From Acidobacteriota bacterium (GTDB lineage Bacteria > Acidobacteriota > Vicinamibacteria > Vicinamibacterales > UBA2999): DNA of 64,000 bases. Made by a program: the position numbers and the translations under genes. Under the pieces are notes generated by a model, which saw only the letters and a list, made by a program, of their open reading frames with translations, was not told the origin of the DNA and ran no database searches. Of the stretch, positions 1 to 64,000 are shown one piece after another; positions within the stretch are counted from its first letter, which is position 1; every line of letters starts with the position of its first letter. The stretch spans positions 67,153-131,152 of the forward strand of contig JAEUQR010000005.1 of the NCBI GenBank assembly GCA_016789705.1, read 5' to 3'.

Positions 1-77
1 GCCCCGGCCGCGACCGAGGTGCCGTTCTCGCAGCTCGTCACCCTCAGGACTCGTTAGTGCCGACGGAGAGCCGGTAG

Positions 78-539
78 ATGCGCGCCGTTCTGCAGCGGGT
101 GCGGCACGCGCGGGTCGAGGTGGCCGACCGCGTGGTCGGGGCCATCGGCCCAGGGCTGCTCGTGCTCGTCGGCGTCGAGCGCGGCGACGGTCCGGCCGAC
201 GTGGCGCACATCGCCGGCAAGATCCGCGACCTGCGGATCTTCGATGACGACGGCGGCGACGACGGCAACGTGCGTATGAACCGCGCCGTCGGCGACATCG
301 GCGGGGCCGTGCTCGTCGTGTCGCAGTTCACGCTGGCCGCCGACTGCCGCAAGGGCCGGCGTCCGTCGTTCGATCACGCGGCGGCGCCCGACGAGGCACG
401 GCGTCTCTACGAGGAGGTCGTCGCGGCCCTGCGGGCGGCGGGGCTGCCGGTCGAGACCGGCGAGTTCCAGGCGCAGATGCGCGTGACGCTCGAGAACGAC
501 GGCCCGGTGACATTCGTGCTGGAGAGCCGGCGCCCGTGA
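78..539 (+). CDS. dtd: D-aminoacyl-tRNA deacylase
   Basis: 153-aa ORF with the MRAVLQRV N-terminus and the SQFTL and NDGPVT motifs typical of DTD. GGAGAG lies 8 nt upstream of ATG78. Confidence 0.9.
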
Positions 540-1102
540 CGCCCGCCGCGCGCCTCACCGTCGTGGCGCTCGCCACCCAGGCCGCCCTGGGCGCGGCCGG
601 CTTCGTGGCCGCGCGCGCCGCCGGCGCGCCGGTGCGCTGGGGGCTCGACCGCCCGATGACCGGCCTCGCCGCGGGTCTCGCCGTGGCGGGCCTGCTCGCG
701 GTGGCGAACTACCGCTGGCTCCACGCGCCTACGGGGGTCTTCACCCGCGTGCGTACAGCCGTGGACGAGGTCCTGGTGCCGACCTTCGCCATCCTGTCTC
801 CGCCGCAGATCGTGGCCGTGTCGGTGGCCGCCGGTGTCGGCGAGGAGTTGTTCTTCCGTGGCTGGCTGCAGGCCGCGGCGGGGTGGCTGCCGGCCTCGCT
901 TGCCTTCGGTCTGGCCCACGTGGCCGGCGCCCGCATGCTGGCCTTCGGCGTGTGGGCCACCGGCATGGGGCTCGTGCTCGGTGCGCTCGCTCTCGGTACG
1001 GGCGGGCTGCTGGCGCCGATGACGGCACACGCCTGCTACGACGTGCTGGCGTTTCATTATCTGGGGTCGGCCGCGCGACGGCGCGCGGATCAAGGAGAGT
1101 GA
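536..1102 (+). CDS. CPBP-family (CAAX-type) intramembrane protease
   Basis: 188 aa with several hydrophobic helices. Carries the EELFFRGW Glu-Glu motif and a late His-containing helix (MTAHACYD). The GTG start overlaps the dtd stop (GTGA). Confidence 0.75.
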
Positions 1103-1104
1103 CC

Positions 1105-1968
1105 GTGAACGGACGATGGATGCGACGTGCCGGCGTGATGGTGGCCGCCGGTCTGGGCCTGCTCGTGACCGCGCGCGCCGAGGCCCAGCAGCGGCCCCTC
1201 GTCACCGAGGACCCGCAGACCGTTGGTGCCGGGCAGTTCCTGATCGAAACCGGCGTCGACTGGATGCAGGGGGTGACGTTTCCCGTCTCGGGCCTGCGCG
1301 GTGATCTCGTGTCCGGCCCGACGATCGGCCTGAGCGTCGGCCTGGGGTCGATTGCCGAGATTCAGCTCGACGGCAGCCCCTACCGGCAGCTCCGCATCAC
1401 CGAGCGGCGCGCGGCGCCGCTTTCGGCCGTGCTGTCGGTGACTGGCACGACGACGTCCGCGGTGGACGACTTCGTCATCGCCACCAAGCTGCGGCTGCTC
1501 AACGAAGGGCGCGGGCGGCCGGCGATTGGGCTGCGCTTTGCGACCCGGCTGCCGAACGCATCGAACGAGTCGGGTCTGGGCCACGACACGACCGACTTCT
1601 TCGCCTCGTTCCTCTTCGGCAAGACGGTGTCGCGCGTGCGGTGGGTGGCGAATGCCGGCATCGCAATCGTGGGAGACCCGGTCGTCGCGGCGCGGCAGGA
1701 GGACCTGCTGACCTTCGGCATGTCCCTCGCCGGCCGCCTGGGCCGCGGGTTCGAACTCGTGTCGGAGTACAACGGGCGGATGAACCTGGCCGCCAGCTCG
1801 CCTGTGCCAGGCACCGAGAACCGCGGCGTTGCCCGGGCCGGGCTGCGATTCTCGCGCGGCCGCGTGCGGCTGGATGCCGCGGCGCTCGTCGGCGCCACCT
1901 CCACGGATCTCGATCTCGGCGCCACGGCCGGCCTCACCTGGGTCTTCCGCGCCTTCCAACTGCCATGA
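1105..1968 (+). CDS. putative outer-membrane beta-barrel protein (family not recognised)
   Basis: Same frame as track ORF 883..1968. I place the start at GTG1105 because AAGGAG sits at 1092-1097. This gives the signal peptide RRAGVMVAAGLGLLVTARAEA/QQ. The sequence has an alternating beta-strand pattern and an aromatic C-terminus (TWVFRAFQLP). Confidence 0.55.
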   Translation: MNGRWMRRAGVMVAAGLGLLVTARAEAQQRPLVTEDPQTVGAGQFLIETGVDWMQGVTFPVSGLRGDLVSGPTIGLSVGLGSIAEIQLDGSPYRQLRITERRAAPLSAVLSVTGTTTSAVDDFVIATKLRLLNEGRGRPAIGLRFATRLPNASNESGLGHDTTDFFASFLFGKTVSRVRWVANAGIAIVGDPVVAARQEDLLTFGMSLAGRLGRGFELVSEYNGRMNLAASSPVPGTENRGVARAGLRFSRGRVRLDAAALVGATSTDLDLGATAGLTWVFRAFQLP

Positions 1969-2780
1969 CCATGACGATCACGAAAGCGCACGCCTACGGC
2001 AACGACTTCCTCTTCGCCCACTGCGACGATCTGCGCGGGCACGATCCGGCGGCGCTCTCGCGCACGCTCTGCGCGCGTCACACCGGCATCGGCGGCGACG
2101 GCCTCATCCTGTACTCGTTCACGCCGGCCGGCGCGACGATGCGGCTCATCAACGCGGATGGCAGTCCGTCGGAGCTGTCGGGCAATGGCCTGCGCTGCCT
2201 GGCCGCGCTCGTCATCCGCGATCGCGAACGCCGCGGCGGCGCGCCCGGCGGCGTGTCGACGGACGTCGTGGCCGACACCGACGCCGGTGAACGGCGGCTG
2301 GTGCTGACATCCCGCGCCGATGACCGCTTCATGTTCACCGCGGGGATGGGGCAGCCGACCAACCTCCGGCAGGAGACGATCGAGGTGGCGGGTGAGTCGC
2401 TCGTCGTGGCGACGCTCGGCATCGGCAATCCGCAGTGTGTCGCGCTCCTGCCGGCGCTGCCGGATCGCGGTCGTTTCGAACGGCTCGGGCCCGGCCTCTC
2501 GACACATCCGCGGTTCCCGGCCGGCACGAACGTCGAGTTCGCGGTCGTCGAGGCGCCGTCGCGCGTCAACATCCTCATCTGGGAGCGCGGCGTCGGGCCA
2601 ACGGAGGCGTCGGGGACCGGTGCGTGCGCGGCCGCCATCACGGCCATGCAGTACGGCGGCGCCGCACGCGACGTGGAAGTGGTGTCGCCCGGCGGCACGC
2701 AGAGGGTCGAATGGCGCGCCAACGGCGTCTATCTGACCGGCTGGGCCGAAATCCTCTTCGACGCGACCTGGAAGCCCTGA
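1965..2780 (+). CDS. dapF: diaminopimelate epimerase
   Basis: Internal ATG1965 of track ORF 1641..2780 (MTMTITKAHAYGNDFL). Carries the GNDF, SGNGLRC and GTGACAAA catalytic-Cys motifs. ATGA overlap with the upstream gene. Confidence 0.9.
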   Translation: MTMTITKAHAYGNDFLFAHCDDLRGHDPAALSRTLCARHTGIGGDGLILYSFTPAGATMRLINADGSPSELSGNGLRCLAALVIRDRERRGGAPGGVSTDVVADTDAGERRLVLTSRADDRFMFTAGMGQPTNLRQETIEVAGESLVVATLGIGNPQCVALLPALPDRGRFERLGPGLSTHPRFPAGTNVEFAVVEAPSRVNILIWERGVGPTEASGTGACAAAITAMQYGGAARDVEVVSPGGTQRVEWRANGVYLTGWAEILFDATWKP

Positions 2781-2787
2781 GGGTCGT

Positions 2788-2810
2788 CTCGTCGCGGAAG
2801 TTGCGACGAG
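2788..2810. terminator. candidate bidirectional hairpin between convergent dapF and a lipoprotein gene
   Basis: CTCGTCGC / GCGACGAG 8-bp stem with a 7-nt loop, 8 nt after the dapF stop. No U tract, so this is weak. Confidence 0.3.
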
Positions 2811-2850
2811 CGCGGCGGCCGGGTGCGGCCAAAGCTGCGACCGGCCGATG

Positions 2851-3432
2851 TCACCGGCGGCTGCGGGCCTTCTTCGCCGGTGGTGGCGCAAGGCTGGTGA
2901 GCGCCTCGTCGAGCGTGGCTGTCTGCCCGCCAATTGTCGTGAGCGTCGCCAGTTCGCCGCGGTCGACCGCCGCGCGCGCGGCCGCGAGCGTCTCGAGCGC
3001 CGCCTTCACCTGCGCCTCCACGCGCCGCCGCGTCGCGGCTGGCACGCGCTTCGCTTCGTCGGCAGCGAGGGCCGCCTCCACGCGCTCGATGTGCACGGCG
3101 AAACGGTCCAGCGTCTCGTCGGCGGCGAGGCGCGCCTTCACGCGCCCATCGGCGGCGGCCTTGGCGGCGGTCTGTGCCTTCGTGTTGGCGTCGAGGGCGT
3201 GGCCAAGGGCGGCGCGGTAGTCGCCGGCGGTCACGTCGGCGTGGGCGCGGGCCAGCGTGGCTTCGGCGTCGGCGAGATCCTCGCGGGCGAACTCGGCGGC
3301 GCCGGCGGCGCGGGCGGCATCGATCCCGCCTTCGGCGAGCGACAGCTCCTTGGTGGGTGGTTCGGCGCAGGCCGCGGCCATCACGGCGACGGAGACGAGC
3401 GCGGCAAGACGCAGGCGGGCGGACACGGACAT
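2851..3432 (-). CDS. lipoprotein, DUF4398-like all-alpha Ala-rich protein
   Basis: Internal ATG (codon 114 of track ORF 2851..3771) gives MSVSARLRLAALVSVAVMAAAC with a lipobox. The remainder is Ala/Asp/Glu-rich helical repeats (AEFAREDLADAEATLARA...). Confidence 0.6.
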   Translation of the reverse strand: MSVSARLRLAALVSVAVMAAACAEPPTKELSLAEGGIDAARAAGAAEFAREDLADAEATLARAHADVTAGDYRAALGHALDANTKAQTAAKAAADGRVKARLAADETLDRFAVHIERVEAALAADEAKRVPAATRRRVEAQVKAALETLAAARAAVDRGELATLTTIGGQTATLDEALTSLAPPPAKKARSRR

Positions 3433-3481
3433 GCGGGCGAAAGTATACCGGACGGCCTCGGTGGGGTTCGGGGAGGCGCGA

Positions 3482-4228
3482 GTGCGGAGCCGGGTGCGGG
3501 ATGAGGCGGCGCGGACACGAAGGGTTGCTGCCGGCGCGGTGTCTGGTCTCGCGGCCCTGGCGCCCGCCGACCGGCCGCGCGAGAAGTTGCTGCGAGCCGG
3601 GGCCACCGCCCTCGGCGACAACGAACTCGTGGCGGTGCTCCTCGGCGCGGGCCTCCGCGATCGCGACGCCCTGGCCGTGGCGGCGCACCTGCTGGCGGCG
3701 GTCGGCGGGGTGAGCGGCATCGGCCGCCACGCGGCCGAGCGCCTCACGCGGGCGCCGGGCGTCGGGCCCACGCGGGCGGCGCGGCTGCTGGCGGCCGTTG
3801 AACTCGGCCGCCGGGCCCTGGCCGGTCCAGCGCGGATCCGGCCGCGGCTCGCTTCGCCCTCGGCGGTGGGTGGCTACCTGCTGCCCGATCACGGCGGGCA
3901 TCCGGAGGAACGCTTCGGCGTGCTGCTCCTCGATACGAAACACCGCGCCATCCGCGCCGTGCCGATCTCGCGCGGCACGCTCGACGCGAGCCTCGTGCAT
4001 CCGCGCGAGGTCTTCCGCGCCGCGGCGGATCATGCCGCCGCCGCGGTCGTGCTCTTCCACAATCACCCGTCAGGGGATCCGGCCCCGAGCGTGGATGACG
4101 TGCATCTCACGCGCCGGCTGGTCGAGGCCGGCGAACTCATGGGCATCGCGGTGCTCGACCACGTGGTGCTCGGCGACGCCTGCTGGCACAGCCTGCGCGA
4201 GTCATCGCCCGGGCTCTTCCGGCGCTAG
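3482..4228 (+). CDS. radC: RadC-family JAB/MPN domain protein
   Basis: Has the HNHPSGDPAPS JAMM motif, an N-terminal HhH-like region (RPREKLLRAGATALGDNELVAVLLG), and the LDHVVLG tail. GTG3482 is preceded by GGGAGG at 3471-3476. Confidence 0.85.
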   Translation: MRSRVRDEAARTRRVAAGAVSGLAALAPADRPREKLLRAGATALGDNELVAVLLGAGLRDRDALAVAAHLLAAVGGVSGIGRHAAERLTRAPGVGPTRAARLLAAVELGRRALAGPARIRPRLASPSAVGGYLLPDHGGHPEERFGVLLLDTKHRAIRAVPISRGTLDASLVHPREVFRAAADHAAAAVVLFHNHPSGDPAPSVDDVHLTRRLVEAGELMGIAVLDHVVLGDACWHSLRESSPGLFRR

Positions 4229-4297
4229 CGGCGGCCGGCCAGGCGCGCCGTGCCCGCGGAGAATGGAGTACGCTTGGTGGTTCAGTTCACGGCCATC

Positions 4298-5500
4298 ATG
4301 AAGGTTCTCTACTTCGACTGTTTCGCCGGCGCCGCCGGCGACATGATCCTCGGGGCGCTCGTCGATGCCGGCGTGCCGTTCGAGGCACTGCGGCAGGCGC
4401 TCGGCTCGCTCGCGGTGGCGGGCTGCGAGGTCACGGCCGACCGCGTGGTGAAACACGGACTGACCGCCGTGAAGTTCCGCGTGCACGAGAGGGGCGCGGC
4501 CGGCCCGGGCGGCGATGCGGCGCCGGCCCACCCGCATTTCCATCTGTCGGAGATTCGCGCGGCCATCGATCGCTCAGCACTGAGCGTGGCCGGCCAGGCG
4601 CGCGCGCACCGGCTCTTCGCCCGCCTGGCCGAGGCCGAAGCCGCCATTCACGGCTCGACGCCCGAGCGCGTGCACCTGCACGAGGTGGGGGCGCTCGATT
4701 CGATCATCGACATCGTCGGCGCGGTCTTCGCGCTCGAGTACCTCGCGCCCGACCGCGTGGTCGTCTCGCCGATGAACGTCGGCGGCGGCATGGTGCGGTC
4801 GGCGCACGGCGTGTTCCCGGTGCCGGCGCCGGCCACCCTGCGCCTCGTCGGCGACGCGCTGATCTACTCGAGCGGGGTGCCGTTCGAACTGCTCACGCCG
4901 ACCGGAGCGCTCGTGCTCACCGACTACGCCACGAGTTACGGCCCGCTGCCCGCGATGCGCGTCCGCGCCATCGGCTACGGCGCCGGCGATCGAGACCTGC
5001 CCGACGTGCCGAACGTCGTGCGCGTCGTGGTCGGCGACATCGACGACGCCGCGCCGGCGATGCGCGTGGCGGTGCTCGCCTGCGAGATCGACGACATGAA
5101 TCCGCAGATCTTCGGCGCGCTGATGGATCGCCTCTACGCGCGCGGCGCGCTCGAGGTCTTCTATCAGCCGGTGCAGATGAAGAAGAACCGCCCGGGCACA
5201 CTCATGACCATCGTCTGCCGGCCGGGCGACCGTCGTGCGCTGACCGACGTCGTCTTCAGCGAGACGACGACCATCGGCGTGCGCCATCAGGAGATGGAGC
5301 GCGAGTGCCTGGATCGCGAGTGGGTGTCGGTCACGACGCCGTGGGGCGAGGTGCGCATCAAGGTGGCCCGTCAGGCCGGCCGCGTGCTGAACGCCCAGCC
5401 GGAATTCGACGACGTCGCCCGGCTCGCCGCCGCGAGCGACGTGCCCCTCAAGGAAGTTCACGCCCAGGCGCAGCGCGCCTGGCTCGACCGACAGCGCTGA
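4298..5500 (+). CDS. larC: nickel-pincer cofactor biosynthesis protein LarC (DUF111)
   Basis: MKVLYFDCFAGAAGDMILGALVDAG N-terminus, HLHEVGALDSIIDIVG, and a C-terminal domain typical of LarC/DUF111. The start is the internal ATG of track ORF 4250..5500. Confidence 0.85.
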   Translation: MKVLYFDCFAGAAGDMILGALVDAGVPFEALRQALGSLAVAGCEVTADRVVKHGLTAVKFRVHERGAAGPGGDAAPAHPHFHLSEIRAAIDRSALSVAGQARAHRLFARLAEAEAAIHGSTPERVHLHEVGALDSIIDIVGAVFALEYLAPDRVVVSPMNVGGGMVRSAHGVFPVPAPATLRLVGDALIYSSGVPFELLTPTGALVLTDYATSYGPLPAMRVRAIGYGAGDRDLPDVPNVVRVVVGDIDDAAPAMRVAVLACEIDDMNPQIFGALMDRLYARGALEVFYQPVQMKKNRPGTLMTIVCRPGDRRALTDVVFSETTTIGVRHQEMERECLDREWVSVTTPWGEVRIKVARQAGRVLNAQPEFDDVARLAAASDVPLKEVHAQAQRAWLDRQR

Positions 5501-5504
5501 CGAC

Positions 5505-7487
5505 ATGAAGTATTTCCTCACGACCGCCATCGACTACGTGAACAGCCGGCCGCACCTCGGCACGGCCTACGAGAAAATCACCGCCGACGTCATCGCGCGG
5601 TACCACCGCCTGAAGGGCGACGACACGTGGTTCCTCATGGGGAACGACGAACACTCGCAGAACGTCTTCAAGCGCGCGCAGGAGCAGGGCAAGGATCCGC
5701 TGGGCTACTGCGACGAGATGGAGCAGGCCTTCCGCGAGACATGGGCCGGCCTCGACATCTCGTTCGACGACTTCATCCGCACCACCGACCGCCGCCGCCA
5801 CTTTCCGGCCGTGCAGGCGATGGCGCAGGCCTGTCTCGACAACGGCGACATCTACGAAGGCACCTACGAAGGCCATTACTGCGTGGGCTGCGAGGAGTTC
5901 AAGCCGGAGAAGGACCTGGTCGAGGGGCTGTGCCCGATCCACAAGACGAAGCCGGAGTGGATTCGCGAACGGAACTGGTTCTTCCGGCTCTCGAAGTACC
6001 AGCAGCCGCTGCTCGACCTCTACGCGCGCCAGCCGTCGTTCATCGAACCCGAGGTGCGCCGCAACGAGATCCTGCGCTTCGTCGAGGGCGGCCTCGAGGA
6101 TCTGTCGATGAGCCGGGCGGGGCAGTCGTGGGGTATTCCGCTGCCGTTCGATCCGAAGAGCGTCGTCTACGTGTGGTTCGACGCCCTCATCAACTACGCC
6201 GCGGCCGTGGGCCTCGGCTGGGACCAGGCGCAGTTCCAGTCGCGGTGGCCCGCCAACCTGCACATCGTCGGCAAGGACATCACCCGGTTCCACTGCGTGA
6301 TCTGGCCGGCGATGCTCATGAGCGCGAAGCTGCCGCTGCCGGGCCAGGTCTTCGGTCACGGCTGGGTGTTCTTCAAGGGCGAGCGGATGAGCAAGTCGCT
6401 CGGCAACATCGTCGATCCGCTCGATGCGGCCAAACGGTTCGGCCCGGATCCGCTGCGGCTGTATCTCACGAAGGAAGTGCCCTACGGCGCCGACGGCGAC
6501 TTCACGTGGGAACGCTTCGAAGAGAAGTACAACGCCGACCTGGCGAACAATCTCGGCAACCTGGTGAACCGCGTCGCGTCGATGAGCGAACGCTACCGCC
6601 AGGGCCAGCTCCCGCCGGCCGGCGCGCGGGCGGGCGGCCTCGCGGACGCCGCGGCGGCGGCTGTCTCTGCCTACACGGAGGCGATGGAGCGCCTCGCCCT
6701 GCATGACGCGGCGGCGGCGACGTTCCGGCTCGTGAGCGCGACGAACGAGTTCGTGGCGAGCAGCCAGCCCTGGGCCCTCGCGAAGGATCCGGCCAGGGCC
6801 GACCAGCTCACGGGCGTGCTCTACGACGCCGCCGAGGCGGTGCGGGTCGCAGGACTGCTACTGCGGCCGTTCATGCCGGCCTCGTCGGCCGAGATTCTGC
6901 GGCGGATGGGCGAGACCCGCGCCGCCGACGACCTGCGCCTCGGCGACACCTCGTGGCGCACCGACGGCATCAAACGCGTGCTGAACGCCGGGGCGCTATG
7001 GCCCCGGATCGAAGACAAGGGAGCGATTGTCGTGAGCGAGACCCCCACCCCTGCAAGCTCGACCCCCGCGGCCCCCGTGGCGGCAGCTGACGCGACGCCC
7101 GCCGCCGCGCCGACGGCGGCTCCGGCCCCGGCGCCCGAGGCCGTCGCGGCCGCGGCTCCGTCGTATATCACGATCGACGACTTCACGAAGGTCGAGCTCC
7201 GTACGGCGAAGATCCTGAGCGCCGAGCGGCTGCCGAAGTCGAAGAAGCTCCTCAAGCTGTCAGTCGATGCAGGCGAACCCGAGCCGCGCACCATTCTTGC
7301 GGGCATCGCCGAGAGTTACGAACCCGACGCTGTCGTGGGCCGGTCGATCGTGATCGTGGCCAATCTGGCGCCGCGGCCGATGATGGGCCTGGTGTCGCAG
7401 GGCATGGTGCTCGCCGCGAGCACCGACGGCGGGCCGGCGATGCTCATCAACCCCGACCCCGCGGTGCCCGGCACGCGCGTGCGGTAA
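5505..7487 (+). CDS. metG: methionine--tRNA ligase with C-terminal tRNA-binding (Trbp111-like) domain
   Basis: Class I HIGH-like motif (SRPHLGTAYE), KMSKSLGN, and a CxxC zinc knuckle. A roughly 45-aa Pro/Ala/Thr linker precedes the ITIDDFTKVELRTAKI...GMVLAA OB-fold domain. Confidence 0.95.
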   Translation: MKYFLTTAIDYVNSRPHLGTAYEKITADVIARYHRLKGDDTWFLMGNDEHSQNVFKRAQEQGKDPLGYCDEMEQAFRETWAGLDISFDDFIRTTDRRRHFPAVQAMAQACLDNGDIYEGTYEGHYCVGCEEFKPEKDLVEGLCPIHKTKPEWIRERNWFFRLSKYQQPLLDLYARQPSFIEPEVRRNEILRFVEGGLEDLSMSRAGQSWGIPLPFDPKSVVYVWFDALINYAAAVGLGWDQAQFQSRWPANLHIVGKDITRFHCVIWPAMLMSAKLPLPGQVFGHGWVFFKGERMSKSLGNIVDPLDAAKRFGPDPLRLYLTKEVPYGADGDFTWERFEEKYNADLANNLGNLVNRVASMSERYRQGQLPPAGARAGGLADAAAAAVSAYTEAMERLALHDAAAATFRLVSATNEFVASSQPWALAKDPARADQLTGVLYDAAEAVRVAGLLLRPFMPASSAEILRRMGETRAADDLRLGDTSWRTDGIKRVLNAGALWPRIEDKGAIVVSETPTPASSTPAAPVAAADATPAAAPTAAPAPAPEAVAAAAPSYITIDDFTKVELRTAKILSAERLPKSKKLLKLSVDAGEPEPRTILAGIAESYEPDAVVGRSIVIVANLAPRPMMGLVSQGMVLAASTDGGPAMLINPDPAVPGTRVR

Positions 7488-7618
7488 CGATCGGATCCTG
7501 GGGGCTGGCGCGGACAGACTGTCACGCATACCGGAGAACGCACCAGATGCGTTCAGCCAGGACGCGTCACTTCGCCCGCGGGACAGCAGGCGCGCCCCAG
7601 CCCCCAGCCCTCAGCCCC

Positions 7619-8429
7619 ATGATCGACAGCCACTGCCATCTCGCCGGCGAGGAATTCATCGCCGATCTCGACGCCGTGGTCGCACGGGCCCGCGCGGCGG
7701 GGCTCGAGCGGCTGCTCGTCATCGTGGCGGCGGAAGACGACGCCGAGTGGGCGCGGGCGCTGTCCCTGGCCGCCACGTGGGACGGCATCGAGCTGGCCAC
7801 CGGCATCCATCCACACCACGCGCACCTTTTCGCGGCAGACCCGGCGGCGGCCGCCGCCCTCGTGGCGCGCCGGCTCGACGCCTGGCCGGCGGTGCGGGCG
7901 ATTGGCGAGATCGGCCTCGACTACCACTACGACTTCTCGCCGCGCGACGCGCAGCAGGCGGTCTTCGCCGCGCAGATGGCCCTGGCGCAGGCGCGCGGGC
8001 TGCCGGTGGCCATCCACACCCGCGAGGCCGAGGCCGACACGCTTGCCGCGATCGCCTCGGCGCAGGCGGCCGCGCCCCTGCGTGGGGTGTTCCACTGCTT
8101 CACCGGGGATGCCGCCACGGCGGCGCGGGCGGCGGCGACCGGGTTCTACCTGTCGTTTGCCGGGATCCTGACCTTCCCGCGTGCCGTCGAACTGAGGGAG
8201 GCGCTCCGGGGAGCGCCCCTCGACCGTCTGCTGGTCGAAACCGACGCGCCGTATCTCGCGCCGGTGCCGCATCGCGGCAAACGTAACGAACCGGCGTGGG
8301 TGCAGACCACGCTCGAGGCAGCGGCACGGGAGCGGGGGATGGCGGTCGAGGATCTGGCCCGGGTGGTCCGGCGTAACTACGACGGGCTGTTCGCGCCGCA
8401 AACGCACGTGGCTCAAGCACTAAGCTCCG

Positions 8430-8443
<14 letters not shown>
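7619..8443 (+). CDS. TatD-family metal-dependent hydrolase
   Basis: MIDSHCHL start, IGEIGLDYHYD, AIHTREA, and ETDAPYL motifs. The start is the internal ATG of track ORF 7547..8443. Confidence 0.85.
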
Positions 8444-12992
<4,549 letters not shown>

Positions 12993-13014
12993 TGCCCGCG
13001 CCCTCCGGAGCCCG

Positions 13015-14406
<1,392 letters not shown>

Positions 14407-14412
14407 GAGAAC

Positions 14413-14967
14413 GGCCGCAGTGAGCCGGATGACCGCCGCGACGAGCAACCGCGCAAGCGAAGTACTCGGCGGGGAGGAAAGTCCGAACTCCGCAGGGCAG
14501 TGCGCCGGGTAACACCCGGGCGGGGCGACCCGACGGAAAGTGGCACAGAAAATATACCGCCCGTCTTCGCTCTGGGCGCCCGAGTCGGAACGGCCATTTG
14601 TAACGGGGTCTGTCACGGTCACGAGATGTCTCCCGTTCGTGACCGTGACAGACCCCGTTACAAATGGCAGTCGATCGACAACTCGGGCATCGAGAGCGAA
14701 GGCGGGTAAGGGTGAAAAGGTGCGGTAAGAGCGCACCGCGCGGCTGGCAACAGACGTGGCAGGCCAAACCCCGCACGGAGCAAGACCAAATAGGGGCGCG
14801 CTGGCTTCGGCCAATCGGACGGCCCGTCCGATCGACGTGTCCGGGTAGGTTGCTCGAGTCCGTCAGTAATGGCGGACCTAGAGGAATGGTCATCACGCCA
14901 GAGCCGGCGCGCCGCAAGGCGCGACGGCGATGGCGGACAGAATTCGGCTTACAGGGTCACTGCGGCC
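14413..14967 (+). ncRNA. rnpB: RNase P RNA, bacterial type A, with expanded P12
   Basis: Conserved type-A blocks: GGAGGAAAGTCCG (14473-14485), ACAGAAAATATACCGCC, GTAAGGGTGAAAAGGTGCGGTAAGAGCGCACCG, AGCAAGACCAAATAGGGG, GGGTAGGTTGCT, and ACAGAATTCGGCTTACAG. An 11-bp P1 pairs 14413-14423 with 14957-14967. Confidence 0.9.
14593..14668. repeat. perfect 32-bp inverted repeat (12-nt loop) at the apex of rnpB P12
   Basis: GCCATTTGTAACGGGGTCTGTCACGGTCACGA (14593-14624) is the exact reverse complement of 14637-14668. I verified this base by base. Confidence 0.95.
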
Positions 14968-15002
14968 CTTCACGTTCGTAGGCACGCGAGGCACGTCGAA
15001 TC

Positions 15003-16205
15003 ATGCGCACATCCCTCATCCGGTTCGCCCTGGCGGCGACCGGGCTCTCACTGACTGTCGCCGCGGTGTCGCCGCTCGTGGCCGGACCGGGGCAGGCCCC
15101 CGCCGCGGGCCAGCCGGCCGTCCGCCCCGGCGCGGTGATGCGCCGTCCGGGCGACGGCCGCACGCCGGAGTTCCCGGAACCGACCATCACCCAGTACAAG
15201 CCGCGCACCACGCTCAAGACGGCGCAGCACCCGGTGCCGCGGGCGAAGTTCCCGGTCATCGATGTGCACAGCCACCAGCCCACGCCGATCTCCGAGGAGC
15301 AGTTCGCGACGGTCGTGAAGGGCATGGACGCGAACAACCTGCGCGTGCTTGTGAACGCCAGCGGCGCCCAGGGGGAGCGGCTCACCCGCGCCGTCGCGGC
15401 CTTGAAGGCGAGCCGCTTCAAGGACCGCATGGTCCAGTTCACGGACATCGACTTCCGCAACGTCGGACCCGGCTGGGGCGCGAAGGCCGTTGCGCAGCTC
15501 GAGGCCGACGTCAAGGCCGGCGCGCTCGGCATCGGCGAGATCTCGAAGGCGTTCGGTCTGCGGTTCCGCAAGGCCGACGGCACGCGGCTCAGAATCGATG
15601 ATCCGGAGCTGGATCCGGTGTGGGCGGCGGCAGGCCGCCTGGGTGTGCCGGTGCTCATCCACACGGCCGAGCCGCAGGAGTTCTTCGAGCCGATCGACTT
15701 CCAGAACGAACGCTGGCTCGAGCTGGCGCTCTATCGCGATCGCCGCTATCCCGCCGGCGAGTTCCCGCGCTTCGAAGAACTGATGGAGGAGCGCAACCGG
15801 ATGTTCCGCAGGCATCCGAAGACCACCTTCATCGCCGCGCATTTCGCCTACCACGCCAACGACCTTGCGCGCGCGGCGGCGCTGCTCGACGAGATGCCGC
15901 ACGTGCATCTCGAGGTGGGCGCGATTCTGGCGGAGCTCGGACGTCAGCCGCGGGCCGCGCGCGAGTTCTTCGTCAAGTATCAGGACCGCATCCTGTTCGG
16001 GAAGGACAGCTTCCAGCCCGACGAGTTTCCGTACTTCTGGCGCGTCTTCGAGACCAACGATGAGTACTTCGACTACTACCGCGACTATCACGCCTTCTGG
16101 AAGCTCTACGGCATGGGCCTCCCGGACGACGTGCTGAAGAAGCTCTACTACAAGAATGCTCTGCGCCTGATTCCCGGGCTTCCGAAGGAAGGCTGGCCGC
16201 AGTAA
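15003..16205 (+). CDS. secreted amidohydrolase-family (TIM-barrel metal hydrolase) protein
   Basis: Signal peptide (MRTSLIRFALAATGLSLTVAAVSPLVA), a PVIDVHSH metal-binding motif, and VLIHTAEP. Substrate unknown. Confidence 0.75.
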   Translation: MRTSLIRFALAATGLSLTVAAVSPLVAGPGQAPAAGQPAVRPGAVMRRPGDGRTPEFPEPTITQYKPRTTLKTAQHPVPRAKFPVIDVHSHQPTPISEEQFATVVKGMDANNLRVLVNASGAQGERLTRAVAALKASRFKDRMVQFTDIDFRNVGPGWGAKAVAQLEADVKAGALGIGEISKAFGLRFRKADGTRLRIDDPELDPVWAAAGRLGVPVLIHTAEPQEFFEPIDFQNERWLELALYRDRRYPAGEFPRFEELMEERNRMFRRHPKTTFIAAHFAYHANDLARAAALLDEMPHVHLEVGAILAELGRQPRAAREFFVKYQDRILFGKDSFQPDEFPYFWRVFETNDEYFDYYRDYHAFWKLYGMGLPDDVLKKLYYKNALRLIPGLPKEGWPQ

Positions 16206-17155
16206 TGGCGCGTTACCTCGTGACCGGCGGCGCCGGGTTCATCGGCTCGCATCTCGTCGAAGAGTTGCTGCGGCGCGGTGAGTCGGTGCGCGTGCTCGAC
16301 GATCTCAGTACCGGCAAGGTGGCGAACCTCGAGGCGGCCGCAGCCGCGGCCGGGACGGCGGTGCCTGAGTTCCTCCAGGGCGACGTCGCCGACCTCGCCA
16401 TGGCGCGGCGCGCGGCCGAGGGGATTGACTACGTGCTCCACCAGGCGGCCATTCCGTCGGTGCCGCGTTCGGTGGCCGACCCGGTGCGGTCCAACCACGC
16501 CAACATCGATGGCACGCTGGCCATGCTCGTGGCCGCCAGGGATGCCGGCGTGAAGCGGCTGGTCTTCGCCGGCTCGTCGTCGGTCTATGGCGACGCCCTC
16601 GAGCTGCCGAAGCGGGAAGACATGCCCTGCAAGCCGCTCTCGCCCTACGCGCTGCAGAAGCACGTGGGTGAGCAATACCTGCAGATGTTCACCGCGCTCT
16701 ACGGGCTCGAAACGGTCACCATTCGCTACTTCAACGTGTTCGGTCCGCGGCAGGATCCGGGGTCGCCGTATTCGGGCGTGATCTCGCTCTTCGTGAAGGC
16801 GGCTAATGAAGGCCGGGCGCCCACGATCTACGGCGATGGCGGCCAGACGCGTGATTTCACCTACGTCGCGAACACCGTGGATGGCGTGCTGCGGGCCGCG
16901 ACGACGCCGGGGATCGCCGGACAGGTCATCAACGTGGCGACGAACGGTCGCGTCTCGCTCAACGACCTGTGGGCGCAGGTGCGCGGCCTGCTCGGTGTCA
17001 CGACGGCGCCCGTCTACGGGGAGCCCCGCGCGGGTGACATCCGCGATTCGCAGGCCGACATCCGCAAGGCGGCGGCGCTGCTCGGCTACCAGCCGATCGT
17101 CTCGTTCGAAGAGGGGCTCCGCCGCACGGTCGCGTGGGCCACCGGCCGAATCTGA
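16205..17155 (+). CDS. NAD-dependent sugar-nucleotide epimerase/dehydratase (extended SDR)
   Basis: VTGGAGFIGSH Rossmann motif and a YALQK catalytic Tyr/Lys. The overall pattern resembles UDP-sugar 4-epimerases. Confidence 0.85.
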   Translation: MARYLVTGGAGFIGSHLVEELLRRGESVRVLDDLSTGKVANLEAAAAAAGTAVPEFLQGDVADLAMARRAAEGIDYVLHQAAIPSVPRSVADPVRSNHANIDGTLAMLVAARDAGVKRLVFAGSSSVYGDALELPKREDMPCKPLSPYALQKHVGEQYLQMFTALYGLETVTIRYFNVFGPRQDPGSPYSGVISLFVKAANEGRAPTIYGDGGQTRDFTYVANTVDGVLRAATTPGIAGQVINVATNGRVSLNDLWAQVRGLLGVTTAPVYGEPRAGDIRDSQADIRKAAALLGYQPIVSFEEGLRRTVAWATGRI

Positions 17156-17165
17156 ACGGGCGTCA

Positions 17166-18386
17166 TCAGCGCGGCGACGCCGTGAGGACGTCGCGCCGGC
17201 CATCGCCGTAGAACACCGACACGCCGGCACCGTCGAAGTCGAGCGCCGCGCCGGTCCCTTTGTAGACCGGCGTGAGCATGCCGGTGTCGATGAGGTAGAG
17301 CCGGCCGCCCAGGCGCTGGCGCACCTTGAAGTCGCGGTTCACCGTGTGGCCCACGACGAGGCGGTCGGCGTTCCAGCGGGCGAGGAGCGCGGTGAACGGC
17401 GCGTCGAGCGCGGCCTCCTCGGCCAGCGCATAGCCGCGGTACCAGAGCGGGCCGTCGCCGTCGAGCAGCGACCAGTCGCCCAGGCCGGTGAAGGCCGCGG
17501 CCTCCTTCACGAGGGCCAGATCCACGCCGGCGAGATTCGGGGTCTCGCCGTTCTCCTTCGCGGCTTCCACAAGCGCGTTCACCCAGCGCACTTCCGCGGC
17601 CGCGACCGCCAGCAGGTCTTCCAGCCGGAACCACGGCGCCGCCAGGCCGGCGGCGGTGAGCCGGGCGACGAAGCGGTCCACGCGCGCGATCTCGTCGCGG
17701 GCGCGCGCGTTGAGCGTCTCGACGCTGTCGGTCGTGTCGGGCGGGGCGCCGGCATGCATGAAGACGCTGCGGCCCACTCTGGCGGCGATTGGCCGCTGAC
17801 GCAGCCACTTGCCGTAGACGCCCTCGGGGCCGAGCGCCAGGCGGTACTCGATGCAGCCGCGCGGGTACGACGCGGCGAAGCCGTCTTCCGCCCGCGTGAG
17901 TCCGAGCGGCTGTTCGCCCTTGCGCGACCGGGCGCGCGCCTTGACGAGCTTGTCGTACTCGCGCCAGGCGTCGTCGCGCACCTTGTCGGCGTCTTTGCCG
18001 GCGAAGCGGGCGCAGATGTCGGCGCTGGCGTCGCGCAGCTCACCGACCAGGTTCATCGCCTCGTGATTGCCGAGCAGCGGCAGCACGCGGCCGCCCTGCG
18101 CCGGGGCCTCGCGTTCGAGGGTCATCAGCAGATCGAGCGCGCCGCGCACGTCGGCGCCGCGATCGGTCACGTCGCCCGTCTGCACGAGCGTGGCGGTGCC
18201 GCCCGTCCAGCGATCCGAGGCGTCGATGAGGCCGGCAGCCCGGAGCACACTCCGCAGGCCGTCGAGGCTGCCGTGGACGTCGCCCACGGCCACCACGCGG
18301 CCTGACTCGCCGCGTTGCGCCGAGACGGCAGGCACTGCGGCGACGGCGGCAACGGCGACAAGGAGACAGGCGCGGCCCAGGGACAT
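17166..18386 (-). CDS. exported PPP-family (calcineurin-like) metallophosphoesterase
   Basis: Internal ATG of track ORF 17166..19097 gives the signal peptide MSLGRACLLVAVAAVAAVPAVSA/Q. Carries GDVHG, GDVTDRG, GNHE and late VVGHT motifs. Confidence 0.8.
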   Translation of the reverse strand: MSLGRACLLVAVAAVAAVPAVSAQRGESGRVVAVGDVHGSLDGLRSVLRAAGLIDASDRWTGGTATLVQTGDVTDRGADVRGALDLLMTLEREAPAQGGRVLPLLGNHEAMNLVGELRDASADICARFAGKDADKVRDDAWREYDKLVKARARSRKGEQPLGLTRAEDGFAASYPRGCIEYRLALGPEGVYGKWLRQRPIAARVGRSVFMHAGAPPDTTDSVETLNARARDEIARVDRFVARLTAAGLAAPWFRLEDLLAVAAAEVRWVNALVEAAKENGETPNLAGVDLALVKEAAAFTGLGDWSLLDGDGPLWYRGYALAEEAALDAPFTALLARWNADRLVVGHTVNRDFKVRQRLGGRLYLIDTGMLTPVYKGTGAALDFDGAGVSVFYGDGRRDVLTASPR

Positions 18387-18388
18387 GG

Positions 18389-19216
18389 CTAGTCCAAGAA
18401 TACCCGGCTCGCGCCCTTCTGTTTCACGAGCGTCTCGATTGCCTGGCGCATGCGATCGCGGCGCTTGAGGAGTGCCTCCTGCTCGGCCGGCGACAGCCAC
18501 GCGCCGAGGGCGCGGGAGACATCCGCCGCGGTGAGCGCGTCGATCGTCGCCCACAGACGGCGGTCCACGGTGTTGATGGCCGCGATGCCGTCGGTGGCGA
18601 GGCGTGTCGTGAAGGCGCGTGAGTGATCGATGAGGAAGAGGTGCCAGTCGCGGTCGTAGAGCAGGTTGCCCTGATTGCGATCGACGTTGGCGATGAGCTG
18701 GTCGAAGAGCTTCATGCGACTGATCTGCCGCGACCACTCGGGCTCCGGGCCCTGCGCCGGTTTGTCCTTGTTCCAGCCGGTCGTGTTCTCGATCCAGTAG
18801 ACGGCCGCGCCGACCTTGCCGTCGATGGTGCGCTCGACGACCGGCGGCACCATGTTCATGCCGAGCAGGCGATCGAGCTGGTAGGCAGCGATTTCGGCCT
18901 TGTAGCTCTCCGGGAAGCCGTTGCGCCGCGACGGCGGCAGCGCTTTCCACGCAAACCGCGCCGCCGGCCCGCCCGGCGCGAATGTGCCGCGCTGCGGTTT
19001 GGTGACGCCAGTCGGCACGGCCTCCATCGCCACGACCGTCGCGGTGGCGAGGTGGCGCTCGATTGTGGCTTCGTGGCCGGTCCAGAGACGCGAGCACTGG
19101 GACATGGCGGCGGCAGGCGTCGGCGGCGGCGCGGCCTGGCGCGCGAGGGCAGGCGTCGCGGTAGCCGCGAGGAGGGTGGCGGCCAGCAGGGGGAGGCGGC
19201 AGGGGCGTCGGGGCAT
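18389..19216 (-). CDS. exported protein with PI3K/PI4K-like catalytic motifs
   Basis: Internal ATG of track ORF 18389..19501 gives the signal peptide MPRRPCRLPLLAATLLAATATPALA/RQ. FDQLIANVDRNQGNLL plus FLIDHSRAF resemble the DRHxxN / IDFG catalytic and activation segments. The stop lies 2 nt before the phosphoesterase start. Confidence 0.5.
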   Translation of the reverse strand: MPRRPCRLPLLAATLLAATATPALARQAAPPPTPAAAMSQCSRLWTGHEATIERHLATATVVAMEAVPTGVTKPQRGTFAPGGPAARFAWKALPPSRRNGFPESYKAEIAAYQLDRLLGMNMVPPVVERTIDGKVGAAVYWIENTTGWNKDKPAQGPEPEWSRQISRMKLFDQLIANVDRNQGNLLYDRDWHLFLIDHSRAFTTRLATDGIAAINTVDRRLWATIDALTAADVSRALGAWLSPAEQEALLKRRDRMRQAIETLVKQKGASRVFLD

Positions 19217-19591
19217 GGGCGAGGCGTCTCCTGCCGGGATTCTAGCCGCGCCGTCCGGCGCCCGGTACCGGAATCGCGGCCTCGTGCAGCCACCGTTGCG
19301 CCGCCCGTAACCGTGGTTGCGCGGCGTTCCCGCGGCATGTCCGGCCCATCGGGCTCGAGAGGGGCAACCGCGGTTGACGGATGCCGCCCGCGCCTGGCCG
19401 GCGTCGAGCCGCGGCCCGGCGCCTAAGTCGTGCGGAGAGACGTGTTTGCCCGGCCGTGGCCTCGGCGGCGACGGCGCTTGCAGTGGTCCGGGTGTCCGCA
19501 CGGGGCGCCGAGCGTGGTGACCGCTGACCTCGGGTGTCCGTCACGGCGCCTCGTGCGCGACATCCACCTCATTCGACAAGGAGACGCAGAC

Positions 19592-19924
19592 ATGACCTCG
19601 ACCCTCACACGCCTCGCCCTCGTGCTCTCGCTCGCCCTCGGCCCGCTCGCGGTGCCGATCGCGGCGCAGGACGCACCGGCGAAATCCGCGGCCACGCCGG
19701 CCGTCGTGAACCTGAACGCGGCCACGCCCGAGCAGCTCGAGACGCTGCCCGGGATCGGCCCGCGCGCCGCGCAGCGCATCGTCGAGTACCGCACGAAGAA
19801 CGGCGGCTTCAAGAAGGTCGAAGACCTGATGAAGATCCAGGGCATCGGCGAGCGAAGCTTCCTGCGGCTGCGTCCGCTCGTCACCGTCGGGAGCCCGAAG
19901 GGTGACGCCAGGGCGCAGCAGTAG
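19592..19924 (+). CDS. comEA: ComEA-family helix-hairpin-helix DNA-binding protein
   Basis: Signal peptide followed by VNLNAATPEQLETLPGIGPRAAQRIVEYRTKNGGFKKVEDLMKIQGIGERSF. AAGGAGA lies 7 nt upstream of ATG19592. Confidence 0.85.
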   Translation: MTSTLTRLALVLSLALGPLAVPIAAQDAPAKSAATPAVVNLNAATPEQLETLPGIGPRAAQRIVEYRTKNGGFKKVEDLMKIQGIGERSFLRLRPLVTVGSPKGDARAQQ

Positions 19925-20564
19925 GCAGGCATGGGAGCCGCGGGCCAGGCCCCGCGGCTCCCGGCCGCTCAGGCTGCCCGCCCGCCGGCACGCGGGCTAC
20001 ACGCTCGTGGAGCTCGTGGTGGTCGTCGGCCTGGTGTGCGCCGTGCTCACCGCGGCGGTGCCGGCCTTCGATGCCGCGGCCGATGCCGCCGAGGCGTACG
20101 GCGCGGCGCGCTATCTCTCAGGAGTCGTCGCGCGGGCCCGGCTGGAGGCGGCGCGCAGCCAGCGCACCGTGGCGGTGCGTTTCTCGCGGCACGTGCCGGT
20201 GACCTTCACGGTGGTCATCGACGGCGACGGCGATGGTGTCCGCGCCGATGACGTCGCCGCCGGCGTCGACCGCACGATGCGGGACGCCGACCGGCTCGAG
20301 GATCACTTCCCGCGGGTGCGCTTTGGTATCAGCGGGCCCGTGTCCGGCATCGACGAGGCGCGAGGCCTCACGGCCGCCGATGACCCGGTGCGCTTCGGCG
20401 CCGCCGATCAGGTGACCCTCACGCCGCTTGGCACGGCGACGGGCGGCACGGCCTATCTCACGAGTCGGGCCGGCGTGCAGTTCGCGGTGCGGGTCTCGGG
20501 CGTGACCGGGCGCGCGCGAGTGCTGCGCTACGACCACGGGAGGGCGACATGGCGGCCGCTCTGA
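19902..20564 (+). CDS. GspH/FimT-like minor pseudopilin
   Basis: Prepilin-type N-terminus G/YTLVELVVVVGLV with Glu at +5, then a beta-rich body with a Gly/Asp-rich DGDGDGV insert. The start is uncertain: GTG19902 gives a 31-aa leader, and an in-frame CTG would give 8 aa. Confidence 0.65.
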   Translation: MTPGRSSRQAWEPRARPRGSRPLRLPARRHAGYTLVELVVVVGLVCAVLTAAVPAFDAAADAAEAYGAARYLSGVVARARLEAARSQRTVAVRFSRHVPVTFTVVIDGDGDGVRADDVAAGVDRTMRDADRLEDHFPRVRFGISGPVSGIDEARGLTAADDPVRFGAADQVTLTPLGTATGGTAYLTSRAGVQFAVRVSGVTGRARVLRYDHGRATWRPL

Positions 20565-20860
20565 TGGGGGCCGAGCGGCGCGCGGCACCGCGCTTCACGG
20601 CGCCTGGCTTCGGCGTCGTGGATGTCGCCGTCATCCGTCCGGGGCTCACGGTGTCGGTCGTGACGATTTCACCGCGCGGCGCGCTGGTCGAATCGGTGGC
20701 GCCGATTCGGCCCGGCGTACGCACGGAGCTCACGCTCGATGCGGCGGACGGGCGCCGCTGGCCGGTGGGGATCGAGGTGTTGCGTTGCTGGGTGGCCACG
20801 CTCGACCCCGTCCGGTACCGCGCCGCGATGCGCTTCGACGGACCGATCGCGGCAGGGTAG
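20549..20860 (+). CDS. PilZ-domain protein (putative c-di-GMP receptor)
   Basis: 103 aa with an RxxxR element (ERRAAPRF) and a degenerate D/NxSxxG element (TISPRGA). Overlaps the pseudopilin gene by 16 nt. Confidence 0.6.
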   Translation: MAAALMGAERRAAPRFTAPGFGVVDVAVIRPGLTVSVVTISPRGALVESVAPIRPGVRTELTLDAADGRRWPVGIEVLRCWVATLDPVRYRAAMRFDGPIAAG

Positions 20861-20913
20861 CGGGTAAGGACTACCCGTGAGCCTCCGGGGCCTGGGCGGG
20901 TAGTCCTTACCCG
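20861..20913. repeat. 17-bp inverted repeat (19-nt spacer), each arm itself a mini-palindrome
   Basis: CGGGTAAGGACTACCCG (20861-20877) pairs with CGGGTAGTCCTTACCCG (20897-20913). It starts 1 nt after the PilZ stop. Either a terminator-like or an operator-like element. Confidence 0.6.
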
Positions 20914-20984
20914 ACGCCTCGGGGCTCGCGGGGGCGGTCTCCCCAATTCCCAGCAATTACACGTGGAAGAGGGTGAGCGGGCGG

Positions 20985-22403
20985 ATGGCATCCGCCTTGG
21001 TTCACCACCGTCGCAAGGGGGCAGTGCGGATGGAGCATCGACGCGAGACGGCGGACGAGAGTGGACGGCACCCACGCCAGGGCGACCGGCGGCAGGGAAT
21101 TCACGACGTCGTACGGGCGCTGGCGACACATCTGGTGTCGGGCGAACCGAGCGTGCGGCTCGAGGGGGTGCTCGAGGCGGGGCTCGCGCGCGCCCTGGGC
21201 GCCGACTGGCTGCGCACGGTGCGCCAGGGCACTGCGGCAGGTCGGCTGGCGGCGCCCCGAACGGCGCGCATCACGGCGAACGGACCGGGAGCCGGGCAGG
21301 ACGTGTGTTTCGAGTTGGCCCTCTCCGGCCGCCGTCTGGATGCCTGGGACGAACAGTTGCTCGAAACGGCCGCGCACCTGATGACGCTGGCGCTGGCGGC
21401 CGACCGCCGGTCCGTGCCTCGTGCGGCGCCTTCCGGGCCGGGCGCCGGCGCCGCGCCGCTCATCGGATCGAGCGGCCTCATGCGGGCACTGCGCGATCGC
21501 ATCGAGCGCGTCGCGGCCAGCGACTTCACCGTCCTCGTGCAGGGCGAAAGCGGCACTGGCAAAGAGCTGGTGGCGCGGCAGATTCATGAGCTGAGTCCTC
21601 GCCGTCCGGGGCCGTTTGTCGCCGTCAACTGCGCGGCGCTCGTCGAGACCCTGCTCGAGGCCGAACTCTTCGGTGTCGAAGACCGCACGGCCACCGGCGT
21701 GCGCGGGCGGCGCGGGAAGTTCGAGCATGCCGATGGCGGCACGCTCTTTCTCGACGAAGTGGCGGAGCTCTCGATGGCGGCGCAGGCCAAGCTCCTGCGC
21801 GCCATTCAGGACCTCGCCGTGGAACGGGTGGGCGGGCACGCAACGCGGCGTCTCAATGTGCGGATCGTGGCGGCCACCAACAAGCCGCTCGCCGGCCTCG
21901 CCGATCGCGGCGTGTTTCGGTCCGATCTGTACTATCGCCTGAGCGGCCTCGAGGTGGTGGTGCCGCCGCTGCGGGCCCGTCGCGACGACATCCTCGAGCT
22001 GGCGCAGTATTTCCTGGCGTGTCACGCCTCGCGCGGCACGGTGGCGCTCTCCACCACCGCGGCCGACGCCCTGCAGGCATACCACTGGCCCGGCAACGTG
22101 CGCGAGCTGCAGCGCACGCTCGAAGGCGCCGTGGCGATGTCCGACTCGCGCGTCATCGACCTCGACGATCTGCCGACGGCACTGCGCGGGTCGTATGCCG
22201 AGGTGGTCGTGCCGTCGCTCGAGGCCAATGACAGCCTGCGCGCCTGGGCGAGCCGCTACGCGAAGCTCGTGCTGGAGCGGTCCGGCCACAACAAACGCAA
22301 GGCGTGCCGCGCGCTCGGCATCAGCTATCACACGCTGCAGGCGCACCTGCGGTACCGCGGCGAGCGCGCGCCCGTTCCGGAGGTGCGCGACGACGTGGCG
22401 TGA
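20985..22403 (+). CDS. sigma-54-dependent transcriptional activator with a non-receiver (GAF-like?) N-terminal sensor
   Basis: AAA+ core (GESGTGKE, ELFGVEDRTATG with a degenerate GAFTGA loop, EVAELS) and a C-terminal HTH (NKRKACRALGISYHTLQAHL). The start is ambiguous among GTG20973, ATG20985 and ATG21030. Confidence 0.85.
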   Translation: MASALVHHRRKGAVRMEHRRETADESGRHPRQGDRRQGIHDVVRALATHLVSGEPSVRLEGVLEAGLARALGADWLRTVRQGTAAGRLAAPRTARITANGPGAGQDVCFELALSGRRLDAWDEQLLETAAHLMTLALAADRRSVPRAAPSGPGAGAAPLIGSSGLMRALRDRIERVAASDFTVLVQGESGTGKELVARQIHELSPRRPGPFVAVNCAALVETLLEAELFGVEDRTATGVRGRRGKFEHADGGTLFLDEVAELSMAAQAKLLRAIQDLAVERVGGHATRRLNVRIVAATNKPLAGLADRGVFRSDLYYRLSGLEVVVPPLRARRDDILELAQYFLACHASRGTVALSTTAADALQAYHWPGNVRELQRTLEGAVAMSDSRVIDLDDLPTALRGSYAEVVVPSLEANDSLRAWASRYAKLVLERSGHNKRKACRALGISYHTLQAHLRYRGERAPVPEVRDDVA

Positions 22404-22489
22404 GCGGCGGCACGGGTCCGGCCGTCCTTGACCGGCGTGGGCGGGCGTAGTACGTTTCTGCGGATATTTCTCGCCTCCATGGTCCCCGC

Positions 22490-23608
22490 ATGAACGACAC
22501 CACGCCGACGCCCCTGAAGAAGACCGCGCTGCACGCTGCTCACGTCGCCCTCGGGGCCCGGATGGTGCCATACGGAGGCTGGGACATGCCCGTCGAGTAC
22601 TCGGGCATCACCGCCGAACACCTCGCCGTGCGCACCGCGGCGGGCCTGTTCGACGTCTCGCACATGGGCCAGATCGAGCTGGCGGGGCCGAACGCCCTCG
22701 CCGCCGTGCAGCACATCACCACGAACGACGCCAGCAAGCTGCAGAACGGGCAGGCGCAGTATTCCGCGCTGACGACGCCCGAAGGCACGTTCGTCGACGA
22801 CGTGCTCGTGTACCGCTTCGCCGAGAAGCACTACCTGCTGGTCGTCAACGCCTCGAATATCGAGAAGGACCACGCCTGGATCGCCGCACACGCCCCGGAG
22901 GCCGGCGAGGTCGCCATCGTCAACTCGTCCGACCGCTACGCGCTCATCGCCGTGCAGGGGCCGAAGGCTCGCGGCATCGTGCAGAAGCTCACGGCGGTCG
23001 ATCTCAGCACCATCAAGTACTACTGGTTCGCGCACGGCGAAATCGCCGGCGTGCGCGGCACGCTCTCGCGCACCGGCTACACCGGTGAGGATGGCTGGGA
23101 GATCTTCGTGCCGCCGCAGTTCGCCACGCAGGTCTGGAACGCGCTGCTCGAAGCGGGGAAGCCGGAAGGCCTGGTGCCGGCCGGCCTCGGCGCGCGCGAC
23201 ACGTTGCGCCTCGAGGCGGCGATGCGCCTCTACGGCAACGACATGGACGAAACGTCGACGGTGCTCGAGTGCGATCTCGGCTGGATCGTCGGCTGGAACA
23301 AGGCCGAGTTCACCGGCAAGGCCGTGCTCGACCGCCAGAAGGCCGAAGGCGTCGCGAAGAAGATTGTCGGCTTCGAGATGCTCGATCGCGCCATCGCCCG
23401 TCACGGCCATGCGGTCATGCACGATGGGGCGGCCGTCGGTGTGGTCACGAGCGGCACCCACACGCCATTCCTGAAGAAGGCCATCGGCATGGCCTACGTG
23501 CCGCCGGCGCTCGCCGCCGTGGGCACCGAGTTCACCATCGACATCCGCGGACGGCAGGCCCGTGCCGTCGTCGTCCCGATGCCGTTCTACAAGCGTCCGA
23601 AGGCCTAG
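22490..23608 (+). CDS. gcvT: glycine cleavage system aminomethyltransferase T
   Basis: 372 aa with KKTALH...GARMVPYGGWDMPVEY...FDVSHMG motifs and a typical GcvT C-terminus. Confidence 0.95.
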   Translation: MNDTTPTPLKKTALHAAHVALGARMVPYGGWDMPVEYSGITAEHLAVRTAAGLFDVSHMGQIELAGPNALAAVQHITTNDASKLQNGQAQYSALTTPEGTFVDDVLVYRFAEKHYLLVVNASNIEKDHAWIAAHAPEAGEVAIVNSSDRYALIAVQGPKARGIVQKLTAVDLSTIKYYWFAHGEIAGVRGTLSRTGYTGEDGWEIFVPPQFATQVWNALLEAGKPEGLVPAGLGARDTLRLEAAMRLYGNDMDETSTVLECDLGWIVGWNKAEFTGKAVLDRQKAEGVAKKIVGFEMLDRAIARHGHAVMHDGAAVGVVTSGTHTPFLKKAIGMAYVPPALAAVGTEFTIDIRGRQARAVVVPMPFYKRPKA

Positions 23609-23625
23609 TGCGAGGAGCGGGACCC

Positions 23626-24000
23626 ATGTATCCGAGCGATCTCAAGTACACGAAAGACCACGAGTGGGTGCGCGTCGACGGCGGCACGGGCACCGTGGGC
23701 ATCACCCACTTCGCCCAGCAGCAGCTCGGTGACGTGGTCTACGTCGAACTGCCCGAAGTGGGCGCCACGCTCACGATCGGCCAGCCGTTCGGCACGATCG
23801 AGTCGGTGAAGGCGGTGTCGGAGCTCTTCGCGCCCGTCTCCGGCACGGTGACCGCCGTGAACACCGACATCAAGGATCGTCCGGATGCCGTGAACAGCGC
23901 GCCGCACGACACCTGGATGATCAAGGTCCAGCTCGCGAGCCCGGCCGAAGCCGACGCGCTCATGAACGCCGCCGACTACGAAGCCACGCTCGCGCACTAA
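23626..24000 (+). CDS. gcvH: glycine cleavage system H protein
   Basis: YTKDHEWV and the lipoyl-lysine motif IESVKAVSELFAPVSG. GAGGAG lies upstream of ATG23626. Confidence 0.95.
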   Translation: MYPSDLKYTKDHEWVRVDGGTGTVGITHFAQQQLGDVVYVELPEVGATLTIGQPFGTIESVKAVSELFAPVSGTVTAVNTDIKDRPDAVNSAPHDTWMIKVQLASPAEADALMNAADYEATLAH

Positions 24001-24033
24001 CCACCCGTTTCCTTTTCACGTCTGGCCCCGCCG

Positions 24034-26883
24034 ATGGATACGTTCGTTCGCCGCCACGTAGGACCTCGTCCGCACGACCTGCCCGAGATGCTCGCGACCA
24101 TCGGGGCGCCGTCACTCGACGCGCTCATCGACGAGGCCATCCCCGCATCCATCCGCCGGCCGGGACCGGTGGCGCTGCCGCCGGCCGAGTCCGAGCACGC
24201 CTACCTGACGCGGCTGCGCGGCGTGGCGGCGAAGAACCGTGTGCTCCGCTCGTTCATCGGCCTCGGCTACTACGACACGTTCACGCCCAGTGTCATCCGC
24301 CGGTGCCTGTTCGAGAACCCGAGCTGGTACACGCCGTACACGCCGTATCAGGCGGAGATCGCGCAGGGGCGCCTCGAGTCGCTCCTGAACTTCCAGACGG
24401 TTGTGTGCGACCTCACGGGGCTGCCCGTGGCCACGGCGTCGCTCCTCGACGAAGGCACGGCCGCAGGCGAAGCGATGACCCTGCTGCACCGCGTCTCGCC
24501 GAAGAAGCTCACGAGCGGCGGCATCTTCCTCGCGGCTGACACGGTCTTCCCGCAGACGCTCGCCGTGCTGCAGAGCCGCGCCGAACCGCTCGGCATCGAG
24601 CTGCGCGTGCAGCCGGTGGCGGCGATGGACTTCGACGACCCGAACGTCTTCGGCGTGCTGCTGCAGTATCCCGACGAACAGGGGCAGGTCATCGACCCCA
24701 CGGCCACGATCGCGGCCGCGCACGCCGCCAAGGTGCTGGTGGCGGTGGCCACCGACCTGCTCGCGCTCACCGTGCTGACGCCGCCCGGGGAACTCGGCGC
24801 CGACATCGTGCTCGGCAACTCGCAGCGTTTCGGCGTGCCGCTCGGCTACGGTGGTCCGCACGCGGCGTTCTTCGCCACGCGGCAGGAGCACGTGCGCCAC
24901 GCGCCGGGCCGCATCATCGGCGTGTCGATCGACGCGCAGGGCCATCGCGCCTACCGGATGGCGCTGCAGACGCGCGAACAGCACATCCGCCGCGAGAAGG
25001 CCACCTCGAACATCTGCACGGCGCAGGCGCTGCTCGCCAACATGGCGGCGATGTATGCGGTGTACCACGGCCCTGACGGTCTCACGGCCATCGCCCGGCA
25101 TGTGCACGGCCTCACGCAGTCGCTGGCCGCCGCCGTCACGGCGCTCGGCGTCGCGCAGTCGAACGCTCACTACTTCGACACGCTGCGCTTCACGCTCACG
25201 CCGGCTCAGGCGGCCGCTGTGCGCGCCGCGTCGGTCGCGGCCGGCTACAACCTGCGGCACATCGGCGAGACCGGGATCGGCGTGTCGCTCGACGAAACCG
25301 CCACGGCCGACGACGTCGCGGCGCTCGTCGCCGTCTTCGCACAGGCCGTCGGCAAGACGCCCGGCACGGCCGCCGCGCCGGCCGTCGACGCCCTGCCCCC
25401 GGCTCTGCGCCGCACCTCCGCCTTCCTCACGCATGCGGTCTTCCATACGCATCGCTCGGAGAGCGAGATGATGCGGTACCTCAAGACGCTCGAGCGCAAG
25501 GACATCGGCCTCGACGTCTCGATGATCGCGCTCGGCTCGTGCACCATGAAGCTGAACGCGGCCAGCGAGATGTATCCGGTGACCTGGACGGAGTTCTCGC
25601 GCCTGCATCCCTTCGTACCCGCCGATCAGGCCGAAGGATATGCCGAGATCTGCCGCGATCTCGAAGCGGCGCTCGCAGAGCTCACCGGCTTTGCCGCCAC
25701 CTCGCTGCAGCCGAACTCCGGCGCGCAAGGCGAGCTGGCCGGCCTGCTCGTCATCCGCGCCTGGCATCAGGACCGCGGTGAAGGCCACCGCAATGTCGTG
25801 CTCATTCCTGCCTCGGCGCACGGCACCAATCCGGCCAGTGCCGTGATGGCCGGCTACAAGGTGGTGGTCGTGGCCTCCGACGCCAACGGCAACATCGACG
25901 TGGCCGACCTCAAGGCGAAGGCCGCGGCGCACAGCGCCAATCTCGCCGCGCTGATGGTGACCTATCCGTCCACGCACGGCGTGTTCGAAGACGCCATCAT
26001 CGACATCTGCGCCACGGTGCACGCACACGGCGGCCAGGTCTACATGGACGGCGCGAACATGAACGCGCAGGTGGGGCTCACGAGTCCGGCGCTCATCGGC
26101 GCCGATGTCAACCACATCAACCTGCACAAGACCTTCGCCATTCCGCACGGCGGCGGTGGCCCCGGCATGGGCCCGATCTGCGTGGCGGCGCACCTGGCGC
26201 CGTACCTGCCGGGGCATCCGCTGTCGAAGACCGGCGGCGACAAGGCGATCCTGCCGGTGGCGGCGGCGCCGTGGGGCAGCGCGAGCATCCTGCTCATCTC
26301 CTACGGCTACATCCGCATGCTGGGTGGCGAGGGCGTGACCGAGTCCACGAAGTACGCCATCCTCAACGCCAACTACATCAAGGCCCGCCTCGCCGGCCAC
26401 TACGACGTGCTCTACACGCGGGCCAACGGCCGCGTGGCGCACGAGATGATCTTCGACCTGCGGAAGTTCAAGGCCGCCGGCGTCGAAGAGGGCGATGTGG
26501 CCAAGCGCCTCATGGACTACGGCTTCCATGCGCCCACGGTGTCGTTCCCGGTGCCCGGCACGCTCATGATCGAGCCGACCGAAAGCGAAGACAAAGGCGA
26601 GCTCGATCGCTTCTGCGACGCCCTCATCTCTATTCGCAAGGAGATCGAGGACGTGGTCACGGGCAAGGCCGACGCCAAGGACAACGTGCTCAAGAACGCG
26701 CCGCACACCGCGGCCGTGGTCACCGCCGACACCTGGACGCATCCCTACACGCGCGAGCAGGCGGCCTATCCGCTGCCGTGGGTGAAGGCCGACAAGTTCT
26801 GGCCGAGCGTGGGCCGGATCGACAATCCCTTCGGCGACCGCAACCTCGTCTGCATCTGCCCGCCGATGGAGGCGTACGAGTAG
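24034..26883 (+). CDS. gcvP: glycine dehydrogenase (decarboxylating), single-chain P protein
   Basis: 949 aa with [14 protein letters not shown]-like [14 protein letters not shown], the PLP-lysine region [16 protein letters not shown], and full-length alpha+beta architecture. Confidence 0.95.
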
Positions 26884-26905
26884 CGCGGGGGGACGGCCCG
26901 GACCG

Positions 26906-28503
26906 ATGGCTGACTTCCGGCTCGTGCGGCCGCTCCGGGTGCTGAACGCGCGCCAGATGCGCGCGGCCGACCGCCGCGCCATCGACGAGGTGGGCCTGCC
27001 GTCGGTCGTGTTGATGGAGAACGCCGGCCGCCAGGTGGTGGCCGCGCTCGAAAGCCTCGTCGAGGATCTGCCGTCGCGCGCGGTCGCGGTGCTCTGCGGC
27101 ACCGGCAACAACGGCGGTGACGGCTTCGTCGTGGCGCGCGTGCTGCAGCAGCGCGGTCTCACGCCGGCCGTGTTCCTCGTCGGCGCCGCCGCCGACGTCC
27201 GTGGCGATGCCCGCATCAACCTCGACATCCTGGGGCAGCTCGGCACACCGGTCGTCGAGGTGGCCGATGCCTCGGCGTGGGAGCTGCACGGGTCGGAAGC
27301 GACCGGCGCCGACCTCATCGTGGACGCGATGGTCGGCACCGGGCTCAATCGCGCGCTGACCGGCCTGCACGAAACGATCGTGGCCGATGTGAACGCCTCG
27401 GGCACCACCGTGGTCGCCGTGGACCTGCCGTCGGGCCTCTCGGCCGATGCCGCCGAGCCGCTCGGCCCGTCGCTGCACGCGGCGCTCACCGTGACCCTCG
27501 CCGCGCCCAAGGTGCCGCTCGTGCTGCCACCGGCCGAACACACGGCGGGTGATGTCGTGATTGCCGACATTGGGATCCCGTCGTTCGTGCTCGACGAGGT
27601 CGAGGGCCCGCGTCTGTACCTCCTGACGCGCGAGTACGTGCGGACGCTGATTCCACCGCGCAGCCCCGACGCGCACAAGGGCGACTTCGGCCGCGTGCTC
27701 GTCGTGGCGGGGTCGCTCGGCATGACTGGCGCCGCCGCGCTGACCGCCCGCGCGGCGCTGCGTACTGGAGCAGGCCTCGTCACCGTGGCCACGCCGGTCT
27801 CCGTGCAGGCGGTCGTGGCCGGCCTTGGCGCGGAGTTCATGACCGTGCCGCTCGCCGAGGCGGATGGCCGCGTGGCGGCCGAGGCCGTGGACCGCGTGGT
27901 CGAAGTGGCGGCCGACGTCGTGGCGATCGGCCCCGGCCTCGGCAGCGGGCCGGGTGTGGCCGCCTTCGTGCGCGCGATGCTGGAGCGCGCGGAGGTGCCG
28001 CTCATTCTCGACGCCGACGCGCTCAACGCCTGCGCCGGCGATCCGGCGATGCTCACCGGGCGCGACGAGCGGCCCGTCGTCATCACGCCGCACCCGGGCG
28101 AAATGGCGCGGCTCCTTGGCTGCGCCACCGAAGACGTGCAGGCGAATCGTGTGGGGCTGGCCTCGGAGTTCGCGGCCCGCCACGGCGTCACGGTAGTGCT
28201 CAAGGGCTACCGTACGGTAATTGCGACGCCAGGGGGAGAGGTGTTCGTGAATCCCACCGGCAGTCCCGGGATGGCCACGGCCGGGAGCGGCGACGTGCTG
28301 ACCGGGATGCTGGCGGCGGCGATGGCGCAGCTGCTCGACCCGGCCACCGCGTGCCAGCTCGCGGTCTACCTGCACGGGGCCGCCGGCGAACTCGCGGATG
28401 CCGACGAGGGCGAGATGTCGATGGTGGCAGGCGACATCGTGACCCACATCGGCGATGCCGTGCAGGAGCTGTCGGCACAAGGGCGCACGGCGCCGCAGGG
28501 CGA

Positions 28504-28507
<4 letters not shown>
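26906..28507 (+). CDS. nnr: bifunctional NAD(P)H-hydrate epimerase / ADP-dependent dehydratase
   Basis: N-terminal YjeF_N domain (CGTGNNGGDG) plus a C-terminal carbohydrate-kinase-like domain (HKGDFGRVLVVAGS..., GSGDVLTG). Confidence 0.9.
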
Positions 28508-30464
<1,957 letters not shown>

Positions 30465-30478
30465 TCAGATACGCGAAA

Positions 30479-30498
30479 GGCCGACGCAGGCGTCGGCC
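30479..30498 (-). terminator. candidate intrinsic terminator downstream of secA
   Basis: On the minus strand, AAGGCCGACGCCTGCGTCGGCCTT forms a GC-rich 9-11 bp stem followed by only a short T run (TTTCG). It lies about 50 nt after the secA stop. Confidence 0.45.
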
Positions 30499-30546
30499 TT
30501 GGGCACTCGCGGGGCACGGGGAACGGAACAGGGAAGGGGCACGGCG

Positions 30547-33477
<2,931 letters not shown>

Positions 33478-33561
33478 GCGGGGCTGAGACGTGCCTGGAG
33501 ATTCGAACGATCTTACTGGTGACGGCGAGGACCGTCAAGGAACGGAGCAGGAGGGGAGGGA

Positions 33562-34488
33562 TCAGTCGCCGCCGGTCTGACGCGCGCTCTTGAGGAGGAA
33601 CTGGAGCGGGTTCAGCAACCGGTCGTTGACGCGCACTTCGTAGTGGAGATGCGGAGCCGTGGCGCGCCCGGTGGCGCCGACGCGGCCGATGAGATCGCCG
33701 CGCTTCACCTTGGCGCCGTTCTCGACTTCGAACTTCGAGAGATGGCCGTAGCGCGACTCGAGACCGAAGCCGTGATCGATGCGGATCAGGTTGCCGTAAT
33801 CGCTGTAGGCGCTCGCGTGCACGACGGTGCCGTCGGCCGTGGCGTAGACGGGAGAGCCGCGGTCGGCGGAGATGTCGAGACCTGGGTGGAAATCGGCGCC
33901 GCCCGTGAACGGGTCACGGCGCGCGCCCATCGAGGAGGTGAGCCAGCCGGCGGCCGGCCAGATCGACGGCGTGGCCGCGGCGAGCTTGTTGCGCTTGTCG
34001 ACGCCCGACTGCACGGACTGCAGGCGGCTTTCGAGGCCCTGCAGCAGGTCGCGCAGCAGACCGAAGGTGTCTTCCGGCGAGTTCAGGCTCGGCAGCATCG
34101 CCAGCCCGGCCGCCGTGGTCGTGCCGCCGCCGCCCATGGCGCGCGACTTCACGATGGCGGGCAGCTTGTCCATGGCCGAGCGCAGCGCGGGATCGAGCGC
34201 GGCGCGGCCGCCGAGATCGTCGAGCGCAGTCTGCAGTCCCTGGATCTGGCCGGTCAGTGCTTCCGTCGTATCGCGGTAGCTGGAGAGTTCGAGTTCGAGC
34301 GTCGCATGCGACGCGTAGAGGTCCGCGACGTCGGCCTTGGCCTTCCACGCCGCGCCCATGCCGATGAGCACGGGCAGCGTGACGACGGTGCCGAGCACGA
34401 TCATCGCCGGCCGGAGGCCGACGGTGAATCGCCGGACGACGCCGGTCTGGCGGTCGGCGAGCAGGATCGTGTAGCGCGTAGAGGGCAT
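33562..34488 (-). CDS. membrane-anchored M23 (LytM-type) peptidase
   Basis: Internal ATG (codon 45 of the track ORF). Has a TM helix, a coiled-coil, then HPGLDISA (HxxxD) and APHLHYEV (HxH) metal ligands. Confidence 0.85.
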   Translation of the reverse strand: MPSTRYTILLADRQTGVVRRFTVGLRPAMIVLGTVVTLPVLIGMGAAWKAKADVADLYASHATLELELSSYRDTTEALTGQIQGLQTALDDLGGRAALDPALRSAMDKLPAIVKSRAMGGGGTTTAAGLAMLPSLNSPEDTFGLLRDLLQGLESRLQSVQSGVDKRNKLAAATPSIWPAAGWLTSSMGARRDPFTGGADFHPGLDISADRGSPVYATADGTVVHASAYSDYGNLIRIDHGFGLESRYGHLSKFEVENGAKVKRGDLIGRVGATGRATAPHLHYEVRVNDRLLNPLQFLLKSARQTGGD

Positions 34489-34620
34489 CCGGTTCGTGTG
34501 GGTGGTGCGATGTCGCGCCGGCCCGGCCAGACGCAACCTGAGGAGCATACCACGCGTGCCGGTCGACGTCGGCGATCCGGCGCCTGAGGGGCGAACATAT
34601 GGAGAAAGCGTCCACGCCAC

Positions 34621-36144
34621 TCAGGCCGCGGGCCTCCCCGCCCGGAACTGGAGTGCTTCGAGGAGGTGAGGGGCGGCGATGTCGACGCTGCCGTCGAGAT
34701 CCGCAATCGTGCGGGCGACGCGCAGCGTGCGGTGCACGGCACGGCCGCTGAGCGCGAGGCGGGTCGCAGCGGCGGCGAGGTGCCGGGAGCTCTCACGGTC
34801 GAGCGCCGCCACCCGCCTCAGGGCGGCGGGCGCGAGGCGGCTGTTGAGCGGCGCCCCGGCCTCGAGCGCCCGCGCGCGCTGCACGGCACGCGCCGCCTCC
34901 ACCCGGAGCCGCACCTCGGCCGATGGTTCGGCGGGCGTGGTGGCCGTCAGCGTGTCGAAGGTCACCGGCGAGAGCTCCACCGTGAGGTCGAGCCGATCGC
35001 GCAGCGGTCCGGACACGCGCTCGTGGTACCGGGTGACCGCCATCGGCGTGCAGCGGCACGGCCGTGTCGCCTGGCCCGCGTAGCCGCACGGGCACGGGTT
35101 CATCGCCGCCACGAGCGTGAAGGCGGCGGGGAAGACGACGGTGCCGGACGCGCGGGCGATGCGCACGAGGCCGTCCTCGAGCGGCTGCCGCAGCGCTTCG
35201 AGCGCGCGGCGCCCGAATTCCGGCAGTTCGTCGAGGAAGAGCACGCCGTGATGCGCGAGCGTGATGTCGCCGGGACGCGGCACGCTGCCGCCGCCGACGA
35301 GCGCGGCGTCGGAGGCCGTGTGATGCGGGGCGCGGAAGGGCCGAGCGCCGATGAGGCCCCCGGTGGCGCCGAGCAGTCCCGCCACCGAGTGGATCGCGGT
35401 GACCTCGAGCGCTTCGTCGAACGTGAGCCCGGGAAGCAGGCCCGGCATGCGGCGCGCCAGCAGCGTCTTGCCGGCGCCGGGCGGGCCGACGAAGAGCATG
35501 TGGTGCCCGCCGGCGGCGGCGATCTCGAGGGCTCGGCGGGCCGCCGCCTGCCCGCGCACGTCCGCGAGGTCGGCTGCGGGATCCGGGCTCGGGGCCACCG
35601 TGGCGTGGGGCCGCGCGCGCGGCCACGCGGCGTCCGGTTCGTGCAGGCGCGCCACGGCGTCGGCCAGGGTGGCAATCGGCACGACGGCGAGGTCGTCCAC
35701 GACCGCGGCTTCGGCGGCGTTCGCCGCCGGCAGGAGGAGCGCCTGCACGCCCTGCCGCCTGAGGCCCATGGCGAGCGGCAGCACGCCGCGCGTGGGCAGC
35801 ACGGCGCCGTCGAGCGAGAGTTCGCCCACGATGGCGACCCGCGCCGGGTCGTGCCGCGGCACCAGGCCAGAGGCCGCCAGAATCGCGATGGCAATCGGCA
35901 GGTCGAAGGCGGCACCGGCCTTGCGGACGTCCGCCGGCGCGAGATTGACGGTGATTCGGTGGGAGGGGAACTCGAAGCCGGAATTCCTGATCGCCGCCCG
36001 CACGCGGTCGCGGCTCTCGCGCACGCTCGCATCGGGCAGCCCCACCATCGCGAAGACCGGCAATCCGAACGAGACATCCACTTCCACCGACACGGGGAAC
36101 GCGTCGATGCCGCGCAGCGCGGCACTCTGCACCTGGGACAACAT
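34621..36144 (-). CDS. comM: YifB/ComM-family Mg-chelatase-like AAA+ protein
   Basis: MLSQVQSAALRGIDAFPV...VGLPDASVRESRDRV N-terminal Lon-like domain, GPPGAGKT, and a C-terminal Mg_chelatase_C pattern. Confidence 0.9.
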   Translation of the reverse strand: MLSQVQSAALRGIDAFPVSVEVDVSFGLPVFAMVGLPDASVRESRDRVRAAIRNSGFEFPSHRITVNLAPADVRKAGAAFDLPIAIAILAASGLVPRHDPARVAIVGELSLDGAVLPTRGVLPLAMGLRRQGVQALLLPAANAAEAAVVDDLAVVPIATLADAVARLHEPDAAWPRARPHATVAPSPDPAADLADVRGQAAARRALEIAAAGGHHMLFVGPPGAGKTLLARRMPGLLPGLTFDEALEVTAIHSVAGLLGATGGLIGARPFRAPHHTASDAALVGGGSVPRPGDITLAHHGVLFLDELPEFGRRALEALRQPLEDGLVRIARASGTVVFPAAFTLVAAMNPCPCGYAGQATRPCRCTPMAVTRYHERVSGPLRDRLDLTVELSPVTFDTLTATTPAEPSAEVRLRVEAARAVQRARALEAGAPLNSRLAPAALRRVAALDRESSRHLAAAATRLALSGRAVHRTLRVARTIADLDGSVDIAAPHLLEALQFRAGRPAA

Positions 36145-36290
36145 CACCAGGGAGACGTCCAAGGACGATGCCAGCCGGGCGCGCGCCGGAATTCGGCCCG
36201 CCAGCGGCACCTCGTGGATGACCACACGCTGGAAGTGCGTACGAAGACGACGGTGACCCGCGGAGATTCTGCGGCGGGTGCCGCCTCCCG

Positions 36291-37979
36291 CTACTGGGCG
36301 TTGGCGCTGCGCACCGTCTGGATCTGCAGGCGGTCGCCGATCGAGAGCGCCGAGCCCTTGAGGTGGTTCCAGGCGCGCAGGTTCTCGACGCTCACGCCAT
36401 GACGGCGGGCGATCGAGTAGAGCGTGTCGCCCTTGCGCACGCGGTAGACGGTGCGCGTCGCCTCGGCCTCACGCGGTTCGGCCTCCGCGGCCGCCACGCG
36501 CGTGGCGACGGCAGGCGCGTTCGCGCGGCCAGCAAGCAGCGCCGCCGACGGCGCGCGCGGCACGACCAGGCGCTGCCCGGGCTGCACCCGCGCCGTGGTG
36601 TTCAGGTAGTTCGCTTCCGCGAGATCGGCGCGCGAGACCCGCAGGCGCCGCGCGATCGTCGGCAGCGACTCGCCTTTGCGCACGGTGTACCACTGCAGGG
36701 CGGCGGCATCCCCTGGTGCGGCGCCCGCGTACCCCTCGAGCACCGAGGCCATCGTGCCCATCGGCACCCGCAGCTGGTAATCGCGCGAGCGCACGGGCGT
36801 CGTCCAGCGGCGCAGTTCGGGGTTCAGCGCGCGGATGTCGTCGGCCGGCACGCCGGCCCACTCCGCCACGTTGCGCAGGTCCACCGGCCCCGACACGGTC
36901 ACGACGTCGGGCGCGAAGGGCAGCGTCGAGGGAATCTCGAAGCCGTACTGCGCCGGGTTACGGGCGATGATGGCGGCCGCGAGGATCATCGGCACGTAGT
37001 CGCGCGTCTCGCGCGGCAGATGTTTCGACGACTCGGAGAGCTCCCAGAAGTTGTCGATGCCGGTGCGCTTCACGGCGCGCTGCACGCGCCCGGGGCCGCC
37101 GTTGTAGGACGCGATCGCCAGGTGCCAGTCGCCGAACATCCGGTGCAGCGCCTTCAGGTATTTCGCCGCCGCGCGGGTGGCCTTCTCCGGATCCGCGCGT
37201 TCGTCGATGTACCAGTCGCTGCGCAGGCCGTATTCCTTCCCGGTGGGCCGCATGAACTGCCAGACGCCGCGGGCGCTCGCGCGCGACAGGGCCGTCGTCT
37301 TGAACCCGCTCTCGACCAGGGGCACGAAGGCCAGGTCGAGGGGCAGCCCTTCCTCGCGGAAGACCGTGTGGATCATGGGGAGGAAGGGCCCGCCGCGCGT
37401 CAGCCCGTCCGTGAGGAACGGACGCAGCCGTCCCTGGAAGATCTCGACGAACCGCAGCACGCGGTCGTTGAGGGGGATCGGGATGTCGTGGGTCGTGGTG
37501 GCGAGATCGGCACGCACGGCAGTGGCCACCTCCGGCGCCGGCGAGGCGTCGGCCTCGGCGGGTGGCAGCGACAGCAGCGTGTCGATCGATGCTGGCTCGG
37601 TGGCCGTTTCCGTGAAACCGTCACCGCTCGACAGCGTGGCCAGCTCGAGGGCGCTGATGCGGTCGGTGAGGGCATCGACCGCAGCCGACAGGCGCGGGTC
37701 CGAGCGGGCGCCGCCGGGCATCACGAGCAGCGTGTCGAGGGCCAGGTCGAATGCGAGTCGGGCGTCTTTCAGATGCCCCTGCTGGCTGGCGGCGCGGCCG
37801 GCCTCGAACGCGGCTTCGGCGGTGGCAACGGCCTGCGCCACGGGGTCGACGGGCGCGGGTGGCTGCGCAACGGGCGGCGCGGGCGCGGCCTGCACGGGGG
37901 CCGTCGCGACCGGAGCCGGCGTACGGGAGGCACAAGCCGAGGCCCCAACGAGCAGGAAGAGCAGACCGACGCGTCGCAT
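36291..37979 (-). CDS. lipoprotein lytic transglycosylase with C-terminal LysM repeats (MltD-like)
   Basis: Lipobox LLVGASAC, an SLT catalytic region (VPLVESGFK...ARGVWQFM), and three LysM-like repeats (YTVRKGESLPTIARRL..., YRVRKGDTLYSIARRH...). Confidence 0.85.
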   Translation of the reverse strand: MRRVGLLFLLVGASACASRTPAPVATAPVQAAPAPPVAQPPAPVDPVAQAVATAEAAFEAGRAASQQGHLKDARLAFDLALDTLLVMPGGARSDPRLSAAVDALTDRISALELATLSSGDGFTETATEPASIDTLLSLPPAEADASPAPEVATAVRADLATTTHDIPIPLNDRVLRFVEIFQGRLRPFLTDGLTRGGPFLPMIHTVFREEGLPLDLAFVPLVESGFKTTALSRASARGVWQFMRPTGKEYGLRSDWYIDERADPEKATRAAAKYLKALHRMFGDWHLAIASYNGGPGRVQRAVKRTGIDNFWELSESSKHLPRETRDYVPMILAAAIIARNPAQYGFEIPSTLPFAPDVVTVSGPVDLRNVAEWAGVPADDIRALNPELRRWTTPVRSRDYQLRVPMGTMASVLEGYAGAAPGDAAALQWYTVRKGESLPTIARRLRVSRADLAEANYLNTTARVQPGQRLVVPRAPSAALLAGRANAPAVATRVAAAEAEPREAEATRTVYRVRKGDTLYSIARRHGVSVENLRAWNHLKGSALSIGDRLQIQTVRSANAQ

Positions 37980-38073
37980 GCCGTCCGAAGGTCAGACGCT
38001 AGCACGCCGGGCGTGGCCGGTCAAACCGTGCCGGGACGCGCCGGCCTGTCCGTCCCCGCCGGCGTGCGGTCGC

Positions 38074-39843
38074 TCACCGGGCCGCGCCGTCGAGCCAGAC
38101 GAGGACCTCGAAGGCGGCTCCGGCATCGCGTGCGGCGGGCGTCACGATGGTGCGCGGGCCGACGAGGATCGTCCGGCCCTCGCGGGCGGCGCGGCGCACG
38201 TCATCCTCGCAGACGAAGTCGGCCGGCGGACCCGCCGACACAGGGTCGAGCCGCGCCGGCGGAGGCGACGGAGCACCCCGCGCCGCAAGCACCCGGTCCA
38301 GACCCGCGCGGACGGCCTCGGCCGGCACGGCCTCGGGCGCCGCGGGCTGAGGCGCGCGTGGGAGCGGCGGCAGCGACGCGGCGACCGGGCCAGCGGCCGA
38401 CGCCGGGGCGCCCGCGGAAGCCATGACCGGTGCGCGGCTCGCGCCGCGTGGCCGCAGTTCCCAGGCCAGCCGCTTGATGTTCAGCAGGTGGCGCGGCGAG
38501 ATGTTGTCAGAGGTGATGTTACCGCCGTAGCCGCCGCAGCCGAGCGTCATCGCCGGGTCGAGTCCGGTCGTCAGCCCGATCGAACCGTGCGTCGTCGGCG
38601 TATTCACCACGATGCGAAAAGCCGGTTTGTGCAGGCCGAACTCGAGGATGACGGCCTCGTTGCGCGAGTGGATGGACATCGTGTGGCCCATCCCGCCGTA
38701 CTGGAGAACCTGCCGGGCCCGCTCGCAGCCCTCCCGCCAGTCCGCAACCTCGTAATAGGAGAGTACCGGGCAGAGCTTCTCAATCGACAGCGGATGCTCG
38801 CGGCCCACGCCCGCGAGCGGCACGATGAGCGCGCGCGTGCCGGCCGGCACCTGGAGCCCGATGGTCCCGGCGATGTGCACGGCCGACTTGCCGACGAGCG
38901 CCGGGTTCGGCAGGCGTTCCGCCGTGACCAGGGCGGCCTGCAGCGTCGCGGCCGCGGCCGCGTCGAGGAAGTGGCCGCCGCCGGCCACGAGCGCGGCGCG
39001 CAACGCCGGCGCCACGGCGCGGTCGACGACGATCGAATTCGGCGACGAGCAGAGCACGCCGTTGTCGAATGACTTGCCGGCGAGGATGTCGTCGGCGGCC
39101 TTGGCGACATCGGCCGATGACTCGACGTAGCAGGGCGCGTTGCCCGGCCCGACGCCGTAGGCGGGTTTGCCGGCGGAATACGCGGCGCGCACCAGCCCCA
39201 GTCCGCCGGTTGCGAGAATCACGGCGATATCCCGCGCGCGCATCAGTTCCCGTGTGCCGTGCAGCGTTACGGTCGTGAGCCAGGCGATCGCGCCCTCGGG
39301 CAATCCCGTCTCGCGGGCAGCGTCATTCAGCAGGGTCGCCGTGTGCGTGATGCAGCGGGCGGCCGACGGGTGCGGACTGAGCACGACGCCGCACCGGGCC
39401 TTGATGCTGATGAGCAGCTTGTAGATGGCCGTCGACGTCGGGTTGGTGGACGGCACGATGGCAGCGACCACGCCAAACGGCTCCGCGATTTCGACGATCT
39501 TCCGGTCCTCGTGCCGCGCGACGACGCCCACCGTGCGCATCGGCCGGATGAACGCGTGCACGTCGCGGGCGGCGAACAGGTTCTTGGCGACTTTGTCGGC
39601 GACGACGCCGTAGCCGGTTTCTTCGACCGCGAGGCGGGCGAGCGGCTCGGCGTGGGCTTCGGCCACGGCGGCCATACGGGCGACGATGGCGTCGATTTGG
39701 GCCTGGGAGAACTCGGCGAGGAGACGCTGGGCGGCCCGGGCCCGGCGTGCGAGCGCCAGGGCCTCGGCCGCCGACGCCAGGTCACGGTCGGTCAGGTTCG
39801 GGGGGGCTGCGGGCGCCGATGCGCCGGACGCGGAGCTCGCCAC
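38074..39843 (-). CDS. CoA-acylating aldehyde dehydrogenase with 124-aa C-terminal extension
   Basis: The ALDH fold covers residues ~20-465, with GPGNAP and the active-site block GKSFDNGVLCSSPNS (Cys265), which looks AdhE-N/SucD-like. GTG start lies 6 nt after the BMC-H stop. The extension spans residues 466-589. Confidence 0.85.
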   Translation of the reverse strand: MASSASGASAPAAPPNLTDRDLASAAEALALARRARAAQRLLAEFSQAQIDAIVARMAAVAEAHAEPLARLAVEETGYGVVADKVAKNLFAARDVHAFIRPMRTVGVVARHEDRKIVEIAEPFGVVAAIVPSTNPTSTAIYKLLISIKARCGVVLSPHPSAARCITHTATLLNDAARETGLPEGAIAWLTTVTLHGTRELMRARDIAVILATGGLGLVRAAYSAGKPAYGVGPGNAPCYVESSADVAKAADDILAGKSFDNGVLCSSPNSIVVDRAVAPALRAALVAGGGHFLDAAAAATLQAALVTAERLPNPALVGKSAVHIAGTIGLQVPAGTRALIVPLAGVGREHPLSIEKLCPVLSYYEVADWREGCERARQVLQYGGMGHTMSIHSRNEAVILEFGLHKPAFRIVVNTPTTHGSIGLTTGLDPAMTLGCGGYGGNITSDNISPRHLLNIKRLAWELRPRGASRAPVMASAGAPASAAGPVAASLPPLPRAPQPAAPEAVPAEAVRAGLDRVLAARGAPSPPPARLDPVSAGPPADFVCEDDVRRAAREGRTILVGPRTIVTPAARDAGAAFEVLVWLDGAAR

Positions 39844-39849
39844 GGCGGG

Positions 39850-40128
39850 CTATCCCTTCGGGAGGATCTTCTCGACGTCGGCGTGGGGCCGGGGAATGAC
39901 GTGCACCGACACCAGTTCGCCCACCCGGCGGGCCGCGGCCGCACCGGCATCCGTGGCCGCTTTCACGGCGCCGACGTCGCCTCGCACCATGACCGTGACG
40001 TAGGCGGCGCCGATGTACTCGGTGCCGACCAGCACGACATTGGCGGCTTTCACCATGGCATCGGCGGCTTCGACCGAACCGATGAAGCCACGCGTCTCGA
40101 CCATGCCCAGAGCGCCTTGTGTATCCAT
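39850..40128 (-). CDS. bacterial microcompartment shell protein, BMC-H (PduA/EutM-like)
   Basis: 93 aa: [92 protein letters not shown]. It is collinear with PduA over essentially the full length. The start is the internal ATG of track ORF 39850..40227. Confidence 0.92.
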
Positions 40129-40215
40129 GTGCGAACACGGCGGGTGCCGTACGGCGCGGAACTGTACCACAAACCTCTGCCGGCGCGGTGGCGCCGACCC
40201 GCCGTAGGCGCTATC

Positions 40216-41127
40216 ATGTTGCTTCACAAGACTATGTACAACTTCAAGACCATCCGCCCGGCCCTCGCGATCGTGATCGCGCTCGGCCTCGCGGCCGCCG
40301 GTTGCGGCGGCCAGGAAGACACCGCGCCCGCACAGGGCACGCTGACCGTCCAGCTCAGCCGCTCGCGCATCGCCCTCGGCAGCCCCGTCGAGGTCACCTA
40401 CAAGTTCGTCGTCGCGGCCGACGCCGGTTCACTCGGCAACCGCAAGGCCTTCGTTCATTTTCTCGACGCCGACGGCGAGCAGATGTGGACTGACGACCAC
40501 GAGCCGCCCACCCCGACCGCGGGCTGGAAGCCGGGCCAGACGATCGAATACACCCGCACCGTCTTCGCGCCGGTGTACCCGTATGTCGGGCCGGCGAAGA
40601 TCGTGGCCGGCCTCTACGACACGACCTCGGGCGAGCGCCTGAAGCTCTCGGGCACCGAGGCCGGCGGCCGCGCTTACGCGGTGGCCCAGTTCGAGTTGCT
40701 GCCGCAGACCGCGAACGTGTTCCTCATCTTCAAGGACGGCTGGCACGCCGTCGAAGCCGCGGCCGATAACTCCATGGTGGAGTGGCAGTGGACGAAGAAG
40801 GAAGCGACGCTCGCGTTCAGGAATCCCCGGCGCGACTCCACGCTCTACTTCCAGGCCGACAACCCGGGCAAGGCGGCCACCGCCGCGACCCAGGTCGAAA
40901 TCCGGCTGGGTGACCAGGTGATCGAGACGGTCAAGCTCGTGGCCGATGGTCCGGTGCACAAGATTGCCCTGCCGGCGGCGGCGCTCGGCGCCGGCGACAT
41001 GGTGGAGCTCCGGCTGGTGGTCGATCAGACGTTCGTCCCGGCCCTCGAGCCCGGCGCGGCGTCCAACGATCCACGGGAACTCGGCGCCCGCGTGTTCCAC
41101 GCCTTCGTGCAGCCGCAGGGGTCGTAG
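40216..41127 (+). CDS. lipoprotein of unknown function, first gene of the filament operon
   Basis: ATG40216 or ATG40234. Lipobox LGLAAAGC, a beta-rich body, and no recognisable family. Ends 12 nt before the GspF/PilC gene. Confidence 0.5.
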
Positions 41128-41139
41128 CGCCACCAGATC

Positions 41140-42342
41140 ATGGAGTTTCGCTGCAGGCTCGGCACCGCGGCAGGGCAGGTCATCGAGGGCGTGTATGTCG
41201 CCCCGAGTGAGGCCCACCTGCGCCGCGAGCTCGAAGACAAGGGCCTGCATGTGCTCGCCCTGGCGCCGCGCGGCGGCGTGCAGGGGCTTTCGATCGGCCG
41301 CCGGAAGATCCGCCGCGACGAGTTCCTGATCTTCAACCAGGAACTGGCCACGCTGCTCAAGGCCGGCATGCCGCTCGTGCAGTCGCTCGACATCCTGCGC
41401 CAGCGCCTCACGAATCCGGTGTTCAAGGCCGTGCTCGACGACGTGCACGAGAAGGTGCGCGGCGGCACGGCGCTCTCCGATGCGTTCACCGCCCACGCGG
41501 ACTTGTTTCCCGGCGTCTACACCGCGTCGCTCGTGGCCGGCGAACGCAGCGGCTCGCTCGACACGGTGCTGCGGCGCTTCGTGACCTACTCGAAGGTCAT
41601 CGACACCGTCCGCAAGAAGACCTTCTCGGCGATGCTCTATCCGGCCATCCTCACCGTGCTCGCGGTGGTGCTCGTCGCCATCATCGTGGTGAAGGTGGTG
41701 CCGGCCTTCTCGGGCTTCTACGAGAGCTTCGATCAGGAACTGCCGCTCATCACGCGGCTGATCGTCGCCGTCTCGGACGTGGTGCGTGCGAATCTGCTCG
41801 TGCTCACCGCGATCCTCGTCGGCGGCGCCGTGTTCTTCGCCGCCTGGGTGAAACGGCCCGGCCAGCGGGCGCGCTTCGATCGGCTGCTGCTGAGCCTGCC
41901 GGTGGTGGGTGCCATCGCCCACAAGTTCGCCACCTCGCAGATTGCCCGCACGCTCGCCGCGCTCGTCGGCGGCGGCATTCCGCTCGTGAACGCGCTCGAT
42001 ACCGCCTCGACCTCGACCGGCAACCGGTATCTCGGCGATGAACTCCGCGTGGTGGCCGAACGCGTGCGCGAGGGCCGCGGCTTCGCCCAGACGCTGCTCG
42101 AGCGCCGGGTGATGCCGGATGTGGCCATCAAGATGATCGAAGTGGGCGAGTCGACCGGCGCGCTGCAGGAGATGCTGACGTCGCTCGCCGATTTCTACGA
42201 CGAAGACGTCGAAACCGAGGTGAGCCGCTTCGTCACGCTCGTCGAGCCGGTGATGCTCGTGTTCATGGGCGTGGTGATCGCCGGCGTGGTGCTGGCGCTC
42301 TACATGCCGCTCTTCCAGTTATCGACCGTGGTCGGTCGCTAG
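41140..42342 (+). CDS. type IV filament platform protein (GspF/PilC family)
   Basis: 400 aa with two T2SSF repeats (FNQELATLLKAGMPLVQSL; IARTLAALVGGGIPLVNAL) and three TM segments. Confidence 0.9.
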   Translation: MEFRCRLGTAAGQVIEGVYVAPSEAHLRRELEDKGLHVLALAPRGGVQGLSIGRRKIRRDEFLIFNQELATLLKAGMPLVQSLDILRQRLTNPVFKAVLDDVHEKVRGGTALSDAFTAHADLFPGVYTASLVAGERSGSLDTVLRRFVTYSKVIDTVRKKTFSAMLYPAILTVLAVVLVAIIVVKVVPAFSGFYESFDQELPLITRLIVAVSDVVRANLLVLTAILVGGAVFFAAWVKRPGQRARFDRLLLSLPVVGAIAHKFATSQIARTLAALVGGGIPLVNALDTASTSTGNRYLGDELRVVAERVREGRGFAQTLLERRVMPDVAIKMIEVGESTGALQEMLTSLADFYDEDVETEVSRFVTLVEPVMLVFMGVVIAGVVLALYMPLFQLSTVVGR

Positions 42343-42355
42343 GATTCCGCACCCG

Positions 42356-44004
<1,649 letters not shown>

Positions 44005-44008
<4 letters not shown>

Positions 44009-44952
44009 GTCTTCCGGCGTTCCTGCAGCAAGCCCCGCCCACCGTGGCCGTGGACCTGGCGCCCGAGCGTGTGGCCGTCGTCCGCGTCGAGCGGCGTGGC
44101 GGCACCGCCGCGATTGCCGCGCACGGCGTCGAGCCGCTGCCGCCCGGGGCGATCACCGGCGCGCTCGCCTCGCCGAACATGCCCGACGTGGCGGCCGTGG
44201 CGGCGGCCATCGGCCGCGCCCTCGCCACGGCCGGTGCGCGCGCGACGCGCGTGTCGCTCGTCGTGCCCGACACCATCGCGCGCGTGAGCCTCGTGCGCTT
44301 CGAATCGGTGCCGGCCAAGATCGCGGATCTCGACGAGCTGATTCGCTGGCAGGTGAAGAAGACCACGCCGTTCCCGCTCGACGAGGCCGTCATCGGCTAC
44401 ACGCCGGGGCAGTCGTCGCCCGGCGCCGTCGAGTTCGTCGTGACGGTGGCGCGGCGCGATGTCATCGAGCAGTACGAAGGCGCCTGTGAACTGGCGGGCG
44501 CGCACGCCGGCATCGTCGATCTGGCCACCTTCAACGTGGTGAACGCGGTGCTCGCGCCGGCGGGTGCCGTCACCGGCGACTGGCTGCTCGTCCACGCCGC
44601 CCCGTCGTATGTGAGCCTCGCAGTGCTGCGCGATGGCCATCTCATCTTCTATCGCACGCGTGGCGAAGAGTCGGAGGGGTCGGTGGCCGACCTCGTGCAC
44701 CAGACGGCGATGTACTACGAAGATCGCCTGCAGGGGCAGCGGTTCGGCCGCGTGCTCCTCTCGGGCGGCTCGACCGTCGCCGGCGCCGACCACCTGCGCC
44801 GCGAGCTCTCCGAACGGCTGGGGCTCGAGGTGGCGCCGGTCGATCCCTTCCACGCGGCGTCGCCGGCGGCGAGGCTGGGGGCGTCGCCGTCGCTGGCCGA
44901 CGCGCTGGCGCCGGGCATCGGCATCCTGCTCCGGGAAAAGGCGGCGTCGTGA
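44005..44952 (+). CDS. pilM: PilM-like actin-fold assembly protein
   Basis: 315 aa with a PilM-type pattern (VAVDLAPERVAVV..., LIRWQVKK..PFPLDEAV, VDLATFNVVNA). ATGA overlap with the ATPase gene. Confidence 0.8.
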
Positions 44953-45581
44953 TGCTGAAGGGTAATCTCGCGACCCGTCCCTTCTACAACGAGCGTCTCG
45001 TACGCGGCGCGCTCGTCGTCGCGCTGGCGGTGGCGGTGCTGTGGGCGGCGCTCAACGTCATCACGCTCGTGAGCCTGTCGCAGCAGAGCACCATGCTGAG
45101 CGACCGTATCCGCAACGAAGGGCTCCGCGCCTCGGGCGCACGCACCGAGGCCGACACGGTGCGGCGCGGCCTGAACGCGGCGGACCTGCAGCGGGTGTCC
45201 GGCGCGGCCACCGAAGCCAACGCGCTCATCGAGCGGCGTACCTTCTCGTGGACCGGGCTCTTCAACCAGCTCGAGACCACGCTCCCGGCCGACGTGCGGC
45301 TCGTGGAAGTGCAGCCGCAGAGCGACGACAGCGGGCGTCTCATCCTGTCGCTCACGGTGGTGTCGCGGAAGATCGAGGACCTCGACGAGTTCATCCGCGG
45401 CCTCGAGGCCACGGGCGCGTTCTCGGGGGTCGTCTCGCGCTCCGACGAGGCCCTCGACGACGGCTCCATCGCCTCGACCCTCCAGGGTTACTACGCCCTG
45501 GCGGCCAGGCCGGCCGTCGCGGCGTCTGAACCTTCGAACGTGTCCGTGACGCCCCCGCGGACGCCGGAGGTGCCCCGATGA
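44949..45581 (+). CDS. pilN: PilN-like bitopic inner-membrane protein
   Basis: NLATRPFYNER N-terminal motif, a single TM helix, a coiled-coil, and a ferredoxin-like C-terminus. GTGA overlap with pilM. Confidence 0.75.
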   Translation: MMLKGNLATRPFYNERLVRGALVVALAVAVLWAALNVITLVSLSQQSTMLSDRIRNEGLRASGARTEADTVRRGLNAADLQRVSGAATEANALIERRTFSWTGLFNQLETTLPADVRLVEVQPQSDDSGRLILSLTVVSRKIEDLDEFIRGLEATGAFSGVVSRSDEALDDGSIASTLQGYYALAARPAVAASEPSNVSVTPPRTPEVPR

Positions 45582-46168
45582 CCGCCAGCCGCGGTTCACT
45601 CGTCCGCCGCGTGCTCCGGGAGCACCGCGCGTGGATCTGGCCGCTCGCCGTACTGCTCGGGCTGAACGTGCTGGCGCTGATGCTCGGCATCCTGCCGATG
45701 TCGCGGGCGGTCGCGTCGGCGGAAACGCGGGCCACGACGGCCGCGGCCGATGCGGCGGCGGCGGCGGCGGAACTGGCAGCCGCGGCGGCTGCCCGCGACG
45801 GACGTGACACGGCCACCCGCGAGCTCGCGACCTTTCACGCCGACGTCCTGCCCGCAGGGGTGGCCGAGGCGCGCCGCCTGCTGCAGCTCAAGGTGGCGCA
45901 GCTCGCCCGCGCCCACGACGTCACCTTCGCCCGCAGCGTGGCCTCGCCCGAGTCGATCCGCGGCAGCGACCTCGCGCGCCTTCAGGCGAGCATCGAACTC
46001 GTCGGCCGCTATCGCGATGTCCGGCAGTTCCTCTACGAACTGGAGACGTCGAAGGACTTCGTCATCGTCGATTCGATCGTGCTCTCGGAAGGGGAGGACG
46101 CCGCGGCGCCGCTCAACCTGACGATCGTGCTCTCCACGTACTTCAAGGCGGTGCCGGATGCCCGCTGA
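45578..46168 (+). CDS. PilO/GspM-like bitopic inner-membrane protein
   Basis: One TM helix, an Ala-rich coiled-coil, and a C-terminal VGRYRDVRQFLYELETSKDFVIVDSI pattern. ATGA overlap with pilN. Confidence 0.6.
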   Translation: MTASRGSLVRRVLREHRAWIWPLAVLLGLNVLALMLGILPMSRAVASAETRATTAAADAAAAAAELAAAAAARDGRDTATRELATFHADVLPAGVAEARRLLQLKVAQLARAHDVTFARSVASPESIRGSDLARLQASIELVGRYRDVRQFLYELETSKDFVIVDSIVLSEGEDAAAPLNLTIVLSTYFKAVPDAR

Positions 46169-46715
46169 GCGGCAGAAGCAGGCGCTCGCGGCGCTGCTGG
46201 CGCTGCTCGTGGTCGTCGGTGTGTGGCAGTACATGGGCGGCGACGGCCCGGCCGCTCCGCAGGCGGCAGTCGCGGCGCGCCGCGCCGCGGCAGCCGAGAT
46301 GCCGGAGCCGCCGGGGGATGTGGCACTCGATGCGCTCGACGGGGGGCGGCTCGGGCCCGCTGACGGCGGCCGCAATCCATTCGTGTTCGGCCTGCGCCAG
46401 GTGACGGCGACCGATGATGGCGCGCGCCGGCCCGTCACGCGGCGGCCGGTGATGCCCGACACGGCGCCGGTGATGGCGCCGCCGGGGCCGCCGCCGCTGC
46501 CGCCGATCCCGTTCAAGTTCATCGGGCTCGTGGAAGGCACCGCCGGCACGAAGAAGATTGCCGTGCTCAGCGATTCCAAGGGGCTCGTGGTGCACGGCTC
46601 CGAAGGGGCTATCATCGACGGGCGATTCCGGATCCTGTCCATCGGAACCGAGTCGATCGACATCGCGTATGCCGACGGGCGTGGCCGCCAGACGTTGCGG
46701 CTGACCGGGCAGTAG
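46158..46715 (+). CDS. PilP/GspC-like periplasmic linker protein
   Basis: N-terminal TM helix, a Pro-rich linker, and a C-terminal beta module (FKFIGLVEG...KIAVLSD....V..GS.IDGRFRILSIG.ESIDI). Overlaps the previous gene by 11 nt. Confidence 0.45.
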   Translation: MPAERQKQALAALLALLVVVGVWQYMGGDGPAAPQAAVAARRAAAAEMPEPPGDVALDALDGGRLGPADGGRNPFVFGLRQVTATDDGARRPVTRRPVMPDTAPVMAPPGPPPLPPIPFKFIGLVEGTAGTKKIAVLSDSKGLVVHGSEGAIIDGRFRILSIGTESIDIAYADGRGRQTLRLTGQ

Positions 46716-46734
46716 CAGGACAACGGGAGAACGC

Positions 46735-49278
46735 GTGGCGAGATCAGGGATGCTGAAGGCCGTCGCCCTCGTGCTGGCCCTCGTGGTCGTGGCGGGCTGC
46801 GGCGCGAGTCGCTCCTACCGGCGCGGTCAGCAGGCGGCGAATGCCCAGCAGTTCGACGAGGCGGTGGAGCACTACCGGCAGGCGCTGCAGGGCTCGCCAG
46901 ACAAGCCGGAATACAAGATCGCGCTCGAACGGGCGATGCAGGCGGCGGCGACGTTTCACGTGGCGCGGGGACGCGCCTTCGAAACCGAAGGCCGCGGCGA
47001 CGAGGCCCTGCGCGAGTACCGCAAGGCGATGGAGTACGACCCGTCGAACCGGTCGGTCGCGGCGCGCGCCGGCGAACTCGACCGCGAGCTGAGAGATCGG
47101 CTCGAGGCCAGCCGCCCACGGCCGGCGATTGAATCGATGCGCGAGCAGGCGCGCCGCAACTCGCAGGAGCCGGTGCTCAACCCGACGTCGAAGGAGCCGC
47201 TCAACCTGCGCTTCTCGAACACGAGCCTGCGCGACCTGCTCAACTTCATCGGCAGTTCGACCGGGATCAACGTCACCTACGACCGCGACTTCCAGGACCG
47301 CAGCGTCACCGTGCAGCTCGAGGGTGTGACCCTCAACGAGGCGCTGCAGCAGGTGATGATGACGAACCAGATCTTCTACAAGGTGCTGAACGAACGCACG
47401 ATCATCATCGCCACCGACAACACGGCCAAGCGCCAGCAGTACGAGGAGCAGGTCATCAAGACCTTCTTCATCTCCCACGCCGACGCGGTGGAACTGGCGC
47501 AGCTCGTGAACACGGTGATTCTGGCGCCGCAGATGGCGATTCAGCCGCGCATCGCGCCGAACAAGACCGCCAACACGCTCACCGTGCGCGCCGCCGCGCC
47601 GGTGATGGAGATCATCGAGCAGGTCATCAAGATCAACGACAAGCCGCGCGCCGAGGTCATCGTCGACGTGCAGATCCTCGAGGTCAGCCGCGAGCGCGCC
47701 AAACGTTTCGGCCTGAACCTGACCGACTACGCGCTCGGCGGCATCTTCTCGCCCGAGCAGGCGCCCGGCGGCAGCTCCACCACCGCCGGCACGGGGGGGG
47801 CGGCAACGACCACGACCAGTGGCGGTGCGACTGCGCCGTCGAACGTCGGCTCGCCGCCGGTCTTCAACGCCAACACCATCTCCACCGGAGTCAGCGCGGC
47901 CGACTTCTATCTCGCCGTGCCGGCCGCCATCGTGCGGTTCCTCGAGAGCGACTCGCAGACCAAGACGGTGGCCAAGCCGCAGCTGCGTGGCACCGAAGGG
48001 CAGAAGGTCACGCTGAACCTCGGTGAAGAAGTGCCGGTGCCGAGCACCACGTTCACGCCGCTCGCGCAGGGGGGCGCCAACGCCAACCCGCTCACGTCCT
48101 TCACGTATCGCCCGATTGGCGTCATCGTCGAGATGACGCCGCGGGTGACCTACGAGGGCGACATCGTGATGGATCTCACCCTCGAGAACAGCGCGCGCGG
48201 GCAGGATTCGAACATCGCCGGTCAGTCGCTGCCGGCGTTCGCGTCGCGCAAGGTGACGACGCGGCTGCGGCTGCGCGACGGCGAATCGAATCTGCTGGCC
48301 GGGCTGCTGCGCGAAGACGAGCGGCGCGCCCTGCGCGGCTTTCCGGGCATCATGCGCCTGCCGCTCCTGCAGCAGCTCTTCGCCGACAACGACTCGAACA
48401 TCCGCCAGACCGACATCGTGATGCTGCTCACGCCGCGCATCGTGCGCTCGCACCAGCTCACCTCGTCGGACCTGAGCCCGATCTACATCGGCACGCAGGC
48501 CAACATGGCCGTGGGTGGTCCGCCGCCGGTCTTCGGCGGCAACGGCGCCGCGGCGCCGCCGCCGGCGCCGCAGCCTCAGGCGGCGGCACCGGCCGCGCCC
48601 GCCGCGACGCCGGCGGCCACGACACCGGCCGGACAGCAGGTACCGCCGGGGAGCTCGGCGACGCCCGGCTTCACCGCCGCGCCGGCCGCACCTGCCGCAC
48701 CCGCGCAGACGCCGCCCAACCCGTTCCAGTTCCTGACGCCCACGACGCCACCGGCCGCCGAGCCCACGGAGCCCGCCGCGGCGCCAGCCGTGCCGCCGCC
48801 GCAACAGGCCGGTGGCCAGCCGGCGCCGGTGAATCCCTTCGCGCCGCCGGCTGCGCAGACGCCGGCCACGGTGCTCGTGAGTCCGCCGGGCACGGAGTTC
48901 CGCACCGGCGGCGGACCCTATCTCGTGCCGATCTCGATCTCGAACGCGTCGCGACTCTCGACGGTCTCGATTTCGCTCTCATACAACCCCGCGGTCCTGC
49001 GGGTCCGCACCGTGCAGGAAGGCAATCTCATGCGCCAGGGCGGCGCGCAGGCGGCCTTCACGCAGAAGATCGATGCCGCCGCCGGACGCGTGGACATCGC
49101 CGTCGTGCGGCCGGGCGACGTGCTCGGCGCCTCGGGCACGGGTGTCGTCGGTGCCGTGCTCTTCGAGGCGGTGGGTGCCGGACAGTCTCCGCTGTCGCTG
49201 TCGGGCGTGGGCACGCTTGCCGGCGGGGGCGGCGCGGCGCCGTTCCAGTTCCAGCCGGTGACGGTGACGGTCAAGTAG
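46735..49278 (+). CDS. secretin (GspD/PilQ family) with lipobox, N-terminal TPR region and C-terminal cohesin-like module
   Basis: LVVVAGC lipobox, TPR-like repeats, N-domains, and a secretin core (GFPGIMRLPLLQQLF...VMLLTPRIV). A 120-aa Pro/Ala linker (48505-48864) and a 137-aa beta-rich module (48865-49275) follow. Confidence 0.85.
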   Translation: MARSGMLKAVALVLALVVVAGCGASRSYRRGQQAANAQQFDEAVEHYRQALQGSPDKPEYKIALERAMQAAATFHVARGRAFETEGRGDEALREYRKAMEYDPSNRSVAARAGELDRELRDRLEASRPRPAIESMREQARRNSQEPVLNPTSKEPLNLRFSNTSLRDLLNFIGSSTGINVTYDRDFQDRSVTVQLEGVTLNEALQQVMMTNQIFYKVLNERTIIIATDNTAKRQQYEEQVIKTFFISHADAVELAQLVNTVILAPQMAIQPRIAPNKTANTLTVRAAAPVMEIIEQVIKINDKPRAEVIVDVQILEVSRERAKRFGLNLTDYALGGIFSPEQAPGGSSTTAGTGGAATTTTSGGATAPSNVGSPPVFNANTISTGVSAADFYLAVPAAIVRFLESDSQTKTVAKPQLRGTEGQKVTLNLGEEVPVPSTTFTPLAQGGANANPLTSFTYRPIGVIVEMTPRVTYEGDIVMDLTLENSARGQDSNIAGQSLPAFASRKVTTRLRLRDGESNLLAGLLREDERRALRGFPGIMRLPLLQQLFADNDSNIRQTDIVMLLTPRIVRSHQLTSSDLSPIYIGTQANMAVGGPPPVFGGNGAAAPPPAPQPQAAAPAAPAATPAATTPAGQQVPPGSSATPGFTAAPAAPAAPAQTPPNPFQFLTPTTPPAAEPTEPAAAPAVPPPQQAGGQPAPVNPFAPPAAQTPATVLVSPPGTEFRTGGGPYLVPISISNASRLSTVSISLSYNPAVLRVRTVQEGNLMRQGGAQAAFTQKIDAAAGRVDIAVVRPGDVLGASGTGVVGAVLFEAVGAGQSPLSLSGVGTLAGGGGAAPFQFQPVTVTVK

Positions 49279-49288
49279 GAGGCAGGAC

Positions 49289-49771
49289 GTGCGCACCTGG
49301 ATCCGGCGCGCCGAGCGCGGCTACAGTTTCATCGAGCTGCTCATCGTCACGACCATCCTGCTGATTCTCGCGGCAGGCATCCAGCCGCTGGCGCGCGTCA
49401 CGATCCAGCGGCAGAAGGAAAGCGAGCTGCGCCACAACCTGCGCGACATCCGCGAGGCGATCGATGCATATTACGACCTCGTGGCCACGGGCCGCGTGCC
49501 GTCGACCGAGCTCAAGCCTGGCAATGAAGGCTATCCGCCGGACCTCGAGACGCTCGTCGAAGGGGTCCCCCTCGCCGGCGACGCCAGCGGCCGCAGGGTG
49601 AAGCTGCTGCGCAGGATCCCGGTCGATCCGATGACCGGCGAATCGGAGTGGGCGCTGCGGTCCTATCAGGACAAGCCCGACGCCACCAGGTGGGGCGGGC
49701 AGAACGTCTATGACATCCGGTCGACGAGTGGCGGCACCGCGCTCGACGGCACGAAATACAGTGACTGGTAG
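49289..49771 (+). CDS. GspG-like pseudopilin
   Basis: Prepilin motif ERG/YSFIELLIVTTILLIL (Glu+5), then a GspG-like LRDIREAIDAYY...IPVDPMTG pattern. Confidence 0.8.
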   Translation: MRTWIRRAERGYSFIELLIVTTILLILAAGIQPLARVTIQRQKESELRHNLRDIREAIDAYYDLVATGRVPSTELKPGNEGYPPDLETLVEGVPLAGDASGRRVKLLRRIPVDPMTGESEWALRSYQDKPDATRWGGQNVYDIRSTSGGTALDGTKYSDW

Positions 49772-49786
49772 GCCGCGAGGACCGCG

Positions 49787-50197
49787 ATGCGATTGCTGAA
49801 GAGACGCCCGACGATGGCCGATGGCTTCACGCTCATCGAACTGCTCATCGTGATGGCCCTCATCGTGGTGCTGTCGTCGGTGGCGCTCGTCGGCTACCAG
49901 AACAGCGTGGTGCGGGCCCGCGAGGCCACGCTCATGGACGACCTGCACAAACTGCGCGAGGCCATCGACCAGTACTACGCCGACAAGCAGAAGTGGCCGG
50001 CGGCGCTGCAGGATCTCGTGACCGACGGCTACGTGCGCAGGATTCCCGAAGACCCGATGACCAACTCGGCCGACACCTGGCAGACGGTCCCCGCCGAATC
50101 GGACCCGGCCAATCCCACGGCCGAACCCGGCATCTTCGACGTCAAGAGCGGCTCTGACAAGACCTCGCTCGACGGCAAACCGTACGCGGACTGGTAA
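49787..50197 (+). CDS. GspG-like pseudopilin
   Basis: Prepilin motif ADG/FTLIELLIVMALIVVL, then ARE.TLMDDLHKLREAIDQYYADKQKWP...GYVRRIPEDPMT. Confidence 0.85.
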   Translation: MRLLKRRPTMADGFTLIELLIVMALIVVLSSVALVGYQNSVVRAREATLMDDLHKLREAIDQYYADKQKWPAALQDLVTDGYVRRIPEDPMTNSADTWQTVPAESDPANPTAEPGIFDVKSGSDKTSLDGKPYADW

Positions 50198-50212
50198 GAC
50201 CGCCGGCCGCCG

Positions 50213-51409
50213 TCAGAAGCGGATCGTTGCCTCGCCGTAGCCTTCCTGGCCGGTGGTCGTGCGCACACTCACGCGCACGATGTAGGTGCCCGACGCGGTG
50301 TAGCGGTGCGACGTCTGCGGACCGGTGGTGGTCGTGCCGGTGTTGTCGCCGAAGTCCCAGTCGTAGGTGCGGATCGAGCCGGAAATCGTGCCGCTCGTGC
50401 TCACGCTGAAGGTGACGAGGCCGCTGATGTTCGAGAGCACCTGCACCGTCACGCCCACCGTGCCGCGCTCGTTGACCACGATGGCGAGGGTGGTCGTGCC
50501 CGTGAAGCCGAAGGCGTCGGTCGCGGTGACGTTCACGAGGTAGGTGCCAGGCCGGGTGTAGATGTGCGAGCGCGAAATCGGAGCCGGCACGGCGCCGAGG
50601 TTCTCGCTCTGCCCATCGCCATAGTCGATGCGGGCACTGCGGACGCCGGCATTGGCCGGCGGCGTCAGCGTGAAGATGATGGGCAGGCCCGTCTCGGTGG
50701 TGTTGCTGCCGCCGAGCGAACTCGTGGCCGCCACCGCAATCGCCGGCAGGTCGCGCGCGGTCACCGTGGTCTTCGCCGTGAGTGCCGTGGTGCTGCCGCC
50801 GACCGTTGCGGTCACGTCGCTCGTGGTGTTGGTCGTGAGCTCGACCCGCGCCTCGCCGGCGTCGTTCGTGAGCACGGTGCTCGCCGAGAGCAGGCCCGTC
50901 GTGGCCGAGAAGCCCACGGGCACGCCACGCAGCGGGTTGCCGCCTTTGTCGATGACCTGGGCGAGGATGCCCGTGGTGCCGCCGGTGCTCGGCACGAACG
51001 CGGCTTCGGAGCGCAGCGTGACGGCGCCGGCCGCGGCCGCGCCGACGAAGATCTCGAGCTCCTCCGACTTGCTGCCGCCCGAGAATGCGCCGACCTTGGC
51101 CGAGCCGGACTGGCTGCCGGCGATGAACCGCACCGACACCTGGCCGTTCTGCGTGCGCGCCTCCCGTGGCTCGACGGTGCCGAGCGACGAGGTGAAGGTC
51201 ACGACCGTGCCGTTTTGCACCGGCGTGCCGGCCGATTCGATGACCACGGCCACGATCTCGGTGCTGCCGGCGACCGGCAGCACGCCAAGCCCGGCGGTGA
51301 GGCGGATCGTCGTATTGGTGGGCGCGAGGAGCGGCACCTTGTCACACGCCGTGGCGGCCAGCGCCGCCAGAAGGAAGCCGACGAACGACGTGCGGGAGAT
51401 GAGTGACAT
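50213..51409 (-). CDS. lipoprotein with Big-like and two PKD domains
   Basis: Lipobox LAALAATAC, Ig-like repeats, and two PKD signatures (IDYGDGQ...HIYTRPGTYLVNVTATD; WDFGDNT...HRYTASGTYIVRVSV). Convergent with the pseudopilin genes. Confidence 0.7.
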   Translation of the reverse strand: MSLISRTSFVGFLLAALAATACDKVPLLAPTNTTIRLTAGLGVLPVAGSTEIVAVVIESAGTPVQNGTVVTFTSSLGTVEPREARTQNGQVSVRFIAGSQSGSAKVGAFSGGSKSEELEIFVGAAAAGAVTLRSEAAFVPSTGGTTGILAQVIDKGGNPLRGVPVGFSATTGLLSASTVLTNDAGEARVELTTNTTSDVTATVGGSTTALTAKTTVTARDLPAIAVAATSSLGGSNTTETGLPIIFTLTPPANAGVRSARIDYGDGQSENLGAVPAPISRSHIYTRPGTYLVNVTATDAFGFTGTTTLAIVVNERGTVGVTVQVLSNISGLVTFSVSTSGTISGSIRTYDWDFGDNTGTTTTGPQTSHRYTASGTYIVRVSVRTTTGQEGYGEATIRF

Positions 51410-51437
51410 GTGGCGGGTCGCTAACGATAATAGTTAC

Positions 51438-52391
51438 GTGCAGTTACGGGGTCAAGGCGCGCGGACCTCGGGTCCCGCCGGTGAACGCGGCTACGCGATG
51501 GCGGCCCTGCTCGTGGGGCTGAGCGTCATGGCCGTGCTCATGGGCGTGGCGCTGCCGGTGTGGAACAAGCAGGCTCAGCGCGAGCGGGAAGAGGAGTATC
51601 TCTTCCGCGCCCACGAGTACGCCCGCGGCATCCTCAAGTTCCAGCGCCGGGCCGGTCCGGGCACACTGCCGCCGACGCTCGACGTCCTCGTCGAACAGCG
51701 GTTCGTGCGGCGCAAGTACAAGGACCCGTTGACCGGTCAAGATTTCCAGCCTGTCTTTCAGACGGCCGGACCCATCGGAGGGTCGGGCGGCGCGGCCGGC
51801 GGCTTCGGCAGGACGCCCCCGGGCGGCGGCACCGGCACCGGGGGCGCCACGCCGCCGTCGGGCCTCGGCGGCACGTCCACGCAGCAGACGGGCGGCACGT
51901 CCACGACCGGACAGACGGCGGCCATGCCGGGGGCACCCGTCATCGGCGTGGTCTCGAAGAGCAAGGCCACGAGCATCAAGATCTGGAACGGTCGCACGCG
52001 CTACGACCAGTGGGCCGTGACTTATCAGGACGTGCGGCCGGGGAAGGGCCTGCCGCCTGACATCCTGCAGGCGCTCAATCAGGCGGGCGCGGCCGGCGGT
52101 GGCAACACGGGGAACCCGTTCGGTGGCGCCGGCGGTACCAACCCCTTCGGCCAGCCCGGCGGCGCCGGGAATCCCTTTGCACAACCGGGCGGGGCCGGCA
52201 ACCCCTTCGCGCAGCCCGGCGGCGGGAATCCGTTCGGTCAGCCGATCGGCCAACCGGCGGGGAATCCGTTCGGTGCGCCCGGCACGAATCCGTTCCAGGG
52301 CAGCGGCAGCAGGTTCACGCCCACGATGCCTCCGCCTCCGGGACAGACCGGCGCGTCGCCATTCGGCGCACCGCCGCCGCGCAAGCAATAG
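51438..52391 (+). CDS. atypical pseudopilin-like protein (no Glu+5) with Gly-rich insert and GNPF-repeat tail
   Basis: Same frame as track ORF 50628..52391. I place the start at GTG51438, though ATG51498 is also possible. The sequence ERG/YAMAALLVGLSVMAVLMGVALP is followed by a GspG-like LVEQRFVRRKYKDPLTG. The C-terminal ~90 aa are low complexity. Confidence 0.55.
   Translation: MQLRGQGARTSGPAGERGYAMAALLVGLSVMAVLMGVALPVWNKQAQREREEEYLFRAHEYARGILKFQRRAGPGTLPPTLDVLVEQRFVRRKYKDPLTGQDFQPVFQTAGPIGGSGGAAGGFGRTPPGGGTGTGGATPPSGLGGTSTQQTGGTSTTGQTAAMPGAPVIGVVSKSKATSIKIWNGRTRYDQWAVTYQDVRPGKGLPPDILQALNQAGAAGGGNTGNPFGGAGGTNPFGQPGGAGNPFAQPGGAGNPFAQPGGGNPFGQPIGQPAGNPFGAPGTNPFQGSGSRFTPTMPPPPGQTGASPFGAPPPRKQ
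52110..52295 (+). repeat. in-frame degenerate tandem repeats encoding 7 x (G/T/A)NPF(G/A/Q)(Q/A)PGG
   Basis: Reads GNPFGGAGGTNPFGQPGGAGNPFAQPGGAGNPFAQPGGGNPFGQPIGQPAGNPFGAPGTNPFQG. The DNA unit is ~27-30 nt and imperfect. Confidence 0.8.
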
Positions 52392-52394
52392 CGG

Positions 52395-53474
52395 TCAGCG
52401 GCGCGCCGTCGCGTCCCACGCGTCCACGACCGTGTCGTGCAGCCTGACGCGCAGCCGGCGAATGCCGTCCGCGTCGTCCGCGGCGTGCACGCGGTTCGTC
52501 AGGCACACCAGGTAGAGATCGCGCGCCGGATCGATCCAGAGGGACGTGCCGGTAAATCCGGTGTGCCCGAAGGCGCGTGCGGACATGCGCGTGCCGCACG
52601 ACGAGGTCGGCAGCATCGTGTCCCAGCCGAGTCCGCGCGAACTCGCCGGCACATCACCACGCGAGACCGCCCGCGTCGCGAGCCCCCCGGGGATACCACC
52701 GGCATCGCCGCCCCTGCCACTCACGCGGGCCATCCACCAGCGCGCGAAGGCCCCCACAGCGCCGGCGGTGCCGAAAAGTCCCGCGTGTCCGGCTACACCC
52801 GCGAGCGCCGCGGCGTTGCTGTCGTGCACGTGCCCGGCGACCATCACGCCGCGCCAGGGATCGACGCCGCTCGGCGCGACACGCGCGTGCCACGATGGCT
52901 GCACGCCGTAGGCGAGGTCGGCGCCGTGCGCGACGTCCCGCACGAGGTGTGTGAACTGCGCGTCGAGCCCGACACCGGCCGCATCTTCGAGCATCAGTCC
53001 CAGCAGGATGAAGCCAAGGTCGGTGTAGATGTGCGTCGTGCGCGCTGCATACGCCGCGGGTTCTGCCGCGATGCGGGCGAGATAGCCGGCGCGGCCCGCC
53101 ACCGCGCGAAAGTACGGCCGGTGCGCGGGAAACCCTGCGGCGTGTTCGAGCAGGTCCTGCACCGTGACGTCGGGCCGATCCGCGAAGCCGGGGAGGCGAG
53201 CCGAAAGACGCGTCTCGAGCGGCAGCATACCGGCGGCGTGCGCTCGCAGCGCGAGTGTCGTCGTGGCGAGCACCTTGGTGAGCGATGCCAGGTCGTAGAT
53301 CGTGTCCGCTACGACGGTGGCCGCGTCTGCTGCGTAGGTGAGGTGCCCCGCAGCCACGGTGCAGACCGGGCCGGCGCTCGTACCGGTCTCGATGACGCCG
53401 CCGGGCGTCACGCGTGCGGTGACCGCGTCGGCAAGTACGGCGCTTACCAGATCCGGCAGGGCCACGGACGTCAT
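52395..53474 (-). CDS. beta-lactamase-fold serine hydrolase
   Basis: SxxK motif (DLASLTKVLATT), a YTDLG region and HTGFTGTS (KTG-like). The start is the internal ATG, with a 4-nt overlap onto the upstream transporter gene. Confidence 0.75.
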   Translation of the reverse strand: MTSVALPDLVSAVLADAVTARVTPGGVIETGTSAGPVCTVAAGHLTYAADAATVVADTIYDLASLTKVLATTTLALRAHAAGMLPLETRLSARLPGFADRPDVTVQDLLEHAAGFPAHRPYFRAVAGRAGYLARIAAEPAAYAARTTHIYTDLGFILLGLMLEDAAGVGLDAQFTHLVRDVAHGADLAYGVQPSWHARVAPSGVDPWRGVMVAGHVHDSNAAALAGVAGHAGLFGTAGAVGAFARWWMARVSGRGGDAGGIPGGLATRAVSRGDVPASSRGLGWDTMLPTSSCGTRMSARAFGHTGFTGTSLWIDPARDLYLVCLTNRVHAADDADGIRRLRVRLHDTVVDAWDATARR

Positions 53475-54898
53475 CCGCGCACGGGGGCCACGCGGGAGAG
53501 CGCCCACGCCGTGGCGACAGTCGTGGTGGCGCCGATAAAGACGTACCACGTGAAGGCGGTCGCGGTGAGCCCCCACACCGCGGTCATCACCGCGAGTCCG
53601 GCCACCATGCCCACGAAGGCGTCACGTTCGCCCACCGACGGCATCCGCGTGGCGAGCAGAAACGCGCCGAGCACCGAGCCCGACGCGAACGACAGCACGG
53701 CCAGGCCGGCATCGAGCACCGAGCGGTCCATGAGCTGCGCGCCGAGGGCGATGGCCACCTGCACGACGCCCCAGCCGATCGTGATGCGGCGCGACAGGCG
53801 GAGCAGCGCCGTCTCGTCGAGATCGCGGTGCGTGCGCGGCTTGTAGAAGTCGTTGATGGTCGTGGCGGCCATCGCGTTCAGCGACGGCGAGAGCGCGGCG
53901 GCCACGATGGCCGCCACGATGAAGCCGGCGATGCCCGACGGCAGATAGTTGACGACGAAGTGCGGCAGCACCTGGTCGGTGCGCGCGAGCGGGGCCTCGA
54001 GCGGCACGTGCTGGTGGAACGTGAAGAGCATGATGCCGATGAGCAGGAACAGGATGAACTGCACGAAGACGACGACGCCGCTCAGCACGAGCCCCGTGGC
54101 CGCGGCCCTGGCACTCGTCGCCGCCAGCAGGCGCTGCACCAGGAACTGGTCGGTGCCGTGGGTGGCGAGGGTCAGGGCGACGCCGCCGAGCAGCCCCGTC
54201 CAGATCGTGTAGACGGCCGTGGGATCGGTGGACGCATTGAAGAACGCGAACTTGCCGGCCGCCGTGCCGGCGCGCACGACTTCATCCCAGCCGCCGGGAA
54301 TGTGCCCGAGCAGGGCGACCGCCACGAGGCCGGCGCCCGCCGCATAGATGAACATCTGCACCACGTCCGTCCAGATGACGGCGGCAGCCCCGCCGCGCAC
54401 GGTGTAGACGATCATGATGACGCCGACGATGAGCGTGGACCACGCCGTCGGCACGCCGGTGACCACGCTGATGACGATCGACGTCGCGAAGAGGCGGATG
54501 CCGTCGGCGAGCGAGCGCGTCACGAGGAAGAGCCCGGCCGAGAGTGTCGTGACGCGACGGCCGAACCGCCGCTGCAGCAGCTCGTACGACGTGACGAGAT
54601 CGCCGCGGAAGTAGGCCGGGATGAAGAGCACACTGACGAGCAGGCGGCCGATGACGTAGCCGAGCGCCAACTGCAGGAACGTCATGTTGCCCGCATACGC
54701 CGTCGCCGGGATGCCGATGAAGGTGAGCGTGCTCGTTTCGGTGGCCACGACCGTGCAGCACACGGCCCACCACGGCACGGAATGGCCGCTCAGGAAGTAG
54801 TCGCGTGTCGTGTGCTGGAAGCGGCCGAACCACGACCCGAAGGCCGTGATGGCCACGAGATACGCGACGATGACGGCGTAGTCGAGCGGGGCGAGCAC
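53471..54898 (-). CDS. sodium:solute symporter (SSS) family transporter
   Basis: 475 aa with ~13 TM helices and the N-terminal DYAVIVAYLV...DYFLSGHSVPWW pattern typical of SSS. Confidence 0.85.
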   Translation of the reverse strand: MLAPLDYAVIVAYLVAITAFGSWFGRFQHTTRDYFLSGHSVPWWAVCCTVVATETSTLTFIGIPATAYAGNMTFLQLALGYVIGRLLVSVLFIPAYFRGDLVTSYELLQRRFGRRVTTLSAGLFLVTRSLADGIRLFATSIVISVVTGVPTAWSTLIVGVIMIVYTVRGGAAAVIWTDVVQMFIYAAGAGLVAVALLGHIPGGWDEVVRAGTAAGKFAFFNASTDPTAVYTIWTGLLGGVALTLATHGTDQFLVQRLLAATSARAAATGLVLSGVVVFVQFILFLLIGIMLFTFHQHVPLEAPLARTDQVLPHFVVNYLPSGIAGFIVAAIVAAALSPSLNAMAATTINDFYKPRTHRDLDETALLRLSRRITIGWGVVQVAIALGAQLMDRSVLDAGLAVLSFASGSVLGAFLLATRMPSVGERDAFVGMVAGLAVMTAVWGLTATAFTWYVFIGATTTVATAWALSRVAPVRG

Positions 54899-54919
54899 GC
54901 GCCAGTATAAGCTTCAGAG

Positions 54920-55876
54920 GTGCACGTACTCGGGATCGACGCGGGGGGAAGCAAGACCGTGGCCTGGCTGGCTGACGCCGACGGCCGCGTGGTGGGCGAG
55001 GGGCGGGGCGGCGGCGCCAACCTGCACAGCGCCGGTGAGCTCGCCACCGAGAAGGCGCTCTACGACGTGATGCACGCCGCGCTCGGCGAGCACGACTCGA
55101 TGCCGGCGGCGGTGTGCGTCGGGATGGCCGGCATGGACCGGCCCGACGATGAAGCCATCGTGCGCGGCATCCTCCGGCGCCTGGGCTGCCGCGGGCAGGT
55201 CGTGGCCGTGAATGACGCCCACATCGCGCTCGTCGCCGGCGCCGATGACGACCCGGGCGTTGTGGTCATCGCCGGCACGGGCTCGATCGCGTATGGCATC
55301 GGGCCTGCGCACACGGCCGCGCGCGCCGGCGGCTGGGGCGAGGTCTACGGCGACGAAGGCTCGGCCTTCTGGGTCGGGGCGAAGGCGCTGGCCGCCGTCG
55401 TGCGCGCGGCCGACCGGCGAGGCCCGGCCACGGCGCTCTCGACGCTCGTGTTGCGCCACGCCGACACCGATCGCATCGACGGCCTCGTGCGCCAGGTGCA
55501 CACACGGCCGGATCGCCGGCAGATGATCGCCGCCATGGCCGGCCTCGTGGCGAAAGCCGACGCGGACGGGGATGCGGTCGCGGGAGAGATCCTGCGTGCG
55601 GCCGCCATGGAACTCCTCACCGCCGCCCGCTCCGTCATCGAACAACTCGGGATGCGCGGCGAACGCTTCCATGTCGTGCTCTCGGGTGGACTCTTCAAGA
55701 TGGCGCCGGTGCTCGCGTCGATGCTCGAAGCGCTCGTCGCGGACCTTGCGCCCAGAGCGCGGGTCGGCGTGCTCACCGATGAACCGGCGCTCGGCGCCGT
55801 GCGGCTCGCGCTCAAGGCCTCGCGCGGCCAGTTGCGGCTCCCGGTGTATGCCGGCGCGCCTCCGGGACGGTCATGA
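54920..55876 (+). CDS. BadF/BadG/BcrA/BcrD-type ATPase, probable GlcNAc/MurNAc kinase
   Basis: GTG start. LGIDAGGSKT phosphate-1 motif and a GTGSIAYG motif. The assignment also rests on context next to nagB and murQ. Confidence 0.75.
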   Translation: MHVLGIDAGGSKTVAWLADADGRVVGEGRGGGANLHSAGELATEKALYDVMHAALGEHDSMPAAVCVGMAGMDRPDDEAIVRGILRRLGCRGQVVAVNDAHIALVAGADDDPGVVVIAGTGSIAYGIGPAHTAARAGGWGEVYGDEGSAFWVGAKALAAVVRAADRRGPATALSTLVLRHADTDRIDGLVRQVHTRPDRRQMIAAMAGLVAKADADGDAVAGEILRAAAMELLTAARSVIEQLGMRGERFHVVLSGGLFKMAPVLASMLEALVADLAPRARVGVLTDEPALGAVRLALKASRGQLRLPVYAGAPPGRS

Positions 55877-56598
55877 CCCTGCATCTCGTGGATGATCACG
55901 ACGCCGCCACCGCGTGCGTCACGACCCTCGTGTCGTCGGCGATTCGCGCCACGCCGTCCCTCGTGCTGGGCCTGCCGACGGGGCGCACGCCCATGGGCCT
56001 CTACCGGGCGCTGCGCACGGCGGGGCTCGACTGGTCGCGCGTGCGCACGTTCAACCTCGACGAGTTCGCGACGCTCACGCCGGACCATCCCGGCTCGTTC
56101 CGCGCCTTCATGGACGAGCACCTGTTCCGTCACGTGAACCTCGCGCCGGCGTCCATCGGATTCCTGCGCGGCGATGCCGCGGATGACGCGGCCGAGTGCG
56201 CGCGTTACGAGGTAGCGATTGCCGCGGCCGGCGGCATCGACCTGCTGCTCGTCGGACTGGGCGGGAACGGGCACATCGGCTTCAACGAGCCCGGGGAATC
56301 GCTGCGGGCCGAGACCCATGTGGTGCCGCTGCACGAGTCGACGCGGCGGGCGAACGCCGAGCGCTTCGGCGGCGATTGGCGCGCCGTGCCGGCGTCGGCG
56401 CTCACGATGGGCATGCGCCAGGTGCTGTCGGCGCGGCGCGTGGTGATGATGGCGACGGGGGCGTCGAAGGCCGAGGCGGTGGCGGCGATGCTCGACGGGC
56501 CGTTGACCACGCGCTGCCCGGCCTCGTGGCTGCAGGCGCATCCGGACGCGACGTTCGTGCTCGACCGCGCGGCGGTGAGCGCGCGTCGCGCCGGTTAG
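55873..56598 (+). CDS. nagB: glucosamine-6-phosphate deaminase
   Basis: 241 aa with LGLPTGRTPMGLY, FNLDEF and LLLVGLGGNGHIGFNEPG motifs. Confidence 0.8.
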   Translation: MTLHLVDDHDAATACVTTLVSSAIRATPSLVLGLPTGRTPMGLYRALRTAGLDWSRVRTFNLDEFATLTPDHPGSFRAFMDEHLFRHVNLAPASIGFLRGDAADDAAECARYEVAIAAAGGIDLLLVGLGGNGHIGFNEPGESLRAETHVVPLHESTRRANAERFGGDWRAVPASALTMGMRQVLSARRVVMMATGASKAEAVAAMLDGPLTTRCPASWLQAHPDATFVLDRAAVSARRAG

Positions 56599-57548
56599 CT
56601 CTTCGACGCGCCGTCGAGCAGCGCGCGCAGCCGCGGCTCGATGTCTTCGCCGATGGCGTCACGCAGGCGGTCGTGCGTCTTGCGCAGGCGGCTCAGCGCC
56701 TTCTGGTAGGGCAGGCCGGTCTTCTGCATCACGATGGCCGCCTTCACGTTCCAGTGCGCGCGCTTGAGCAGCGCCTCGGTGGCCTCCATCTCGAGGCCGG
56801 TCACGATGTGCACCATGCGGCGGGCGCGGTCGCGCAGCTTGTCGGAGCCGGTGCGCACGTCGACCATCAGGTTGCCGTACGTCTTGCCGATGAGCACCAT
56901 CGCCGACGTCGTGAGCGTGTTCAGCACGAGCTTGGTGGCGGTGCCGGCCTTGAGGCGCGTCGACCCGGCGATGACTTCGGGGCCGACCGCGGGCGCAATC
57001 GTGAGGTCGACGAAACTCTGGAGTTCGGTGCGCGGATCGCAGGTGACGAAGATGATGCGGGCCCCGGCGCCACGGGCGCACGTGAGGGCGCCGCGCACGA
57101 ATGGCGTCATGCCGCTCGCCGACACGCCGACGACGACGTCGCGTTTGCCGGGCGTGAGGCGTTTGGTGGCCCGCGCGCCTTCTTCGTAGTCGTCTTCCGC
57201 GCCTTCCTTCGCGCGCAGGATGGCCGTTTTGCCGCCGGCCATGATCGCCTGCACGAGTTCCGGATCGGTGCCGAACGTGGGGGGCATCTCGGCCGCTTCG
57301 ACGACGCCCAGACGGCCGCTCGTGCCGGCGCCCACGAAGATCACCCGGCCGCCCTTGCTGAGCGCCTTGGCGAGCATGTCGGCGCCTACCGCGATGCGGT
57401 CGCGTTCGCGCTGCACGGCGGCGAGCACCTTGCGGTCCTCCGCCAGCATGAGGTCGACGACGCCGGTCGCCGGCTGTTTGTCGATGGCCAGCGTCGCGGG
57501 GTTGATGGCTTCCGTCGGCAGCGACTGCCACTTCGAGGATTGGGACAT
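56595..57548 (-). CDS. murQ: N-acetylmuramic acid 6-phosphate etherase
   Basis: SIS domain with GGRVIFVGAGTSGRLGVVEAAEMPPTFG and STRLKAGTATKLVLN. The start is the internal ATG (MSQSSKW). Confidence 0.9.
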   Translation of the reverse strand: MSQSSKWQSLPTEAINPATLAIDKQPATGVVDLMLAEDRKVLAAVQRERDRIAVGADMLAKALSKGGRVIFVGAGTSGRLGVVEAAEMPPTFGTDPELVQAIMAGGKTAILRAKEGAEDDYEEGARATKRLTPGKRDVVVGVSASGMTPFVRGALTCARGAGARIIFVTCDPRTELQSFVDLTIAPAVGPEVIAGSTRLKAGTATKLVLNTLTTSAMVLIGKTYGNLMVDVRTGSDKLRDRARRMVHIVTGLEMEATEALLKRAHWNVKAAIVMQKTGLPYQKALSRLRKTHDRLRDAIGEDIEPRLRALLDGASKS

Positions 57549-57645
57549 GGGGTGCTCGGCGCGTCGAACGCCAACCCCGCATGCTAGTCCCGCCTTTGGA
57601 CGGGTGTCAACGAAGGGCGGAGCGGCGCGTACAATACCGGCAGTC

Positions 57646-58524
57646 GTGTCGTCCATCGATCGGTATCTGGCGCATCTCGAACTCGAGCGCCGCGTGTCAC
57701 CGCATACACGCGACGCCTACGCGCTCGATCTCGGCAAGCTCGCAGCCTTTGCCGCCGGCGAGGGCGCCGCCGTCGAGCGTCTGACGCTCGACGCGCTCGA
57801 ACGTTTCGTGCGCACGCTCATGTCCGAGGGGCGCTCACCGCGTTCGGTGGGCCGGCTCGTGGCCGCCGTGCGCGGCTACTACCGTTTTACGTCAGCAGCG
57901 CAGGGCACGGAGAACCCGGCATCGGACCTGCAGGCGCCGCGCGCCTGGAAAGCGCTGCCGAAGTTCCTCACCGTGGACGAAGTGGACGCGCTGTTGCACG
58001 CGCCCGACGTGACCGAGCCGCGCGGACTGCGCGACCGCGCCTTGCTCGAACTCCTCTACGCGACGGGCCTGCGTGTGACCGAACTGCTCGGGCTCACGCT
58101 GGCGCAGGTGGATCTCGACGGCGGCGTCGTGACGACGATGGGGAAGGGCCGCAAGGAGCGCGTCGTGCCGATGGGCGACGAGGCCGTGCGGTGGATCCGC
58201 CGCTACGTGACCGAGGCGCGCGGCACGCTCGCTGCCGGGCGGCCGCAGCCGCGGCTCTTCGTGAACGCGCGTGGCGGGCCGCTCTCGCGCATGGGGTTCT
58301 GGAAGATCCTGCGCGCCTACGGGCTCGCGGCCGGGCTGATCCGCGCCATCTCACCGCATGTGCTGCGGCATTCCTTCGCCACGCACCTGCTCGAACGCGG
58401 CGCCGACCTGCGGGCCATCCAGATGATGCTCGGTCACGCCGACCTCTCGACCACGCAGATCTACACCCACGTGCTCGACGAGCGCCTGCGTGCCGTCTAC
58501 GAACGCTTCCATCCGCGCGCATGA
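57646..58524 (+). CDS. xerD: tyrosine recombinase XerD/XerC type
   Basis: GTG57646, inside track ORF 57220..58524. Has an SSIDRYLAHLELERRVSPHTRDAY N-domain and the catalytic residues R...HVLRHSFATHLL...LGHADLSTTQIYTHV. Confidence 0.88.
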   Translation: MSSIDRYLAHLELERRVSPHTRDAYALDLGKLAAFAAGEGAAVERLTLDALERFVRTLMSEGRSPRSVGRLVAAVRGYYRFTSAAQGTENPASDLQAPRAWKALPKFLTVDEVDALLHAPDVTEPRGLRDRALLELLYATGLRVTELLGLTLAQVDLDGGVVTTMGKGRKERVVPMGDEAVRWIRRYVTEARGTLAAGRPQPRLFVNARGGPLSRMGFWKILRAYGLAAGLIRAISPHVLRHSFATHLLERGADLRAIQMMLGHADLSTTQIYTHVLDERLRAVYERFHPRA

Positions 58525-60224
58525 GCCAGCAGCCCCGTCGTCTCCTGCGCGGCACGATCATCGTGATCGCGGCCGCCGCGGCGCTCGTCGTCTGGCGGGT
58601 GAGCCGGCTGCCGGCGCCCGTGGCGGTGCCGGCTGCCACCACGTCCGCGGACGTGCGTGTGGTCTACCACGTGCACACGACACGGTCGGATGGCACGGGC
58701 ACACCCGACGAGGTGGCGGCTGCGGCGCGTGAGGCCGGTGTGGACGTGGTCATCCTGACCGATCACGGCGATGGCACGCGGGTGCCCGATCCGCCGCGCC
58801 GCGTGAGCGGCGTGCTCGTCATCGACGCCGTCGAAGTCAGCACGTGGGCCGGGCACTACGTGGCGCTGGGCGCCCGGACGGCGCCGTACCCGCTTGGCGG
58901 CCTGCCGGAATCGGTGGTCGAAGACGTGGCGCGCCTCGGGGGGATGGGCGTCGTGGCCCATCCGGGGTCGGCAAAGGACGACCTCAAGTGGCGCGACTGG
59001 GACACGGCGTTTCCGGGCATCGAGTGGCTGAACGCCGACAGCGAGTGGCGCGATCGGCCCGGCCGGCTCTGGGACGCGATCACGACCTACCCGTTCGCCC
59101 CGGTGGCCACGATTGCGGCCCTGCTCGACCGGCCGCAGTTCGAGCTGCGCGCGTGGGACCGTCACGGCGCGCTCCGCCCGGTCGTGGGGCTGGCCGCGCA
59201 CGACGCGCACGCGCGCCTCGGCCTGCGCGGCGTGGGAGAGCCGTACGACGGCGCCGTGGCCCTGCGCGCGCCGGGCTATACGACGATGTTCCGCGCGTTC
59301 TCGAACGTGGTGCCGGTGGACCGCGCGTCCTGGGGCCGCGAGGCCGCTGCCGATGCCGCCACCATCATCGACGCACTGCGGGCCGGACGGGTGTACGCCG
59401 TCATCGGCGCGCGCGGAGACGGACGGCTGGCGGCATTCACGGCGACCTCCGGCGGCACCACCGCGCACATGGGCGGCCATCTCGAGCCGGCCGGGCCCGT
59501 GACCTTCACCGCGGTGTCGAACGCACCGGCCACGGCCGCCACGACGCTCGTGTGCAATGGCCGGTCGGTGTCGACAGCGCGCGGCGGTGCGCTGACGTGG
59601 ACGACGCCAACGCCGCCGGGCGCCTGCCGCCTCGAGGTCACGCTCGATGACGACACGAGCCCGCGGGCGCCGTGGATCGTCTCGAATCCGATCTACGTGC
59701 GCGAGGCTCGTGAGCGCGCCGCGCCACCGAGCGTGCTGCCGCCGCAGTTGAGGGTGCCGTTTGCCGGCAGCGCCGAGGCGGCGCAGTGGGCGGCCGAAAC
59801 ATCACCGGGGTCGACAGCCGTGATGCGGGCGGACGGCAACGTGGCCGGCCGTCTCGTCTACGACTGGCAGCTCGCCGCCGGTGGGCGCGAACAGTTCGCG
59901 GCGCTGCGCATCGACACGCCGGCCGACCTCGCACGCTTCGATCGGATGGTCGTACGGGCGTCGGCCGATCGGCCGATGCGGGTGTGGCTGCAGTTCCGCG
60001 CACCGGCCGATGGCGGGCACCGCTGGGGTACGTCGGTGTACCTCGACGAGACGCCCCGTGAGGTGACCCTGCCGTTCGCGCGGTTCCTGTCGATCGATCG
60101 CCGGGCCGGGACGGCCGTACCCCTCGACACGATCACCGCGCTCCTGCTCGTCGCGGATACGGTGCACGCACGCCCCGGCGAGCGGGGCAGTGTGCGCCTC
60201 GACGCGCTCGGGCTGGCGCGCTGA
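58521..60224 (+). CDS. membrane-anchored PHP-domain metallohydrolase-like protein
   Basis: ATG58521 overlaps the xerD stop (ATGA). TM helix, a PHP motif VVYHVHTTRSDGTG...VVILTDHGD, and a C-terminal beta-rich domain of unknown type. Confidence 0.7.
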   Translation: MSQQPRRLLRGTIIVIAAAAALVVWRVSRLPAPVAVPAATTSADVRVVYHVHTTRSDGTGTPDEVAAAAREAGVDVVILTDHGDGTRVPDPPRRVSGVLVIDAVEVSTWAGHYVALGARTAPYPLGGLPESVVEDVARLGGMGVVAHPGSAKDDLKWRDWDTAFPGIEWLNADSEWRDRPGRLWDAITTYPFAPVATIAALLDRPQFELRAWDRHGALRPVVGLAAHDAHARLGLRGVGEPYDGAVALRAPGYTTMFRAFSNVVPVDRASWGREAAADAATIIDALRAGRVYAVIGARGDGRLAAFTATSGGTTAHMGGHLEPAGPVTFTAVSNAPATAATTLVCNGRSVSTARGGALTWTTPTPPGACRLEVTLDDDTSPRAPWIVSNPIYVREARERAAPPSVLPPQLRVPFAGSAEAAQWAAETSPGSTAVMRADGNVAGRLVYDWQLAAGGREQFAALRIDTPADLARFDRMVVRASADRPMRVWLQFRAPADGGHRWGTSVYLDETPREVTLPFARFLSIDRRAGTAVPLDTITALLLVADTVHARPGERGSVRLDALGLAR

Positions 60225-60228
60225 CGCG

Positions 60229-62529
60229 CTACGTGCGCACGGTCAGCAGCAGGTAGACGGCGCCGGCGCCGAAGAGCAGGTTCGGCGCCCACGCTGCGAG
60301 CAGCGTCGGCATGGCGCCACCGGCCCCGAACGCCGCGAACACGCTGATGAGCGTCCAGTAGGTGAGGGCGAGCACGATGCCGACGCCCACGCCGTACATC
60401 GCGCCTCGGCGGCCGGTGGTGACCGCGAACGGCACGCCGATGAGCGTCATGACCAGCGTCACGAAGGGGAACGCGATCTTGCGGTAGAGCGCCACCTCGT
60501 CTTCGCGGACGTCGTAGCCGCTCGCCCGCAGTTCCTCGACGTAGCGGCGCAGCTGCACGTAGTTCATCTGCGACGGTGGCGGCACCTCGGTGATGAACGT
60601 GTCGGGGGCTTCGAGCGTGAGCGCCTGGGTGTCGAAGGGCGCGTAGGCGGTGACCGTGGCGCCGTCGCCGAAGGCGCGCGTCCAGCCCTTGCGGGCCTGC
60701 CAGGTCGTCGTGGCGGCGTCGGGCGCGACGGCCACGGCCGCATACACGCGCTCCCGCACCACGCCGGAGTCGCCGTCGGCGAAATCGAGCACGGTGAGCC
60801 CGTTCAATTCGCGCTCTTTCGGGTCGTAGAACTGATAGTGATAGAGTCGGCCGTCTTCGCCGGTCAGCCACTTGCGGTTCAGCACGTCGAACGTGCGCGG
60901 CGTCTGGCCGCGGATGATGTAGTTGAGACGCGCGGCGTTCTTGTTCGCCGGGCCGAGGACGAACTCCTCGAGGGCGAAGAGCGCGCCCGAGGCGATGAGC
61001 GCCGAGACCAGCAGCGGCACCGACGTGCGGTAGAGGCTGATGCCGCAGGCGCGCATCACGATGAGCTCGCTCGACTTCGTGAGCGCGCCGATCGTGACGA
61101 CGGCCGCCATCAGCACGGCAAGCGCGATGATGTAGTAGAGGAACTGCGGCGTCGCCCACCAGAAGTACTCGAGGAGCAGCGCCGTCGTGGCCGTGCCCTT
61201 GAAGAGCTTGTCGGAGAGGTCGATGAAGGTCGAGATGTAGAACAGGCTGGCCATGCCGAAGAGGCAGAGCACCAGCACCCGCAGGTACATCACCCCGACG
61301 TACAGGTCGAGCAGCGTGGGCCGCAGCCACGCCAGGTTCGGCACGCGCGACACGAGCGAGCCGCGTGTCGCGTTCCACGCGCCGCTGACGCGGCGGGTGA
61401 GGGCGGCCGGCATGAGCGTGCCGGCCCGCCGCGCCGGCCTCAGGCGGCGCCAGAGGGCCACGATGCCGGCGAGGCCCAGCACGAGATTCGGCAGCCAGCG
61501 GGCGAGCCACGGGTCGAGGTAGCGGCCCTTGGCCATCGACTCGCCGATCCACATCACCGCGTAGTAGGTGAAAATGACGGCGAGGCCGAGGACGAAACTC
61601 GCGAGCTTGCCATCCTTCCGGTCGGTGGCGCCGAGCGCCACCCCGAGCAGGACGAACACGAAGCAGGCGGCGGGAATCGAGAACTTCTTGTGAATCTCGA
61701 GCCACTGGCCGTGCGACGAGTCGCCGCGGCCTTCGAGTTCCGACGCCCGCGTCAGCAGCTCCGCGATCGACATCTCGCGTTCGCCGCGTGCCGGCCCCTG
61801 TCGGGGGAAGACACTCTCGGGATCGAGCGGCACGATCGTCTCGGCGAAGGTGCTGATCTCGTAGCCGTTGGGGTCGCGGTCCGAGGTGCTGTGCCGGCTG
61901 CCGTCGGTGAGCACCATCTGGATGGTGCGCTTCGCGCGGTCCACGAGCATGCGACCGCGTTTCGCCACGTACAGCACCGGGTGCTGCGGCGAGCGTGTGT
62001 CGGCGGCGACGACGCCAGTCCAGCCGCCGGTGTCGGGCACTTCGCGCACGTAGACGACAAAGCCCGGGAAGTCCTCGAAGAAGACGCGCGGCTTGACCTC
62101 GCCCTCGGCGCGGTCGGCCACGAGGCGGGTCGTGATTTCGCGGAACGTCTGGTTGGCGTCGGGGATGGCCCAGATGAGCACCCAGGACGTGGCGGCCCAG
62201 CCGAGGACCCCTGCGACGAGCGCCGGGCGCAGCAGGCGCAGGGGACTGAGGCCGCAGGCCTGCATGGCCACGACCTCGCGGTCGCCCGACAGCCGGCCAA
62301 GGGCCACGAGCAGCCCGACGAGCAGCGCCATGGGAATCGTGAGGCCAAGGGCCTGGGGGACGAGCGTCACCATCACCCGCGCCACGGTCAGCCAGGGCAC
62401 CCCCTTGGCAATCATCGTCTCGGCCTGGGCGATGATGAAGGGGATAATCAGGATGAACGTGAGAACGAGCAACGCCAGCGCGAAGGGCGCCAACACTTCG
62501 CGAATCACGTACCGGTCGAGCGTGCGCAT
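60229..62529 (-). CDS. fused LptF-LptG lipopolysaccharide export permease
   Basis: 766 aa from the internal ATG (MRTLDRYVIREVLAPF). Two YjgP/YjgQ units lie in one frame with no intervening stop: REVVAMQACGLSP in the first half and SELIVMRACGISL in the second. Confidence 0.8.
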   Translation of the reverse strand: MRTLDRYVIREVLAPFALALLVLTFILIIPFIIAQAETMIAKGVPWLTVARVMVTLVPQALGLTIPMALLVGLLVALGRLSGDREVVAMQACGLSPLRLLRPALVAGVLGWAATSWVLIWAIPDANQTFREITTRLVADRAEGEVKPRVFFEDFPGFVVYVREVPDTGGWTGVVAADTRSPQHPVLYVAKRGRMLVDRAKRTIQMVLTDGSRHSTSDRDPNGYEISTFAETIVPLDPESVFPRQGPARGEREMSIAELLTRASELEGRGDSSHGQWLEIHKKFSIPAACFVFVLLGVALGATDRKDGKLASFVLGLAVIFTYYAVMWIGESMAKGRYLDPWLARWLPNLVLGLAGIVALWRRLRPARRAGTLMPAALTRRVSGAWNATRGSLVSRVPNLAWLRPTLLDLYVGVMYLRVLVLCLFGMASLFYISTFIDLSDKLFKGTATTALLLEYFWWATPQFLYYIIALAVLMAAVVTIGALTKSSELIVMRACGISLYRTSVPLLVSALIASGALFALEEFVLGPANKNAARLNYIIRGQTPRTFDVLNRKWLTGEDGRLYHYQFYDPKERELNGLTVLDFADGDSGVVRERVYAAVAVAPDAATTTWQARKGWTRAFGDGATVTAYAPFDTQALTLEAPDTFITEVPPPSQMNYVQLRRYVEELRASGYDVREDEVALYRKIAFPFVTLVMTLIGVPFAVTTGRRGAMYGVGVGIVLALTYWTLISVFAAFGAGGAMPTLLAAWAPNLLFGAGAVYLLLTVRT

Positions 62530-62557
62530 GCGCGGCTGACCCGATTGTACCAGCAGC

Positions 62558-64000
62558 ATGCCGTCACCTCCCGTCAGGCTCGCGCTTCTCTGGCACATGC
62601 ACCAGCCGTACTACCTCGACCCGGAGACGGGCGAGTCGGTGCTGCCCTGGGTGCGGCTGCACGCGCTCAAGGACTACTGGGGCATGGTGGCGCTCGTCGA
62701 TGAGTGCCCCGGCATGCGGGCTACGTTCAACCTCGTGCCGTCACTGGTCGAGCAGGTCGAGGCCTACGCGCACGAACGGACGTGGGACCGCCAGCTGGTG
62801 CTCGGGTTGCGCGAGGCCGCCACCCTCGACCGCGCCGAGGCCGAGTGGTTCATCCGCGAAGGGTTCCACGCGCATCCGCCGACAATGGTCGACCCGTATC
62901 CGCGGTATGCCGAACTCTCGCGGCTGCAGGCGGGGGAGCGGCCGTTCGATCTTGCCGCGCTGCGTGATCTGCAGGTCTGGCAGAAGCTGGCCTGGGTCGA
63001 CCCCGATATTGCCGCCACCGATGCGCGGGTGCAGCGCCTGCGCGCCAAGGGCCGCGACTTCGACGAACACGACAAACTCACCCTGCGGGCCGTCGAACTC
63101 GAGGTGCTGCGCCGCATCGTGCCGGCCTACCGCCGCGCTGCGGCGCGGGGGCAGGTGGAGCTCTCGTGCTCGCCGTACTTCCACCCGATCCTGCCGCTGC
63201 TCTGTGACTCCGCCGCGCACCACGACGCGCATCCGGGGGCGCCGCTGCCGGAGCCGCCGTTTGCCTGGCCGGTCGACGCCGACGCGCAGCTCGCCCGCGC
63301 CATTCACGCCCACACGGCGTGGTTCGGCCAGCCGCCGCGCGGCGTGTGGCCCTCGGAAGGCAGTGTCTCGCCGGCAGCCGCCGACGCCATCGCCCGTGCC
63401 GGCTTCCACTGGATGGCCACCGACGAAGACATCCTGAAGCGTTCGCGCGCGCTGGCCGGTCAGGCGACGCCCGACGTCCTCAAGTTCCGCGCGCATGCGT
63501 TCGCGACGGCCCACGGCGACGTGCGGATGCTCTTCCGCGACCACGGCCTGTCAGACGCGATCGGTTTCGTGTACCAGAGCTGGCCGGCGGATGCCGCCGT
63601 GGACGATTTCGTCGGCAAGCTGCACGCGATCGGCGCGCACTGCGCCGCGGTCGACGGACGACCGGCCATCGTGCCGATCATTCTCGACGGCGAAAATGCC
63701 TGGGAACATTACGCCGGCGGTGGCCGGCCGTTCCTGCGGGCGCTCTACCGGCGCCTGGCCGGGACGGCAGACATCGAGCCGGTCACGATGCAGGAGGCGA
63801 CAAGCGGGGAAGTCACACCGCTGACTCGCCTCTTTGCCGGCTCATGGATTCATGCCGACTTCGGCATCTGGATCGGGCACGCCGACGACCGGCGCGCCTG
63901 GGTTCAGCTCGGCCAGGCCCGAACCCGCTTCGAGGCCCATCGTGCCCGTCTTACCGCCGAGGCGGCAGCCGAGGCTCTGGACGCGCTCCAGGCGGCTGAG
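62558..64000 (+). CDS. glycoside hydrolase family 57 protein (5' partial view; runs off window)
   Basis: Not in the ORF track because it has no stop in the window. My own translation from ATG62558 gives MPSPPVRLALLWHMHQPYYLDP...LKDYWGM...FNLVPSLVEQ...SPYFHPILPLL...WPSEGSVS...ILDGENAWEHY, open through 64000 (481 codons). Confidence 0.8.
   Translation, partial: MPSPPVRLALLWHMHQPYYLDPETGESVLPWVRLHALKDYWGMVALVDECPGMRATFNLVPSLVEQVEAYAHERTWDRQLVLGLREAATLDRAEAEWFIREGFHAHPPTMVDPYPRYAELSRLQAGERPFDLAALRDLQVWQKLAWVDPDIAATDARVQRLRAKGRDFDEHDKLTLRAVELEVLRRIVPAYRRAAARGQVELSCSPYFHPILPLLCDSAAHHDAHPGAPLPEPPFAWPVDADAQLARAIHAHTAWFGQPPRGVWPSEGSVSPAAADAIARAGFHWMATDEDILKRSRALAGQATPDVLKFRAHAFATAHGDVRMLFRDHGLSDAIGFVYQSWPADAAVDDFVGKLHAIGAHCAAVDGRPAIVPIILDGENAWEHYAGGGRPFLRALYRRLAGTADIEPVTMQEATSGEVTPLTRLFAGSWIHADFGIWIGHADDRRAWVQLGQARTRFEAHRARLTAEAAAEALDALQAAE

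Follow-up and report, generated by a model that had tools for sequence, protein, structure and literature searches.

An interspersed hairpin repeat as the probable tip of the P12 helix in a Vicinamibacterales RNase P RNA

In the 64-kb stretch of DNA analysed here (the window), the tip of the P12 helix of RNase P RNA is very probably one copy of a genome-wide interspersed repeat that would spread in the manner of REP/REPIN or TIR repeats, a reading to which we give a probability of about 0.8. At the P12 apex, two units of ~28 nt (A-N-TT-GTAACGGGGTCTGTCACGGTCACG) converge on a short loop, and such a doublet is expected to fold as a long perfect hairpin in single-stranded DNA or RNA. Because the element is itself a hairpin, its effect is simply a coaxial lengthening of P12; the rnpB gene would have remained functional, and the insert would have been passed on as the lineages split. 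P12 lies at the periphery of the specificity domain. Some bacteria can dispense with it or lack it altogether, and we know of no universally conserved nucleotides in it.

Results

rnpB carries a long P12 arm with a perfect palindrome at its tip

An Rfam cmscan of the window returned a single match above the gathering score, RNaseP_bact_a, at 273.5 bits (gathering score of RF00010, 100 bits). The match runs over the full length of the model (positions 1–367) and contains the conserved P4, J11/12 and P10–P14 blocks, which places the gene among type-A RNase P RNAs, as a previous reading of the sequence alone had proposed. That sequence-only reading gave a gene of 555 nt, which cmscan corrects to 551 nt (Table 1). 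It also described a P12 arm of ~146 nt, and we find 145 nt between ACCGC and GTAAGGG; the model alignment places ~118 extra nt within P12. No Rfam family was found for the P12 insert, and a permissive E-value gave only generic miRNA-precursor hairpin models, all far below their thresholds.

The P12 arm folds as one hairpin (MFE −119.9 kcal/mol, z = −14.7), and this hairpin is unchanged in the predicted fold of the full 551-nt RNA. Its base is imperfect, as had been noted from the sequence (14560–14585 with 14681–14706, 26 nt paired at 85%), and its apex is the exact inverted repeat described at the same time, with arms of 32 bp and a loop of 12 nt. The inverted repeat extends to 35 nt at 97% and found a match in 0 of 100 shuffles. 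The palindrome had been called visibly less GC-rich than its flanks, a difference that we recover in weak form (55–60% in 40-nt windows across the palindrome vs. 65% for rnpB). An intrinsic terminator inside rnpB was ruled out: there is no T-run after the hairpin, and all conserved blocks continue downstream.

Table 1. Features of the rnpB region, in window coordinates
Feature	Position	Strand	Basis or description
NtrX-like sigma-54 response regulator, synteny anchor	13015–14406	+	Translation; homologues named NtrX or sigma-54-dependent regulator
rnpB, bacterial type-A RNase P RNA	14417–14967	+	551 nt; RF00010, 273.5 bits, E = 3.3e-88
Complete P12 arm, 145–146 nt, one continuous hairpin	14561–14706	+	cmscan and fold
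Native P12 basal stem, 5′ strand, CCGTCTTCGCTCTGGGCGCCCGAGT	14561–14585	+	Arm of imperfect inverted repeat
Irregular linker, 5′ side	14586–14592	+	Alignment of window, L014, L015 and L016
Palindrome left arm	14593–14624	+	Exact reverse complement of 14637–14668
Repeat unit proper, left arm, ATTT + GTAACGGGGTCTGTCACGGTCACG	14596–14623	+	Equals family consensus
Loop, 12 nt, GATGTCTCCCGT	14625–14636	+	Between palindrome arms
Palindrome right arm	14637–14668	-	Repeat unit inverted, 14638–14665
Irregular linker, 3′ side, AGTCGATCGACA	14669–14680	+	Forms internal loops in fold
Native P12 basal stem, 3′ strand, ACTCGGGCATCGAGAGCGAAGGCGGG	14681–14706	+	Inverted-repeat arm; conserved in L014–L016

The palindrome is one member of an interspersed family of repeats

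We scanned a database holding one genome per GTDB species with the 24-nt core common to the window and to three related rnpB genes (L014, L015 and L016, described below). The core was found at no fewer than 80 loci, and seven Acidobacteriota/Vicinamibacterales MAGs, each contributing many loci, account for all the matches listed. The consensus of the 237–239 units at the loci listed, A-N-T-T-GTAACGGGGTCTGTCAC(G/c)GTCAC(g/c), equals both arms of the window palindrome. The 38-nt spacing of the window doublet is found in other convergent pairs as well (L045, L049, L056, L058, L073 and L097), and the whole 76-nt palindrome aligns with L056, L049, L045 and L097 at 90–92% over 70–73 nt, the differences lying in the loop. 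Even the terminal CCATTT...AAATGG of the window copy is found again at other repeat loci, and the motif TGTCTCCCGT of its loop stands between units of L067 and L093 too. Related genomes thus hold both further copies and, as described below, repeat-free P12 helices, the two things for which the sequence-only reading had proposed to search.

Almost all units belong to convergent hairpin doublets or to nested 2+2 hairpins. Among the 95 clusters listed, 35 are simple convergent pairs (><), 17 are arranged as >><<, 16 as >>< and 10 as ><<, the remainder being single units (11) and same-orientation pairs (<< or >>, 6). Convergent arrangements therefore make up 78 of the 95 clusters, and every cluster that contains both orientations is convergent. 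Single units are found too, as are nested ones and tandem units repeating every 28 nt. The convergence of the units, their tandem period of 28 nt and the lack of spacers ruled out a CRISPR array.

The clusters also have a preferred genomic position, 51 of 69 (74%) lying no more than 40 nt beyond the point at which an ORF of ≥150 aa stops, as against 14% of random placements. Outside the unit, the flanks are complementary to each other over 2.8 bp on average (L018–L097), compared to 0.78 bp in permuted controls, and over up to 10 bp at L024. Thus, the elements tend to sit inside slightly larger palindromes, which suggests that the repeat inserts into pre-existing hairpins, for example the loops of terminators.

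As the sequence-only reading had stated, the 64-kb window contains no second copy, also when matching is relaxed (0 further copies of the 32-mer with up to 3 mismatches, of a 17-mer with up to 3 or of a 12-mer with up to 1, and none in a whole-window repeat scan). Counting the extra clusters around the matches (95 clusters, 80 loci, 595 kb), we estimate a density of ~1 cluster per 40 kb. At this density a lone copy in 64 kb is unremarkable and does not mean that the palindrome sequence is unique. The family appears to be abundant, REP-like and undescribed in Vicinamibacterales.

Occupied and empty P12 helices occur in syntenic relatives

To place the insert among orthologous rnpB genes at known distances, we used contigs encoding eleven NtrX homologues. 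NtrX homologues form a graded series from 100% to ~80% identity, those with names being from Vicinamibacterales (Acidobacteriota) MAGs, and the gene order ligA-htrA-ntrX-rnpB-amidohydrolase-epimerase is conserved down to ~80% NtrX protein identity. The ntrX stop codon and the start of rnpB are separated by 11 nt only (14406–14417). With this spacing and the conserved gene order, transcription of rnpB by read-through from ntrX is a possibility.

Table 2. P12 length and repeat content in the window and its relatives, from alignments of syntenic rnpB genes and direct extraction, with ntrX divergence from the window
Sequence	P12 (nt)	Window repeat	ntrX DNA identity	Third-codon divergence
Window / L014	145 / 146	Present	97.2% (L014)	7.6% (L014)
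L015, L016	117	Present	94.0%, 94.1%	15.9%, 15.5%
L001, L002, L004–L013, L017, L223–L227	41	Absent	93.8% (L004), 93.2% (L001)	16.2% (L004), 18.3% (L001)
L003	15	Absent	88%
L100	18	Absent
L098	32	Absent
L099	103	Absent
L102	139, near-palindromic	Absent

The RNAs of syntenic relatives with a P12 of 15, 18, 32 or 41 nt are otherwise nearly identical to that of the window, and all of these P12 helices are free of the repeat (Table 2). One of them, L223 (contig JBIKUN010000044.1), has an empty 41-nt P12 and belongs to MAG JBIKUN01, the source of 12 repeat loci; abundance of the family in a genome can thus go together with an unoccupied P12. The repeat-bearing P12 was found in three other independent assemblies, L014 (JGI), L015 (ENA) and L016 (NCBI), where it shows small natural variations: an A·C mismatch in the stem of L016 and a G·U pair at the outermost position in L014.

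Where did the doublet enter? The 41-nt allele reads ...GGCGCC-CTCG-GGTGTC... and the L015 allele ...GGGCGCC-CGAG[TTGTAAC...GTTACAA]CTCG-GGCGTC..., so that the doublet occupies the apical tetraloop (4 nt) of the native P12 hairpin. The 41-nt allele differs in the basal stem too; the loci compared include no strictly isogenic empty site, nor does one appear in metagenome contigs, which gave 0 matches to the window-type P12 base (ACCGCCCGYCTTCGCTCTGGGCGCC). The P12 base CCCGCCTTCGCTCT.. recurs in P12 helices that lack the repeat, namely those of L099 and several metagenome contigs. Since the outgroups L003, L098, L099, L100 and L102 (5 of 5) have a P12 without the repeat, parsimony favours a gain in the lineage leading to the window, L014, L015 and L016.

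On these sequence comparisons, insertion of a palindromic element into a tolerant peripheral helix is supported. The sequence-only reading had called this insertion recent: the family copies, the empty P12 helices and the tetraloop site uphold the insertion itself, and "recent" is too strong a word for an insertion shared by lineages ~16% diverged at third-codon positions. It had also considered that relatives might carry a homologous extension with compensatory substitutions, which would indicate an old structural expansion; the relatives that share the extension have identical arms and show no compensatory changes.

Around the core hairpin, L015 and L016 have a different loop and lack linker segments of 13 nt (5′ side) and 18 nt (3′ side), which are bounded by the direct repeats TTGTAACGG and ACAA. 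Each linker of the window differs from that of L014 at 2 positions, and the 3′ linker is fast-evolving; a third difference from L014 on the 3′ side, at 14668, falls on the outermost palindrome pair. On the 5′ side, 14582–14592 corresponds to GAGTTGTAACGG of L014, which, judged by its sequence, resembles the beginning of an outer unit in truncated form. Two histories fit the linkers: a nested cluster that has partly decayed, or slippage that removed the linkers in L015.

Other parts of rnpB vary on their own account. The P3 helix (14436–14472) is mosaic, the window version being identical to that of L003, whose ntrX DNA is only 88% identical; in the alignments, L014, the closest relative, has the version of the L004 group, unlike the window. 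Either rnpB has recombined internally or one of the assemblies is a strain chimera. Near the 3′ end, a peripheral hairpin at 14895–14935 is an insertion relative to the Rfam model; it contains many differences between L015 and L016 despite 99.3% ntrX identity, pairing being apparently kept, and is another hypervariable outer helix of rnpB. The L014 contig (2,800 nt) ends inside rnpB shortly past the P12 hairpin, a point at which short-read assemblies may be interrupted by the repeat or by the conserved core.

The arms are conserved beyond the neutral expectation

Because the repeat is common to lineages that are ~16% diverged at third-codon positions, its insertion predates their split and, judged from the sequences, is not very recent. 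The arms of the window and L015 nevertheless show 0 differences in 54 positions (Poisson P = 2e-4 against the third-codon rate), and the window and L014 show 1 in 76 (P = 0.02). The loop and linker segments differ freely among the window, L014, L015 and L016. If the insert were purely passive and neutral, 0 differences in 54 arm positions would not be expected; taken at sequence level, the identity of the arms speaks for either continuing constraint or homogenisation with copies elsewhere in the genome.

Constraint would be expected if the insert had been co-opted and the hairpin kept by selection, either as a protein-binding or stabilising module or as a duplex excised by RNase III to leave a two-piece RNase P RNA. 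The free variation of the loop and linkers beside near-invariant arms fits this account, as does the persistence of the insert in two diverged lineages, and at 32 bp a perfect duplex has the length that RNase III requires. However, identical arms are explained equally well if the many copies in the genome convert the insert or new copies replace it repeatedly, and sister lineages do well with a P12 of 15–41 nt. We thus regard co-option as unlikely. A related proposal, in which some use of the 32-bp duplex maintains the perfect arms, whether RNase III excision (a split RNase P RNA) or a docking site shared with mRNA 3′-end hairpins, draws on the same arm conservation and seems to us about as unlikely.

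Discussion

Mobilisation and origin of the P12 insert

What could mobilise such a family? We infer that a transposase of the HUH/Y1 class (RAYT or TIRYT type) would act on its members in the form of single-stranded DNA hairpins, because they form hairpin doublets, lack target duplications, cluster extragenically and are placed within palindromes. The same combination is described for REPs and for acidobacterial TIRYT repeats (PMC3733652). The preferred landing sites would be the loops of pre-existing hairpins. A wider proposal, which we consider unlikely, is that the family homes into such loops in general, with structured-RNA genes as natural traps. A search for a RAYT transposase among 4,923 ORFs (window and L001–L097) gave 0 matches, a weak test given that the phmmer seed was an approximate E. 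coli YafM-like sequence. By Pfam, the nine ORFs flanked by repeats included no transposase and were ordinary genes.

A multi-copy element of 76 nt consisting essentially of two inverted repeats could also be a classical MITE, that is, a non-autonomous element derived from a DDE insertion sequence, bounded by terminal inverted repeats and moving by cut and paste. Such an origin should leave target-site duplications, and the repeat copies show none, with no excess of direct flank repeats at any offset from 0 to 9 for k = 3–5. Moreover, the single, tandem (28-nt period) and nested units resemble REP/BIME clusters more than MITEs, and a related insertion sequence was not seen in the repeat loci. 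We therefore consider a MITE improbable.

Alternatively, P12 might have grown by structural evolution of the RNA, its apex being perfected by template switching, a known route to perfect quasi-palindromes, or by inverted duplication. The helix is certainly hypervariable in this group: in 102 distinct sequences, obtained from 120 metagenome rnpB loci by a J11/12 pattern scan, complete P12s range from 11 to 185 nt (the shortest entries being cut by contig ends), and long near-palindromic P12s occur that lack the window repeat (e.g., L102, L207 and L123). The window repeat itself was absent from all 102. However, the apex in the window is identical to the consensus of a family with at least 80 loci elsewhere, mostly downstream of protein genes, which independent structural evolution cannot generate, making this origin very improbable. 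An assembly artefact (a fold-back or strain chimera inside a conserved gene) is scarcely credible: the window apparently comes from a metagenome-type assembly and its P3 match to the more distant L003 could indicate chimerism within rnpB, but the same P12 architecture, with natural variants, recurs in L014, L015 and L016, so that this doubt of the sequence-only reading falls away, and the palindrome lies mid-contig (64 kb), flanked by a matching basal stem. An interspersed, REP-like repeat inserted in the P12 loop remains the reading that we favour.

Two of these P12s are of interest in themselves. L207, a contig from an unrelated lineage, contains a different perfect palindrome of ~25 bp (TGAAAAAGGGGTACGACCCCTTTTC / GAAAAGGGGTCGTACCCCTTTTTCA, 12-nt loop), perhaps a different hairpin repeat that inserted there independently. 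The P12 of L123 contains palindromic motifs (GGGGTCAGACCCC / GGGGTCTGACCCC) like the variant units found beside the repeat family (e.g., at L034, L041 and L064).

These P12 helices constitute a natural experiment on an essential ribozyme: sister P12s of 15, 41, 117 and 145 nt are carried by otherwise nearly identical RNAs, and the series shows how much the periphery of the specificity domain can absorb. It also exposes an apparently undescribed REP-like family in Vicinamibacterales, a major and poorly studied group of soil Acidobacteriota, and makes rnpB an orthologous, universally present locus for dating and tracing the family. Targeting of hairpin loops, a testable property of repeats driven by HUH transposases, is suggested by the flank complementarity and by the exact placement of the insert in the P12 loop. 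On the practical side, inserts of this kind make rnpB longer and can interrupt contigs, as in L014, or mislead annotation.

Comparison with known repeat systems

The closest parallels in arrangement are the RAYT-mobilised REP and REPIN elements (Bertels & Rainey 2011, PMC3116915; PMC3337134). As in these, short inverted unit pairs form a hairpin (with exact 32-bp arms in the window), and the family is multi-copy, extragenic and mostly located just after genes; REP/REPIN elements reach tens to hundreds of copies per genome, compared to at least 80 loci in seven related MAGs and one copy in the 64 kb of the window. The lack of target-site duplication, the clusters and the nested arrays are likewise shared with REP/REPIN elements and BIMEs. 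A REP unit is an imperfect palindrome with a 5′ GTAG (or CGTC) tag (PMC3733652). Unlike it, the unit of the window family is not self-palindromic (a single unit folds at −2.6 kcal/mol) and starts with GTAA (conserved TTGTAAC) rather than GTAG. Since both the self-palindromic unit and the GTAG tag are missing, we describe the family as REP-like and do not file it as REP. It further differs from REP/REPIN elements in its spacer of only 12–17 nt, in that no RAYT was found in the sampled DNA (window and L001–L097, approximate seed), and in the position of the window copy inside an essential RNA gene.

TIR repeats with TIRYT tyrosine transposases, notable in Acidobacteria, form dimers and clusters like REPs (Di Nocera et al. 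2013, PMC3733652); many share the motif GGGGWSAS, and REPs are found within larger palindromes (PMC3733652). The window family has the same host phylum and flanks with extra complementarity, and its unit contains GGGGTCTG, one mismatch away from GGGGWSAS, some variant copies having GGGGTCAG. Unlike for TIR repeats, no TIRYT gene was located in the sampled loci, and Vicinamibacterales lie outside the 2013 survey.

Hairpin inserts in essential genes have precedents of other kinds. The intervening sequences of 23S rRNA are hairpins inserted in helices and are excised by RNase III, as the window insert might be. Rickettsia palindromic elements (RPEs) occur in coding genes (PMC3733652) and, unlike the insert in rnpB, are translated in frame. 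The window insert is like both in placing extra hairpin DNA in a surface-exposed, tolerant part of an essential gene.

Full-text searches of the literature found no report of REP or palindromic elements in RNase P RNA or of acidobacterial P12. Short tandemly repeated repetitive (STRR) sequences were reportedly described by Vioque in 1997 (reference 108 of PMC2858038) in the rnpB P12 of heterocyst-forming cyanobacteria. The phylum and the class of repeat are different, tandem heptamers there and a hairpin doublet here. Yet in both cases a genome-wide repeat family is lodged and tolerated in P12 of a type-A RNase P RNA, and the STRR heptamers are the closest precedent for a repeat family in this helix.

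What the first reader, a model, noticed from the sequence alone, without database searches (positions are those of the whole stretch)
38077..38448. Tripartite C-terminal extension on the aldehyde dehydrogenase: linker, amphipathic helix, linker, 48-aa terminal module
The ALDH fold ends near ...NISPRHLLNIKRLAWELRP (residue ~465). It is followed by three parts.

1. An Ala/Pro-rich linker of about 40 aa.
2. A short segment, AEAVRAGLDRVLAARG (residues 508-523, nt 38275-38322), with i/i+3/i+4 hydrophobic spacing.
3. A second Pro-rich linker and then DFVCEDDVRRAAREGRTILVGPRTIVTPAARDAGAAFEVLVWLD (residues 542-585, within nt 38077-38220).

Part 2 has the size, amphipathic character and linker-flanked placement of BMC encapsulation peptides. 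Part 3 follows the pattern [hydrophobic]xxxDVR...G..I.V....I[VI]TPxARD. I recall this pattern from the N-termini of EutT-type and other BMC-associated proteins, but that is from memory and unverified. An ALDH carrying both elements at its C-terminus would be an unusual cargo-targeting architecture.
Basis: inference. Interest (0 to 1): 0.55.

Follow-up and report, generated by a model that had tools for sequence, protein, structure and literature searches.

The report
Microcompartment-targeting tail on aldehyde dehydrogenase
The aldehyde dehydrogenase next to a microcompartment shell gene does carry a linker-helix-linker-small-domain tail, but this tail was already noted for the Acidobacteria "ACI" microcompartment family; what is new here is that the small end domain resembles the shell-binding end of EutQ.

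Summary
ORF 38074-39843 (-) encodes a 589-aa acylating aldehyde dehydrogenase (ALDH) directly downstream of a BMC-H shell gene. After the catalytic core (1-465) come a Pro/Ala linker, a predicted helix (509-523), a second linker and a confidently folded β-α-β-β-α-β module (542-585).

The architecture is not new. Sutter et al. 2021 (Supplementary Data 2) describe the ACI (Acidobacteria) microcompartment ALDH. [quoted passage not shown] At least 470 species genomes, nearly all Acidobacteriota, encode the module. In 63 of 80 loci it is fused in frame to a full ALDH core. BMC-H lies just upstream in 68 of 70.

New here: the module resembles the N-termini of EutQ and EutT and the C-terminus of PduM (hhalign probability 95%, score 38 against at most 16 for shuffles). 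It also has the same predicted secondary-structure order as EutQ 1-48. EutQ residues 9-41 bind the Eut shell, and loss of PduM partly separates shell from core. I therefore infer that the module tethers the ALDH to the shell. This is untested.

The feature is known; the domain assignment is a modest new lead.

The parts
39850..40128 (-). BMC-H shell protein gene (92 aa from MDTQG...). Its stop codon lies 6 nt upstream of the ALDH start.
   Evidence: PF00936, 97 bits; EutM NCBIfam, 126 bits. 65% identical to E. coli EutM. It is the only BMC-H in the window and there is no BMC-P.
38449..39843 (-). Catalytic core of the acylating aldehyde dehydrogenase, residues 1-465. The catalytic Cys lies in GVLCSS, residues 262-267.
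   Evidence: TIGR02518 EutH_ACDH, 541 bits, residues 19-464; PF00171.
38323..38448 (-). Linker 1, residues 466-507, Ala/Pro-rich. Contains LPPLPRAPQP (residues 491-500, nt 38344-38373).
   Evidence: No family match. Length and sequence vary among orthologues, but an LP[KRQ]xP motif is present in 39 of 70.
38275..38322 (-). Encapsulation-peptide-like helix, residues 508-523 (AEAVRAGLDRVLAARG).
   Evidence: AF2 helix at 509-523. It sits at the position of the orthologues' consensus I.A..L..RID.FLA.RG. Sutter 2021 calls this an EP.
38221..38274 (-). Linker 2, residues 524-541, Pro-rich.
   Evidence: pLDDT below 50-70 in the AF2 model. Variable in orthologues.
38077..38220 (-). Terminal module, residues 542-589 (folded core 542-585), followed by stop codon 38074-38076.
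   Evidence: pLDDT about 95, β-α-β-β-α-β. 11 invariant columns. 715 representatives, with the module at or within about 60 residues of the C-terminal end. hhalign 95% to EutQ-N/EutT-N/PduM-C.

Best explanation
This is the satellite-locus aldehyde dehydrogenase of an ACI-type (Acidobacteria) bacterial microcompartment. It is co-transcribed with a BMC-H shell protein.

Its C-terminal tail is the enzyme's encapsulation apparatus. A flexible Pro/Ala linker leads to a short encapsulation-peptide helix, then a second linker, then a 45-aa β-α-β-β-α-β domain.

Shown: the architecture, its conservation, its linkage to BMC-H, the predicted fold, and a sequence/profile resemblance of the domain to the N-terminal 45 residues of EutQ and EutT and the C-terminal 45 residues of PduM.

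Inferred: the domain is a protein-protein interaction module that docks on the shell, as reported for EutQ residues 9-41, while the helix engages the cargo core. On this reading the ALDH is both cargo and shell-core tether in a microcompartment type that has no separate EutQ or PduM.
For: Family and locus:
- The ALDH is type I (TIGR02518/IPR013357 class), the class with C-terminal EPs (Sutter 2021 main text).
- The ACI description matches point by point: ALDH on a satellite locus, EP near the C-terminus, then a ~50-aa unknown domain.
- The window has one BMC-H and no BMC-P.
- All relatives are Acidobacteriota. The closest ALDHs are 78-82% identical.

Conservation:
- 63 of 80 loci have the module fused in frame to a full ALDH core. 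68 of 70 have BMC-H directly upstream.

Resemblance to EutQ, EutT and PduM:
- It hits PduM residues 129-157 at E=4e-4.
- hhalign against the three together gives 95.3% probability and score 38.1. Shuffles give 8.4 +/- 2.1, maximum 16.2.
- Per family the probabilities are 65-79%, each well above its shuffles.
- An AF2 model of EutQ 1-53 has the same element order and spacing as the module.

Functional precedent:
- EutQ H1/H2 (residues 9-41) binds the shell proteins EutM/EutL, and deleting it separates shell from cargo (PMC12487888).
- The EutQ N-terminus is needed for EutM pull-down (PMC4827028).
- PduM carries an N-terminal signal sequence, and its loss partly separates core and shell (PMC12108088).
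- Two orthologues (L028, L056) keep the module but have no helix. The module is therefore not merely an appendage of the EP.
Against: - The homology rests on thin alignments (Neff about 1.2-2.5). Single-family probabilities are only 65-79%.
- PduM-C does not match EutQ-N or EutT-N directly (2% and 0.1%).
- I chose the three comparison proteins after seeing the motif.
- There is no significant match in Pfam, NCBIfam, PDB sequences or PDB folds.
- The ACI-invariant FVCEDDVR acidic/Cys motif is absent from EutQ, EutT and PduM, so the binding partner may differ.
- No interaction was or could be modelled here.
- EutT's N-terminus has no shown shell-binding role.
- The loci were collected with the module as query, so 'always present' is biased.
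Confidence: 0.5

Rival explanations
1. The module is a cargo-cargo interaction or oligomerisation domain. It binds encapsulation peptides or other copies of itself and drives condensation of the enzyme core. It does not bind the shell.
For: PduM localises to the microcompartment core (PMC12108088). EutQ's N-terminal region also contains EP-binding elements, H3/H4. ALDH is an oligomer (established knowledge of the ALDH family, not tested here), so a self-associating tail would crosslink cargo. Some orthologues carry two EP helices plus the module.
Against: The module aligns to EutQ residues 4-43, the H1/H2 region. NMR showed no EP binding in residues 2-62. It does not align to H3/H4.
Confidence: 0.2
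2. The resemblance to EutQ, EutT and PduM is a chance or convergent short motif (h-I-T-x-x-D-h-R ... I-h-T-P-x-A-R-D). On this reading the domain is an Acidobacteria-specific domain whose role is unrelated to theirs.
For: HMM E-values against single proteins are marginal (0.011, 1.5, 4e-4 at proteome scale). PduM does not match EutQ or EutT directly. A weak similar TPAxR motif also appears in E3-binding domains. There are no curated-family hits.
Against: All three matches are to microcompartment proteins, all at a protein terminus, all in register over 29-38 columns. Scores are about 8-10 SD above column shuffles. The predicted secondary-structure order is identical. The JGI pipeline independently names the fragments as EutT.
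Confidence: 0.2
3. The module is a small regulatory or ligand/metal/redox-sensing domain. It uses the invariant Cys and the EDD triad to modulate ALDH activity inside the compartment.
For: C4 is nearly invariant and E5, D6, D7 are invariant. The half-Rossmann-like β-α-β topology gives weak Foldseek hits to dehydrogenase nucleotide-binding folds, all with E>0.5. Sutter et al. note conserved Cys/His proteins and possible metal binding in ACI loci.
Against: A single Cys cannot form a metal site. No significant structural match exists. The related segments occur in the non-enzymatic structural protein PduM and in the assembly region of EutQ.
Confidence: 0.1

Closest known systems
ACI-type BMC satellite-locus aldehyde dehydrogenase (Sutter et al. 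2021, Nat Commun 12:3809, Supplementary Data 2)
   Same: Acidobacteria only. ALDH on a satellite locus with a shell gene. EP close to the C-terminus followed by a ~50-aa domain of unknown function. This matches the window feature exactly.
   Different: Nothing structural differs. The catalogue leaves the 50-aa domain unassigned. Here it is linked to the EutQ, EutT and PduM termini.
Type I BMC aldehyde dehydrogenases with a C-terminal encapsulation peptide (EUT2-type EutE, IPR013357/TIGR02518)
   Same: Same ALDH subfamily (541 bits). The C-terminal linker plus helix is placed in the same way.
   Different: The match ends at position 446 of the 488-position model, so the EP regions are not alignable. 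EUT2 enzymes end at the EP, whereas this one continues into a folded domain.
EutQ N-terminal H1/H2 region, residues 9-41 (Salmonella; PMC12487888, PMC4827028)
   Same: About 45 aa at a protein terminus. Same predicted β-α-β-β-α-β order. Shared D-h-R...G...h-V....I-I-T-P-x-A-R-E/D pattern. hhalign probability 79% for this family alone.
   Different: It lies at the N-terminus of a cupin acetate kinase, not the C-terminus of an ALDH. It lacks the ACI-invariant FVCEDD motif. In EutQ the EP-binding helices H3/H4 follow it; here an EP helix precedes it.
PduM (PF15953), structural protein of the Pdu microcompartment
   Same: PduM also combines an EP-like signal sequence (residues 1-23) with a terminal segment matching the module (residues 129-157, E=4e-4; weak PF15953 hits from 7 ACI members). 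Loss of PduM loosens the shell-core connection.
   Different: It is a free-standing 163-aa protein with an about 100-aa middle region that is absent here. It has TAMARD instead of TPAARD. It shows no direct profile match to EutQ or EutT.
EutT N-terminus (E. coli/Salmonella cobalamin adenosyltransferase)
   Same: DFITE..LR...G.EIHL....RLTPSARE aligns over 38 columns (hhalign 65%). JGI names module fragments after EutT.
   Different: No function has been shown for this EutT segment. Pfam does not cover it. My recollection of a Pfam 'Co_AT_N' family could not be tested.

Membership tests
ACI-type BMC satellite aldehyde dehydrogenase | Acylating pfam00171 ALDH of the type I (IPR013357/TIGR02518) branch | tested here: met
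   TIGR02518 at 541 bits is the best NCBIfam hit, though below the 620-bit equivalog cut-off. PF00171 at 93 bits.
ACI-type BMC satellite aldehyde dehydrogenase | Encoded on a satellite locus: with shell gene(s) but away from the main locus, which has BMC-H plus a BMC-P triplet, an aldolase and a hydroxyacid dehydrogenase | tested here: met
   There is one BMC-H immediately upstream. phmmer found no second BMC-H and no BMC-P in the 64 kb. Neighbours are pilus/secretion, SLT/LysM, ComM, M23 and SecA genes. Other main-locus enzymes were not searched for specifically.
ACI-type BMC satellite aldehyde dehydrogenase | Confined to Acidobacteria | tested here: met
   The window's taxon is not given. 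All named homologues are Acidobacteriota (Vicinamibacterales, Pyrinomonadaceae, Bryobacteraceae and others), apart from a few oddly labelled MAGs. The closest ALDHs are 78-82% identical, and synteny is shared with L001 and L005.
ACI-type BMC satellite aldehyde dehydrogenase | EP near the C-terminus followed by a ~50-aa domain | tested here: met
   Helix at 509-523, then module at 542-585. The same layout is seen in 68 of 70 orthologues.
BMC encapsulation peptide | About 15-20-residue helix joined to the enzyme by a poorly conserved flexible linker at a terminus | tested here: met
   AF2 helix of 15 residues, flanked by low-pLDDT Pro/Ala linkers. Linkers are variable and the helix is conserved across orthologues.
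BMC encapsulation peptide | Amphipathic character | tested here: inconclusive
   The hydrophobic moment is 0.21 against shuffles at 0.30 +/- 0.15. Known EPs (recalled from memory) score 0.23-0.38 on the same scale. Hydrophobic positions at i, i+4, i+7, i+8 are conserved (L..RID.FL).
BMC encapsulation peptide | Sufficient or necessary to target cargo into the compartment | not testable with these tools
   This needs GFP-fusion and deletion experiments.
EutQ-N / EutT-N / PduM-C terminal module (no curated family) | Significant profile-level sequence similarity | tested here: met
   hhalign gives 95.3% for the combined set and 65-79% per family. Shuffled controls reach a score of at most 16.2 against 38.1. 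The alignments are thin and the comparison proteins were chosen by motif, so treat this as probable, not proven.
EutQ-N / EutT-N / PduM-C terminal module (no curated family) | Same fold | tested here: inconclusive
EutQ-N / EutT-N / PduM-C terminal module (no curated family) | Binds shell proteins | not testable with these tools
   This is known only for EutQ. No multimer modelling was available here.
PduM family (PF15953) | Match to the full-length PDU_like profile above the gathering score | tested here: not met
   Only 7 of 91 members gave sub-threshold hits (best E=0.0073). The window protein gave none. It is not a PduM family member and shares at most the terminal segment.

The most novel reading that the evidence does not exclude
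The 45-aa module defines an unrecognised, widespread 'microcompartment tether' domain. It would be shared by EutQ (N-terminus), EutT (N-terminus), PduM (C-terminus) and the ACI aldehyde dehydrogenase (C-terminus). In ACI organelles the dehydrogenase itself would then be the shell-core linker, replacing a dedicated EutQ/PduM-type protein. That would give PduM its first relatives outside Pdu systems; PduM was described in 2025 as having no known homologues outside them.
Probability: 0.35. Interest if true: 0.55.

Novelty: already known. Interest (0 to 1): 0.33.

Why it matters
The feature itself is a catalogued property of ACI-type microcompartments, which are common in soil Acidobacteria and whose function is still unknown.

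The useful addition is a testable assignment for the '~50-aa domain of unknown function'. If it is the same module as EutQ's shell-binding H1/H2 region and PduM's C-terminus, three separately studied shell-core linking phenomena (Eut, Pdu, ACI) would share one small domain. That domain could also serve as a compact, genetically fusible shell-docking tag for engineering.

A practical annotation point follows. Dozens of public 45-80-aa ORFs named 'ethanolamine utilization cobalamin adenosyltransferase' or 'hypothetical protein' are severed tails of this ALDH.

Tried and rejected
- Pfam and NCBIfam on residues 466-589 and on the 48-aa module gave no hits. Pfam on 91 homologues gave only weak PF15953 hits. 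Two follow-up scans of 19 members did not recover those hits.
- A PDB sequence search with the module profile found nothing below E=0.6.
- The exhaustive representative search lists only the best 150 hits, all ACI ALDH tails. The roughly 190 weaker hits, where other contexts might appear, could not be seen.
- The third homology search, with EutQ/EutT/PduM termini, returned only near-identical enterobacterial fragments. The family profiles stayed thin.
- Idea: the module also exists as a free-standing small gene, or is joined by programmed frameshifting. This was prompted by many 45-80-aa hits and by 4-nt overlaps in L001-L003. Rejected for three reasons. Those contigs have many broken genes. 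The frame switches fall at different places in the GC-rich linkers. Among 80 species genomes, every non-fused case is either a contig-end truncation (8) or a frameshift in an 'MFD' MAG (9), while 63 are intact. That MFD assemblies are long-read is my own knowledge.
- The hydrophobic moment does not discriminate as an EP test.
- P0092, the top hit, is a 4767-aa repeat protein matching through 32 copies of ITEDDVINAAEAG. It is spurious.

Full report
1. WHAT IS THERE

The window is about 70% G+C. ORF 38074..39843 on the minus strand is a single open frame of 589 codons.

Residues 19-464 match the acetylating acetaldehyde dehydrogenase model TIGR02518 (541 bits) and PF00171. Nothing in Pfam or NCBIfam covers residues 466-589.

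Six nucleotides upstream, on the same strand, a 92-aa BMC-H shell protein ends (39850..40128; PF00936, 97 bits). It is 65% identical to E. coli EutM.

- linker 1 = residues 466-507;
- AEAVRAGLDRVLAARG = residues 508-523 (nt 38275-38322);
- linker 2 = residues 524-541;
- DFVCEDD...VWLD = residues 542-585 (nt 38089-38220).

2. IS IT REAL?

A search with residues 508-589 returned 91 homologues. All were short or partial, and those that carry an organism name are all from Acidobacteria. Many begin inside the ALDH core ('...NITSDNISPRHLLNIKRLAYE...').

A trimmed module alignment (A2, 60 sequences) has 11 invariant columns: F2, E5, D6, D7, V8, R9, A11, T27, P28, A30, R31. Searched exhaustively against 1.84 billion representatives, it found 715 proteins at E<=1e-3 and 523 at E<=1e-10. 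Among the 150 listed, the module lies at or within about 60 residues of the C-terminal end.

AlphaFold2 on residues 508-589 gave mean pLDDT 83. It predicts a helix at 509-523 (pLDDT about 66-81), a low-confidence linker, and a β-α-β-β-α-β module with pLDDT about 95.

The hydrophobic moment of the window's own helix is not above shuffles (0.21 against 0.30 +/- 0.15). The amphipathic label therefore rests on the conserved L..RID.FL spacing in orthologues.

3. CONTEXT ACROSS GENOMES

A scan of one genome per GTDB species found at least 470 genomes encoding the module. Nearly all are Acidobacteriota: Vicinamibacterales, Pyrinomonadaceae, Bryobacteraceae/Solibacteraceae and Terriglobia.

Of the 80 loci retrieved:
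- 63 have the module in the same ORF as a full ALDH core;
- 8 are cut by contig ends;
- 9 are frameshifted, all of them 'MFD' MAGs.

BMC-H lies on the same strand just upstream in 68 of 70 evaluable loci. The window has no second BMC-H and no BMC-P, so this is a satellite locus.

The extension is 22-178 aa long. About 68 of 70 extensions contain at least one EP-like helix. L028 and L056 have none. Several Bryobacteraceae/Solibacteraceae have two.

4. ALREADY DESCRIBED

Sutter et al. [quoted passage not shown] Their main text also notes that type I BMC ALDHs (IPR013357) carry C-terminal EPs.

It is not an unusual one.

5. WHAT THE TERMINAL MODULE RESEMBLES

Databases gave nothing significant:
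- PDB sequences;
- PDB folds;
- Pfam, except sub-threshold PF15953 (PduM) hits from 7 of 91 members (PF15953 = PduM).

About 20 module-only fragments are named 'ethanolamine utilization cobalamin adenosyltransferase' by JGI.

- The module HMM was run without filters against all 18 proteins of the E. coli K-12 eut region. It hit only the N-terminus of EutQ (residues 9-39, E=0.011 for a 4300-protein search space) and of EutT (residues 16-40, E=1.5).
- It matched the C-terminus of PduM (residues 129-157) at E=4e-4. I recalled the PduM sequence from memory. It was validated at 208 bits to PF15953 and by database PduM fragments.
- hhalign of A2 against the three termini aligned together gave 95.3% probability, score 38.1 over 38 columns. 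Two hundred column shuffles gave 8.4 +/- 2.1, with a maximum of 16.2.
- Per family: EutQ-N 79%, PduM-C 77%, EutT-N 65%, each far above its shuffles. EutQ-N against EutT-N gave 74%. PduM-C against EutQ-N or EutT-N was not significant.
- An AF2 model of EutQ 1-53 (pLDDT 91) has elements E3-5, H7-15, E20-24, E28-30, H32-41, E44-48. This is the same order and spacing as the module.

I regard common ancestry as probable but not proven. The profiles are thin, and I picked the comparison proteins because of the motif.

6. HOW IT PROBABLY WORKS

In Salmonella, EutQ residues 1-99 suffice to target GFP to Eut compartments. H1/H2 (residues 9-41) associates with the shell (EutM/EutL), and H3/H4 binds cargo EPs. 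Deleting residues 9-41 separates shells from cargo (PMC12487888).

Earlier pull-downs needed the EutQ N-terminus and EutM residues K53, D57 and Q64 (PMC4827028). The window's BMC-H keeps K53 and D57, although these residues are conserved across EutM homologues and so prove little.

PduM has an N-terminal signal sequence, localises to the core, and its loss partly uncouples core and shell. It was described as having no homologues outside Pdu systems (PMC12108088).

By analogy, the ACI ALDH tail combines a core-engaging EP helix with a shell-docking module. This would make the enzyme its own tether. That step is an inference, and no interaction could be modelled here.

The rivals are cargo-cargo crosslinking, chance or convergent motif similarity, and a regulatory Cys/acidic site. 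They are weighed in the rival explanations.

7. VERDICT

The architecture is already in the literature, and this window holds an ordinary member of it. The only new element is the proposed link of the unknown 50-aa domain to the EutQ, EutT and PduM termini. That link is a modest but testable lead.

Noticed in passing
public proteins P0066, P0079, P0228, P0232 and others; loci L001-L005: Dozens of 45-80-aa public ORFs, named 'hypothetical protein' or 'ethanolamine utilization cobalamin adenosyltransferase', are the ALDH's terminal module. They were severed by contig ends or by frameshifts in the GC-rich Pro/Ala linker. This is an annotation artefact, not a stand-alone gene.
   Followed up: yes
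window 38344-38373 (residues 491-500, LPPLPRAPQP): A semi-conserved LP[KRQ]xP motif sits in linker 1, a few residues upstream of the EP helix, in 39 of 70 orthologues. Its role is unknown.
   Followed up: partly
L024, L034, L043, L044, L051 (two helices); L028 and L056 (none): The number of EP-like helices varies among orthologues. Bryobacteraceae/Solibacteraceae carry two in tandem. Two loci have only a 22-30-aa linker before the module. L028 also lacks the adjacent BMC-H while keeping the downstream synteny.
   Followed up: partly
window about 30500-47000; L001, L005, L028: Synteny around the satellite locus is conserved: type IV pilus/T2SS genes (PilB/PilC-like), BMC-H, ALDH, SLT/LysM transglycosylase, ComM-like Mg-chelatase ATPase, M23 peptidase, SecA. 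None of these neighbours has an evident microcompartment role.
   Followed up: no
L004 6447-9517: In a Pyrinomonadaceae MAG, the ALDH is followed by a BMC-P, an ACT-domain protein, unknown small proteins, a DUF711 protein and a BMC-H fragment. This is a larger satellite or main-locus arrangement than in the window.
   Followed up: no
P0092 (top hit): A 4767-aa repeat/adhesin-like protein scored best against the module profile, through 32 repeats of ITEDDVINAAEAGQDI. This is a spurious repeat-summed match.
   Followed up: yes
window 39850-40128: The BMC-H is 65% identical to E. coli EutM. It retains K53 and D57, two of the three EutM residues reported as required for EutQ binding; Q64 is Arg.
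   Followed up: partly
window 36363-39072 (+) and elsewhere: Very long antisense ORFs (for example 687 aa and 631 aa) overlap the real genes. This is the usual artefact of about 70% G+C DNA and is not evidence of genes.
   Followed up: no
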